A DNA stretch of 47,517 bases from a virus (lineage: Duplodnaviria > Caudoviricetes), in the IMG/VR virus record IMGVR_UViG_3300031976_000848, positions 1-47,517 of that record, one strand, 5' to 3'. The translations under genes and the position numbers were made by a program. Below the pieces are notes generated by a model. The model was not told where the DNA came from. It worked only from the letters and a program-made list of their open reading frames with translations, and made no database searches. The first letter of the stretch is position 1. Each line of letters begins with the position of its first letter. Of the stretch, positions 1 through 47,517 are shown piece by piece.

Positions 1-59
1 GCTAGATTTAGGTTCTAGTGCCGTAAGGTGTGGGAGTTCGAGTCTCCCCATCCGCACCA
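1..59 (+). tRNA. 3' part of tRNA-Leu(TAG), truncated by window start; prophage attachment site core
   Basis: Anticodon arm CTAGA-TTTAGGT-TCTAG, long variable arm, T-arm GGGAG-TTCGAGT-CTCCC, terminal CCA at 57-59; integrase ends 12 bp downstream. Confidence 0.93.
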
Positions 60-71
60 ATTTGATTTTAC

Positions 72-1160
72 TTAGTTTTTTATCCCTCCTTGCTTCACCC
101 CAATACTCACTAGATTGTCCTGTGTGACCAGATTGTGACCTAGCCTATTTACGGCTTCGCGCACTCTTTGTGGCGCCAAGTGTGCATATCGCTCGGTCAT
201 CGTAATGCTGGAATGTCCCAGCAGCTCCTTTATTACCTCCAGTGGTACACCATCGCTCACCAGCCAAGAGGCTGCCGTGTGGCGCAAGTCGTGTATCCGC
301 AAATCAGTCAGCTTTACTCTTTTCGCCGCTTGACCAAATCCTGATCGCAATGACTTAACCGGCTCCCCGCTCTCCCGAGCAAATACCCACGGGCAGCCAG
401 GCACGTTGCCAGCCCTCCATGCTAGCCGCCTTCTAATCGCTGCCTGGGCAACGCTATTAAGTGGCACTGTTCGCGGTTTACCCGATTTGGTATGGGTGCT
501 TAGCAGTGACAGCGATTCCTTGCCGGGCTCTAACGTCACCCTTGACCACTCCAGGCCCAGTAGTTCACCGCGGCGGCATCCGGTATGCGCGGCAATCTCA
601 ATAAAGTCAGCCAACACATCACCATGCTTCTGCTGCCTAGCCGCGGTAACCAGCCTGCCGACTTCGCCCCGGGTTAAATACCGCTCCCGGTGCCGAGCCT
701 CCCGCGTCAGCCTACCCTTAACTGGATTCTCCAGCCCCCACTCCCATTCTCGGTTGCAGTAATTTATCGCTGACGAAAGCGCGGCCAACTCACGGTTTAT
801 TGTGGCGTTAGCCCTACCCTGGCTTTGCCGATGACGGATATAGCCTTTAACATCTGCACCGGTGATAGCTCCGATCTCTACACCGCCAAAGTAGCGACGC
901 AGATTGCCTATCTGATACTTGATGGTTTCCAAGCTGCGCAGGTGTGCTGACCCGCGCAGATATTCCACCATCACTTCCTCAAAGCTACGTGGCTGCTTAA
1001 CGTCCCAGTGTTTACTCTGGTGCGCTTCGGCTCGCCACTTCGATTCCACCGCCTTTGCTTCATTTAAGTCCGTTGACCCAGTAGAGCGTCTAACTCGCTT
1101 GCCGCCTGGGTCGTTGTAAGATGCCCACCAGAACGGCGAGCCTTTACGTTTGTGTGGCAT
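72..1160 (-). CDS. int: Tyrosine integrase
   Basis: TGCRRGEL (R), TKSGK (K), HDLRH, LLGH..MTERY catalytic motifs. Confidence 0.97.
   Translation of the reverse strand: MPHKRKGSPFWWASYNDPGGKRVRRSTGSTDLNEAKAVESKWRAEAHQSKHWDVKQPRSFEEVMVEYLRGSAHLRSLETIKYQIGNLRRYFGGVEIGAITGADVKGYIRHRQSQGRANATINRELAALSSAINYCNREWEWGLENPVKGRLTREARHRERYLTRGEVGRLVTAARQQKHGDVLADFIEIAAHTGCRRGELLGLEWSRVTLEPGKESLSLLSTHTKSGKPRTVPLNSVAQAAIRRRLAWRAGNVPGCPWVFARESGEPVKSLRSGFGQAAKRVKLTDLRIHDLRHTAASWLVSDGVPLEVIKELLGHSSITMTERYAHLAPQRVREAVNRLGHNLVTQDNLVSIGVKQGGIKN
123..140. promoter_or_regulatory. Putative integrase arm-type binding sites
   Basis: Direct repeat TGTGACC at 123-129 and 134-140, about 65 bp from the att core, inside the int 3' end. 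Confidence 0.5.
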
Positions 1161-1381
1161 ACAGTGTTCTTCCCTTTCTGCACGCCGGGCGCGCTGTGAC
1201 TGTCTATCTCTAGCGCCGCGACGTCAAGCTCGCCAATGCGTCGAATGCTGCCCATGGTTACCCGCCGGCCTTTTCCCTCGCCGGTGGCCGTGAGCCTGCC
1301 CTGCCTTACCATCTCGCGAACCGTCCAATGCGAGACACTAAGCAGCCCCGCGGCTTCGTGGTATGTCAGTAGTGCTTTCAT
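1064..1381 (-). CDS. xis: Excisionase-like HTH protein
   Basis: LLTYHEAAGLLSVSHWTVREMVRQGRL HTH_17-like motif; directly upstream of int, overlapping it by 97 bp. Confidence 0.8.
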   Translation of the reverse strand: MKALLTYHEAAGLLSVSHWTVREMVRQGRLTATGEGKGRRVTMGSIRRIGELDVAALEIDSHSAPGVQKGKNTVCHTNVKARRSGGHLTTTQAASELDALLGQRT

Positions 1382-1392
1382 GGCCTAAGCCC

Positions 1393-1704
1393 TCACCAAA
1401 CCTCAGTTTCAATAAACTCGCCGCACTTGTGCTCGCGTGGCGTGACGATGTGGCCGGAATCAATTCGCATGGTTACGTTATCCCAGCCCAACATTGACAC
1501 CCTATCCATGCCCGCCACCGGCGCCGTCCGTGTGCATTCACCCACGCTCGCTCCCAACGGATCCCAGTGATCGCACCCGGCACAGCAAGGGCCGTGCTGC
1601 TCATAGAATTGCTTAATATTCTTGCGAACCAAGGCCTCTTTCTCTTCATCGCTTCGCACAATACCCATCAGGAAGCGACTGGCTGCCACCCGCTCAATAT
1701 CCAT
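1393..1704 (-). CDS. Hypothetical protein, Cys-rich (CCAGCDHW...CGEF)
   Basis: ORF track; start moved to the ATG with GGAGG Shine-Dalgarno. Confidence 0.7.
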   Translation of the reverse strand: MDIERVAASRFLMGIVRSDEEKEALVRKNIKQFYEQHGPCCAGCDHWDPLGASVGECTRTAPVAGMDRVSMLGWDNVTMRIDSGHIVTPREHKCGEFIETEVW

Positions 1705-1742
1705 ACTTTCCTCCCGCGCAAAAGAAACCGCCTCTTGGGCGG

Positions 1743-1958
1743 CTAATTGATCTGCTTCATCGCTTGCGTCCATATCGCTCGCGATCCATCGTTAGGCTTT
1801 ATTCGCAGCCTGAATGCATCGAATCGCTCGCCCGTCCGTATGTCTCGGATAACGTGGCCGCCCTCTATAGCGGTGATTTTTCCTATGACTGACCGCTCCT
1901 CTCCTGTGGTCTTGAGCTCGTAGTCGTACCGCACCTCATCGCCAATCTTGCTAGCCAT
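1743..1958 (-). CDS. Hypothetical protein
   Basis: ORF with GGAGGT SD before MASKIG. Confidence 0.7.
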   Translation of the reverse strand: MASKIGDEVRYDYELKTTGEERSVIGKITAIEGGHVIRDIRTGERFDAFRLRIKPNDGSRAIWTQAMKQIN

Positions 1959-1974
1959 TACCACCTCCATTCGT

Positions 1975-1998
1975 AAAAAAGCCGCCCTGGTGGCGGCT
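1975..1998 (-). terminator. Rho-independent terminator
   Basis: GCCGCC/GGCGGC stem with A6 run (T-tract on minus strand). Confidence 0.75.
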
Positions 1999-1999
1999 G

Positions 2000-2158
2000 T
2001 TAGCGTGTGTATTCGCGCTCAAGCATTTGCTTGAACCACTCAGGCCATTCCGGCGCTCTCTTGATGCCGTAGCGGCTTGGTTCGTTTTCTCGTCTATAGC
2101 GGCAGGCGCACGTTGCGGGAACGTAGCAGCCGCACTTAGGGCAGATTCTGTTATGCAT
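2000..2158 (-). CDS. Small Zn-finger-like protein, 52 aa (MHNRICPKCGC...), not in ORF track
   Basis: Read by hand; GAGGAG SD; fills the gap between neighbours. Confidence 0.6.
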   Translation of the reverse strand: MHNRICPKCGCYVPATCACRYRRENEPSRYGIKRAPEWPEWFKQMLEREYTR

Positions 2159-2161
2159 GGC

Positions 2162-2500
2162 TCACTCCTCCTTATCCACTTCCTCAAGCACAGCCCGAAC
2201 ATGCTCTTCCAGAAAGTCGCAGTCGTCGTAAATGTCATTGCCGCCTGCGTTGCCGTTCACTATGTCGCGTGCCGTGGCTCTAAAATCGCCATCGATGCGC
2301 GATAGCACGAAATAAAGCTCTTCAGTCAGCACCCGCTCTTTAGCCGTGCCATCAAGCTGAAGCCGGTGAATGTATTCATATAGGCACCGAGTAAGCGCCG
2401 CCGTGGGTGTGTCGCCGCTTACGCTGATCGTGCCATCCATGGCGTTGGGCATCCAGCATCGCCAGTAGGTGCCGTCTTTTCTTAGTCGGGGCTTTTGCAT
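2162..2500 (-). CDS. Hypothetical protein
   Basis: ORF track; probable start MQKPRL overlaps the upstream stop. Confidence 0.65.
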   Translation of the reverse strand: MQKPRLRKDGTYWRCWMPNAMDGTISVSGDTPTAALTRCLYEYIHRLQLDGTAKERVLTEELYFVLSRIDGDFRATARDIVNGNAGGNDIYDDCDFLEEHVRAVLEEVDKEE

Positions 2501-2652
2501 TGATCGTTTCCCGCGCATAGCGCAGCCTCCAAGCAAGCCTTCATGTCGCTCCAGTAGCGAAGGTAGGTTTCCTGATCCGTATATTTAGGCACAAGCCCTG
2601 CCTCAACAGCCTTTTTCATAGCTGCGGCTAGCATTTCGTCAGTTACTTGCAT
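2482..2652 (-). CDS. Hypothetical protein, 56 aa (MQVTDEMLAAAMKKAVEAG...), not in ORF track
   Basis: Read by hand; GGAGG SD; coupled to both neighbours. Confidence 0.65.
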   Translation of the reverse strand: MQVTDEMLAAAMKKAVEAGLVPKYTDQETYLRYWSDMKACLEAALCAGNDQCKSPD

Positions 2653-2960
2653 ACATCCTCCGGCTTCGGTGCTGCGGCAAGATTAGCTATGTATATTTCA
2701 CGGCCAATTGAGTGATGCCGCGACTGGCGTGAAGAAGTGCAGAAATGAGGTAGCGATGTTTCCTCAACTGCATACGCCATGTGGCGCGTTTGTTCTTTTG
2801 GCACCGCCTGCCACCCCTCAGGACAAGCCTTCTCCCAAGCCTCCCACGCTATCCGCGTCACCCTGTCGGCGTAGTAGTGAAAGCTGCCGTCTGCGTATTC
2901 GATGGTCTCAAGGTCGAGCTTGGCGCCCATGGCGGCTTCGAAGCGTTCGCGGTTAGTCAT
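2643..2960 (-). CDS. Hypothetical phage early protein
   Basis: REXFEA...AWEAW...GWQAVPKE...AAAPKP pattern; GGAGG SD. Confidence 0.7.
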   Translation of the reverse strand: MTNRERFEAAMGAKLDLETIEYADGSFHYYADRVTRIAWEAWEKACPEGWQAVPKEQTRHMAYAVEETSLPHFCTSSRQSRHHSIGREIYIANLAAAPKPEDVCK

Positions 2961-3297
2961 CATGACCTCCTGGCTTCGGTGCGGCTGATAGGCCAAGCTC
3001 GACATGCAGGCCTTTTGGATACCATATCTTGCAGACACCTGCGCCACTTGATCGACTGATTACACGATCATCCTTATCTAACTGATATTTTATTTGAGAG
3101 TCAGTGAGCGTTGAGTGCTTTCTGATGTTGCTGATCATTGCGCCGAAACTCACTAGCATTCTCGTGTCGCCAGCCTCTACGGCCTCAGCTAACCACTTCT
3201 GATCCCATGCCGGGATATTGCTACGGGTGCCTTTTATTTCATCTGTACATGCAGACACTAAGGCGCTGTATGCCATTTCTTTTTTACGCTCACTCAT
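2953..3297 (-). CDS. Hypothetical protein
   Basis: ORF with GGAGG SD, overlapping the upstream stop. Confidence 0.65.
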   Translation of the reverse strand: MSERKKEMAYSALVSACTDEIKGTRSNIPAWDQKWLAEAVEAGDTRMLVSFGAMISNIRKHSTLTDSQIKYQLDKDDRVISRSSGAGVCKIWYPKGLHVELGLSAAPKPGGHDD

Positions 3298-3850
3298 GCC
3301 CACCTCCCAGCACCACGCCTGGAATGCGACCGGCTTTGATGGCGGCGTAGAGAGATCGGCAGCGCGCTTCTCGGGTGTCATGACCCTGCCCGTGAATTAC
3401 GCTGTTAATGGCCTCAATAGCTTCGTCCTCTGCGTGCTGCTCCCGCTCATCCGCCTTCTGCCTCAACGCTATCTGCGTTTCCTCTGCGGCTTTATGCGCT
3501 GCGCAGTCGGCTTCTAGCTGGGCTATGCGTTCTGTCAGCAAGGCATTAGCAGCACGCTCGCTCTCTAGCGCTTCGGGATTGCACTCCGCATGTAGCCGCT
3601 TAGCTGCGGCTTCCATGTGCGAGCCATGCTCTTTGGCGGCATTCATACCCATGATTGCCGAATTCGCCTGCCGCTTGATGATGGCCTCATGCACATCTTT
3701 GCGCACATACTCCACGGCCTCGCTTTCGTCGCAGTCTTCGCCGGGCGCCGGGTCATCAACCCAAACCATGCACGCTTCGCCGTTGTATTCGCCGGGGATT
3801 AGATAGATCGTTTCAACGGCCTGCTCTCTCATCTGCTCTATGTTCATCAC
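3290..3850 (-). CDS. Hypothetical coiled-coil phage protein
   Basis: ORF track; coupled within the operon. Confidence 0.7.
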   Translation of the reverse strand: MMNIEQMREQAVETIYLIPGEYNGEACMVWVDDPAPGEDCDESEAVEYVRKDVHEAIIKRQANSAIMGMNAAKEHGSHMEAAAKRLHAECNPEALESERAANALLTERIAQLEADCAAHKAAEETQIALRQKADEREQHAEDEAIEAINSVIHGQGHDTREARCRSLYAAIKAGRIPGVVLGGGHE

Positions 3851-4029
3851 GCAGCTCTCATTGATACAAGTTGGCGGCGAAGCTCTTTATTATCGGCTTC
3901 AAGAGTATCGTGCTTAGCTAGCAGCTCGTCGTATTCGTTCAATCGCTCAAGCTTCTCTTTTTCCAGCTCATCGTTGCGAATACTCAACTGCTCGTTAATC
4001 GCCTCAAGATTTTCTAGTGTTCGCTCCAT
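3847..4029 (-). CDS. Small coiled-coil protein
   Basis: ORF track; GGAG SD. Confidence 0.65.
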   Translation of the reverse strand: MERTLENLEAINEQLSIRNDELEKEKLERLNEYDELLAKHDTLEADNKELRRQLVSMRAA

Positions 4030-4044
4030 GTGACTCTCCGGTAA

Positions 4045-4260
4045 TTATTCAGCTTTATTCATTGCGCAAACGTATCCCGCCGAAAAGGCGCTCATGAAAT
4101 CACTTTCTTTTTTGGTGAAGGGCCTCCCGTCTTCTCGCTCGGTTATCAGGCCCATCGCGCCGATACTCCAAAATGTACGAGTATCTAGACCAAATTGGCG
4201 CTTCATTGCCGAGTCCATTTCCTCTTTGAATTCGTCGTTGATCTTCTTATGCACGCTCAT
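4045..4260 (-). CDS. Hypothetical protein
   Basis: ORF track; GGAG SD. Confidence 0.65.
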   Translation of the reverse strand: MSVHKKINDEFKEEMDSAMKRQFGLDTRTFWSIGAMGLITEREDGRPFTKKESDFMSAFSAGYVCAMNKAE

Positions 4261-4439
4261 GGCTTATCTCCGGTAATGATGTAGCGGTCGCGGCTAGGGC
4301 CGATCAATGGCTCTTGGCCCGGGTCTAAGCGCCACGGGAATCTGTGCAGACATTCGTCGCACTGCTTCTCGCTGATCGATCTAAACAGGCGTAGGCGGGT
4401 GCAGCCGCATTGTGGGCATTGTTTGGTGGTTTGCTTCAT
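4257..4439 (-). CDS. Zn-ribbon protein (CPQC...CDEC)
   Basis: ATGA overlap with upstream gene; two CxxC motifs. Confidence 0.65.
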   Translation of the reverse strand: MKQTTKQCPQCGCTRLRLFRSISEKQCDECLHRFPWRLDPGQEPLIGPSRDRYIITGDKP

Positions 4440-4651
4440 GCGCTGTACCGAGTGACGTAATTGCAAATATCCCGCGCCGTTGATGTGCCGCACCCATATT
4501 TCATGCCTAGCCGCGCATAGCTCATGCCGTGGCGCTCTCTGTCGTGGCGCATGTCGCGCACTTGGGCGTCAGATAGCACGGCCTTTTGATGGCATTCGCC
4601 GCAGCGGTGGCCGGTGGGTGCGCGGGCGATTAGTTGGCTTTTTCGCTGCAT
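4436..4651 (-). CDS. Small HTH protein resembling the C-terminal DNA-binding module of HNH endonucleases
   Basis: GECHQKAVLSDAQVRDMR...SYARLGMKYGC pattern. Confidence 0.65.
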   Translation of the reverse strand: MQRKSQLIARAPTGHRCGECHQKAVLSDAQVRDMRHDRERHGMSYARLGMKYGCGTSTARDICNYVTRYSA

Positions 4652-4656
4652 AGGCT

Positions 4657-4935
4657 TTATTCAGCCGCGGGCGCGGTGGCAGACTTGCCGCAGAATGGGC
4701 AGAAGCCTGCTTGGATACTGGTCTTAACCTTTTGGCGCTTAAAGCCATCGCCGTTCTTTTTGGGAACCTCAACCTCACCTTCATAAGCAATAGTTAGGCG
4801 TTGCTGCATAGGGTTGGTAAACGTCAACACATACCCTTGAAGCGAGGCGTTAAAACCAGAGAAGCCTTCTGGAAGGTCTTCCTGTAGAGTTTCGGCAATC
4901 TTGGCTTCAAGCGTTTCTTTGCAATCGCACTGCAT
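4657..4935 (-). CDS. Hypothetical protein (CDC...FCPFCG)
   Basis: ORF track; GGAG SD. Confidence 0.7.
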   Translation of the reverse strand: MQCDCKETLEAKIAETLQEDLPEGFSGFNASLQGYVLTFTNPMQQRLTIAYEGEVEVPKKNGDGFKRQKVKTSIQAGFCPFCGKSATAPAAE

Positions 4936-4975
4936 AATGATCTCCAGATAGTAAAAAGCCCCGCTAAGCGAGGCG

Positions 4976-5497
4976 TTAAGCTCTACGTTGTTCGCAGGCT
5001 AGCTGCCTGCCTACGGTGTTGTGCGGCCATGATTGCCATAGCTCGTGCGGCAGCCTGGCCTTAAGCGACTCATGGCAAACGCCAACGTCCCGCGCTAATT
5101 CATTGCGGCTTAATCGGCGCTGCTGATACTCGCGGGCAATCTCTTCAAGCCGCTTGCCTCGCAGCTCCTCAAATCGCTTTACCGACTGTTCAGTAAAGTT
5201 CTTCGGACGCTTCAGATTCCGTATATCGGCGCGGCGCATAACGGCGATAACGCTATGGCCAACATGCTCCGCTATCGCCTCAACCGGCATCCCTGCCGGG
5301 TAGTGCTTATCGAGAAATGCCAGCTCAGGGCCGTTCCACTCTCGCCAGCTTCGGCAGGCTTTAACCAGCTCCCAGCCGCGCATGCCAAGCCAATGACGGT
5401 TCCGTATGGTGCTAACGTTGATGCCGTGCCGGTCGGCTAGCTCGCATAGAGATACCTGCTCTCCGCTGGCGGGATCGATGACGAAGTGCTTAGCCAT
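4976..5497 (-). CDS. Multi-HTH DNA-binding protein
   Basis: SLCELADRHGINVSTIRNR and WNGPELAFLDKHYP...IAEHVGHS HTH-like segments. Confidence 0.7.
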   Translation of the reverse strand: MAKHFVIDPASGEQVSLCELADRHGINVSTIRNRHWLGMRGWELVKACRSWREWNGPELAFLDKHYPAGMPVEAIAEHVGHSVIAVMRRADIRNLKRPKNFTEQSVKRFEELRGKRLEEIAREYQQRRLSRNELARDVGVCHESLKARLPHELWQSWPHNTVGRQLACEQRRA

Positions 5498-5542
5498 AAA
5501 CCCTCCAAAAGAAAAGGCCCCGTAGGGCCTATTAGTCGTTGA

Positions 5543-6469
5543 TTAAGCCGATGGCTCTCGCTGAGTTTCGCCGCCTAGCCATTCAATGATGCGCTCAACG
5601 CTGTCACGCAGACCTCCCGCCATAAGCACGAAGTCCGTTTCCAGTCGAGCCAGCGCATCGTCGCCATCGTCTGCGTGATCCGCTTCTTCAAGCAGGGCAT
5701 CGCCAAAGCGCAGCGATTTAAGCGCCAAGTCATCGTGAAGTACGAATGAAAGCTGACCCTCAATGCTGAGCGCGAGCTGTGCGGCTTGGCGCCCACTCTC
5801 CAAGAGCTGCTGCATTTCGTCGCTATCCAAGTCGACCTGACGACCACGCACCACGCCATCATCGCCCTTGGCCTTAAGAACGACGCTATCACCCATCTGT
5901 AAGTCAGCAGGGCGGCTGGCTGGGTCGCCTAGCCAGGTGGTCATGGCGCGAATCGGTAGCGTCTGACTGCTCAGCGGCGTCACTTTCAAGCTACCCAGCG
6001 TTTCGCGAAGCAGATCCAGAACATCCTCTGCCCGGGTGCGACTACTGGCATTGACGCCAATAAGCTGACGATCGACATCCCACCAAAGGTCTATTTTCTG
6101 GCTGCGCACAAAGGCGCGAGGCATTAGGTTCTCAGTGACCTGTTCTTTGAGCGCCGTCTTTTCCTTGCGCGTCACCTTGCGGCCTTCGCTGGCTTCAATA
6201 TCCGCCACCTGCTCATCGTCTTCTTCCATGACGACCGAGGCTGGCAGCATCCGCTCCTGGAGTAGTGCGCTGATTAGGCGGTGACCTTGAATCTCATGGA
6301 CAAGCTGACCACCACCTAATCGGCCGGCGGGCGCCGTCCATCCAAGGCGGCGGGCGTCAGCATTCCCCAAGGGCTTGGCGGCATGTTCGGCTAATGCCAC
6401 GGCTAGCTGCTCAAGGGCGACTGCCTGCACATCGTGAAGCCGGTAAAGCGTTAGATTCTTGAACCACAT
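5543..6469 (-). CDS. rdgC: Recombination-associated protein RdgC
   Basis: MWFKNLTLYRL N-terminus, LMPRAF, LLRETLGSL, MTTWL motifs; GGAG SD. Confidence 0.93.
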   Translation of the reverse strand: MWFKNLTLYRLHDVQAVALEQLAVALAEHAAKPLGNADARRLGWTAPAGRLGGGQLVHEIQGHRLISALLQERMLPASVVMEEDDEQVADIEASEGRKVTRKEKTALKEQVTENLMPRAFVRSQKIDLWWDVDRQLIGVNASSRTRAEDVLDLLRETLGSLKVTPLSSQTLPIRAMTTWLGDPASRPADLQMGDSVVLKAKGDDGVVRGRQVDLDSDEMQQLLESGRQAAQLALSIEGQLSFVLHDDLALKSLRFGDALLEEADHADDGDDALARLETDFVLMAGGLRDSVERIIEWLGGETQREPSA

Positions 6470-6487
6470 CTGCGTATCTCCTGGCAT

Positions 6488-6511
6488 AAAAAAGCCCCTG
6501 CGTGAGGGGCT
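6488..6511 (-). terminator. Rho-independent terminator
   Basis: AGCCCCT/AGGGGCT stem with A6 run. Confidence 0.75.
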
Positions 6512-7601
6512 AGTAGTTGATTGTGATTCCGGGCACCTTGCCCTCGATAATCAGCGTTACCGCATCCTTGGCGCACTGCTCGGGCATCCCGCCATCGACC
6601 ATGGCTTGCATGGCCGCTCGGTTGATTTTGCGGCGATGCTCTACGTCGGCTTGGCGTCGCTCAATTTCTTCACGCTCGCGTCGCTCAGCGTCTAGCTTGG
6701 CTTGCTCCTGGCGTTGCTGTTCAGCAATGCGGGCCTGTTCTTTGCGGTCGTGCTCTGCCTGGATGCGCTGCGCTGCTTCTTCGGCTTCTCGTTTAGCCTT
6801 AGCAATGCCTTCGTGATACTCGCGCTCTTTGCGCGCCGCTTCGTCGCGGGCTTCCTGCTCACGGCGCGCTGCTGCCTCGCGCTCTGCCTGGGCAGCTTGT
6901 TCAGCTTCACGCCGTGCACGCTCTTCGGCTTCGCGGGCAATCTGTGCCTCGCGTTCCTTTTGTTCACGTTGCGCCGCTTCCTGGCGTAGGCGTTCAAGCT
7001 CTGCCTGTTCGGCTTCGTATTTCTTTTGGCGCTCAAAGGCAGTCTTTAGCGTGGACAAACCGGCAGCCTTTACGCGATGTGCCTCTGCTTCGTATTCCTC
7101 GAAAGCCTCGCCAATCTCGACGGACTCAAGCTGGCTTATCCGAACATCGATCTCCTGGCTAGTTACCTCATTGAATAGTTCGGCGCTCTGGCGAAGCTGA
7201 TCAATCTCGGCTTGATGCTTTGCCTTACGCGCCTCCTCAGCAGCCTCCCACTCATTCAGAGGCCCGCGTGCTTCATCGCGCCATGCGTCCAACTGGTCAC
7301 GCCAGCGCTTGCGCTCTGCGTCGATGGTCTTGGGTAGCTGCTTTAGGTCGGCTACCAGCTCCTTACCAATGTTGTCGATGGCTGTCTTGCTGCGGGCTAT
7401 CTTGTGAGCCATGGATGCGTAGGCCTTGCGGCCCGTTGCGGTATCCAGTGAAGGCGGTTCGGCTAGAAAGCTGTCTAGCTCCTGGCGAATCGTTTGCAGG
7501 TAGGGATCAAGGCCTTGCTCGGCCTTGAACACTTCCAGCGCCGTCTCTTTAGACGGCACGGTGACCAGCTCGGTCGATTCTTTCTCGGCTACTTCTGACA
7601 T
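6510..7601 (-). CDS. Phage coiled-coil protein of the recombination module
   Basis: TGRKAYASMAHKIARSKT N-domain, long EARRE-type coiled coil, GKVPGITINY C-terminus. Confidence 0.8.
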   Translation of the reverse strand: MSEVAEKESTELVTVPSKETALEVFKAEQGLDPYLQTIRQELDSFLAEPPSLDTATGRKAYASMAHKIARSKTAIDNIGKELVADLKQLPKTIDAERKRWRDQLDAWRDEARGPLNEWEAAEEARKAKHQAEIDQLRQSAELFNEVTSQEIDVRISQLESVEIGEAFEEYEAEAHRVKAAGLSTLKTAFERQKKYEAEQAELERLRQEAAQREQKEREAQIAREAEERARREAEQAAQAEREAAARREQEARDEAARKEREYHEGIAKAKREAEEAAQRIQAEHDRKEQARIAEQQRQEQAKLDAERREREEIERRQADVEHRRKINRAAMQAMVDGGMPEQCAKDAVTLIIEGKVPGITINY

Positions 7602-7610
7602 GTTGTTCTC

Positions 7611-8378
7611 CTATGCGGATTCGGCGCGCAAAGTGTTTTCGTAGAAGTCGACCAGCGCTTTAAATTCCAACAGGTCGGCTTCGAGATTTGAGATGTGGGC
7701 GTCGTCGCGCTCAAACTGACGCCACCATAGTTGCTTGCCTGCAGGCTCAAGGGCTGGGCAGTAGAGGCCGATATGCCACCACTTTCTGCCTGTCAGCCAC
7801 ATGCCGCCTTGCACTTGGTCGATAACGCTGGTGATATCGCCGTCAATATGGAAAGCGCGCAGCTTCTCCGGAGCGATGAAGCATTTGTATTCACAGCCGC
7901 CGTCAGGATCGACAAGGCCGTCAGCCGACGCGCCAAAGTGGCCGCAATCGCTGGTAACGAATCCAGCCTTCTTGACGAATAAGCCGGACTGCATTTCGTG
8001 CTCCATGCGTGCTTCGGGCTCTAGGTCATTACCCCGTTTCATGCTCCACGTTTGAAACCCTTCATCTAGCGGCTCGCCACTGATGCGCTCAATGGCTAGG
8101 CGAAAAGCGTAGTTGCGGGCGGCTTCGGAAAAGTCGCCTACCTTCTCGCCAAGAATGGCGCGGCGCACCACATCAGCCTTGGGCGCCGCCTTGTAACCTG
8201 CCTTTTGCATAGCCACTTTCTCATCGTGACCATCTCGCACCGCGTCGACATAGGCCTGCTGCTGCTTATTCAGCCCGTCAACGCGACTGCGGGCAATCTC
8301 GAACATGCTGGCGGTTATACATCCAGCCCTGGCGCGAAACCAATCTTCGCTTCCTTGGTTGCATTCGATGATTTTCAA
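7611..8378 (-). CDS. YqaJ/lambda-exonuclease family recombination nuclease
   Basis: QGSEDWFRARAGCITAS, MKRGNDLEPEAR, GASADGLV, EYKC, QVQGGMW. Confidence 0.92.
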   Translation of the reverse strand: MKIIECNQGSEDWFRARAGCITASMFEIARSRVDGLNKQQQAYVDAVRDGHDEKVAMQKAGYKAAPKADVVRRAILGEKVGDFSEAARNYAFRLAIERISGEPLDEGFQTWSMKRGNDLEPEARMEHEMQSGLFVKKAGFVTSDCGHFGASADGLVDPDGGCEYKCFIAPEKLRAFHIDGDITSVIDQVQGGMWLTGRKWWHIGLYCPALEPAGKQLWWRQFERDDAHISNLEADLLEFKALVDFYENTLRAESA

Positions 8379-9295
8379 GCTGTTTCTCCTTCATACGTGT
8401 TCTGCGCGGCGGCCTTAAGAGCCATGCCGCGAGCCTCAACGGCCTCTTTGAATTGCCGGTGAACCTCGCGATCATTGGCTTGGCGAATTTCCTTCATGCC
8501 CTCAGTCCAAACTTGCTCAAGCGACTCAGTGCTTTCAGTTGCTACTACTTGATTGAGCAGCTTATTTGCTAGCTCCTGATTAAATGGGGGTGCCTGCGTC
8601 TCCTGCTCTTGAGCCAAGCCCTCGCCGGAATCTGTATTCAGGTAGTGAATTGCTTGCTCTAGTCGCTCAGTCTTGGGCCAATACTTGTAGGCGCGCTTAA
8701 CGACCGTCTTTTTGGCCATTTCGCCGTAGTCGGTTTTCCAGGGTGATGACTTGCCGGATTTGAACGACTGCGAGCGCTGCATTATCGAATCAATATCGGC
8801 CTTGCTCATGGTCGTGGTTAGGTAGTCACCGTCGCAGGTCTTTACGACCACATAAGCACCGACAACATCGCCCCGATTAGGATCGAAAGGACTGAATTTG
8901 TGCAGGGGGGCGCGGTCAATGCCGCTAAGCTCGAAGTGGTCGCTAGCATGGACAAGCTCAGCCTGTGCCCAGCGAATAGAGCCCGTACTGGTAGCCAGAT
9001 CAACAAGGCCCATGTAGCTAATATCAAGGCACACGCGGCCATCGCGCGGCACCAGATAGGCTTGCTTCTTTGCAGGGTTCAGGCTGATACCGATAGAGGC
9101 TGTGTTATTCACAGCGTTAACCAGCGACTGCCGGTTACTCATTGCAATCTTGGCTAGAAAGTCATTCGACTGCATAGCCTGAACAGCAAAGCCCGCCTCT
9201 CGGTCAAAGTTCAGGCTCGGCTCGCTAAGCACGGCAGCGAACGCGTCGCGCTGGGCGTAAATGTCTTCTGTCAGCGTTGCTATCGCATTGCTCAT
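8375..9295 (-). CDS. recT: RecT-family single-strand annealing protein
   Basis: GISLNP..QAYLVP, DISYMGL, SPWKTDYGEMAKKTVVKRAYKYWP. Confidence 0.93.
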   Translation of the reverse strand: MSNAIATLTEDIYAQRDAFAAVLSEPSLNFDREAGFAVQAMQSNDFLAKIAMSNRQSLVNAVNNTASIGISLNPAKKQAYLVPRDGRVCLDISYMGLVDLATSTGSIRWAQAELVHASDHFELSGIDRAPLHKFSPFDPNRGDVVGAYVVVKTCDGDYLTTTMSKADIDSIMQRSQSFKSGKSSPWKTDYGEMAKKTVVKRAYKYWPKTERLEQAIHYLNTDSGEGLAQEQETQAPPFNQELANKLLNQVVATESTESLEQVWTEGMKEIRQANDREVHRQFKEAVEARGMALKAAAQNTYEGETA

Positions 9296-9310
9296 TAGTT
9301 AATCTCCTGT

Positions 9311-9371
9311 TTGATCTTCTCGACGTGGATCTACGGCCTCTTACGTGTTCGCGCACGAAAGGGGCTTTTTT
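9311..9371 (+). ncRNA. Putative antisense RNA to the recT leader (sar-like)
   Basis: TTGCTA(9277)-17-TAATCT(9300) promoter spanning the recT start; ends in bulged hairpin 9336-9366 plus T6. Confidence 0.45.
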
Positions 9372-9726
9372 ATAGCGGCTGCCAGTGCGTCGGCTCGCCT
9401 TCGGCTAGAAACGTAGGGTCAGAAACGCACCACATCGCCCCAGGCTCTTGGCTGACCTCACCGATGCAATGCCCGCGCTCGTCATAGTCAGGCCGTGTAT
9501 CGCCCCATTTGAGCCATTTACCGGTGGTGATGCGGTCACCGCGGCGTAGCGCTATCTGCGCGCCATCGCGGGGCGCTGATTCGATAGAGGGCCAGGGGTT
9601 GAGTAGAGCCTCTAGCTCGTCATGGTCTTGCTGGCACAGGCTTTTGCTGTCTTTCGTTACCTGATAAACAGCCCTCCCGTCAGATTCTCGCCAGCCAGCG
9701 ACGCCAGTTGTTCGCCATTGATTCAT
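9370..9726 (-). CDS. Hypothetical protein with DUF551-like C-terminus
   Basis: WPSIESAPRDG...PTHWQPL motif. Confidence 0.75.
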   Translation of the reverse strand: MNQWRTTGVAGWRESDGRAVYQVTKDSKSLCQQDHDELEALLNPWPSIESAPRDGAQIALRRGDRITTGKWLKWGDTRPDYDERGHCIGEVSQEPGAMWCVSDPTFLAEGEPTHWQPL

Positions 9727-9744
9727 ACCGAACTCCGATAAAAA

Positions 9745-10056
9745 TTATTTGAATGAACTAGCACGCTCGCAGCGCTCCCGATCCACAAAGTTCCAGTAAC
9801 CGTCTTTGCAGTTTTTCTTACCTTTGCCTTTGGTACGCCCGTTAGAACAGAAAGCCTTGTGATAGGTGGTCTTTACGTGAAGGCGCTGACATGTCGGACA
9901 GCGGATAGTGGCGCCCACCTGTGCGCGTTGGGCGTCTTTGTAAAGTGCCAACATTCGTGAGCGATCATCTTCAACAGATTGCTCTCGCTCTTCGGCATCA
10001 AACTCGGCGCCTAAGTCGCTGTACTCTCGGTCTTGCATTGCCTGCGCTTCGCTCAT
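9745..10056 (-). CDS. Hypothetical Zn-binding protein
   Basis: CPTC...FCS...CKDGYWN. Confidence 0.7.
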   Translation of the reverse strand: MSEAQAMQDREYSDLGAEFDAEEREQSVEDDRSRMLALYKDAQRAQVGATIRCPTCQRLHVKTTYHKAFCSNGRTKGKGKKNCKDGYWNFVDRERCERASSFK

Positions 10057-10301
10057 AACTCACCTTCCTGAACCTTTTTGCTCCAAGCCTTCATCCAGCC
10101 GCGCACCGTGATATCTCTATCGTTAGCACGCAGATAGTCCTCAAGCTCCCACTTCATGAACTCGCTACGCACGTAGTCCATGAATGCGGCGACGGCTTCT
10201 TTATCGCCATCGTCCAGCGCCTCGATGGGCGTCATGCCTTGGTCTGGGTGCACCCCCACAACAGGGCGGGCGGCGTCTCTTAATGCGAGTGCTGCGTTCA
10301 T
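10053..10301 (-). CDS. Hypothetical protein
   Basis: ORF track; coupled within the operon. Confidence 0.65.
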   Translation of the reverse strand: MNAALALRDAARPVVGVHPDQGMTPIEALDDGDKEAVAAFMDYVRSEFMKWELEDYLRANDRDITVRGWMKAWSKKVQEGEL

Positions 10302-10304
10302 GGC

Positions 10305-10916
10305 TCATGCCTCCTCTTTGGCAGCGTCGTACTGCTGGATAGCCCACACCACGGCGTAGCAGCACCACAGGTAGTTGCTATTCCATTTCTTACAGTCGAC
10401 TTCCCAGAAGTCTTGAAACAGCTCTTTGTCCTCGAATGTGAAGTCAATCGCGGCTCGAATAGCTGAATATTCGTGTTCGCACTCGGTAAGAACAGAGATT
10501 TCAACGTCGCTCCAAGCCTCATCTTTTCTTTCGTCATCCCACTCATCTGTGGCTTGCTCGAACCACTCTTTGATCTTCGCTTCAAACTTCTCAGGCACCC
10601 ATTCACGGGTCAGATCGTCTGGTGCGACATGCGGGCCTGCCTGTAGCTTCTCTGCCCAGTAGCCAGGATTGATGCCTAGGTCGTCATTGCGAAAGAACTC
10701 GAACATGTCTTCGATTCGTTGGAAGACGTAGCAGCCCATGTCGCCGCTGATGCACAGGTAGCCCGGCCATGTCGTGATAAAGAAATGACGGTCACCGCTT
10801 TTTGGGCGTGCGCAGCGCAGGTGACGATGAAGGCCGTCATCGTGAATGACGGTTAACTGGTGCTCTCCAATGGTGTCTTGGAAGCGCTCCAGTGGTGTTT
10901 TTTGGATGGTTGTCAT
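10305..10916 (-). CDS. Conserved phage hypothetical protein
   Basis: DDGLHRHL, ITTWPGYLCISGDMG, INPGYWAEK, WCCYAVVWAIQQYD motifs recurrent in phage early proteins. Confidence 0.85.
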   Translation of the reverse strand: MTTIQKTPLERFQDTIGEHQLTVIHDDGLHRHLRCARPKSGDRHFFITTWPGYLCISGDMGCYVFQRIEDMFEFFRNDDLGINPGYWAEKLQAGPHVAPDDLTREWVPEKFEAKIKEWFEQATDEWDDERKDEAWSDVEISVLTECEHEYSAIRAAIDFTFEDKELFQDFWEVDCKKWNSNYLWCCYAVVWAIQQYDAAKEEA

Positions 10917-10917
10917 G

Positions 10918-11151
10918 TCACGCCTCCCATAGCTGCAAATGTGCTGGCTTCACGCCCTGCAACCGCTGCGCATACGCTGCTAGCCGTTTGCCGTTAAGGC
11001 GCTCTTGGTGGCTCGCTGGCTTATCCACAACGCAGCGTTTTGCTGGCGTGATGCGGATGACCGGCATGCGGCCGTACTGCTTAAGCAGGTCAACGACGCG
11101 TGTCTTTTCGTCTACTAGCTGCGTCACGCCGTCTTGTTTAATCGGGATCAT
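10918..11151 (-). CDS. Hypothetical protein
   Basis: ORF track; AAGGT SD. Confidence 0.6.
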   Translation of the reverse strand: MIPIKQDGVTQLVDEKTRVVDLLKQYGRMPVIRITPAKRCVVDKPASHQERLNGKRLAAYAQRLQGVKPAHLQLWEA

Positions 11152-11295
11152 GGCGGGTTACCTTTTTGATTAACTCAATGGGAAAGCCGCGACGCTTAGC
11201 TGCTCGCTTAGCATTTTTGCGGCTACAAAAAACGCCCAGATCAGGGCGTGGAATGATGTTGCTTTTTGGCTGCTCTCGCAGGATGAAACCGGATC

Positions 11296-11463
11296 TCATA
11301 GCTGCCAAACCTCCTGCAGTGAGCGCTCTAACGCCAAGTCAGCGCGCAACTGGTCGTTAACAAGCCGCAACCGGAAGCGCTCGGCATCCTTGTCTTGCGA
11401 TACCGGCCTGCGCTCTGTACGGCGCGTGATGGTGATGTGTTTGGTGTGGGCGGGCTTAGCCAT
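11296..11463 (-). CDS. Small basic hypothetical protein
   Basis: Start MAKPAH overlaps upstream stop; ends ERSLQEVWQL. Confidence 0.55.
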   Translation of the reverse strand: MAKPAHTKHITITRRTERRPVSQDKDAERFRLRLVNDQLRADLALERSLQEVWQL

Positions 11464-11761
11464 TTGCGCGCCCCAGTTGATCGATAAGAGCGTAGGCGCG
11501 CTCAACTGAATAACGTGCTAGCTGATCGTGGGAGTAATCATCATCACCATGCCTAGCCAACAAGCCCTGCAAAGCTTTCGCTGCAAAATCCTGCCGCCGC
11601 GCCTTCTCAATCAGCACGTCTAGCTCGGCATCGCCGCTCTCGGGTATGCGCAGGTCAATGCAGGCGCGCTCGCGTTTCGTAAAGCCAAGCGCCGAGTATT
11701 CAAGCACGCCATCGCCGTTTAGTTCGTATGTAGCATTTGCTGGTTGATCTAGATTTTTCAT
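11456..11761 (-). CDS. Hypothetical phage protein (GFTKRE...DFAAKALQGLLA)
   Basis: Common phage early-gene motif; GAGGTG SD. Confidence 0.8.
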   Translation of the reverse strand: MKNLDQPANATYELNGDGVLEYSALGFTKRERACIDLRIPESGDAELDVLIEKARRQDFAAKALQGLLARHGDDDYSHDQLARYSVERAYALIDQLGRANG

Positions 11762-11876
11762 AAATCACCTCTCATAGAATTAGGCGCGCCGCCTCGGCAA
11801 CTCTCACAGTGCCAGTGCGGTTAAGTTGGATTTTGAAGCGGCGCGGGCATGGCAGCTCAGCGAGAAGCCATGCCAT

Positions 11877-11901
11877 AAAAAAGCCCGCTGCTAGAGCGGG
11901 C
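11877..11901 (-). terminator. tL-like terminator
   Basis: GCCCGCT/AGCGGGC stem with A6 run. Confidence 0.75.
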
Positions 11902-12335
11902 AATGCCAGTTGCCAGTTACCGATTGATGCCGGGATTGGCATCGAGGAGCGCTCTAGGCTTCACCCTCACTTCGCATAAGCGGCTATGGGCAAACAGCTA
12001 AAACGCTCGTCGATGGCTCGCAGATAAGCGCTGCGAGCGCCGCTGATGCACCGCCTTACTTCTTACACCGCCTGGTTAAAGTCGTTGGGTTTTGGTGCAT
12101 CAATATGCCGCCTGGGCCTCTACCCGCTATCCCTAGCAGACAGCAAGCGACATATGGATGCTGGCTCTATTCTCAGCCGAGCCAGCAGGCTACAAACCGC
12201 ACTGCGTGGCGGATCACGATCATTTTCCCGAGGCCGGGAAGATGATGGCCAGCGTTATCTCTCCACTAGGCTGGCGTTGGATACCCATCTCTGGCCGTGG
12301 CGGTTCTACCCGTTGGAGCGTTTGATGGGAGCAAA

Positions 12336-12347
12336 TTGTTAAAGAAC
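12336..12347 (-). promoter_or_regulatory. boxA antitermination element
   Basis: Minus strand GTTCTTTAACAA, one mismatch from boxA consensus GCTCTTTAACAA, in the pL transcript. Confidence 0.7.
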
Positions 12348-12381
12348 TCCACATTGCCCGGTGGTGCGGGTCGTGCTGCTA

Positions 12382-12753
12382 CTAGGCGATCATCTGAACC
12401 ATTTCCGCCTTTCGGGCGATGCGAGTCTTGCCACTGCGGCGCATCGCATCGTCTGAGCCTGTGAGTATTGCTACTGATAGCAGCGCGCACATGGCGATCT
12501 TCCCTGCGTATCGAATCCATCCTTTGGCCTGGGCCTTCGCTACGGCGGCAGTGCCTCTGCTGACGCCTAGGCGGTGGTAGGCTCGTTTCAGCCCTTTGCT
12601 TACCGTTTCCGGTGAGCGCCCCAGTTGCCTGGCTACTTCCTTGTGGGTCATTCCGTTGGCAACGCGGATCAGATAGTTGGCCTCCATCTCTGTCAGTCCT
12701 GTGCCGCGCATCGGGTCTACCGTTGCCGCCCAATCACCGAATGAGATTTCCAT
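12382..12753 (-). CDS. LuxR/GerE-type HTH protein, first gene of the pL operon
   Basis: LTEMEANYLIRVANGMTHKEVARQLGRSPETV; start reassigned downstream of pL (AGGAAG SD). Confidence 0.85.
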   Translation of the reverse strand: MEISFGDWAATVDPMRGTGLTEMEANYLIRVANGMTHKEVARQLGRSPETVSKGLKRAYHRLGVSRGTAAVAKAQAKGWIRYAGKIAMCALLSVAILTGSDDAMRRSGKTRIARKAEMVQMIA

Positions 12754-12786
12754 GCCGTTGCTTCCTGTCTGCGTTGTGTGGATATA

Positions 12787-12855
12787 AATATCACGCATTG
12801 TGTTTTATTTGTCAAACACGTTTTGTGGTTTATTTTGAAATAAACGTTATGTGGT
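12787..12855 (-). promoter_or_regulatory. pL promoter with three OL operators
   Basis: TTGACA(12815-12810)-17-GATATT; 15-bp sites ATCACGCATTGTGTT (12790), AACACGTTTTGTGGT (12815), TAAACGTTATGTGGT (12841). Confidence 0.8.
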
Positions 12856-12898
12856 TGAAAAGCTGTGATAAAAAATATTGTTGCTAGGTGGGATTTTT

Positions 12899-12932
<34 letters not shown>

Positions 12933-12952
12933 AATATCTGCAATGCGGGAAT

Positions 12953-13261
12953 CTAGGCGGGTTCAGGCTCGTGCTTATCATTCGGCACAAGATTCATCTC
13001 AATATGCATGCCTAGCGCTTCGGCTGCTTTTGCCATAGTGCTCAGGGTAACGGAGGCGTCATCCTGGTCAAGCAGGCGATCAAGAGCAGAGCGGCTAGTC
13101 TTCATCCTGCCAGCCATCTTTGACTTTGAGATGCGGCGCTCCTCCATTTCCTGGTGGATCTGCCATGCGAGCACCTTCTTGATGGCGTGAGCCTGCGTCT
13201 CATGAAAGAGATGCTCATCAACCAGAAAGTCGTCAAAACTTGAACCTACGTGCTTATTCAT
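12953..13261 (-). CDS. XRE-HTH antitoxin (HigA-like)
   Basis: HVGSSFDDFL, ISKSKMAGRMKTSRSALDRLLD, VTLSTMAKAAEALG. Confidence 0.88.
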   Translation of the reverse strand: MNKHVGSSFDDFLVDEHLFHETQAHAIKKVLAWQIHQEMEERRISKSKMAGRMKTSRSALDRLLDQDDASVTLSTMAKAAEALGMHIEMNLVPNDKHEPEPA

Positions 13262-13650
13262 AAATACCCCTTCCGAGCTTGCTTAAGGCGCTTCTTGGCG
13301 GTCTTAAGTTCCTCAGGTGGCGTCTCCTGGGATTTCTTCACGAACCCATGAAGAAGAAGCATTTCTTCATCCAGGATAGTGAATAAAACCCGCGCTATAC
13401 GCTTATCTGAAATGTTAAACCTGACTTCCCATAGGTCGGTATCGAGCTTCCTGACCAGTGGCATACCAATAGGCCAGCCCCATTGCACTTCCGCAATAGC
13501 GTTGCCGATAGATAGCATGTCTGGGCGGTCAAAGCTTTTGATCCACTCGCGAACAGGCTCTCTACCTGCCTCTGTTTGGAAAAAGCGCGCCTGTAGCCTC
13601 TGGCGATCCGCCTCTTCTATGAGTGTACTTATTTTGGTACTGTTCGGCAA
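13258..13650 (-). CDS. RelE/HigB-family (Gp49/DUF891-like) toxin
   Basis: GREPVREW, GWPIGMPLVRKL, LWEVR, LLHGFVKKSQETP; toxin-first order with ATGA overlap. Confidence 0.9.
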   Translation of the reverse strand: MPNSTKISTLIEEADRQRLQARFFQTEAGREPVREWIKSFDRPDMLSIGNAIAEVQWGWPIGMPLVRKLDTDLWEVRFNISDKRIARVLFTILDEEMLLLHGFVKKSQETPPEELKTAKKRLKQARKGYL

Positions 13651-13716
13651 GGCGCCTCCTCGCTATTTTTATCGTGACGCTGAAAGGGAGAGCTACCCCT
13701 CTCTAGGCGTCCTCAG

Positions 13717-14382
13717 TCATCTAAGGCTGCGCTTCATCTCAACAGCGACGCCCAGGATTCGACACCCGGCTTTTTGACAGTCAAGCACTGGATAAGCTGG
13801 GTTTAGGGGCTTTAGGTAGCGCTGACCACCATCAATTACCAGCTTCTTGAAAGTCGCTTCTTCACTGTCGTCAATTTGGGCAACAACTAAGCTGCCGTTT
13901 TCAGCCTCAATGCCAGTATCAATGAGGATCATCATCCCTTGTGGCACGCTTTCGCCAACACTGGCAGTCATAGAGTCGCCTTTAACCTCAAGCCAGAAAG
14001 CATCACCCTTGGCGCGGTAGTCCGTCATGTGGTAGCGATCTTCGCAGCCTGGCGTAAATGGATTCAACGCCTCTGCCCAATTGCCAGCTTTAACCCAGCT
14101 AATAACGGGATAGCGGTAATGGCTATCGGGCTGGCGAACCATGCGAACGTTGCTATCTTCGCTTTTCTGCTGACCGCCATCCCCAGTCCATATCCAAGAT
14201 TCAGAGACATTCAAAGCCTTTGCGATAGCTGCAATATCACCGCTCTTAGGCTCTCTCAGGTCGCGCTCATAGTTGGACACTCGCCCCTGGGAGTTCCAGC
14301 CGCAAGCCTTGGCTAATTGAGGCTGAGTCATCTCGGCGCGAATCCTGGCTTCCTTGATCCTGCTGCCAATCGTTCCTGCCAC
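13717..14382 (-). CDS. cI: CI-like repressor (XRE HTH + S24 peptidase); alternative start 14412
   Basis: RIKEAR..MTQPQLAKACGW..VSNYE HTH, VKAG cleavage site, GDSM and TFKKL catalytic Ser/Lys. Confidence 0.95.
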   Translation of the reverse strand: MAGTIGSRIKEARIRAEMTQPQLAKACGWNSQGRVSNYERDLREPKSGDIAAIAKALNVSESWIWTGDGGQQKSEDSNVRMVRQPDSHYRYPVISWVKAGNWAEALNPFTPGCEDRYHMTDYRAKGDAFWLEVKGDSMTASVGESVPQGMMILIDTGIEAENGSLVVAQIDDSEEATFKKLVIDGGQRYLKPLNPAYPVLDCQKAGCRILGVAVEMKRSLR

Positions 14383-14451
14383 GTTACCGCCCCTATTGCT
14401 GACTAATTTCATGCCCGTAACCCCTGCTGAGGTTGGTCTATGAGCATTATC

Positions 14452-14516
14452 AACACGGAACGTGTTAAGCGCACTCGACTTTTTGTGATTTACAGAACCA
14501 CGATTTGTGATATTCT
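14452..14516 (+). promoter_or_regulatory. OR operators and pR promoter
   Basis: AACACGGAACGTGTT (14452), TCGACTTTTTGTGAT (14475), ACCACGATTTGTGAT (14497) share the OL consensus AnCACGnnnTGTGnT; TTTACA...TGATATTCT promoter. Confidence 0.8.
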
Positions 14517-14542
14517 TAGACGAAACACATTGAGGTAACGCA

Positions 14543-14752
14543 ATGGACATTCGTTCTCTCCGGATCAAGGCAGATATGACCCAGCGAGAGCTAGGTGAAG
14601 CCTGTGGTCTTGGGCAGTCCGCTATCGGTAACTACGAGGCTGGTTTACGCACCCCTAGCATCGACGTAGTTCAGCGGATTGTTGGGGCGGTTCGTGCGAA
14701 GGGCGTGGACGTGTCCATTGAGGACATCTTCAAGTTCGGAACCGCTGCATAA
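14543..14752 (+). CDS. cro: Cro-like repressor
   Basis: Small XRE HTH divergent from cI; GAGGT SD. Confidence 0.9.
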   Translation: MDIRSLRIKADMTQRELGEACGLGQSAIGNYEAGLRTPSIDVVQRIVGAVRAKGVDVSIEDIFKFGTAA

Positions 14753-14833
14753 CCCAATGATAGGCGAACCGATGGTTCGAAACATCGCCCCCGATAGGGC
14801 TGTTCGGAATTACAGGTAGGTGGGCAAACGCCC

Positions 14834-14897
14834 AAAACGAAAAGCCCGGCGCTGCTGGGGAGCATTTGCCGGGCTTTAAATCAACATCACTTGGATA
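14834..14897 (-). ncRNA. Putative antisense RNA to the T5orf172 gene leader (sar/OOP-like)
   Basis: Minus-strand TAGACA(14932)-17-CATAAT(14909) overlapping the ATG; ends in AAAGCCCGGC/GCCGGGCTTT hairpin plus T-run. Confidence 0.5.
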
Positions 14898-14906
14898 GGA
14901 AACATT

Positions 14907-15335
14907 ATGGCTAACGAATTTGGATTTGTCTACGTGCTGCAAAATGACTGCATGAACGGCACTTACAAGATTGGCATGACTGATCGGTCGCCAAGCCAGC
15001 GCGCCAAAGAGTTATCGCGTGATACTGGCGTGCCTATGCCTTACGAAGTTGCTTTTTACGCAGAGGTCGAAAGCCCTAGAAAAGCAGAGGCGATGCTGCA
15101 TGAGCGTTTTTTGAAGAACCGAATCAACCTCTCTCGGGAATATTTCCGCGTTCCTTTAGGCGAAATACTAGACGTAATTATAAACGAGCTAGACGCGGTA
15201 ACTTGGTATGAGTCCGACCTAGCTATTGAAGCTCTTAACCCCGGTAGCGTATTCCCGCATCGCCCTCTCTACTTTGAGTCCACTCTTCACGACCAAGGTT
15301 ATTTGCTTCGCCTGGGTAAGGAGAATGTGGCATGA
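14907..15335 (+). CDS. T5orf172/GIY-YIG family protein
   Basis: GFVYVL..YKIGMT..RAKELS..TGVP..EYF. Confidence 0.88.
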   Translation: MANEFGFVYVLQNDCMNGTYKIGMTDRSPSQRAKELSRDTGVPMPYEVAFYAEVESPRKAEAMLHERFLKNRINLSREYFRVPLGEILDVIINELDAVTWYESDLAIEALNPGSVFPHRPLYFESTLHDQGYLLRLGKENVA

Positions 15336-16531
15336 CTTCCCTCGCAAGAATAGCTGACCACGACCGCTATGAGCTTCGCGAAATACCTAAGCCTGAGGGC
15401 AAGGGGGCCCAGTTGGAAGATGGTTATGTGCGCACAGCTACCGCCATCGTTGAAGCCTTTGCTAAAGCCCCTCTAACTAGCCGTGAAGCCCGCGTAATTC
15501 GAGCTGTAGAGCGCGCCACCTTTGGATGGCAGCGTTCATCTGCGCGCCTATCTCAAGAGGCTTTAGCGAAGATGACGGGGCTTACTCCTAAGCGCTGTAG
15601 CGAATCCGTCAATGGACTTATACGGAAGAAAGTTTTGTTTCGTGATGGTGGTAGCAGGTCTCCCATTGGCATAAATACGAAAGTTACAGAATGGAACTTT
15701 GAGCCAGCAAAAGCACGAGTGACCCCAAAACAGCCAGACTCTCCAAAATGGGGTCAACGACCCCAAGATGGGGTCACTGAGCGTCCCCAAGATAGGGACA
15801 CATATAAAGATAGTAAAGATACTTTAGAACCTAAAGGTTCTAAGTCTACGTCCAAGAAATCCTCTCCGAAGAAATGGGGCGAAGAAATCGACCATGAGCT
15901 TGCTGAGTTCATGTTCTCGACTTTGACCGCTCACCTGACAAACCCAAAGCGCAAAAGCATGACTGCCTGGGCAAACGAAATTCGCCTGATGCGCACCATC
16001 GACCAGAGAAGGCCCGATCAAATTCGCTACCTGTGCAACTGGATTGCTCGGGATGGCTTTTGGCGCGGCAACGTGATGTGCCCCGCCAAGCTCCGCGAAA
16101 AATGGGATCAGCTCGAATCGAAAGTAATCGCCTACAAGGAATCTCGCCATGCCAACCGCCCAGGAACTGACGAAAAGCGCGCTAACCAAGATCGAGTCGC
16201 AGCAATGCTCTCCGACCCAAACGACACAAGCTGGATCGAGGGGCTCTTCGACGAAGAATCAGGAGATTTGGGGGCTGGTCAACCGGGCGTTCACTCGACT
16301 GGAGGCGATCTACCCCAGGACGTGGAGAACGGCATTTTCGACACCGGACATGGTGAAGCTGGCGAAGCGGGAAGTGGGTATATCGATGGCGAAGTGGTCG
16401 ACGCTGCCGACGACCAAGAGCCTGGACGCAGCACTGGAGCGGATCAAGGACGAGGGCGGCGAGTGGCCTCCGAGCGTGGCGAGGCTGATTTCGAGCATGA
16501 AGCCGAAGCCGGAGGATTTTGGAATGCCTAG
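15332..16531 (+). CDS. Replication initiator (lambda O-like)
   Basis: AQLEDGYVR N-domain, iteron-containing middle, DGFWRGNVMCPAKLREKWDQL C-domain. Confidence 0.9.
   Translation: MTSLARIADHDRYELREIPKPEGKGAQLEDGYVRTATAIVEAFAKAPLTSREARVIRAVERATFGWQRSSARLSQEALAKMTGLTPKRCSESVNGLIRKKVLFRDGGSRSPIGINTKVTEWNFEPAKARVTPKQPDSPKWGQRPQDGVTERPQDRDTYKDSKDTLEPKGSKSTSKKSSPKKWGEEIDHELAEFMFSTLTAHLTNPKRKSMTAWANEIRLMRTIDQRRPDQIRYLCNWIARDGFWRGNVMCPAKLREKWDQLESKVIAYKESRHANRPGTDEKRANQDRVAAMLSDPNDTSWIEGLFDEESGDLGAGQPGVHSTGGDLPQDVENGIFDTGHGEAGEAGSGYIDGEVVDAADDQEPGRSTGADQGRGRRVASERGEADFEHEAEAGGFWNA
15737..15843. repeat. Replication origin iterons plus AT-rich palindrome
   Basis: CTCCAAAATGGGGTC, GACCCCAAGATGGGGTC (15759-15775), GTCCCCAAGATAGGGAC (15783-15799), then TTAGAACCTAAAGGTTCTAA. 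Confidence 0.75.
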
Positions 16532-16910
16532 CATCGAGATTGCGTTCAACGAGGCGATTCAAAACAGCCAGAACCCTGGAAGCCACAATTGGGCCCATGC
16601 CGCCGTTCGTGAGGCTGGCCGAGCTACAGGTTGGTTTGATCTTGCCCAGGCGAGCAGCGAAACCCGCATTCGCGCCCTGCGTTCGATCTTTAGCAAACAC
16701 TACCTTGCCGTGGTTAACCGCGTGATGGCAGGCGGTGAAGTCGAGGAGCGCGCCCTGGTTGGGCATGACGGCCAGCTAAGCGCTGCGCAGATTGCAGAGC
16801 GCAATGGTCGCGAGCAAGCCGCCGCCCAGGCCGAGGAGCGTTTCGGTCGCCGTATGTCAGGCGAGCAGGGTATTGCCGCGCTTAAAGGCGTGTTGCGGGG
16901 TGCGTTATGA
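16149..16910 (+). CDS. Replication protein P-like (helicase loader)
   Basis: FTRLEAIYPRTW, AKRE, WPPSVARL, FGMPS, WAHAAV motifs; AAGGA SD. Confidence 0.85.
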   Translation: MPTAQELTKSALTKIESQQCSPTQTTQAGSRGSSTKNQEIWGLVNRAFTRLEAIYPRTWRTAFSTPDMVKLAKREVGISMAKWSTLPTTKSLDAALERIKDEGGEWPPSVARLISSMKPKPEDFGMPSIEIAFNEAIQNSQNPGSHNWAHAAVREAGRATGWFDLAQASSETRIRALRSIFSKHYLAVVNRVMAGGEVEERALVGHDGQLSAAQIAERNGREQAAAQAEERFGRRMSGEQGIAALKGVLRGAL

Positions 16911-17356
16911 AAACTCAGGCCAACAATCTGGACAAGTACCAGAAGCTAATCATGCAGCACGCGAAGTATTCCGACCTGATCAAAGAGCTAAAGCAAAAAG
17001 GTGGCGAGGAGTATGGATTGTGCTTTGGTGTTGACCTAAAGACCAACACGCTTGGCAATCAGCCATCTAGACAAGAAGTGAGCTCTGATTATCTTCAGCT
17101 TATTAGCATAAGCAACCGCGTTAACTGCATTGAGAACGCTATCGACTGGATGAAGGATAGCCATACCGAAGGCGATTACTGGGTAACTTTCGATGAAGCT
17201 TTTGCAGATGCTGATGCCGAGGGCTTGGTATGTCCGCATTGCCATGAAGTTCGCCGCCTCAAGCGTGAACGCATGAAGGCTATCGCTCATATGGGCGCTG
17301 TACGCGCTGCCATGACCAAGATGGGCCGCAAGCTGGCTCAAGGCGGTGTCGCATGA
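16907..17356 (+). CDS. Hypothetical protein (CPHC)
   Basis: ORF track; ATGA coupling. Confidence 0.75.
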   Translation: MKTQANNLDKYQKLIMQHAKYSDLIKELKQKGGEEYGLCFGVDLKTNTLGNQPSRQEVSSDYLQLISISNRVNCIENAIDWMKDSHTEGDYWVTFDEAFADADAEGLVCPHCHEVRRLKRERMKAIAHMGAVRAAMTKMGRKLAQGGVA

Positions 17357-17562
17357 ACCCCTCAATCAACTACAGCCCCGACCAGCTCAAATGGCTGCGC
17401 AACCAGGGCATCGTTCCGCATGAGGCGCTAGATAGTGGCACCGTACCCTGCACCACTTCACGCGGCGAAAGGTATTACACGGCAAGCGACCTAGCGCAGC
17501 TAGCGAAGCCTGGGTTTATGGATCGCTTCACCGCATGGATGAATCAGGGGGTGGCGTCGTGA
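17353..17562 (+). CDS. Hypothetical protein
   Basis: ORF track; ATGA coupling. Confidence 0.65.
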   Translation: MNPSINYSPDQLKWLRNQGIVPHEALDSGTVPCTTSRGERYYTASDLAQLAKPGFMDRFTAWMNQGVAS

Positions 17563-18452
17563 GCAATCGTCTATTCATCAGCTTTTCCGGCGGAGAGACA
17601 AGCGGGTTCATGGCGCAATGGCTGCTGACCAACAAGGCGCACGAATACGACGAGGTTTTGTGCCTTTTCGCGAACACCGGGCAAGAGAACGAGGAGACGC
17701 TGCGCTTCGTTCAGCGCTGCGATGAAGCCTTTGGTCTCAATGTCGTCTGGATTGAAGCGGATATTGATCTGGATGATCGGGCCAATAGCAGCTTCCGCGT
17801 CGTTGATTATTGGTCAGCAAGCCGCAAGGGGGAGCCGTTCGAGAAGGTTATTCAAGCCTACGGGATTCCTAACCCTGACTGGTTGCATTGCACGCGCGAG
17901 TTAAAGACCCGGCCAATGAAAAAGTATCTCAGGTCAATCGGCTGGAAGTCAGGCACATACGACACTGCTATCGGTATTCGTGCCGATGAAATCGACCGCA
18001 TGGATCCGAAAGCCAAAGACTTCCGCCTTTGGTACCCGTTGATTGAAGCGGTCGAGATGACGAAGCCGCGTATTAATTGGTTCTGGAAAGACCAGCCATT
18101 TCGACTGCGCCTGAAAGGGTACGAGGGAAACTGCGCCACTTGCTGGAAAAAAAGCACACGCAAGCTCTTAACAATCATGCAAGAGCATCCAGAGGAGTTT
18201 GATTTTAACGAGCGCATGGAGCGCCTGTATGGGCACGTTCATCCAGAAGGCCATGAAGACCGCGTTTTTTTCAGGCAGAACACTAGCACGCTAGAGCTGC
18301 GGGAAATGGCTAAGCGCGGCGGCTTCTCTCCTGCCATTGATGACGCCCAGATATACGAAGACCAATTGTCGTTTCCGTTTGATCTTGATGAGCCCGGTGG
18401 TCGTGACTGCTCTGGCGAGTCTTGCGAACCAAATTACCGGGAGGTCGCATGA
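17559..18452 (+). CDS. PAPS-reductase/PP-loop family protein with Cys cluster
   Basis: SFSGGETS PP-loop, FANTG, CTRELK, GIRADE, GNCATCWKK; GTG start overlapping upstream stop. Confidence 0.85.
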   Translation: MSNRLFISFSGGETSGFMAQWLLTNKAHEYDEVLCLFANTGQENEETLRFVQRCDEAFGLNVVWIEADIDLDDRANSSFRVVDYWSASRKGEPFEKVIQAYGIPNPDWLHCTRELKTRPMKKYLRSIGWKSGTYDTAIGIRADEIDRMDPKAKDFRLWYPLIEAVEMTKPRINWFWKDQPFRLRLKGYEGNCATCWKKSTRKLLTIMQEHPEEFDFNERMERLYGHVHPEGHEDRVFFRQNTSTLELREMAKRGGFSPAIDDAQIYEDQLSFPFDLDEPGGRDCSGESCEPNYREVA

Positions 18453-18500
18453 ACACATCAATCCGCCGGGATCGCCTCACCGCGTTTATGGGGGTGCGTC

Positions 18501-18989
18501 ATGCGTGACAGCTATGAAGATTGGGCAGACTTTGAGCTGCAATTTCTTATCGAAACGTATCCGAACAAAACATGGAGCGTTCTTTCAATAGCGCAAAAAC
18601 TGGATCGCTCCATAAATAGCATTCACCAGAAAGCGTTTTCCTTGGGAATAAAGCGTCCCAGCCGCACATTCCCACACCGCAACGACCCAGCGTTTATTTC
18701 CGACCTCAAAAAGCAGCAGCCTATTCGTCAGATAACCAGCAAGTGGGGATGCAGCAAGTCAGAGGTTGACCGTGGCAGAGCAAAGCTGAAAGCAGAAAGC
18801 GCCGAAGTGCGCCTATTGAGTGATGCCAGGATTGCAATTAGTGAGGCCATTTTCACCGCTGAGCTGGAAAAAAAGCCGCAATGCATTGTTTCAAAGGGTG
18901 ATGGCCTCGCTGTGATTCCGCTAGACCAGGCCAGCTATCAACATATGAGGGTGCTTGAGGTCGTGCATAGCGTGGGGGTGGAGTCATGA
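18501..18989 (+). CDS. HTH/Myb-like DNA-binding protein
   Basis: WADFELQFLIETYP...IAQKLDRSINSIHQKA. Confidence 0.7.
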   Translation: MRDSYEDWADFELQFLIETYPNKTWSVLSIAQKLDRSINSIHQKAFSLGIKRPSRTFPHRNDPAFISDLKKQQPIRQITSKWGCSKSEVDRGRAKLKAESAEVRLLSDARIAISEAIFTAELEKKPQCIVSKGDGLAVIPLDQASYQHMRVLEVVHSVGVES

Positions 18990-19429
18990 AAGAGCTAATC
19001 ATCCCCGTTTCCTCGCTTCAAGAGATGCAGTACGCCATCGCCCGCGTTAGCGCAGCCATCGGCAAGGGGCTTGAAAGAGCCCCGGTCGAGGTGGCGTTAA
19101 GGCATCGGGAGGATAAGCGGAGCCTGCAAGCCAATCGGCTGATGTGGAAGCTGCTTAACGACATATCACGCCAGATTGAATGGTGTGGCCAGTACCACGA
19201 CCCCGAGACGTGGAAAGACCTCATCACCGCACTGATGAAGAAGCAAACGCTACTGCCTGGCCTGGACGGCGGTTTCGTCGCAATCGGTACCAGTACTCGC
19301 AAGATGCGGAAGGCTGAGTTCTCCGACCTGATTGAGTGCATCTACAGCGTAGGTGCTGAACGCAACGTGCAGTGGTCGGCAGATACCTCTATCGACTGGG
19401 AAAGCTACAAAGAAGCGAGGGCCGCGTGA
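18986..19429 (+). CDS. ninB: NinB/Orf-family recombination mediator
   Basis: KRSLQANRLMW.LL.DISRQ..W, PGLDGGFV..G.STRKM..EFSDLIE. Confidence 0.9.
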   Translation: MKELIIPVSSLQEMQYAIARVSAAIGKGLERAPVEVALRHREDKRSLQANRLMWKLLNDISRQIEWCGQYHDPETWKDLITALMKKQTLLPGLDGGFVAIGTSTRKMRKAEFSDLIECIYSVGAERNVQWSADTSIDWESYKEARAA

Positions 19430-19674
19430 TGAATTATCCATGGTACAGCGGTTTTCAATTTGGGCTTGGTTTGGCGATGGCCTTTTTTTTGGTGCTACTG
19501 GTCGTTAGCTGGGTATGCCCTACTCCTAGAGACGATAGCGATGGGCCGGAAGCTCGAAGCGGCGTAAAGGTAATCACCGACTACAAGACCGGCATGCAGT
19601 ATCTGAAAGCGCCGGGCGGTGGCATTACTCCGCGCATGGACACAGACGGCAACCAAGTTCGGGAGTCTCGCTAA
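19429..19674 (+). CDS. Membrane-anchored small protein (DUF6440-like)
   Basis: N-terminal TM; DYKTGMQYL..GGITPR.D.DG. Confidence 0.7.
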   Translation: MNYPWYSGFQFGLGLAMAFFLVLLVVSWVCPTPRDDSDGPEARSGVKVITDYKTGMQYLKAPGGGITPRMDTDGNQVRESR

Positions 19675-20141
19675 TGCTCAAGCGCAAAACCCCACTTCGA
19701 GCCAAGAAGCCCATGGCCCGCAAGCCCATCAAGCGCGGTTTGTCGTCAAAGAGCGCCGCCTATGCGAGAGACAAAAAGGCTAAGCGTCAACGGATGAGAG
19801 ACAAGCGCTGGCGGAGTGAGCAATACCTGGCGTTCGTTCGCTCGCTGCCGTGTTCAGTATGCGGCGCAACGGAGGGCGTAGCAGCTCATCACATCACCGG
19901 CATGTACCAGCTTAGCGGTATGGGCCTAAAGCCCGCTGACAGCTTCACTATGCCAGCCTGCGACCCGATTTATAAGCACAACCGCGACTGTCACCAGCAG
20001 ATACACCGACTCAAGGCGCTACGCGATATGCAACCTCAATGGCTGCGCACCACTTTGCGCGCTGGGATTGCTCAATTCACTGGCGAGGCGCAGGAGCAGC
20101 TATTGCACGCCTTGGCATTTTTGGAGGCGAAAGAACAATGA
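19674..20141 (+). CDS. DUF968/NinG-like Zn-binding nuclease-fold protein
   Basis: KRWRSEQYLAFVRSLPCSVCG...AHH...GMGLKP.D..TMPAC...CH. Confidence 0.8.
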   Translation: MLKRKTPLRAKKPMARKPIKRGLSSKSAAYARDKKAKRQRMRDKRWRSEQYLAFVRSLPCSVCGATEGVAAHHITGMYQLSGMGLKPADSFTMPACDPIYKHNRDCHQQIHRLKALRDMQPQWLRTTLRAGIAQFTGEAQEQLLHALAFLEAKEQ

Positions 20142-20299
20142 AATCAGCATTTCTTCTAATTATTGGCGGGTTCGCCCTTGTTGCTGTAGGCAGCCTTGAG
20201 CTTGGGCACCACAACCATTTATCCACCATGACCGGCGTTCTGCTGATCGGCATGGGCAATATCTGCATGCAAATTAGCAAACTGCGAGATCGGTTATGA
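20138..20299 (+). CDS. Small two-TM membrane protein
   Basis: ATG at 20138 with GGAGG SD; two hydrophobic stretches. Confidence 0.55.
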   Translation: MKSAFLLIIGGFALVAVGSLELGHHNHLSTMTGVLLIGMGNICMQISKLRDRL

Positions 20300-20688
20300 G
20301 CCCACGCGAACTAAACCCCATTACCAGCAGCGCAACTAACAGCCAGGCGCTCGAAACGGCTAGAGAGTTGGGCACTTGCAGCGATGGCAAGCTTTGCGGC
20401 GTGCCTCCCGCTGTGGGCGATGACGCTTATTGCGTGGATTGTCCGAATAGGCACAAAGACGGAATGCCAGCGCACAGCAAATACCACCGCGAGATCAAGC
20501 CCGGCGTGTTCGTCGATGTTTATTCAGTGCTGGTGGCTTTTGGAGTCACTAATCCAGCAGATGCGCACGCTATTAAGAAGATGCTAATGCCCGGAGGGCG
20601 CGGCGTGAAGGACGCCATACAAGACCGTAAAGAAGCGATTGAGTCGATAAATCGCGCCATTGAGATTGAGATGGAGGGGCTCTCATGA
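20296..20688 (+). CDS. Hypothetical phage protein
   Basis: VDVYSVLVAF.VTNPA..HAIKK.L.PG.RG.K motif. Confidence 0.75.
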   Translation: MSPRELNPITSSATNSQALETARELGTCSDGKLCGVPPAVGDDAYCVDCPNRHKDGMPAHSKYHREIKPGVFVDVYSVLVAFGVTNPADAHAIKKMLMPGGRGVKDAIQDRKEAIESINRAIEIEMEGLS

Positions 20689-21260
20689 ATTGGGCAGACA
20701 TCTTCGAGTATCGGGACGGCCACTTGTACTGGAAGAACAGGCCTGAAGATAGCTTTAAATCTAAGGCTTCCTATAAGCGCTGGGTGGGTAGGTTTTTAGG
20801 GAAGAGAGTAGGAACTGATTCGTCCGTTCGCCGGGCTAGGGTCCGGCATGTTCAGGTGGTTTTCGACGGTCAAAAATTCTATGCCCATAGAATTATCTGG
20901 GAAATGCATCACGGCGCGATTCCTGACGGAATGCAGATCGATCATATAGACGGCGATGGATTAAATAATCGGCTAGAAAACATACGCCTAGTGACCGCAG
21001 GAGGAAATCGCAAGAACCAGCCTCTACGTAAGGACAACAAAACAGGATTGTTTGGAGTTCGCTGGTGGGCTCAGAGACAGAAATTTGAGGCGTATATCGA
21101 TTCGGGCGGAAAGCGCATTCGTCTTGGGTTGCATAAAACGCTTCTTGATGCTGCTTGCGTAAGGAAGTCCGCTGAACTGGCCCTCAATTTTCATAAAAAC
21201 CACGGTCGAATCGACGACATCATCGCCAGCGCTAAGCGGGCCAAGGAGTTAGAGCAATGA
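20685..21260 (+). CDS. HNH homing endonuclease with AP2-like domain
   Basis: AHRIIW, IDHIDGDGLNNRLENIRL, N..G..GV.W, LG.HKT..DAA..RK.AE. Confidence 0.9.
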   Translation: MNWADIFEYRDGHLYWKNRPEDSFKSKASYKRWVGRFLGKRVGTDSSVRRARVRHVQVVFDGQKFYAHRIIWEMHHGAIPDGMQIDHIDGDGLNNRLENIRLVTAGGNRKNQPLRKDNKTGLFGVRWWAQRQKFEAYIDSGGKRIRLGLHKTLLDAACVRKSAELALNFHKNHGRIDDIIASAKRAKELEQ

Positions 21261-21439
21261 TCATGATCGATTCTAAGGCTGGGCAGCGGCTGGCTAGAGC
21301 CCGCCAAAAGGTAATTGATACCGGAATTAAGCAGCAACAGCCATGGCTTGATGCAATAGATGAGTTTGATGAGGCTGCCACAGAGCTGGCTAACGAGCTA
21401 ATCACTGCGGGCCACGCTGACGCAGAGGATTACAGCTAG
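21257..21439 (+). CDS. Hypothetical protein
   Basis: ORF track; coupled. Confidence 0.6.
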   Translation: MIMIDSKAGQRLARARQKVIDTGIKQQQPWLDAIDEFDEAATELANELITAGHADAEDYS

Positions 21440-21780
21440 TGAGCGACTTAGCCCTAGGCCGCATGAAGGCGGGAAAGATGAATCAGACAGAGGCGACCTA
21501 TGCCGCCCTGCTGGAAACCTGCAAGCAGGCTGGCGAGATCGTCTGGTACTCGTTTGAGGGTATGACTTTCAAGCTGGCTGATAACACACGCTATACGCCT
21601 GACTTTGCCGTGATGCGCGCCGATGGGCTGATCGAGATACACGAAGTGAAAGGGTTCTGGCGGGACGACGCGCGAATCAAGATCAAGGTGGCAGCCGAGC
21701 TGTTCCCCTTTCGCTTTATTGCCGTGAAAAAGCAGAGCAAGAAGGATGGCGGCGGCTGGAGTCGGGAGGTATTCGAGTGA
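21439..21780 (+). CDS. PD-(D/E)xK endonuclease (DUF1064-like), putative resolvase
   Basis: MNQTEATY..RYTPDF..HEVKGFW.DDARIKIK. Confidence 0.8.
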   Translation: MSDLALGRMKAGKMNQTEATYAALLETCKQAGEIVWYSFEGMTFKLADNTRYTPDFAVMRADGLIEIHEVKGFWRDDARIKIKVAAELFPFRFIAVKKQSKKDGGGWSREVFE

Positions 21781-21926
21781 GCGAAACGACTAGATGGATT
21801 TTAGCAACAGTCATCCTGCTGTTTGTCTGCATGGCCATAGGTATCTGGCAGGGCGTCATTATCTGGGAAGAATGCCGCGAAGCCGGTCACAGCGCTTTCT
21901 ACTGCATGAGGATGGTGACGCGATGA
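21777..21926 (+). CDS. Small TM protein, 49 aa, not in ORF track
   Basis: GTG start overlapping upstream TGA; TM segment WILATVILLFVCMAIGIW. Confidence 0.55.
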   Translation: MSETTRWILATVILLFVCMAIGIWQGVIIWEECREAGHSAFYCMRMVTR

Positions 21927-22123
21927 GCCAATTCAACTGGAGCGAATCCTGCTGGTGTGCAAAGTGCGACGAAGCCGAGCGTGCCAAGAGCAGCAACCCG
22001 TTTAGCTATATGCGCATGAATCTATGCCCTGACTGCGGCAACAAGCGCTGCCCCAAAGCGACTGACCACCGCAACGCTTGCGGCGACAGTAACGAGCCAG
22101 GGCAAGAAGGGAGCCGGTACTAA
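21923..22123 (+). CDS. Cys-rich hypothetical protein (CPDCGNKRCPKA)
   Basis: ATGA coupling; recurrent phage motif. Confidence 0.7.
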   Translation: MSQFNWSESCWCAKCDEAERAKSSNPFSYMRMNLCPDCGNKRCPKATDHRNACGDSNEPGQEGSRY

Positions 22124-22371
22124 TGAAGCGCCCTAAAGCATGGCCCGATGGCAGCCCGCTAGGCGGTGAGAACGGCTATCCACCTGAATGGCACGAATGG
22201 GCCAAAGAGTGTCAGGTGAAATACGTGGCTAGGCAAATGCTGGCCGTGCGCAAAGAGAGTCGGCGTGCTGTGCATGAGCAGTGGGCAAAGGTATTCCCGC
22301 ACGCAACGCAAGACGCAGTTAAAGCGGTTTGGGATGAAGTGGTTCAGGAAAAACGACAGGGGGCGGCATGA
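22123..22371 (+). CDS. Hypothetical protein
   Basis: ORF track; coupled. Confidence 0.6.
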   Translation: MKRPKAWPDGSPLGGENGYPPEWHEWAKECQVKYVARQMLAVRKESRRAVHEQWAKVFPHATQDAVKAVWDEVVQEKRQGAA

Positions 22372-22973
22372 AATACCTAGCAAATAATCCGCGTGAGGCG
22401 TGGGCGATGGCGTTTGAAAGCGGTATTCGCACCCAGGCGGCAGCCGATCTTGAAGAGGCAGGCGCAAAGGTGCAGACCAGTGGGGCCAAGAGTGGCGGCT
22501 GCTTTGGGGATGAGTACACGCCTGTTTATTCCGCCATCCGACGCATGGAGCGCGAGACTCCCCTGCTGGCTGCCGTAGGCCATTGGCTTTGTCTGGCCGA
22601 TACGGGCGCAGCGAACCAATACTTAGATGACGTAGCCGAGGCCATTCTTGAGCTGTACGTAGCGAAAACGCCAGAGTGGAGTAGTTACCGCACTGCACGT
22701 AAAGAGCGCGTAGAGGCGCTTATACAAGCGCGCATGATGCAAGACCGGAATGATATGGATGGCTCAAGGCCGCTTTGGCAGCCATTGGAAATAGCATTTT
22801 ACTGCCGGGAATACATGGGCGTGAAGATTGTCGCCAAGAATTGGCTGCAGGATGGATGGCACCGCGAGTGGTCAAAGATCGGCGACATTATGGCTTCACT
22901 GGAAAGCCAGGCCATGGAACCGATATACCAAGTGATTAAGCAGACCAACAGGCTGTACAAAAATGCAGCATAA
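22368..22973 (+). CDS. Putative late-gene regulator (Q-like antiterminator by position)
   Basis: Last gene before a sigma70 promoter-terminator pair and the lysis genes; family not recognised with certainty. Confidence 0.6.
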   Translation: MKYLANNPREAWAMAFESGIRTQAAADLEEAGAKVQTSGAKSGGCFGDEYTPVYSAIRRMERETPLLAAVGHWLCLADTGAANQYLDDVAEAILELYVAKTPEWSSYRTARKERVEALIQARMMQDRNDMDGSRPLWQPLEIAFYCREYMGVKIVAKNWLQDGWHREWSKIGDIMASLESQAMEPIYQVIKQTNRLYKNAA

Positions 22974-22976
22974 ACC

Positions 22977-23005
22977 TTGACCTCCAAATAAGGTTCGGAT
23001 AAAGT
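22977..23005 (+). promoter_or_regulatory. Late promoter pR'
   Basis: TTGACC-17-TAAAGT. Confidence 0.75.
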
Positions 23006-23054
23006 ATTAATCACTAAGCTGGACAAATTGCGCTTCACCAGCACTTGATCTTAC

Positions 23055-23083
23055 AAAGCCTCGCCATCGTGCGGGGCTTTTCT
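23055..23083 (+). terminator. tR'-like terminator
   Basis: AAAGCCTCGC/GCGGGGCTTT stem plus T-tract. Confidence 0.75.
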
Positions 23084-23210
23084 CGTTCGGGCCGCTGGAT
23101 CACATATCGGCTACCACCCTATCGCCTCTGCCGGTTGGCCCAACTCTTTCCCTAGCCCAGCACCTGGGCATTACCGCCCTTCCCTGCGACTTTTTTATTA
23201 CAGGTATCCC

Positions 23211-23813
23211 ATGGCTTTCACCTTCCTGCGCTACGTGCCCCAGGAGGGTACGGCTACGTATACCCCGCAGCCGTTCATGCTGCCGTGGGGCGCCAAAGTC
23301 GATGATGCGTTTATCGACAAGCTATTTGAAATCTGCGAGCGCATGGGCTGGGGGCCGGACTTGGCCGATGACTTGATGGGCTGTATCGCCTTTGAGTCTG
23401 CCAGGACGTTCTCTCCCAGCATCAAAAACCAAGCGGGCAGCAGCGGTCGAGGCTTGATCCAATTTATGGAGGCCACTGCCCGCGACCTAGGCACCACTAC
23501 CGACGCCCTCGCCCGCATGACTGCAGTCGATCAGCTCGAATACGTTTACGCCTACTTCACTAAGTACCGATGGCACGAACGAGTAAAACAGCTCGAAGAC
23601 ATGTACATGGCGATTCTCATGCCCAAGTACATCAGCTCCCCGCTCGGTACCGTGCTATTCAACGATGGCACCCGGGCATACACGCAAAACCGCGGGCTAG
23701 ATGCTGACGAAGACGGGCGCATCACGAAAGCCGAAGCTGCCGCTAAGGTTCGCGCCGTTTACTTGGAGGGCTTTAAAGCAGGAAATGCCCGCGAGGTTTT
23801 CTACACCGAATAA
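23211..23813 (+). CDS. Endolysin (lysozyme/transglycosylase fold)
   Basis: LMGCIAFES (catalytic E), GLIQFM, QLEYV..YF, AY.QN.GLD.D.DGRIT. Confidence 0.85.
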   Translation: MAFTFLRYVPQEGTATYTPQPFMLPWGAKVDDAFIDKLFEICERMGWGPDLADDLMGCIAFESARTFSPSIKNQAGSSGRGLIQFMEATARDLGTTTDALARMTAVDQLEYVYAYFTKYRWHERVKQLEDMYMAILMPKYISSPLGTVLFNDGTRAYTQNRGLDADEDGRITKAEAAAKVRAVYLEGFKAGNAREVFYTE

Positions 23814-23851
23814 CGCTCGCAAAGGTGAGCCCAAAACATTAGGAGCCCTAT

Positions 23852-24070
23852 GTGAGTGACGACGACAACTGGCCAGGCGGCAATCGCCCCCCGTCGCCAC
23901 CGAGCGCGTGGGAGCTAGAACGCCGCATCGCACTACTTGAACAGTCGAGTCAGAACATCCGCGAGGAGTTGCACAAGATCAACTCCAATATATCCAAGCT
24001 GGTATGGATCGTGCTAACTGCCGTGATCTTGGGCGGCCTCAATCTGGTGATCAACCAAGGCGGCGTGTAA
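23852..24070 (+). CDS. Holin-like/XhlA-like single-TM protein
   Basis: Coiled coil followed by C-terminal TM, within the lysis cassette. Confidence 0.65.
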   Translation: MSDDDNWPGGNRPPSPPSAWELERRIALLEQSSQNIREELHKINSNISKLVWIVLTAVILGGLNLVINQGGV

Positions 24071-24546
24071 TGAACAGCACACCTGCACAGAAGATAGGGA
24101 TATCGCTGCTGACGTGGTGCATTGTTTTATTCGGCGCGGTAACCATGGGTTTTGTATTACGCGAAACGGATGGTCGCGTTTATCCGGTCATTCAAGATTT
24201 TCGAGTTAGCGAAGTCAACGCCCAAGACGGCGGCGTCACGATCAGCGGCACAATGGACAAGCGCCGAGAGTGCTACTTCCGTGAGCTTGTCGCCTACGCC
24301 CGCTATGACGATGAGAAATTCCCGATAGCGGTCCCGATTGAGTTTGATGCGGCTCCTGTCATATCCCGTTCGGCCATTGCCCAAGCATGGGGACCATGGA
24401 TCGTGGAGCTAGGTGAGGATTACACAGACGCCGAGGTGTCGCTGTATACCCGCCACTCCTGCCACTCGCTATGGGATACGTCCTCTCAGATCGCTAGGTT
24501 CAGCATCCGCAAGGAAAACGATGCCGCGACCATAATCAGGAATTGA
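24070..24546 (+). CDS. N-terminally anchored periplasmic protein of the lysis cassette
   Basis: TAATG coupling; one TM followed by a beta-rich domain. Confidence 0.7.
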   Translation: MNSTPAQKIGISLLTWCIVLFGAVTMGFVLRETDGRVYPVIQDFRVSEVNAQDGGVTISGTMDKRRECYFRELVAYARYDDEKFPIAVPIEFDAAPVISRSAIAQAWGPWIVELGEDYTDAEVSLYTRHSCHSLWDTSSQIARFSIRKENDAATIIRN

Positions 24547-24548
24547 TC

Positions 24549-24794
24549 ATGAAGCGAATTCAATTAGCCGAAGACGCGCCGGTATGGCATCGGCTCTGGT
24601 CTAACCAAGCGTCGATACTTTCCGCTGTCACTATCGCCCAAGGCTTACTCCCCTACTGGGACGGCATCATTCCTGATCAGTGGTTCATGCTAGCCGGTGC
24701 GGTTATCTCAAGCGCTGCGTTCATCCTCCGCAACATCGAGCAGCCAGCATTAAAGGCTAAGCGCGAACAGAAGCGAGGGCAGCCCAATGGTTGA
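24549..24794 (+). CDS. Holin (two TM)
   Basis: WHRLWS, two TMs, RNIEQP and basic C-tail. Confidence 0.75.
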   Translation: MKRIQLAEDAPVWHRLWSNQASILSAVTIAQGLLPYWDGIIPDQWFMLAGAVISSAAFILRNIEQPALKAKREQKRGQPNG

Positions 24795-25038
24795 GTTAAT
24801 CGGCGGCATCTTCGTTCTATTGCTCGGTGCGTTAGGCGTTCTGTTCAAGCAACGTAACAACGCACGCAAGAAGGCCGACACCGCAGAGCGCAAAGCCGAG
24901 CAAGTAACTGCTGTGCGTGAGAAAGAGCGCGATATTGATCAAGCCAGGGCTGAGGCCCGCAACGAATCCCAAGAGGTGCAGCGTGAAGCCGACGAACGCC
25001 CGACCACTGATCGCCCTACTGGCTCTTTCCGTCGCTAG
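24787..25038 (+). CDS. Inner-membrane spanin (Rz-like)
   Basis: N-terminal TM plus coiled coil. Confidence 0.8.
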   Translation: MVELIGGIFVLLLGALGVLFKQRNNARKKADTAERKAEQVTAVREKERDIDQARAEARNESQEVQREADERPTTDRPTGSFRR

Positions 25039-25237
25039 CTGCACGACCGTCGAATACGTGTCTGTCACGCCTGAATGCACGCCACCGCCCTCTCCTGCGT
25101 TGCCCGCCATTGATCGCGGCAGTCTGTGGGATTCGCTTGGGGATGAGCGTTACCGTGAGCTAGAGAGCTATATCAACGGCGTATGGGCATATTCAGATGA
25201 ACAAGCCGCGATGCTTGAGGAGTTGTGTGATGAGTGA
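24983..25237 (+). CDS. Outer-membrane spanin lipoprotein (Rz1-like)
   Basis: GTG start, lipobox LSVAS-C, Pro-rich linker, overlaps the i-spanin. Confidence 0.8.
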   Translation: MKPTNARPLIALLALSVASCTTVEYVSVTPECTPPPSPALPAIDRGSLWDSLGDERYRELESYINGVWAYSDEQAAMLEELCDE

Positions 25238-25242
25238 CGAGA

Positions 25243-25341
25243 ATGACGGTCTCTAAACGCCTCTCTGCCTGGCTGCGCCTCCGCTACATCATCGCTGTCT
25301 ACCTGCTGTCGTGTTACTGGCACCGTAAGCGCAAACATTGA
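25243..25341 (+). CDS. Possible 32-aa cationic membrane peptide
   Basis: MTVSKRLSAWLRLRYIIAVYLLSCYWHRKRKH read by hand. Confidence 0.35.
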   Translation: MTVSKRLSAWLRLRYIIAVYLLSCYWHRKRKH

Positions 25342-25472
25342 ATAGGATTTGATTAACTCACGCCGAAAGGTAAAGGAGGTTGATCCTATCTCCATGCAGG
25401 GCTCTGGAACCCTGTGCCACGCCGGGAGGCGTAGATGCGCATCAAAGAGCGTTCCGTTTTCCTGGGCGCTCT
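25342..25472 (+). ncRNA. Unidentified structured RNA element
   Basis: Nested stems with GAAA and GGGA tetraloops in an intergenic gap. Confidence 0.5.
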
Positions 25473-25500
25473 CTAATGTGTATTGACCATAGGTAATGAT

Positions 25501-26229
25501 ATGACGAAGAAGACTGCCCCGGAGGCTGTCGGGCTGACAGCACGGCAGTCTCGTTTTGTTGATGAGTATTTGCGCCACGGCCTGGCTTCGGCTGCGGTAA
25601 TGCACTCCGGTGAATTTACGCTGGATGAGCCCGCGAGCGGGTATTACGTATATCTGCTGATCAACCCGATAACAGACCGGGTTATTTATGTCGGCAAGGG
25701 AATACGCAACAGGTCCCGGCAACACGCCAGAGAGGCAAAGGCAGGCGTCGTTAATAATGGCGCCAAGTTCAAAGCTATAAGTGAAGTTCACGCCAGTGGC
25801 AGAGAAGTAGAAATTGCTTACTGTTCTGCTGAATCAGAAGCGCTCGCCTATAAGCATGAGCGCGAACTGATCGACAGCCTAAAAGAAGAAGGAATAACCA
25901 ATAAGGTTAAGGGAATCACCTCTTGCGGCGAAAGAACTCGCTTGGGCGCTCAATATAACCTTGACCACATGAAAAGCCGCGAAGCATGGAAGCGCGAGCT
26001 GCACCCCGATATTCGGGAAACCGTTATCAGGGTATTTGGTGGCTTGGATGAGTGTTACGACAAGATTCGCAATGGCTTTATAGAGCTTTCTCAGGTGCCC
26101 GACGACTTCAATGGCACCTTCTCCCCTTCGCAGCTATTGGAATACCAAAATGGCAAGACCCACCAAGTACAAGGCGGAGTTCGCCGAGCAGGCCCGCAAA
26201 CTGTGCTTGCTGGGGGCGACGGATGCTGA
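25501..26229 (+). CDS. GIY-YIG (LEM-3-like) nuclease with TerS-like N-terminal segment
   Basis: YYVYLLINP..VIYVGKG..NR..QH, E..A...E..LI, ITN; N-terminus LTARQSRFVDEYL. Confidence 0.85.
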   Translation: MTKKTAPEAVGLTARQSRFVDEYLRHGLASAAVMHSGEFTLDEPASGYYVYLLINPITDRVIYVGKGIRNRSRQHAREAKAGVVNNGAKFKAISEVHASGREVEIAYCSAESEALAYKHERELIDSLKEEGITNKVKGITSCGERTRLGAQYNLDHMKSREAWKRELHPDIRETVIRVFGGLDECYDKIRNGFIELSQVPDDFNGTFSPSQLLEYQNGKTHQVQGGVRRAGPQTVLAGGDGC

Positions 26230-26581
26230 CCTGGCAGAGTTTTTTGAAGTCAGCGAGCAAACTATTAACGCTTGGAAGAAGGCCCACAAGGGGTTTCTTG
26301 AGTCCCTAAAGGCGGGCAAGCGCTTAGCTGATGCCGAGGTGGCTGAGCGTCTGTTTCAGCGTGCGATGGGCTACAGCCACCCTGAAGAGAAGGTTTTCAA
26401 TAACCAAGGTGAGATAGTCACGCATCAAACGACTAAGCATTACCCGCCTGACCCGACCAGCATGATCTTCTGGCTTAAGAACCGTGACCCTGAGCGGTGG
26501 AGAGACAAGCCTGCTGATGAAAGCGGTTCTGATGATCTAGTGGCTATGCTGGCTAAGTTAGCTCAAGGGCTCCCTGGATGA
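26150..26581 (+). CDS. terS: Terminase small subunit
   Basis: MARPTKY..LCLLGATD..LA.FF.VS..TI..WK, HYPPD...IFWLKNR.P..WRDK. Confidence 0.9.
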   Translation: MARPTKYKAEFAEQARKLCLLGATDADLAEFFEVSEQTINAWKKAHKGFLESLKAGKRLADAEVAERLFQRAMGYSHPEEKVFNNQGEIVTHQTTKHYPPDPTSMIFWLKNRDPERWRDKPADESGSDDLVAMLAKLAQGLPG

Positions 26582-27888
26582 ATCCCGCGTTAGCACGCCA
26601 GTACAAGCGCTGGTATGACCTCAAGGACATTCCTGAGCAAGTCAGACTGATAACGGAAGAGGTTCGATTTAAAGTGGTGCCTGCTGGTCGACGCTCCGGC
26701 AAGACTGAGCGCGCCAAGCGGTATTTAGCCAAGCAGGCAATGAAGCATCCTAATGAGCTCTACTTTGCTGCTGCCCCTACGCGCGACCAAGTGAAGAAGA
26801 TTTGGTGGGATGACCTAAAGGCAATGACCTTTAGCGTTACGCACTCGAAGCGCCCGAGCGAATCCGAGCTCAAGATATTCATGCCGAACGGCACCGAGAT
26901 TCATTTGATCGGCCTGGACAAGCCTGAACGTATTGAGGGCACGCCTTGGACGGGTGGCGTAATAGACGAGATTGCCGACGTAAAGGCGCATGCATGGGAG
27001 GCGCATATTCTCCCCGCTCTTAACACCGTATCGCCTGAGCGCCCTGATTACCGCGCTTGGTGCTGGCTTATCGGTGTGCCTGATGGTCTCAATCACTATT
27101 ACGAGCTCTACGAGTACGCCAGAACGGCCAATGATCCAGAGTGGGCAGCCTATCACTGGAAGTCGTCAGAGATACTACCGCCTGACGTTATCGCCTCCGC
27201 CAAGCGCGTGATGAGCGCGAAGCAGTTCAAGCAAGAGTTTGAGGCTGGCTTTGAGACGGCAACGGGTCGGATTTACGAAGACTACGGCCAAGAGAATCAC
27301 ACGGACGCTGCTATTGAGCCTCACGAGCAATTGCATTGGATGCATGACCAAAACTTTACGCCGCTTTCATCGGCCATTGGCGTTCAGCGAGGCGATGACC
27401 TTTACCTGCTAGACGAGATTGTCCTGACCAGCGCTATCTCCCGGCAAAGTGCCGAAGAGTTCGTCGAGCGCTACAAGGATCACCAGAACAAGCATGTGCT
27501 GCTATATGGCGACCCTGCTGGGCGCGCTGGCGAGAAGCATGGCCACGCATCGGACTACACCGAGATCGAGGGCGTGCTTAAGGCTAACGGCTGGAAATGT
27601 ACGCGCAAGGTTAAGAAGTCGGCCCCTGCTATCAAGGATCGGCAAAACGCCGTGCGCGCCCGTATCTGCACCGCTGATGGTGAGCGTCATTTGTTCGTCA
27701 ATCCGATAACCGCTAAGTGGTGCCATAAAGGCCTAGCCACGGTGCAGCTTCAGCAGGGTTCGACCTTCCAAGAAGATCAGCGCAACGAATATCAGCACAT
27801 TACCACCGCTATCGGCTACATGGTCGATTCTGTATGGCCCGTTGTGCGTCAAGCCATCGGCATGAAACGAATCAGAGGGTTAAGCTAA
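26578..27888 (+). CDS. terL: Terminase large subunit
   Basis: AGRRSGKT Walker A, GVIDE Walker B, FKQEFEA, YGDPAG. Confidence 0.93.
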   Translation: MNPALARQYKRWYDLKDIPEQVRLITEEVRFKVVPAGRRSGKTERAKRYLAKQAMKHPNELYFAAAPTRDQVKKIWWDDLKAMTFSVTHSKRPSESELKIFMPNGTEIHLIGLDKPERIEGTPWTGGVIDEIADVKAHAWEAHILPALNTVSPERPDYRAWCWLIGVPDGLNHYYELYEYARTANDPEWAAYHWKSSEILPPDVIASAKRVMSAKQFKQEFEAGFETATGRIYEDYGQENHTDAAIEPHEQLHWMHDQNFTPLSSAIGVQRGDDLYLLDEIVLTSAISRQSAEEFVERYKDHQNKHVLLYGDPAGRAGEKHGHASDYTEIEGVLKANGWKCTRKVKKSAPAIKDRQNAVRARICTADGERHLFVNPITAKWCHKGLATVQLQQGSTFQEDQRNEYQHITTAIGYMVDSVWPVVRQAIGMKRIRGLS

Positions 27889-29273
27889 TGCCAGTTACCA
27901 GCCAGCATAAGCAATACATCAAGATGGTTGATGACTGGCAGATGATGCAGGACGCGCTAGACGGAGAGCGCTGCATCAAAGCGGCGAACACTGTCTATCT
28001 TCCTAAAACATCCGCCATGATAGCCGCAGAGCATAGCGGCGCAGAGATATCGAAAGCTGAGGCTAAAGAATTCTATGATTCTTACAAAGATGGCGCTGAA
28101 TATCCGCTTTGGGTAAAAGACTCGTTGCGCACGATGGTTGGCATGGCTGCACGGCAAGAGCCAGAGATAGTCTTGCCAGAACGCATGAAGGCATTGGAGC
28201 ATGAAGCTACCAGCGATGGGTTCGGACTAAAGCAGCTCTACTTGCGCATCGTGTCTGCTCTGCTGACCAAAGGCCGCAAGCCCCTGCTGGTTGAGTTCGA
28301 TGATAAAGGTAATCCCTACATCGCGACGTATACGGCAGAGACCGCTATCAACTGGATGACTCGCGACACTGGCGGGCGCCAAGATTTAACCCTGGTCGTG
28401 CTCAAAGAACAGCGGCTGAAAGATTCTAGCGATGAGTTCGCACCTGAATACGAAGATGTTTACCGTGTGCTTGATTTGGTCGAGGGTCGCTACCGCGTTC
28501 GCCTGTTGAGCGAAGCAGGTGCGCCAATAGAAGATGAAGAATACCCCGGCTTAATCGGCGGCAGCCAGGCTACATCCCTTGGATTCATTCCGGTCGTGTT
28601 CGCTGGCAGCACCGACAATAACCCTGATACTGACGAGATACCGCTATTAACCATGGCTCAGTTGGCAATCCGCTATTATAAGCGCAGCGCCGATTTGATC
28701 TCTGATGCGCATAACACAACGCACGCGCAGCCAGTGGTTACTGGCGTGCCTGATAATTTTAAGTTGGGCGTCACAGGGCCTATGCTGGCTTGGATTCTTC
28801 CAGAGGGCGCGACAGCTAGCTACATGGAGCGAACAGGCAGCGGCGCAGCTATCAATGAGCGCCAAATGGAACGCTACAAAAACGCTGCGGCTGAGTCAGG
28901 TGCCAAGGTTATTGATGCCGGTGGAGTTGAGTCGGGCGATGCCCGTAAAGCCCGCCAAAACGATCAGCATAGCGCGCTCTACTCTACGTGCGTAGCGGGC
29001 GCTGAGGCTGTCGAGCAGGCATTGAAATATGTCGCGTACTGGATGGGCATTAATCCTGATCTAGTGGCGTTTAAGGTAGAGCCCCAGTTCACGCCGGATG
29101 ACATTGATTCAGCCATGCTGCAAATCGTCTCCAATATCGTGATGGCGGGAGAGGCACCGCGTACTGTGCTCTATGATGCGCTGAGGAAGATCGGCCTTAC
29201 TGAGCTAACTGACGTTGAGCTTGATTCGCTACGTGAGGGTGGCGACGGCCTGCCTAATCTTGAGGATGCCTAA
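27888..29273 (+). CDS. Portal protein (DUF4055-type)
   Basis: Follows terL via TAATG; YLPK, INW, IPVVF.G, ESG.A motifs. Confidence 0.88.
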   Translation: MPVTSQHKQYIKMVDDWQMMQDALDGERCIKAANTVYLPKTSAMIAAEHSGAEISKAEAKEFYDSYKDGAEYPLWVKDSLRTMVGMAARQEPEIVLPERMKALEHEATSDGFGLKQLYLRIVSALLTKGRKPLLVEFDDKGNPYIATYTAETAINWMTRDTGGRQDLTLVVLKEQRLKDSSDEFAPEYEDVYRVLDLVEGRYRVRLLSEAGAPIEDEEYPGLIGGSQATSLGFIPVVFAGSTDNNPDTDEIPLLTMAQLAIRYYKRSADLISDAHNTTHAQPVVTGVPDNFKLGVTGPMLAWILPEGATASYMERTGSGAAINERQMERYKNAAAESGAKVIDAGGVESGDARKARQNDQHSALYSTCVAGAEAVEQALKYVAYWMGINPDLVAFKVEPQFTPDDIDSAMLQIVSNIVMAGEAPRTVLYDALRKIGLTELTDVELDSLREGGDGLPNLEDA

Positions 29274-30415
29274 TGCCAAACGACCGCGAATCACGGCGCA
29301 TTGCCCAAGAGGTCGTGGTCGAGGCTATCACCACGCACACGGTATGGTTACATCGCGCTAGTAGCGCCCAGGTTAACCGCATGGTGGCAATGGTTGATGA
29401 CCTATCAGCCAGCCTTGCATCGAAGCTTGGCGAGCGTCTAGACAACCTTACGCCCGCTGAGCTTGCCGCATTTAGCCGTGGGCGCTACACCACCGACCGC
29501 CTTAAAGGACTGCGTAACCTCATTGATAAATGGGCGGAATCGCTGGGCAGTGCGCTGAACGCTGAAAACGCCAAGTCGCTCGAAGAGCTGGCTGGTTATG
29601 AGGCTGGCTTTGCTCGCAGCTTGGTAGCCGATGCCGTTACCGGTGCGGTAGCCGCCGCCCCCGCAGCCGCTGCCGTGTATGAGTCTGCGATGCAGCAACC
29701 AGTGCTAGGCCAAATGGTTGAGGATATGTTTACAGAGGTGCCAAGGCGTACCCGCAGCATCGTCTACAGCCAGATCAGGCAAGGTATTAGCAACGGCCAA
29801 ACAAATCAGCAGATCATTCGAGCGCTACGCGGTACTAAGGCGCTCAAGTACAAGGATGGCGCCCTCAATTGGGCGCGCAGCGAGATTGATAACCTTGTGC
29901 GCACCAGTCGCGGGCATGTGAGCAATGTGGCGTACGAATCGACCTATGAGGCCCTAGGCGTCGAGGAAGTGGTTGACGTGGCCACGATTGATTTTAGGGT
30001 CACAAAATATTGCGCTTCGATAGATGGCCGCAGGCACAAGGTGGGCACGGCTCACCCCAGGCCGCCCTATCATTATCGATGTCGTACCGTTCAGGCCCCA
30101 TCGTTCGGCGCGAACATCATGGGGCAGCGGCCATATGTGAAAGCGTTCAAGCCAGTTAGCCAGATACCCAAAGATCAGCGTCCCGACGATATGATTGGGC
30201 AGGTATCAGCAAACACTAAGTGGCCTCAATGGTTCGCACGGCAGCCCGCCAGCTTGCAGCGCGAATGGCTTGGCCCTACGCGCTACCAGCTTTACAAAAA
30301 AGGCGGCTACAAAATTGAGCGTTTCAGCGACCCGCTTGGCGGTGAGCTGACGATTGCAGAGCTACGCGCTCGCGACCGCGAGACGTTTGAAAGGCTGTTC
30401 GCTGAGGCCGCATAG
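29273..30415 (+). CDS. Minor head morphogenesis protein (Mu F/SPP1 gp7-like)
   Basis: LVRT, ATIDFRVTKYC..IDG, PPYHYRCRT. Confidence 0.9.
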   Translation: MPNDRESRRIAQEVVVEAITTHTVWLHRASSAQVNRMVAMVDDLSASLASKLGERLDNLTPAELAAFSRGRYTTDRLKGLRNLIDKWAESLGSALNAENAKSLEELAGYEAGFARSLVADAVTGAVAAAPAAAAVYESAMQQPVLGQMVEDMFTEVPRRTRSIVYSQIRQGISNGQTNQQIIRALRGTKALKYKDGALNWARSEIDNLVRTSRGHVSNVAYESTYEALGVEEVVDVATIDFRVTKYCASIDGRRHKVGTAHPRPPYHYRCRTVQAPSFGANIMGQRPYVKAFKPVSQIPKDQRPDDMIGQVSANTKWPQWFARQPASLQREWLGPTRYQLYKKGGYKIERFSDPLGGELTIAELRARDRETFERLFAEAA

Positions 30416-30429
30416 GTTAAGCTGTCCCA

Positions 30430-30582
30430 ATGACACCCTGCGACGCACAATTTCATACATGGTGGCAATGCTTCCAGCGGCAACAAGCGGGCATCGCCAC
30501 CTTTCACGACCTGATCATCATGCGGATGAATTGGGAGCTGAGCATGGCTATACAGCTTAGGCTCGGTTCGCTAAACGACTAA
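30430..30582 (+). CDS. Possible 50-aa hypothetical protein
   Basis: Fills the gap before the double terminator; weak SD. Confidence 0.3.
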   Translation: MTPCDAQFHTWWQCFQRQQAGIATFHDLIIMRMNWELSMAIQLRLGSLND

Positions 30583-30587
30583 CCACT

Positions 30588-30642
30588 ACCCCGCCATCGT
30601 GCGGGGTTTTCTTTATCTGGCTGCCTACGGGCGGCCTTTTTT
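30588..30642 (+). terminator. Tandem terminators
   Basis: CCCCGC/GCGGGG plus T-run, then GGCTGCC/GGCGGCC plus T6. Confidence 0.75.
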
Positions 30643-30718
30643 GTTTCCGCTTTCCGGTGAGACGCCGGGCAGCTTCCACCAGCCCGAGATGGGCGAATCA
30701 AACGAGAGGTTTGATCTC

Positions 30719-31474
30719 ATGGCATTACCCTTTGAAGTCGACACATTAGACAACATCCCTGAAACAGTGCGTGACCAGTACGTTGAGGCCGAAGGCGGTA
30801 AGTTCCGTCTAGACCTGGATGGTTACGAAGACCCGGCAGGCTTGAAGTCAGCTCTGGAAAAGGAGCGCAGCGAGAAGAAAGAGCGCGACCGTCAGCTACG
30901 CGAGATGCAAAAGCAATATGACGGCATCGACCCTGAGAAAACTCGTGAAATGCTTTCCCGCCTAGAGCAGGACGAAGAGGCCAAGCTGATCGCTGAAGGC
31001 AAGATGGATGAAGTCATGAATCAGCGCACTGAGCGCATGCGTTCGGACTTTGAAAGCAAACTCACACAGGCACAGCAAGAGGCTGAGGCCGCCAAGACGT
31101 TTGCTGGCAAGTTCCGTTCCCGCGTATTGAGTGACGAGATCCGCAGCGCCGCATCAAAGATTGGCATTGTGGACACTGCTGTTACTGACGCGGTGTATCG
31201 CGCTAAAGAGCTGTTTGAAGTCGATGATGAAGGCAATGTCGTGCCGACCGAGGCGGCTGGGCTTGATGCCAATGGTAAGCCGCTAACCCCTGAAACTTGG
31301 CTGGAATCCATGCGTGACAATGCGTCTCACTGGTTCCCAACTCCGAAAGGCGGCGGCGCCCCTGGCAATGATGGCAAAGGTAGTGGGCAGAAACGTTCTG
31401 CCATGACTGCCGAACAGAAGCACGCCTACATCCAGAAGCACGGCCAGCAAGCCTATCTACGACTCCCTTCTTAA
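30719..31474 (+). CDS. Capsid scaffolding protein
   Basis: GLKSALEKER coiled coil, HWFP..GGGA.G, M..EQK..YI..HG...YL.LP; GAGG SD. Confidence 0.88.
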   Translation: MALPFEVDTLDNIPETVRDQYVEAEGGKFRLDLDGYEDPAGLKSALEKERSEKKERDRQLREMQKQYDGIDPEKTREMLSRLEQDEEAKLIAEGKMDEVMNQRTERMRSDFESKLTQAQQEAEAAKTFAGKFRSRVLSDEIRSAASKIGIVDTAVTDAVYRAKELFEVDDEGNVVPTEAAGLDANGKPLTPETWLESMRDNASHWFPTPKGGGAPGNDGKGSGQKRSAMTAEQKHAYIQKHGQQAYLRLPS

Positions 31475-31486
31475 GGATTTATAACC

Positions 31487-32464
31487 ATGGCGACAACCGT
31501 TAACTCTGACATGATCATCTACAACGATCTGGCTCAGACTGCTTACCTGGAGCGTATTCAGGAAGTGTTCGAGGTGTTCAATACTGCCTCCCAAGGCGCT
31601 ATTGTCCTCGACTCTGAGCTGATCGAAGGTGATATGCGCAAGCGCGCCTTCTACAAAATCGGTGGCTCTATCGCGCACCGCAACGTCAACTCTACCGCCA
31701 CGGTCAGCGGCATCAAGATTGGCGCTGGTGAAATGACCGACATTAAAGTGCCGTTCAAGTACGGTCCCTACGAAACCACTGAGGAAGCCTTCAAGCGCCG
31801 TGCGCGCTCGCCAGAAGAGTTCTCAATGCTGGTCGGCCAAGACTACGCTGACGCGGTCATGGTCGGTCGTGTTGAGTACGCAATGGCCGCTCTAGAGGCC
31901 TCAATTGGCAGCAACAGCGCTATGTCCGTAGCGGGCTCTTTCGCTGTCGACGGCAAGAAAGTACTAACCCGCGGCCTTCGCACCTTGGGCGACCGCTTTG
32001 GTCGTGTCGCTATCTGGGTAATGGATTCCGCCACCTACTTCGACTTGGTGGATCAGTCTATCGCCGACAAGATTTACGGCGAGACAGACGTGGTGATCTA
32101 CGGCGGACAGCCCGGCACCATGGGCAAGCCGGTGCTAGTTACGGATATGTGCCCTGTCGACACCATCTTCGGCCTCCAGTCCGGCTCTGTCAGCATCACC
32201 GAGTCTCAGGCGCCTGGCTTCCGCTCTTACATGATCGACAATCAGGAAAACTTGGCGATGGGCTTCCGCGCCGAGGGTACGTTCAATGTTGGGCTGATGG
32301 GCTATAGCTGGACCGGCTCCGAAAACCCGAACCTTGCTGCCATCGGTACCGGCTCCAACTGGACCAAGTACGCCACCAGCAACAAGAACACTGCCGGTTT
32401 CTTGATCAGCACTGCCGATGCTTCTGGCTCCGGTTCTGCGTCTGCTTCTGGCTCTGGCTCCTAA
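31487..32464 (+). CDS. Major capsid protein with Ser/Gly/Ala C-terminal extension
   Basis: Follows scaffold; TTVNSDMIIYNDLAQTAYLER, FGRVAIW.MDS, GTMGKPVLVTD, NW.K..TSNK.TAG; ends ASGSGSASASGSGS. Confidence 0.92.
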   Translation: MATTVNSDMIIYNDLAQTAYLERIQEVFEVFNTASQGAIVLDSELIEGDMRKRAFYKIGGSIAHRNVNSTATVSGIKIGAGEMTDIKVPFKYGPYETTEEAFKRRARSPEEFSMLVGQDYADAVMVGRVEYAMAALEASIGSNSAMSVAGSFAVDGKKVLTRGLRTLGDRFGRVAIWVMDSATYFDLVDQSIADKIYGETDVVIYGGQPGTMGKPVLVTDMCPVDTIFGLQSGSVSITESQAPGFRSYMIDNQENLAMGFRAEGTFNVGLMGYSWTGSENPNLAAIGTGSNWTKYATSNKNTAGFLISTADASGSGSASASGSGS

Positions 32465-32483
32465 ACCACTCTCGGGGTAAATC

Positions 32484-33446
32484 ATGCGAGTTCTTATCTA
32501 CTCTCAGTCAGTGCTGGCAACGGCACTGGCCGGGGCTCTGTCTGCCATGGGTCACCGCATTGAAATGCGCAACCCGCGCTATTGGCGCGGCGAGATTGAG
32601 CCGTGTGATTTCCTGGTAGTGGGCGGTATGCGCGCAGGTCGTCGCATTGTGGCGGCCTATGATCAACCGTCGCTGGTAGTCGATTGGGGCTACCTGCATC
32701 GGGTGAATAACCGCGATGAAGTGCATAGCGGTCATTGGCAAGTAGGTATTGGCAATCTTAACTGGTTGCCGCCCTTCGCCTGCCCTACTGATCGCTTTGA
32801 TTCCCTCGGTCTCGAAATTGCCGCGAAAGGCGGTGATGCCAAGGGCTATATTCTGCTCATTGGGCAAATGCCCGGTGATGCTGCCCATGCTGGCGTGAAT
32901 CACGAGGCATGGCTGAAAGAACAGGTCGAGCGCTACGGCGCTGACAATATTCTCTATCGCCCGCACCCGCGCGGCGGCGTTGAGCTCATTGGCGTAGAGC
33001 GCGACACAGGCTCGCTAAGCGAAGCACTTGAAGGCGCAAGGCTGGTGGTCACCTACAACAGCAACGCAGGCCATGAGGCATTGATGGCTGGCGTGCCGGT
33101 GGTCTGCGACCTATCAGCGGCCTATGCCGAGCTATCAGGTGAGCAGTTGCCTAGCCTAGATGATCGTCGCGCCTACTTCGCTCGTGTGGCATACGGCCAA
33201 TGGCTGGCCAGCGAGGCCGAACAGTGCGCAGCGTTCATTCTCGATCACCTGCTAACCGGTGAAGGCTTTGAGGGCGTAGACGATACCAGCGAGCCAAAAG
33301 TCGATAGCGAGCCATCACGCCGTGACTTCCTGCTAGACGAAATCGAACGACTCGGCGGCAAGCGCCCTGGGGCACGGAGCAAAGATGACACGCTTGAACA
33401 GCGTTATGCCGAGTTAATCAACGCTGAGCATGGCGGTGACCAATGA
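32484..33446 (+). CDS. KpsS/KpsC-like (capsule-synthesis) GT-B glycosyltransferase with small C-terminal helical domain
   Basis: DWGYLHR, GQMPGD (QxxxD), YRPHP, VTYNSNAGHEALMAGVPV motifs. Confidence 0.8.
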   Translation: MRVLIYSQSVLATALAGALSAMGHRIEMRNPRYWRGEIEPCDFLVVGGMRAGRRIVAAYDQPSLVVDWGYLHRVNNRDEVHSGHWQVGIGNLNWLPPFACPTDRFDSLGLEIAAKGGDAKGYILLIGQMPGDAAHAGVNHEAWLKEQVERYGADNILYRPHPRGGVELIGVERDTGSLSEALEGARLVVTYNSNAGHEALMAGVPVVCDLSAAYAELSGEQLPSLDDRRAYFARVAYGQWLASEAEQCAAFILDHLLTGEGFEGVDDTSEPKVDSEPSRRDFLLDEIERLGGKRPGARSKDDTLEQRYAELINAEHGGDQ

Positions 33447-34006
33447 ATGCCGAGATAGCGTTTCGCAAGCTGTTGAGCATGGAGTTCTCGACAGTGGTGG
33501 ACGTCGGCTCCGGCGCTGGCGAGCATGCCCGCGCAATGCGTGAGGCAGGCAAGCAGGTAACGACCATCGCTTACACAGGCGAGGCCGATATCATTGGCGA
33601 CTACTGCGAAACCGATGTAGGTCAGTTTGACGCCATTTGGGCTAGCCATGTGCTGGAGCATCAGCCCGACCCGGGCAAGTTCCTACGCAAATGTTACGCC
33701 GACCTCAACGATAACGGCATCCTGGCGGTCACCGTGCCACCGATGAAACCGGAGATTGTGGGCGGTCACCTGACGCTATGGAATGCAGGCCTGCTGCTCT
33801 ACAGCTTGATCCTGGCGGGCTTTGACTGCTCACAGGCCATGGCCAAGACCTACGGCTATAACGTGAGTGTCATCGTCCGGAAGCGGCCAGCCGATTTGCC
33901 TGACTTGCACATGGACCGGGGCGACATTGAGCGCTTGGCCCACCTTTTCCCCATGCCAGTGAAGCAAGGCTTTAACGGCAACATCGCATCGATCAACTGG
34001 AGCTAG
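33443..34006 (+). CDS. Class I SAM-dependent methyltransferase
   Basis: VVDVGSGAG motif I, FDAIWASHVLEH, GILAVTVP. Confidence 0.9.
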   Translation: MNAEIAFRKLLSMEFSTVVDVGSGAGEHARAMREAGKQVTTIAYTGEADIIGDYCETDVGQFDAIWASHVLEHQPDPGKFLRKCYADLNDNGILAVTVPPMKPEIVGGHLTLWNAGLLLYSLILAGFDCSQAMAKTYGYNVSVIVRKRPADLPDLHMDRGDIERLAHLFPMPVKQGFNGNIASINWS

Positions 34007-34010
34007 CGAA

Positions 34011-34385
34011 ATGACCATCTATGTGACAGTTGAAGACGTTGACACGATTCTCGGCAGTGACTGGGCCGAGGAAGCCGTTAAGCCTTTGGCCGTGCAAATG
34101 GCTAACGACTGGCTCACCTCCCGCAATATACCTGCCGACATTGACGACGACCGCATCACTCGCGCCGGTGCTTATCTGGCCAAGACGGCAGCGGCCGGTA
34201 CGCTGTATGCAGATAGCGAGGGGGCCGTGAAGCGTGAAATGATCCGCGCTGACACAGTAGAGCTAGAGACTGAGTTCCAAGACGGTGCTCGCTCTATCGC
34301 TGGCGACATGCTCTACGTCAACGATCTCTTGCGCCCCTGGCTTAACCCCTACGGCTCTAACGTTCGCATTCTGTCGAGGCTCTAA
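34011..34385 (+). CDS. Head-tail adaptor/connector
   Basis: Position; YVTVEDVD, LLRPW. Confidence 0.7.
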   Translation: MTIYVTVEDVDTILGSDWAEEAVKPLAVQMANDWLTSRNIPADIDDDRITRAGAYLAKTAAAGTLYADSEGAVKREMIRADTVELETEFQDGARSIAGDMLYVNDLLRPWLNPYGSNVRILSRL

Positions 34386-34780
34386 TGGGCTACATCCAAG
34401 ACCGCATTAACGCCAAGCTGCCGAAAGCCTACAGCGGCAAGCTATCTGACGCGATCAAGACCTTTGAGGGTTCCCGTACTGTATCAACCGGCGTCTATGA
34501 TCCGACCACCGGCCAATACGGTACCGAGGTAACCCGCTATCAAGGGCGTGGCGTGTTTGGCTCGTTTAAGCAGAGCGAGGTTGATGGCGTCAAAATCCTG
34601 GCGACGGATTACAAGCTCTCTGGGGTGCTCAAGGTTGAGACCGTCGAAGTGGTGGACGGGCAGCCGACCACTACCCTGGCCACGCCTCAAATTGATGACG
34701 TGATTAACGGGCTGACGGTTAAGAGCGTTGGCGGCGATCCAGCCGACGCAACGTGGACGCTAGGGCTAAGGAGAACGTAA
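34385..34780 (+). CDS. Head closure protein
   Basis: GVYDPTTG, DG..ILATD.K, DPADATW..LR. Confidence 0.7.
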   Translation: MGYIQDRINAKLPKAYSGKLSDAIKTFEGSRTVSTGVYDPTTGQYGTEVTRYQGRGVFGSFKQSEVDGVKILATDYKLSGVLKVETVEVVDGQPTTTLATPQIDDVINGLTVKSVGGDPADATWTLGLRRT

Positions 34781-35190
34781 TGGCGAGAGGTGGATGGTCC
34801 ATGCCGCTGAATGCCTTTGTGCCCCAGGTCGAAAGCGAGTTCGTCAAGCTACGTAACCGCATCGTGGCCGAAGCGCTGCAACTTTTGCAGTTTGGCTCTC
34901 CTGTTGACCAGGGTACGTATCGAGCGAATCACCGCGTCTCTGTTGGTGACCGCGACTTTACGTTTGAGTTGTTAGCAGGCTCTACAGCGCCTAAAGGCAG
35001 TGTCGATCAGCAGGCTTACGACCGAGAGATACGCAAGCTGCTCACCGAAAACGCGCCCTACACCATCGTCTATTTGCAGAATAACCTTCCCTACGCTCAG
35101 CGCATCGAGGATGGATGGTCACAGCAAGCAGGCCAAGGCGTATACAGCACGGCAGCCTCTGCGCTGCGCTCTAAGTACGGGGGCGGCTAA
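34780..35190 (+). CDS. Neck protein (HK97 gp10-like)
   Basis: SPVDQG.YR.N, NNLPYA.RIEDGWSQQA..GVY. Confidence 0.85.
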   Translation: MARGGWSMPLNAFVPQVESEFVKLRNRIVAEALQLLQFGSPVDQGTYRANHRVSVGDRDFTFELLAGSTAPKGSVDQQAYDREIRKLLTENAPYTIVYLQNNLPYAQRIEDGWSQQAGQGVYSTAASALRSKYGGG

Positions 35191-35624
35191 TGACCTACAC
35201 CGAGATTCAAGTCGCGCTAGAAAGCCACATGGCGCAATGGGCAGGCGGCGTGCCGATCTGGTTTGATGGCATCCCGATTCCGCCTCACGTCAAAGCAGCG
35301 CGTGATGGCGAGCCGCGCGGACCGTGGATTCGCTTTGTGATTAACACTAGTCGAGCATTCACTGCCGGTATCGGCCAAAACCCTTGCCGCCGCGTTCCCG
35401 GCACCATCACGGCAGAGATCTACTACCCAAGAGTGGCGAGCGGCGGCACTGGCGTGGGCGTTAATCCGGCCTATGCCTGCTCACAGCTAGCCGATGAGCT
35501 TGTCGAGCACTTCCAGTATTGGCAAAGCGGCAAGCTATCCACGCAAGCAACGTCAAACGTCTACGTCGAGCCGGAAGATGACTGGTATCGGCGCAATGTC
35601 GTGACTGACTTCGACGCCGACTGA
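35190..35624 (+). CDS. Tail terminator protein
   Basis: Position before tail tube; PWIRF, G.I...I..P. Confidence 0.7.
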   Translation: MTYTEIQVALESHMAQWAGGVPIWFDGIPIPPHVKAARDGEPRGPWIRFVINTSRAFTAGIGQNPCRRVPGTITAEIYYPRVASGGTGVGVNPAYACSQLADELVEHFQYWQSGKLSTQATSNVYVEPEDDWYRRNVVTDFDAD

Positions 35625-35645
35625 TTCAGCAACCCCGCACCAACC

Positions 35646-35669
35646 AACCGCCTTCGTGGCGGTTTTTTT
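35646..35669 (+). terminator. Rho-independent terminator
   Basis: AACCGCC/GGCGGTT plus T-run. Confidence 0.8.
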
Positions 35670-35695
35670 GTACCACCACCACGAGGTAAGCACTG

Positions 35696-36598
35696 ATGTC
35701 TGAGAGTAATAGAGTTCGGATAGCGTATCGCGACGCCGGAAGCACCGACCCCTGGCAGATTGTGCGACGCACTAATGACGCGCTAACCGCAGGCACTGAG
35801 GTTCAGCGCTCGGAAGAAGTGCGCTCGGATCGCCAGCGTTCTGGGCAAAAAGTTACGACCATCACTGCAGGCGGCACTCTAGATATAGAAATGTCCGCAG
35901 GCTCATACGATGACTTCCTAGCCGCTGCGCTATGCACTGAATGGGCGACTGACGTTCTGACTGTTGGCACCACCACCAAGCGCTTTGACGTGCTGAAAAG
36001 CTATCTGGCTGACGATGAACACATCATGTTCGCCGATATGGAAGTTGGCCAGCTTTCGCTAAGCGCGCAATCGGGCCAGAAGATCACCGGGCAAATCACC
36101 TTCATGGGTCGCGCCGTTGATGATGATTACGACATTACTGGCGACACCTTCACCGATGCCACGACCAGCATTATCTTCGACGCATCCAGTAACCTGAACG
36201 GCATTACGGTTGATGGCTCAGCCCTGGCCAATACGTGCTTCAAGGCGCTGGACATCACGATCAATAACAACCATCAAACCGACCAGTGTATTGGTTCGCA
36301 GTTCCAGAACCATTTCAAAGGCTCTTGCGATATCACTACCAGCAGCACGATTCGCATGGCGTCCTCTGCCTTGGAATTGTGGCGCAACTCGATTGCCAAC
36401 GTGCCGGTTGAGATGGCGTTCATTATGGGTGCTGACGGCTACACGTATGACTTCGCGCTAGGCCATGTCGATCTATCAACCGAGCCTCCTTCCGGTGCGC
36501 TTGATGCGATTCTGGATATGACCGTCGAAGGCACCGCTGCCGTTGACTCTACGGGCGAAATGATCACCGTCACGCGCACGATCCCAACACCTCCCTAA
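35696..36598 (+). CDS. Major tail tube protein
   Basis: Beta-rich 300 aa; SEEVRSDR, GG.LD.E.S..SYDDFL. Confidence 0.88.
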   Translation: MSESNRVRIAYRDAGSTDPWQIVRRTNDALTAGTEVQRSEEVRSDRQRSGQKVTTITAGGTLDIEMSAGSYDDFLAAALCTEWATDVLTVGTTTKRFDVLKSYLADDEHIMFADMEVGQLSLSAQSGQKITGQITFMGRAVDDDYDITGDTFTDATTSIIFDASSNLNGITVDGSALANTCFKALDITINNNHQTDQCIGSQFQNHFKGSCDITTSSTIRMASSALELWRNSIANVPVEMAFIMGADGYTYDFALGHVDLSTEPPSGALDAILDMTVEGTAAVDSTGEMITVTRTIPTPP

Positions 36599-36685
36599 CC
36601 GCTTTGGCCCCTTTCGCGCCGTCCGTCGTGATTGTGGGCCTCTTTTTTAGCAACGGGCATCCACTAACGGATAGAGGTAGTAATC

Positions 36686-37123
36686 ATGTTTGAGCTTAAC
36701 TCCTACGATGCAGACAGTTTTGAAACCGGCGTATGGTCAGCCGTACAAGGCGATAGCGAATTAAAGGTAGCGCGCGCGGGTAACGCTGAATACCTACGCG
36801 AGCTTGAGAAACTTGAGAAGTCATTCCGCAAAGAGCATGGCGAAAAGCTGGAGCCGCAACAGCGTCACTCGCTTAACTGCCAAGCCATTGCTCGAGGCCT
36901 TCTGAAAGATTGGCGCAACGTGACCGAGAACGGCAAGGTCATCGAGTACACGCCGGAAGTCGGCGCCAAGTATCTGAAACGCAATCCCAAGCTGCTGAGC
37001 TTCGTGCTGGATCGTGCAAACGACCTTGAGCGCTGGGAGCGTGAAGACTTGGAGAATCAGGTGGGAAAGCCTGCAAATTTGTCCGATGGCAAAACAGCTT
37101 CCAAAGACCAGGCCAAAGCCTAG
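36686..37123 (+). CDS. Tail assembly chaperone (gpG-like)
   Basis: LKVARAGN..Y, LLKDW.NV, YTPE; GAGG SD. Confidence 0.85.
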   Translation: MFELNSYDADSFETGVWSAVQGDSELKVARAGNAEYLRELEKLEKSFRKEHGEKLEPQQRHSLNCQAIARGLLKDWRNVTENGKVIEYTPEVGAKYLKRNPKLLSFVLDRANDLERWEREDLENQVGKPANLSDGKTASKDQAKA

Positions 37124-37416
37124 CGGAAGCGCAGGACGAGTATCTGACTGACTGCGAATTTTTGCAGGTAGAGCCCGACCTGCCCGAGCTCGACAACATG
37201 GTCAGCGGATGGATGCGGCGCTACGGCGTCGCGTCTCGGTGCCGTCTTCAAGCAATGAGCGGCATGGCCCCTATATCGCCAATCGACATACTCACCCTGT
37301 GCGACAAGCTGAGATGGCCGTGCGATTACGACGCTGCCCTTCACGTATTGCTTGCCATCGATGACACCTACCGCGAACTACACGAATCAAAACAGCAAAA
37401 CCAAGCCGCCCACTGA
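37063..37416 (+). CDS. -1 frameshifted extension of the tail chaperone (gpGT-like)
   Basis: In-frame G GGA AAG slippery heptamer at 37063-37069 (same as lambda G/T); -1 frame open to 37416. Confidence 0.85.
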   Translation, partial: GKACKFVRWQNSFQRPGQSLAEAQDEYLTDCEFLQVEPDLPELDNMVSGWMRRYGVASRCRLQAMSGMAPISPIDILTLCDKLRWPCDYDAALHVLLAIDDTYRELHESKQQNQAAH

Positions 37417-37427
37417 GGCGGCTTTTT
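37403..37427 (+). terminator. Rho-independent terminator
   Basis: AAGCCGCC/GGCGGCTT plus T-run. Confidence 0.75.
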
Positions 37428-37453
37428 CGTATGCGCCATGCCCGGCGCGATCA

Positions 37454-37544
37454 CCATAGAGCCTTATCAGAAAGAGTCCCGGAGAGCGTCAGTTGTTCTC
37501 TATGGGGCTGTCGTTTCTGGGCAACGGGGCTCTTTCTCATAAGG
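37454..37544 (+). promoter_or_regulatory. Structured leader sequestering the rha ribosome-binding site
   Basis: 20-position stem 37462-37481/37525-37544 (one mismatch) covers AAGG of the SD; alternative pairing CCATAGAG/CTCTATGG. Confidence 0.6.
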
Positions 37545-37553
37545 AAACACGCA

Positions 37554-38261
37554 ATGAATGACCTAATCAAAATTGACGCAGACGGCAATGCTTATGTTTC
37601 CAGCACTACCATCGCAGAAGAATTTGGCCGTAGGCATGACAACGTCATGCAGAGCCTTGAATCTCTGATTGCAAGCGGGCATATCAATCTCCTAGATTTT
37701 AAGGAGATTGATTATCTGGACGGAAAAGGCCGCTCACAGCCAGCAAAGATGCTGACTGAGCGAGGATTCTTGATCGCTATGCCATATATTGGCGGCAAGA
37801 AGTCACGAGATGGACAGGTTCGCTTGGTCGATGAGTTTATGTCCATGCGTGTCGAGATGGAGCGCAGCAGAACTGTAAAATACGCCCTACTGGAATCGCC
37901 CGCTGAATGGGAAAAGCGCTTTGTTGATCGCTTCTACCATGCGCTAGGCAAGATGACCAACCTACCGTTTTTGGGCCATATCGGCGGAACGCCTGCCCTG
38001 TTCGGCAAGATCACTAAGGATTGGGTTTATCGGGTTGCCCTAGATGATGAAATCTATCAGGCGGCAAAAGAGAGGGCAGGCAGCGCCCACAAGATCCATC
38101 AAGTGCTTTCAGATGCGGCATTGCGCCGAGTAGAAAAGCAAATGGATGAAATCACCACGCTCGCTAATTCATGCGTTGACTACCAGGACTTCATTGCTCG
38201 ATGCACTCGCATGTATGGGGTGAAGGGGCAGCTAAGGCTTATCTATCCAGCGGCGGCTTAG
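37554..38261 (+). CDS. Rha-family regulator with P63C-like C-terminal domain
   Basis: SS..IAE.FGRRHDNV, LTERGF..AM...G.K; WEKRF...FY, GKIT.DWVY, HQ.L. Confidence 0.88.
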   Translation: MNDLIKIDADGNAYVSSTTIAEEFGRRHDNVMQSLESLIASGHINLLDFKEIDYLDGKGRSQPAKMLTERGFLIAMPYIGGKKSRDGQVRLVDEFMSMRVEMERSRTVKYALLESPAEWEKRFVDRFYHALGKMTNLPFLGHIGGTPALFGKITKDWVYRVALDDEIYQAAKERAGSAHKIHQVLSDAALRRVEKQMDEITTLANSCVDYQDFIARCTRMYGVKGQLRLIYPAAA

Positions 38262-38470
38262 TGCTGCAACGAAAATAGCATCGGGTAATGGACGCAATTT
38301 TGCGCCCATTACCGTTACCCAGTTATTGGGCATCGCCGAGGCGGTCAATTTGACCGCCTGGACTGAGTCGCTTTAAACGACCCTGTTGTGAGATCTCTGC
38401 CCCGCCGAAGAGGTTCTTGTGAGTAGCTTGAAGATACTCACAAGACCGATATGGGCGGAATTCCGCCCAT
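38261..38470. repeat. Array of back-to-back, non-identical palindromes/hairpins
   Basis: 38284-38313, 38313-38335, 38339-38359 (perfect), 38365-38383, 38415-38445, 38451-38470 (perfect). Confidence 0.85.
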
Positions 38471-38471
38471 T

Positions 38472-38508
38472 AAAAACCCCGCCCAGCGAACTGGACGGGG
38501 GTTCTTTT
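38472..38508. terminator. Bidirectional terminator
   Basis: AAAAACCCCG...CGGGGGTTCTTTT. Confidence 0.75.
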
Positions 38509-38575
38509 ACTTGCAGATGTCTACGTACAGATGCACGCAGGCAACCACAAGGGTCAATAGTGCGACGATATCCAT
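38507..38575 (-). CDS. TisB-like 22-aa type I toxin (MDIVALLTLVVACVHLYVDICK)
   Basis: Hydrophobic peptide; GAGGGA SD locked in CCCTC/GAGGG hairpin; long structured leader; terminator directly after the stop. Confidence 0.7.
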   Translation of the reverse strand: MDIVALLTLVVACVHLYVDICK

Positions 38576-38898
38576 CGACTAATCCCTCTGCTGAGGGTCG
38601 GCCATCCTGATCCTTACTGACCTATAGGGGATGGAGGTCATCAATGCTTCCTGGGCGCGACCGTTGGAGAGCCAGCTCATAAAGTCAGCCGGGTACCAAC
38701 CGGGAGAGCTGGTCGAGAACTTTTCCTAGGCCTTTACGGCTTCCTCGACATCCTAGTCGGTCTTTATGCTGTGTTACCCAGCATTGACCAGAAACGAATC
38801 GCACCCCTCTTGATGACGCAGACATCCTAACCTTAATGCGGTCAATAATGGAAGGCTATGCAATTTGCAGGGTCAGCCAAAAGCGAATACAGTAATAG

Positions 38899-38991
38899 AG
38901 TCATCAATGCTTCCGAGACGCGGTATTGCTTACAGCCCTACCAAGGCGTAAGCAAAAAGATACGGCCCCGCCAAGTGCGGGGCTTTTCTTT
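38899..38991 (+). ncRNA. IstR-like antitoxin sRNA
   Basis: TTGCAG(38865)-17-TACAGT(38888) promoter; 38900-38914 complementary to the toxin leader (same 15-mer at 38637-38651); terminator 38965-38991. Confidence 0.7.
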
Positions 38992-39053
38992 GCCCAGCTC
39001 TCCCCTACCCCTTCCCTCCCGCTGCGCTACGATTAGGGAAACTAAGGGGCATG

Positions 39054-39074
39054 AAAAACCCCGCCGAAACGGGG
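39054..39074 (-). terminator. Terminator of the leftward moron operon
   Basis: CCCCG/CGGGG stem with A5 run. Confidence 0.7.
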
Positions 39075-39080
39075 TGATTG

Positions 39081-39491
39081 CTATAGGGGTTCGGCGTAGA
39101 TGCAGATCGTCGCGTAAAGCCTTCCGTCTTTGGTGAAGGGCTTCATGAACTGACGCTGAAGCCTTGCTTGAAGAAATGGAAGGCCCATAAAGATTCGGAA
39201 CCTAACCACTTGTTGACCGCTATCACCTAATGACTCAAAGGTTATCGCGCTACTGGGGCTTGCTGTCGGGTGATGCCTGAAAAGCCAATAGCTTTGCTCT
39301 AGGTACCAGTCAATAAGTGGCTCAGAATCGAATCCTTGCTGCTTTAGAAATTCCTCCGCGGCTCTCCATTGATCGTTGGGCGGATCCATCTTGCTCATAA
39401 ACGCTAATTTCTTTGCCAAATCAGGATCGGCTTTAGCGATTGCATCTCCTGGCTGCCGGTAGGCAATGCGCACTCTGTTTGAAGGGGACAT
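39081..39491 (-). CDS. Hypothetical protein with tail-tube-like N-terminus
   Basis: GGAG SD before MSPSNRVRIAYRQPG. Confidence 0.7.
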   Translation of the reverse strand: MSPSNRVRIAYRQPGDAIAKADPDLAKKLAFMSKMDPPNDQWRAAEEFLKQQGFDSEPLIDWYLEQSYWLFRHHPTASPSSAITFESLGDSGQQVVRFRIFMGLPFLQARLQRQFMKPFTKDGRLYATICIYAEPL

Positions 39492-39528
39492 GGTTATCTC
39501 CATACCCCGCCGAAGCGGGGCTTGGTGG

Positions 39529-39918
39529 TTAGCAGGACTTCCATGCAGCAAGCACAGCCTCATCGCATGCGCGAATAAGCTCCTCGACAACAAAAAGACT
39601 GTTGCTAGCGTCTTTGGGCATCCAGTACCCTGGGTTGAGGTTGTGACCCACCTCTATATTGAGGCTGATTGAAAGGCTTGAAAGCCACTCATCTTTCTCT
39701 GCGGCCAGAACTACCAGCGGAACCCTCCTTCCGTTTTCGCCACTTGTGGCAAAGGCATCAGCATGAATGCCCGAAACCAGAGAGGCTGTAAAGGTTAGGT
39801 CGTGGAGGCTAGACCAGTCGATTTGGTAGCCGTCCTGATGGAATGCTTCTGACAGAATGGCGCTGTAAAGGTGAAGGTCGATAGTGCCGTCGCCATTTAG
39901 GGCGCTTTTGATAGTCAT
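39529..39918 (-). CDS. Hypothetical protein
   Basis: ORF track; AGGA SD. Confidence 0.7.
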   Translation of the reverse strand: MTIKSALNGDGTIDLHLYSAILSEAFHQDGYQIDWSSLHDLTFTASLVSGIHADAFATSGENGRRVPLVVLAAEKDEWLSSLSISLNIEVGHNLNPGYWMPKDASNSLFVVEELIRACDEAVLAAWKSC

Positions 39919-39966
39919 TTTACTTTTCCTGTATAGATGCCCCGCCGAAGCGGGGCTTATTAGTGG

Positions 39967-40467
39967 TTAGGCAGCAATGCTGAGCGAAGGTCTCATGCGT
40001 GCAGACGCTTCAATGCGAACCGCATTGATTGCAGAGATCACCCAATGACCGGCCTCAAAGATCGTGCAACCAATGTTGACGCTGGCCGTGTCGGTGGTTT
40101 CTAGGTAATAAGCCGCAATCCGCTGGATAACCGACGAGGTGCTATCTAGGCGACAAGAGACGTACTCATCTAGCAAGTCGATGGAAAGCATACTAGCAAC
40201 GTCATGGCCAAGCATGGAGTCAACATCGTGGGCTAGCTGCTCGCTAACCGAGCGCGACCATGTATTTTCGCCCTCGCACATCATTAGCGCTTCACGGTAG
40301 AGTGAAAGCTGAGAGATAACGCGGCGTAGCACGTTGAAATGCTTGGGTGAAACCCCTTCGGAGCTGTCGATAAGCAGGCCAACGGCATCTTCAATCAGGT
40401 CTGAGGCGTAAGCGATGCGGTTCATAGGAGTTGATGAATCGCGCTGATTGGTGTAATTTGTGTTCAT
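39967..40467 (-). CDS. Hypothetical helical protein
   Basis: GAGGA SD before MNTNYT. Confidence 0.7.
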   Translation of the reverse strand: MNTNYTNQRDSSTPMNRIAYASDLIEDAVGLLIDSSEGVSPKHFNVLRRVISQLSLYREALMMCEGENTWSRSVSEQLAHDVDSMLGHDVASMLSIDLLDEYVSCRLDSTSSVIQRIAAYYLETTDTASVNIGCTIFEAGHWVISAINAVRIEASARMRPSLSIAA

Positions 40468-40535
40468 TGATCTTTCCTCGCATGGGAATGTATCTGGAGC
40501 CCTCAAGGTGTTGGTAGCGCCGAGAGGGCTTTTTC
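40466..40535 (+). ncRNA. sar-like antisense RNA covering the RBS of 39967-40467
   Basis: TTGATG(40431)-17-TAATTT(40454); hairpin over the SD, then AGCCCTC/GAGGGCT plus T-run. Confidence 0.55.
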
Positions 40536-40546
40536 GTGTCTAGGGG

Positions 40547-40747
40547 TTAGGGTTCGTGGCGCTGAATAATCGCGCCAAGCTGATACACAAGCGCTGCCGC
40601 TTCTGGGTCGCCTGTTTTATCGCGGTGCTTTACCATCTTCGACATCAAAGCCAATAGTAGCCAGTGGGTGTCAAGATCAATGATTGGGTCACAGTGGCCT
40701 AGCTCATGGGCATAGGTGCCATCCTCGGATCTAAGAACGTCGCTCAT
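40547..40747 (-). CDS. Hypothetical protein
   Basis: ATGA coupling to the antirepressor. Confidence 0.6.
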   Translation of the reverse strand: MSDVLRSEDGTYAHELGHCDPIIDLDTHWLLLALMSKMVKHRDKTGDPEAAALVYQLGAIIQRHEP

Positions 40748-41469
40748 GCTGCCACCCCGCTCTCTTGATCCCATAGCTTTTGAAGCCGCACCAAGCCTTT
40801 TCCAGTGACAAGAGCTGTAATGTTTTCCTTCAAGCCTTGCTCTGGATGCTCCCAGTGACTGATTTTTACATCCATCAAGCCAGTCTCAATCTTTGGCTGG
40901 TATGGCTCGTTGTGGCGATTAACCCAGCCGTGGCGACGAAGAAAAGCGAATAGCCTTGTGCGGCCAGTGCCTATAGTTTTAGCGGCCTGCCCTACGGTAA
41001 TGGCGTCATGCGCAATCTCTACTCGGTTGGCAAATTCAACTTTTGGTGCTGCTTCGTGTAACTCACGCTGCTGCTTCTCGATCTGTTCAGCCTGATCGGC
41101 AGCTAAGCGTAGCGCCTCGGACAGGGTGTGCGGAATTTGTGGATGCAAAGGTTGAGATACCTGGCTCTCAAGCTCCTGCCAACGGTCAACTAGAGTAGCG
41201 GTGAATTCGGGACAAAGCTGAGCCACCACTACATAGCTATCGCGCTTCCCCTTATCGCCTTCAAAGATATAAGCCTTTGTCTTACTATTAGGGCTAAGCG
41301 ATTGTTTATTCTCAACTTTAGCCGACGGCGGTAGTTGAATTACGTCTTTTGATGCTAGGCGCTCAATAGAACGGCGAACATCTGAATGATTAGATCCAAC
41401 TAGAGATGCTATCTCTAGGCTGCTCATGGTGACTTGGTTGTTGCCACTGATTGTCATAGAATTGCTCAT
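40744..41469 (-). CDS. ant: Antirepressor (Rha-like N-domain + ANT/KilAC domain)
   Basis: TMSSLEIA.LVGS.H..V.RSIERL, VVAQLCPEFTA.LVDRWQELE, EALRLAAD..APKVEF..LVTGKG. Confidence 0.9.
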   Translation of the reverse strand: MSNSMTISGNNQVTMSSLEIASLVGSNHSDVRRSIERLASKDVIQLPPSAKVENKQSLSPNSKTKAYIFEGDKGKRDSYVVVAQLCPEFTATLVDRWQELESQVSQPLHPQIPHTLSEALRLAADQAEQIEKQQRELHEAAPKVEFANRVEIAHDAITVGQAAKTIGTGRTRLFAFLRRHGWVNRHNEPYQPKIETGLMDVKISHWEHPEQGLKENITALVTGKGLVRLQKLWDQESGVAA

Positions 41470-41543
41470 GTGGTCTTTCCTTCTGGTGGTTGGATCTACA
41501 TTCGAAGCCCTGGCGACCCTACATCGCTGGGGTTTCTTCGTTT
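41469..41543 (+). ncRNA. sar-like antisense RNA to the ant RBS
   Basis: TTGGTT(41434)-17-TAGAAT(41457) inside the ant 5' end; two hairpins ending in GAAGCCC...GGGTTTC plus T-rich tail; P22 immI layout. Confidence 0.65.
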
Positions 41544-42343
41544 CAGGCTGCAATTTCAAAACCAACCACCTTAAGCAGCTCGCCAAACTTGTCTGTAAAC
41601 CAGTGCGGCTGAGTCTGACGCGGAGATTGTGGCGAAGTGACGTTTTTGCCGTATTCAAGCCCTATCTGGGTAACGCACCAGTAAGCAACCTCTTTGCCCT
41701 TCGAGTTCGTGCGTGTCATTTTTTCCAGCAGACCTTGGGCATGGCAGACTTTATTGAAGTAGCTGGCCGATATTCCTGCGCCGTGCTGCTTTAATAAGTC
41801 GGATGCTGATGCCGTGGGCAGGCTTGATCCGCCACCAGCAATTGCAGGTGCGTCAATAGCGTAATCAGGTAGTAGCGGCAAATACTGCGGGCAATTGCTA
41901 GCGGCGAAAGCCTTCATGCTAGTGATTCGCGAGGAGCCCTCTATTCGCAAAGCATCCATAAAAGCGCTTGCGCCTTCTATTAGGTCTGGCATTGATTGCT
42001 TAGGAATAGCGCTTTCACCGTAGCGGCCCGTTCTGCGGATCGTGGGAAGAACGTCTTCAAATACCCACTGCTCAAAACGCTCAGCACTAGGAAGGCGGCT
42101 TTTTACAACCAGTCGGTAAACATCAGACTCTCGGATGACGCTATAAAAACCACCACCCTGTTTCGGGGTAGTGATGGGTTTTTTACAGTGGCGTGATATA
42201 GCGTTCTCCGGCTTGGCGTATCCAAGCGCCTCGGCTACATCGTAAGCAACAAAAAGCGCTTCACCCTCTTCCGTTGCGAGCGTGCGAACTTCGTGGCCAT
42301 CAAAGTCAAATGGAATAGCTGTTGTGGCGGTGGTAGAATTCAT
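41543..42343 (-). CDS. Bro-N domain antirepressor-like protein
   Basis: FDFDG.EVR, FVA.DVA.ALGY, I.ESDVYRLV..SRLPSAERF..WVFEDVLPTIR.TG.Y. Confidence 0.92.
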   Translation of the reverse strand: MNSTTATTAIPFDFDGHEVRTLATEEGEALFVAYDVAEALGYAKPENAISRHCKKPITTPKQGGGFYSVIRESDVYRLVVKSRLPSAERFEQWVFEDVLPTIRRTGRYGESAIPKQSMPDLIEGASAFMDALRIEGSSRITSMKAFAASNCPQYLPLLPDYAIDAPAIAGGGSSLPTASASDLLKQHGAGISASYFNKVCHAQGLLEKMTRTNSKGKEVAYWCVTQIGLEYGKNVTSPQSPRQTQPHWFTDKFGELLKVVGFEIAA

Positions 42344-42355
42344 CGAGCAAGCCTC

Positions 42356-42405
42356 ATGTAACGTTAGGGACATTTAAAGATTAACAGTGTCCCAAAAGGT
42401 TACAT
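42356..42405. promoter_or_regulatory. Inverted operator pair between bro and the divergent repressor
   Basis: ATGTAACGTTAGGGACA (42356-42372) versus TGTCCCAAAAGGTTACAT (42388-42405). Confidence 0.6.
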
Positions 42406-42432
42406 AATTGTATTTAATTATGGCCCTCACCT

Positions 42433-42930
42433 ATGCCGATAGTTTTTTCCGATGACTTCCCATTTCTCTTGGTAGACGCTCGCGCCCAGGCTGGCATGAC
42501 GCAGCAAGAGCTAGCGGACAAGCTAGGTGTAAGCAGAAAAAGCCTTTCAAGGTATGAGTCAGGCCACAGCCTCCCCCGCCCAAATGTGCTACTAAAGCTT
42601 TCCGAAGTTCTCAAAGTCGACCCGGGCTGGCTAACAGGCGCTGAAGAGGTAGACCGCTCCCTTCTTCAGCAGGAAATAGAGAGATACGAGAATATCCCGC
42701 GAGATGCGACGGGAATGCCAGTTCACCTATCTGAGGTGACTCGAAGGAAGCTGATTCAGGCCGCACGCCAAAACAACCGGAATGCTCATGACGAGCTCGT
42801 AGCTAGGCTTGAATCTACCTTTGATAGATCAAGCGCTTTTTATGCCGATGTACTGAAAGAGCTTTCAGATATATTCAAAGCTGATAAATTCAACGACATA
42901 ACAAGCAAAGATGACAAGGGGGAAGGATGA
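42433..42930 (+). CDS. XRE-HTH + Arc/Mnt-like repressor (secondary immunity regulator)
   Basis: MTQQELADKLGVSRKSLSRYESG; C-terminal L....R.KL..AARQNNR....ELVARLE..F. Confidence 0.85.
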   Translation: MPIVFSDDFPFLLVDARAQAGMTQQELADKLGVSRKSLSRYESGHSLPRPNVLLKLSEVLKVDPGWLTGAEEVDRSLLQQEIERYENIPRDATGMPVHLSEVTRRKLIQAARQNNRNAHDELVARLESTFDRSSAFYADVLKELSDIFKADKFNDITSKDDKGEG

Positions 42931-43313
42931 CCAGATGGATAGCAGCCGCCCTAGCGGCGCTTTTGCTGGCGGGGTGTGGGGGTGACGAGGAGCCGGAGGT
43001 TAGCAGCAAGCAAGAGCCCGAAACGGCCACTCAAATTGATGCCGACCAAGTTTTAGGCAAGTGGAATACTGACCGGGACTTTGAATCAACCATTGTTATT
43101 TATGAAGATGGTGATGATCTTCGAATGCTTGAGAGCTTTGATGATGGAAGCGATCTTGATTCACTGCTTTACGAAAGCGTTGAGAACGGAGAGACACGTT
43201 ACGCCGCAGATTATGGGCGCGATCTAGGCGAGTACTATGTCATTGGTGAAGATGGTCGGCTTCAAATGTGGAGCGATAACGGCAACTACTACACCGCGCC
43301 GATAGACGATTAA
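42927..43313 (+). CDS. Acidic lipoprotein, candidate superinfection exclusion protein
   Basis: Lipobox LLAG-C; co-transcribed with the repressor; own terminator. Confidence 0.75.
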   Translation: MTRWIAAALAALLLAGCGGDEEPEVSSKQEPETATQIDADQVLGKWNTDRDFESTIVIYEDGDDLRMLESFDDGSDLDSLLYESVENGETRYAADYGRDLGEYYVIGEDGRLQMWSDNGNYYTAPIDD

Positions 43314-43334
43314 CCCAACCTTAAGAATTCCCAG

Positions 43335-43357
43335 AGGCCGCTAATGCGGCCTTTTTT
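43335..43357 (+). terminator. Rho-independent terminator
   Basis: AGGCCGC/GCGGCCT plus T-run. Confidence 0.75.
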
Positions 43358-43400
43358 GTGCCCGCCATTTGAGCGGGCTTTCTTGTTTCTGGAGCCCGCC

Positions 43401-46400
43401 ATGGAAAGTCGTTTAGAGTTGGTCGTATCGAGTCAAGCGGCGCAGCAGCATATTAGCCGCCTTCAACGCGAGCTTGAGCGCCTGGATGGTCGAGGCTCTG
43501 CTGCCACTGCAATGATGGGCAAGTTCAACCTAGCCCTTGGCGCTATTTCCGCCGCCGCTGGCGGGCTTGGCTTTTCCCGCATTATCCGCGAAACAGCCAG
43601 CTTTGAAGATGCGATGCTTGGCCTGCAGGCGGTCAGCGGTGCAACCACTAGGCAGATGGCAGACCTAGAAAAGCAAGCGCGCACCCTTGGGGCGACTAGC
43701 ATGTTCTCTGCCGAGCAGGCGGGGAATGCTCAGCGCTATCTCGCTCAAGCAGGCTTTGAAGTCAACGAAGTGCTTAGCGCTACGCCTGGGATACTAAAGC
43801 TCGCAACAGCTGGACAGTTAGACTTGGCTACTGCGGCGGACATAGCGAGTAATGTGCTGGGCGGCCTGGGGCTGGAGGTTTCAGAGCTTAACCGTGTCAA
43901 TGATGTCTTGGCGGCAACAGCAGCGGGCGCAAACACTAACATCCAGCAGCTGGGCGAAGCCCTAAGCTATGCTGCGCCGTTCGCCTCAAAAGCAGGCTTG
44001 TCGCTCGAAGAGACAGCCGCCGCAATCGGCGCAATGAGCGACGCGGGCATCCAGTCCAGTCGCGCTGGTACCGGCCTGGTGGGGATTCTCGCTCAGTTAG
44101 CAGACGCGACACCAAAGGCTCAATCCGCAATTGAGGGTGCAGGGCTGTCAATGGAACAGCTCGATATTAATAGTCGCGGGCTGCAGCCTGTGCTTGATGA
44201 CTTGAGAGGAGCCAACTTAGGTTTGGGCGAAGCTCTCCAGATATTTGGGCGCGAAGCAGGTGCAGCGGCGCTTAACGTTATCAACGCATCGGAGGGTGTT
44301 GCAGGGTTTACCGAAGAGCTTCGTAATGCCGAAGGCGCTGCCGAAGAAATGTCCCTTATTATTGGAGGCGGCCTCACCGGTTCCATGAAGGGCTTCGCGT
44401 CAATGCTCAGCGAGACAATAATCGGGCTTGGTCGCGATGATGGTCTAGCGGCTGGGTTCCAGTCCGTCACCGACACCGTTACCGGTATGCTTGCTGTTTA
44501 CAATGGAATGCTGCCCGCCTTCGCCGAGGCCAATAACCTTACCGAAACACAAACAGACCGAATTGAAACCCTAGCTAAAGGCGTCGACCTGCTAAGCGAT
44601 GCCGCCATCATCGCCGCTGGCATTTACACAGGTCGATTTGTTGCTGGCATGGCGGCGGGCACGCTATCTCTCGCCAATAAAACCAAGGCCAGCATTGCCG
44701 ATGCGAGTGCAACCAACGCGGCCACGGCGGCAGAGATCGCATTTCTCAGGTCGGTTCAGGGTTCGCTCTCTGCCCAGCTAGCCAGCTCTCGCTCTGCTAT
44801 GCAGCGCGCTTCCTTACGCAAACAGCTTGCGGCCAATACCGCTGCCCTGACGGCGGCAAACAACACCTACACCGCTTCACTCGGCAGAAGCACTGTAGCG
44901 GCTCGCGCTATGGGCACAGCCACGCGCGGGTTGAATACCGCCCTATCGCTAGTAGGCGGCCCCCTTGGCCTCCTAGTAGGCGCTGGCGGCCTGATGTACA
45001 TGTTCCGTGAAGAACTGGGGCTGGTTGACGTCGCCGCGCAGAACGCCACCGCAGCGCTTAATGAAAACAGCAATGCGATTCGAGGAGGCACCGCTGCCGC
45101 CTTAGACGCCTCCTATGACAATCTCGTTAATTCGCTAGAGGCAGTTTCGCTTCAAGCCCAGGAGGCTATGGCTCAACTCACTGAATTAACTGCTAGGCAA
45201 TCGTTCTACGAAAACTCACACCAAGGCATGGCAGATAGTGTGGCTGGAGCCATAGGTGAGCAGGAGCAAGCGCTAGCCGGATTATGGGCAAGGCAGGTCG
45301 AGTTACAGGCGGCAATTAAAGCAAACCGCGAGGAGCGAGAGAGATCCACTTCCGCCGACAATCGAAGCGCGTTAGTGCTGAAGACTCTCGACGAGTGGTT
45401 GTTTAAGACCACTAAAAGCACCGACGACCTGAGTAGCAGCACCGATAAAGCTGCCGACAAAACCTACACCCTAGCCGACGCCTACGAATCCCTGCTCGAC
45501 CGCATCACGCCGAACCGCCGCGAGGCGCGACAGTATGCGCAAGACTTAGGCGTTCTCAATCTAGCCCTAGCCTCTGGCCGCATGACCACCACGCAGTACA
45601 TGCAGGCCATGGGGATGCTGCAAGAGTCGTTTCAGGCAGCGCAGCGGGATACCTCGGACTTGGCTGATAACGTCGACACCGAGTCTGAGCGCATGGCTAC
45701 GCTATGGGAACGCCGCCTTGAGCGCATGGATGACGCGGGCGTGGATATGTGGCGCTCGTTCCTCGATGGCTCGGAAGATGCCTTTGGCTCGTTCCGTCGT
45801 TTGGCGCTGGATACGCTGGCTGAGGTTATTCATGCCTACACCACTCAGCGCATTACGGCCTCTCTCGGCCTGAATGTGGCTGGAAGTGGCGGCGCTAGTG
45901 CGGGTGGATTCAATGGCATTGGCAGCCTGGTTAATAGCGGCAAGTCGCTGCTTGGCTTTGGTAGCACTGCTGCAGCCCCCTCGTTGGCCATGCAAGGCGG
46001 TTTATCGTCCGCTGCCCTGGCGAGTGCCAGCCAAGTGGCTACTGGCGCAACTTATAGCGGCGCACTGGGCAGTGCTGCCTCGGGCGCTGCGCTTGGCAAT
46101 TCTGCTGGCTTAATGAGCAGCATCACATCCGGCATCAGCGCTGCCATGCCTTGGCTGGCAGGTGGCTTTGCCATTGATAACATTCTCGGCCTTGGTATCA
46201 CTGACGGGATCACGAAAGCGCTTAGCGGCCTGTTTGGCTCTGATCGCAAATCATACGGCCAGCTAGGCTCTCAGATCGGAGGCGACCGCAATGCAGGGGA
46301 TGGCGTTTATCGCTATGACCGCAATGATCGGAGCATGGGCTGGGCTCAGCAAACCGCGCTCGGCACTATCGGCGTCACGAAAAAGCAGAAAACTGACGAC

Positions 46401-47517
46401 GATGCGCTGATTGAAATGGTCGATGGGCTTGCACAGTTTGACAACACGCTCGCGTCAGTGATGACTGCGGCGCAGCTTGAGCAGACGCGCACCGCGCTAG
46501 ACGGCTGGAAATCTAGCCGTACAGAAGACATCGGCGGTCTAGTTGATGAGCGTCTATCTGCTGTTCTGAATGCAACAAATAGCGTGTTTAAAGATGCGCT
46601 CAGCCAGTTCGAGGGCGAAGCGCTGGTCCAGGGTCTTGTCGGTGGCTTGCGGGTAGAGAACATCGGTGCGCAGATGGCGTCTGCTGTCGCGGCTGATATG
46701 AACGCCGAGTTCCGGTCTGCTCTGGCCAGTGGTTCTGACATTCAGGCCGCGACGCAATCGATTCTATCGAGCGCCCAGGCAGTGCAAATCCTGGGCGGCG
46801 CTGTTGATCGGCTCAATCTACAGTTCGACTCGTCAGCGACAGGCGCGCTGGGCGACGCAGGGGCTATCGAAAATTATGTTGGAGGATTAGAAAACCTAAC
46901 ATCTCTCCAGTCATCGTATTTTAATAAATATTTTAGCGAGTTAGAGCGAACCGAAACTGCCATTAGCGACCTGACGGCAGGTTTTGCGGCGCTCGGCACA
47001 CGGCTGCCAAAAGATGAGGAAAATCTGCGCGCACTGATCGAAGCGCAGGAGCTCAACACCGCCGCTGGGCAGTACAACTATGCGCAGCTACTGCAGTTGA
47101 GTGGCGCGTATAAACAGCTCAATGACTCGATGGAATCCCAGATTAGCGCGGTGTATCAGTCGTCGCTCGGACGCGAGGCCGAGGCCGAAGGGATTGATTA
47201 CTGGATGGATCTCGTCACCGCCGGGGCGATGACGTTAGAGCAAGCGCTCGATGGCATTCGCAACAGTGCTGAGGCCGCAGCGCTGGCAGCTAACGGCGGC
47301 GCGACGGCTGTGCAGGATATGTCGGACGCGATACGCACCCGTGAGCAGCTAGAGCGGCAATGGCTAACATTGCAGGGAGACACCGAGGCATTGCGCGAGC
47401 GGGAGCTACAGCAGTTGCGCGAGGTGGCCGGGGCCGAAGAGTACGGGCTGGAGGCGCTGCAAAACCGGATCTGGGCGTTAGAGGATTCCACCGCGCGTCT
47501 AGCGGATTATGAGCGCA
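43401..47517 (+). CDS. Tail tape measure protein (TP901-type core), truncated by window end
   Basis: GGAG SD; FEDAM..LQAVSGAT..QM..LE.QAR.LGATSMFSA.QA...YLAQAGF; frame consistent at both ends, and no stop-terminated ORF in this frame appears in the track. Confidence 0.93.
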   Translation, partial: MESRLELVVSSQAAQQHISRLQRELERLDGRGSAATAMMGKFNLALGAISAAAGGLGFSRIIRETASFEDAMLGLQAVSGATTRQMADLEKQARTLGATSMFSAEQAGNAQRYLAQAGFEVNEVLSATPGILKLATAGQLDLATAADIASNVLGGLGLEVSELNRVNDVLAATAAGANTNIQQLGEALSYAAPFASKAGLSLEETAAAIGAMSDAGIQSSRAGTGLVGILAQLADATPKAQSAIEGAGLSMEQLDINSRGLQPVLDDLRGANLGLGEALQIFGREAGAAALNVINASEGVAGFTEELRNAEGAAEEMSLIIGGGLTGSMKGFASMLSETIIGLGRDDGLAAGFQSVTDTVTGMLAVYNGMLPAFAEANNLTETQTDRIETLAKGVDLLSDAAIIAAGIYTGRFVAGMAAGTLSLANKTKASIADASATNAATAAEIAFLRSVQGSLSAQLASSRSAMQRASLRKQLAANTAALTAANNTYTASLGRSTVAARAMGTATRGLNTALSLVGGPLGLLVGAGGLMYMFREELGLVDVAAQNATAALNENSNAIRGGTAAALDASYDNLVNSLEAVSLQAQEAMAQLTELTARQSFYENSHQGMADSVAGAIGEQEQALAGLWARQVELQAAIKANREERERSTSADNRSALVLKTLDEWLFKTTKSTDDLSSSTDKAADKTYTLADAYESLLDRITPNRREARQYAQDLGVLNLALASGRMTTTQYMQAMGMLQESFQAAQRDTSDLADNVDTESERMATLWERRLERMDDAGVDMWRSFLDGSEDAFGSFRRLALDTLAEVIHAYTTQRITASLGLNVAGSGGASAGGFNGIGSLVNSGKSLLGFGSTAAAPSLAMQGGLSSAALASASQVATGATYSGALGSAASGAALGNSAGLMSSITSGISAAMPWLAGGFAIDNILGLGITDGITKALSGLFGSDRKSYGQLGSQIGGDRNAGDGVYRYDRNDRSMGWAQQTALGTIGVTKKQKTDDDALIEMVDGLAQFDNTLASVMTAAQLEQTRTALDGWKSSRTEDIGGLVDERLSAVLNATNSVFKDALSQFEGEALVQGLVGGLRVENIGAQMASAVAADMNAEFRSALASGSDIQAATQSILSSAQAVQILGGAVDRLNLQFDSSATGALGDAGAIENYVGGLENLTSLQSSYFNKYFSELERTETAISDLTAGFAALGTRLPKDEENLRALIEAQELNTAAGQYNYAQLLQLSGAYKQLNDSMESQISAVYQSSLGREAEAEGIDYWMDLVTAGAMTLEQALDGIRNSAEAAALAANGGATAVQDMSDAIRTREQLERQWLTLQGDTEALRERELQQLREVAGAEEYGLEALQNRIWALEDSTARLADYER

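Follow-up and report, generated by a model that had tools for sequence, protein, structure and literature searches.

A small accessory protein (moron) of a temperate tailed phage begins with a near copy of the first residues of the phage's own tail tube protein. Our preferred explanation, to which we give a probability of roughly 0.35, is that an older mobile moron acquired the 5' end of a tube gene as a graft and that the grafted residues have since been selected as a mimic of the tube which would serve as a decoy; the function is proposed from sequence, and a domesticated fragment without any mimicry is nearly as probable. The moron gene lies in a linear virus record of 47,517 nt (completeness estimate 92%), the whole of which was analysed and is henceforth referred to as the window, and the left end of which encodes a tyrosine recombinase. 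Because the nearest named relatives of the tail tube of this phage are tubes of Halomonas and Vreelandella, the host is likely a member of the Halomonadaceae.

The moron protein (P0001) starts MSPSNRVRIAYRQPG and the tail tube protein (P0002) starts MSESNRVRIAYRDAG. A first-pass annotation, made from the window alone, had claimed that 12 of the 15 N-terminal residues are identical and that nine of the 11 shared non-Met codons differ synonymously between the two genes, and both counts were reproduced exactly as listed (at the DNA level, 27 of 45 nt are identical). It had also described the rest of the moron as unrelated to the tube, and this agrees with the profile-profile comparison (hhalign) of the two families, in which 17 N-terminal columns align and nothing beyond. 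The same annotation had read the codon differences as a sign that the similarity is held at the protein level. The protein-level similarity stands, since 9/9 close homologs keep the motif, but the codon differences do not prove selection: with synonymous codons drawn at random, differences are expected at 7.0 of the 11 positions and nine or more have P = 0.17, and the argument was rejected. The shared codons are saturated, and there has been no recent copy. Over codons 4–12 the moron shares 17/27 nt with its own tube and 16–21/27 nt with seven other tubes, and the fact that its own tube is not its nearest DNA, together with the codon saturation, indicates that the moron start is not a recent duplication of the phage's own tube gene. 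The start ATG (39491) has a GGAG 6 nt upstream; a second in-frame ATG lies four codons further upstream (39503) and is used by two of the four database entries of this cluster. The coordinates of the features discussed are given in Table 1.

Table 1. Features of the moron gene, the tail tube gene and the accessory slot, in window coordinates
Feature	Position	Strand	Basis or remark
Tail tube gene P0002	35696..36598	+	PF18906 Phage_tube_2, E 2.7e-28
Tail assembly chaperone gene with the following short ORF	36686..37416	+	phrog_313, phrog_1189; left slot border
Intrinsic-terminator-like hairpin with T run, just past the moron stop	39058..39075	-	Consensus match only; copy of the same hairpin repeat
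Moron gene P0001, 136 aa	39081..39491	-	Coding: homologs and third-position bias in diverged allele
Tube-like N-terminal segment, codons 1-15	39447..39491	-	Invariant core RVRIAY at 39476-39459
GGAG ribosome-binding site and GC-rich UUCG hairpin	39498..39520	-	Upstream cassette junction
Two genes upstream of the moron and part of its leftward run (129 aa; 166 or 152 aa), without known family	39529..40467	-	
Two antirepressor-type genes (Rha-KilAC; Bro-N), head of leftward run	40744..42373	-	Pfam/PHROG profiles
Divergent HTH repressor, apparently in an immI-like layout	42433..42930	+	Pfam/PHROG profiles
Tape measure gene, open at window end	43344..47516	+	TIGR01760, E 1.5e-55; right slot border

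To place the match against background, the ORF starts of the window and of 25 related loci (n = 15,572; the 25 were taken from 49 after short and duplicate loci had been left out, and several of them are near-duplicates) were scored against residues 2–15 of the cognate tube. The top score, 52, belonged to the moron ORF (counted at two of its starts), and the runner-up reached 27. Across the 25 related loci no other ORF starts like its cognate tube; a tube-start match in locus L046 lies within a longer antirepressor-like ORF and was judged to be due to chance. A DNA pattern scan for the SN-type start returned six loci, all of them tubes, and a scan for the SS-type start, with a pattern tailored to tubes, returned none. 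Exact nine-residue runs are expected 3e-4 times in the six frames of the window, allowing any of 300 tube positions. A chance similarity or a spurious ORF, which the small size of the family might suggest, has a negligible probability: it is ruled out by the start scan, by the conservation of the motif and by the expectation of 3e-4, and the third-position bias of a diverged allele (see below) also speaks against it.

Homologs were found in three close clusters (60–65% identical), both by a word-indexed search (nine candidates) and by a profile search (7,304 candidates), and an exhaustive profile search of 1.84 billion representatives returned two proteins, P0005 and P0063. The family is tiny, consisting of these three clusters and one distant member (P0003–P0010 and P0063). 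The first-pass annotation had singled out conservation of the motif in homologs as a check on its proposal: S-[NS]-RVRIAY is present in 9/9 members of the three close clusters, and the one distant homolog, P0063, lacks it. In a six-row alignment 63 of 136 positions are invariant, and residues 4–11 form the sole stretch of eight with at least seven invariant positions (P ~0.02 at the overall rate with six rows, a modest value as three independent alleles with the motif are few). None of the eight residues directly after the motif (12–19) is invariant, and the core strand VVRFRI (residues 95–100) is likewise invariant at 6/6 positions. R12 is replaced by Ile in the P0005 cluster, whereas tubes have R in 48/51, and G15 is kept only in the moron allele of this phage.

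The tubes were compared over the 51 of 53 proteins that could be anchored. The motif residues recur in them at R6 (45), V7 (49), R8 (50), I9 (45), A10 (45) and Y11 (33), and RVRIAY is exact in 25/51, preceded by SN in 11, SS in 7 and AN in 6. The one variable position of the moron motif is N or S, which are also the two commonest residues of tubes at this position (N in 34 and S in 14 of 51), and the SS-type tubes form a separate clade (support 100/97, 14 rows); by sequence, both variants of the moron motif (SN and SS) are variants of the tube family. No DNA locus for any homolog was found in viral, genome or metagenome contigs or in GenBank phages, and two profiles found the moron family in 0/342 family genomes, in 15 of which the tube was detected. 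P0001 had no match above cut-off in Pfam, PHROG, NCBIfam or PADLOC, libraries from which the Tai and Ati families are possibly absent. A Pfam NNH2 match obtained for P0005 only (E 0.046) was rejected.

In the tube model (pLDDT 91.9) residues 7–13 form the first beta strand and residues 3–5 a helical turn, and the fold matches those of SH-Ab15497 (TM 0.86), P74-26 (TM 0.80) and T5-type tubes (pb6). The motif is predicted to correspond to this strand (β1) of the tube. For the P74-26 tube, the available account reports that the N-terminal five residues block the monomer socket and, once the tube has formed, become part of the intra-ring interface (PMC10034513). In the moron the strand is better preserved than this N-terminal arm, as residues 2–3 vary, and the invariant motif residues cover both strand faces (R6, R8 and A10 on one, V7, I9 and Y11 on the other). 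An AlphaFold2 model of the moron (pLDDT 78.4, from a four-row alignment with one of five models confident) has four helices (residues 16–73) followed by a four-stranded sheet (residues 78–135); residues 1–20 have a pLDDT of 41–55 and form no strand, the core is at 74–91, and the motif is thus predicted not to be packed on the moron's own core. With these helices and sheet set against a mostly-beta tube model, and with no Pfam or PHROG profile match, the moron is not a Phage_tube_2 paralog: what it shares with the tubes of this family (PF18906, phrog_290) is the first 12–15 residues, and what differs is everything after residue 17 and the predicted fold.

Further searches with the moron fold gave no named relative. 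Foldseek returned no match at E <= 0.001 in the PDB or BFVD, and profile searches of solved chains gave none below E 0.03, the match to L17 (E 0.034) being rejected. Weak nucleotidyltransferase-like rows from a wide aligner (best Z 4.7, 76 residues aligned, rmsd 3.6) were rejected as a common arrangement, and the best matches in the ESM Atlas (0.84 and 0.82) are unnamed and serve as leads only. When the moron and a single tube chain were predicted as a complex, the score was 0.00 in two runs; as the controls were not folded, this carries no weight either way.

The distant homolog P0063 (135 aa, E 1.2e-8, 30% identical), in which the core is present and the motif absent, provides an outgroup. 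It starts MPSIRMNTIYIPF. Upstream of the motif, P0008 carries MPSTIMNTPFIVF and P0010 carries MPSTTMNTPFLTF, and the first 13 residues of P0063 match this upstream segment at 8/13 positions in P0008 and at 7/13 in P0010. Between the segment and the core P0008 has 24 and P0010 has 22 residues more than P0063, and these extra residues contain the motif with its own Met. In P0008 the residues up to the motif Met read EVSIM, where in-frame ribosome-binding regions of tubes read EVTPM, EVIEM and EVHIM. Because a homolog without the motif begins with a segment that is kept upstream of the motif in two others, we consider it probable that an older moron received the tube start by in-frame insertion of the 5' end of a tube gene; on the simplest reading, the lineage of this phage would later have lost the old moron start. 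The first-pass annotation had named capture of a piece of a tail gene as the alternative to its own proposal, and the motif-less outgroup lends that alternative support as the origin of the motif, although capture and mimicry are not mutually exclusive. It is unlikely, in our estimate, that there was no graft and that point changes gradually turned the ancestral N-terminus, or a tandem duplicate of it, into the tube sequence as convergent mimicry. Such a course would suit the codon comparison above, in which the moron's own tube is not the closest DNA, and the start of P0063 does also align directly on the motif (P-S-x-R-x-x-x-x-Y), in register at P, S, R and Y; however, this alignment has four identities against 7–8/13 for the insertion alignment, and nine consecutive identical residues would be an unusual product of convergence.

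P0063, a tube 91% identical to that of this phage (P0011) and a homolog of the gene upstream of the moron (P0072) each lie on a contig of 36,531 nt, and, judged only by this equal length, the three probably come from one close relative that carries the motif-less form. The upstream segment shared by P0008, P0010 and P0063 could be conserved as DNA rather than as protein. In these three proteins the second Met is preceded by I, T or R, residues that each have an A-n-A codon, and by back-translation the segment might contain, in frame, a TAnAAT promoter box.

The moron gene sits in a slot of ~6 kb with the tail assembly chaperone on one side and the tape measure on the other, and the genes within it are three of antirepressor type, a divergent HTH repressor and several without known family. 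It is the last gene of a leftward run headed by antirepressors and is antisense to the late operon. By analogy, the slot resembles the immI region of P22, where arc and ant are described as repressed by Mnt (PMC11016777), and the position of the moron behind antirepressors points to expression in lytic growth. GC content is 0.51 at the moron gene and 0.52–0.59 in the tail genes to its left. The nearest minus-strand promoter consensus site (40889–40862) could drive the last genes of the run separately, a point against the decoy proposed below; three promoter-like sites were found where 5.7 are expected by chance, that is, below expectation. The three regulators of the Rha/Ant/Bro type in this one slot lie at 37554–38261 (+) and 40744–42373 (-), and ORF lists of loci L038 and L046 contain similar genes in the same slot.

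Alleles of the moron were compared in contigs of four of 11 listed runs. The X3 and X5 contigs, from one study, match the gene almost exactly (three differences in 426 nt; one in 244 nt) and depart from the window sequence at 39520, the edge of the GC-rich hairpin; one X10 contig also breaks at 39522. Another X10 contig agrees with the window over both upstream genes, starting at 40543, and beyond them has a diverged moron allele, with 30 of 41 differences within 39348–39454. In the ungapped part of this allele 13 of the 21 listed changes, including the first eight listed, fall at third codon positions (40 of the 133 differences of X10 being listed), and two of its codons, read by hand, give W-R as in P0005. 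In the related loci L005, L038 and L046 other genes fill the same slot. The GC-rich hairpin is a repeat that borders each small gene (39058–39075, 39504–39520 and 39939–39956, with weaker copies at 38398–38424 and 38964–38984), and as other samples switch sequence there it may be an exchange point of the moron array. The gene has the marks of a moron, namely a place in a slot between conserved genes, variability among relatives and a terminator-like site downstream (a consensus match only); it is a real gene in a mobile cassette. One X10 contig diverges from the window at 38473. This position falls within a stretch of ~800 nt (38262–39057) with short ORFs only, several hairpins and a 28-nt inverted repeat (38402–38458), which could hold a small RNA.

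We considered how a moron bearing the start of the tube could act. On balance, the motif appears to have been selected as a mimic rather than for structure. In the explanation that we prefer, the first 12–15 residues would have been kept, after the graft, as a working mimic of the predicted first strand of the tube; the moron would be expressed together with the antirepressors at infection or induction, shortly before the phage makes its own tube; and the mimic would occupy a host protein that recognises newly made tube, such a sensor being hypothetical. The decoy is preferred because both strand faces are kept and the variation of the motif follows that of the tube, and because the gene ends the antirepressor run and would from this position be expressed just before the phage's own tube. 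Tube proteins have been reported to trigger DSR2 (PMC11263360), Avs16, which engages a tube beta-hairpin (PMC13581612), and HigBAC, in which HigC engages W36 and W67 of lambda gpV (bioRxiv 10.1101/2024.02.24.581848), and DSAD1 is reported to compete with the tube for DSR2 (PMC11263360). As far as these accounts go, however, the sensors engage other parts of the tube and none reads the first strand alone, and with HigBAC a mimic would trigger rather than block. A further point against a decoy is the outgroup P0063, a family member that does without the motif, probably in a close relative with an identical tube start. In a broader version, which we regard as rather speculative and put well below the decoy itself, the family would have adopted the tube's first strand as a mimic tag that can be exchanged and adapted to the tube clade faced (SN vs SS), and the tag would neutralise a Halomonadaceae sensor of the unfolded N-terminus of nascent tube; counter-defence would then consist in attaching to a carrier protein the very peptide that acts as trigger.

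The closest competitor, tentative in the same way as the decoy, dispenses with mimicry: a captured tube start with its ribosome-binding site would have replaced an ancestral hydrophobic segment and would be kept for packing on the moron sheet or a dimer, or for supplying the start. P0063 has such a segment (NTIYIPF) at about the same distance from the core, the conservation of the motif is not above that of a core strand, and 0/25 related loci have another tube-start ORF, from which it follows that copying the tube start is not a general strategy of this phage group. Yet R6, R8 and A10, on the exposed face, do not vary and have stayed identical to the tube consensus despite codon saturation, the N/S variation of the motif matches that of the tube, and the model, built on a shallow alignment, leaves the segment unpacked. 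The first-pass annotation had favoured a strand mimic that poisons or modulates tail polymerisation, or a decoy for a host sensor of tail proteins. Mimicry at the protein level, of what is predicted to be the β1 strand, survives our analysis, but poisoning now seems unlikely, and less probable than the decoy, as the explanation of the gene. In that mechanism the motif would enter the β1 slot or the N-terminal arm site of nascent tube and the bulky core would block ring growth, in superinfecting relatives or as a delay of the phage's own assembly. In its favour, both strand faces are kept; RVRIAY is common enough among tubes that one blocker could cover many phages; and the N-terminus of P74-26, whose tube fold is matched by our model, is reported to control socket opening and intra-ring contacts (PMC10034513). 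The best-kept residues, however, belong to the predicted intrachain strand (7–13) and not to the N-terminal arm, a place behind antirepressors would suit lytic rather than lysogenic expression, and the Discussion of the Tab study argues that the tube, with hundreds of copies, is a poorer target than the tape measure (PMC10884400). A poison with this motif would, moreover, hit the phage itself, which is one of the reasons why we place the decoy ahead of it. A role as bait or trigger is improbable: here the motif would keep a partner, or the core of the moron itself, inactive, and displacement by incoming tube would release it, as with the ChAD of toxin-antitoxin-chaperone systems, but the phage's own tube would trip it. 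In HigBAC gpV and the antitoxin are reported to compete for one chaperone (bioRxiv 10.1101/2024.02.24.581848), and two genes without known family lie directly upstream of the moron as possible partners; the upstream neighbour is not fixed, however, as the near-identical X3 and X5 copies have other DNA upstream of 39520.

Among accessory proteins that copy a part of the virion, a kind already known, the moron is set apart by the conservation of its motif across alleles together with an outgroup that lacks it. DSAD1 of phage SPbeta, a small phage protein that competes with the tube for a host sensor, corresponds to the functional model proposed here (PMC11263360, PMC10981675); it is described as built of eight strands and a single helix and as structurally unlike anything reported (PMC10981675), whereas the moron carries a literal copy of the tube's first residues on a helix-plus-sheet core. 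The likeness to Tab of JBD26 drawn in the first-pass annotation extends to a small prophage accessory gene tied to tail assembly, but goes little further: in the account consulted, the activity of Tab is linked to the C-terminus of the tape measure and is constitutive, an antidote (anti-Tab) is encoded in the late operon and no tube mimicry is described (PMC10884400), whereas the moron matches its own tube and ends an antirepressor run. Tai and AtiEcA likewise form a prophage-borne pair of defence and counter-defence at tail assembly; Ati is reported to be made with the late operon and to bind Tai (PMC11364771), whereas the moron is antisense to that operon and carries a tube motif. HigBAC includes a non-structural protein in which a linear pattern resembles one of the major tail protein, but this is described as a loose aromatic pattern that serves sensing (bioRxiv 10.1101/2024.02.24.581848), and no toxin, antitoxin or SecB family was detected among the moron neighbours scanned. 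The P-FimU proteins are products of accessory prophage genes that resemble a structural component, in the reported case a host pilus protein (PMC12952977), whereas what the moron copies is a short stretch of a virion protein of its own phage. Judged from search listings, we found no publication on the moron family or on a tube-start graft; supplements to the Tab, Tai and Avs reports might name relatives.

Tail tubes are known triggers of immunity and their N-termini control polymerisation, and the existence of versions with and without the motif within one family provides a ready-made experiment. As a decoy, the moron could serve as bait to isolate a new tube sensor; as a blocker, it would provide a peptide inhibitor of tube assembly; and if all it carries is a domesticated strand, it would show clearly how capture of the start of a structural gene can create a new N-terminus.

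Several other features of the window were observed. The gene two places upstream of the moron (39967–40425, minus strand) has a 152-aa form, used by five of eight cluster members, that starts MNRIAY and so echoes the RIAY of the motif; RIAY occurs three times in the six frames of the window, and the echo is probably due to chance. Just before the tape measure, an acidic lipoprotein-like gene (42927–43313, plus strand), with weak matches to lipoprotein signal regions only, encodes a candidate exclusion protein. A RelE-like and HTH gene pair beside the main repressor (12953–13650, minus strand) looks like what we take to be a toxin-antitoxin module. Between the capsid and head-tail genes lie two genes of non-structural appearance (32484–34006, plus strand), the second of which has a DxGxGxG motif, presumably of the SAM-methyltransferase type, and the capsid-type protein encoded before them (31487–32464, plus strand) has a Gly/Ser/Ala-rich C-terminal tail of ~14 residues.
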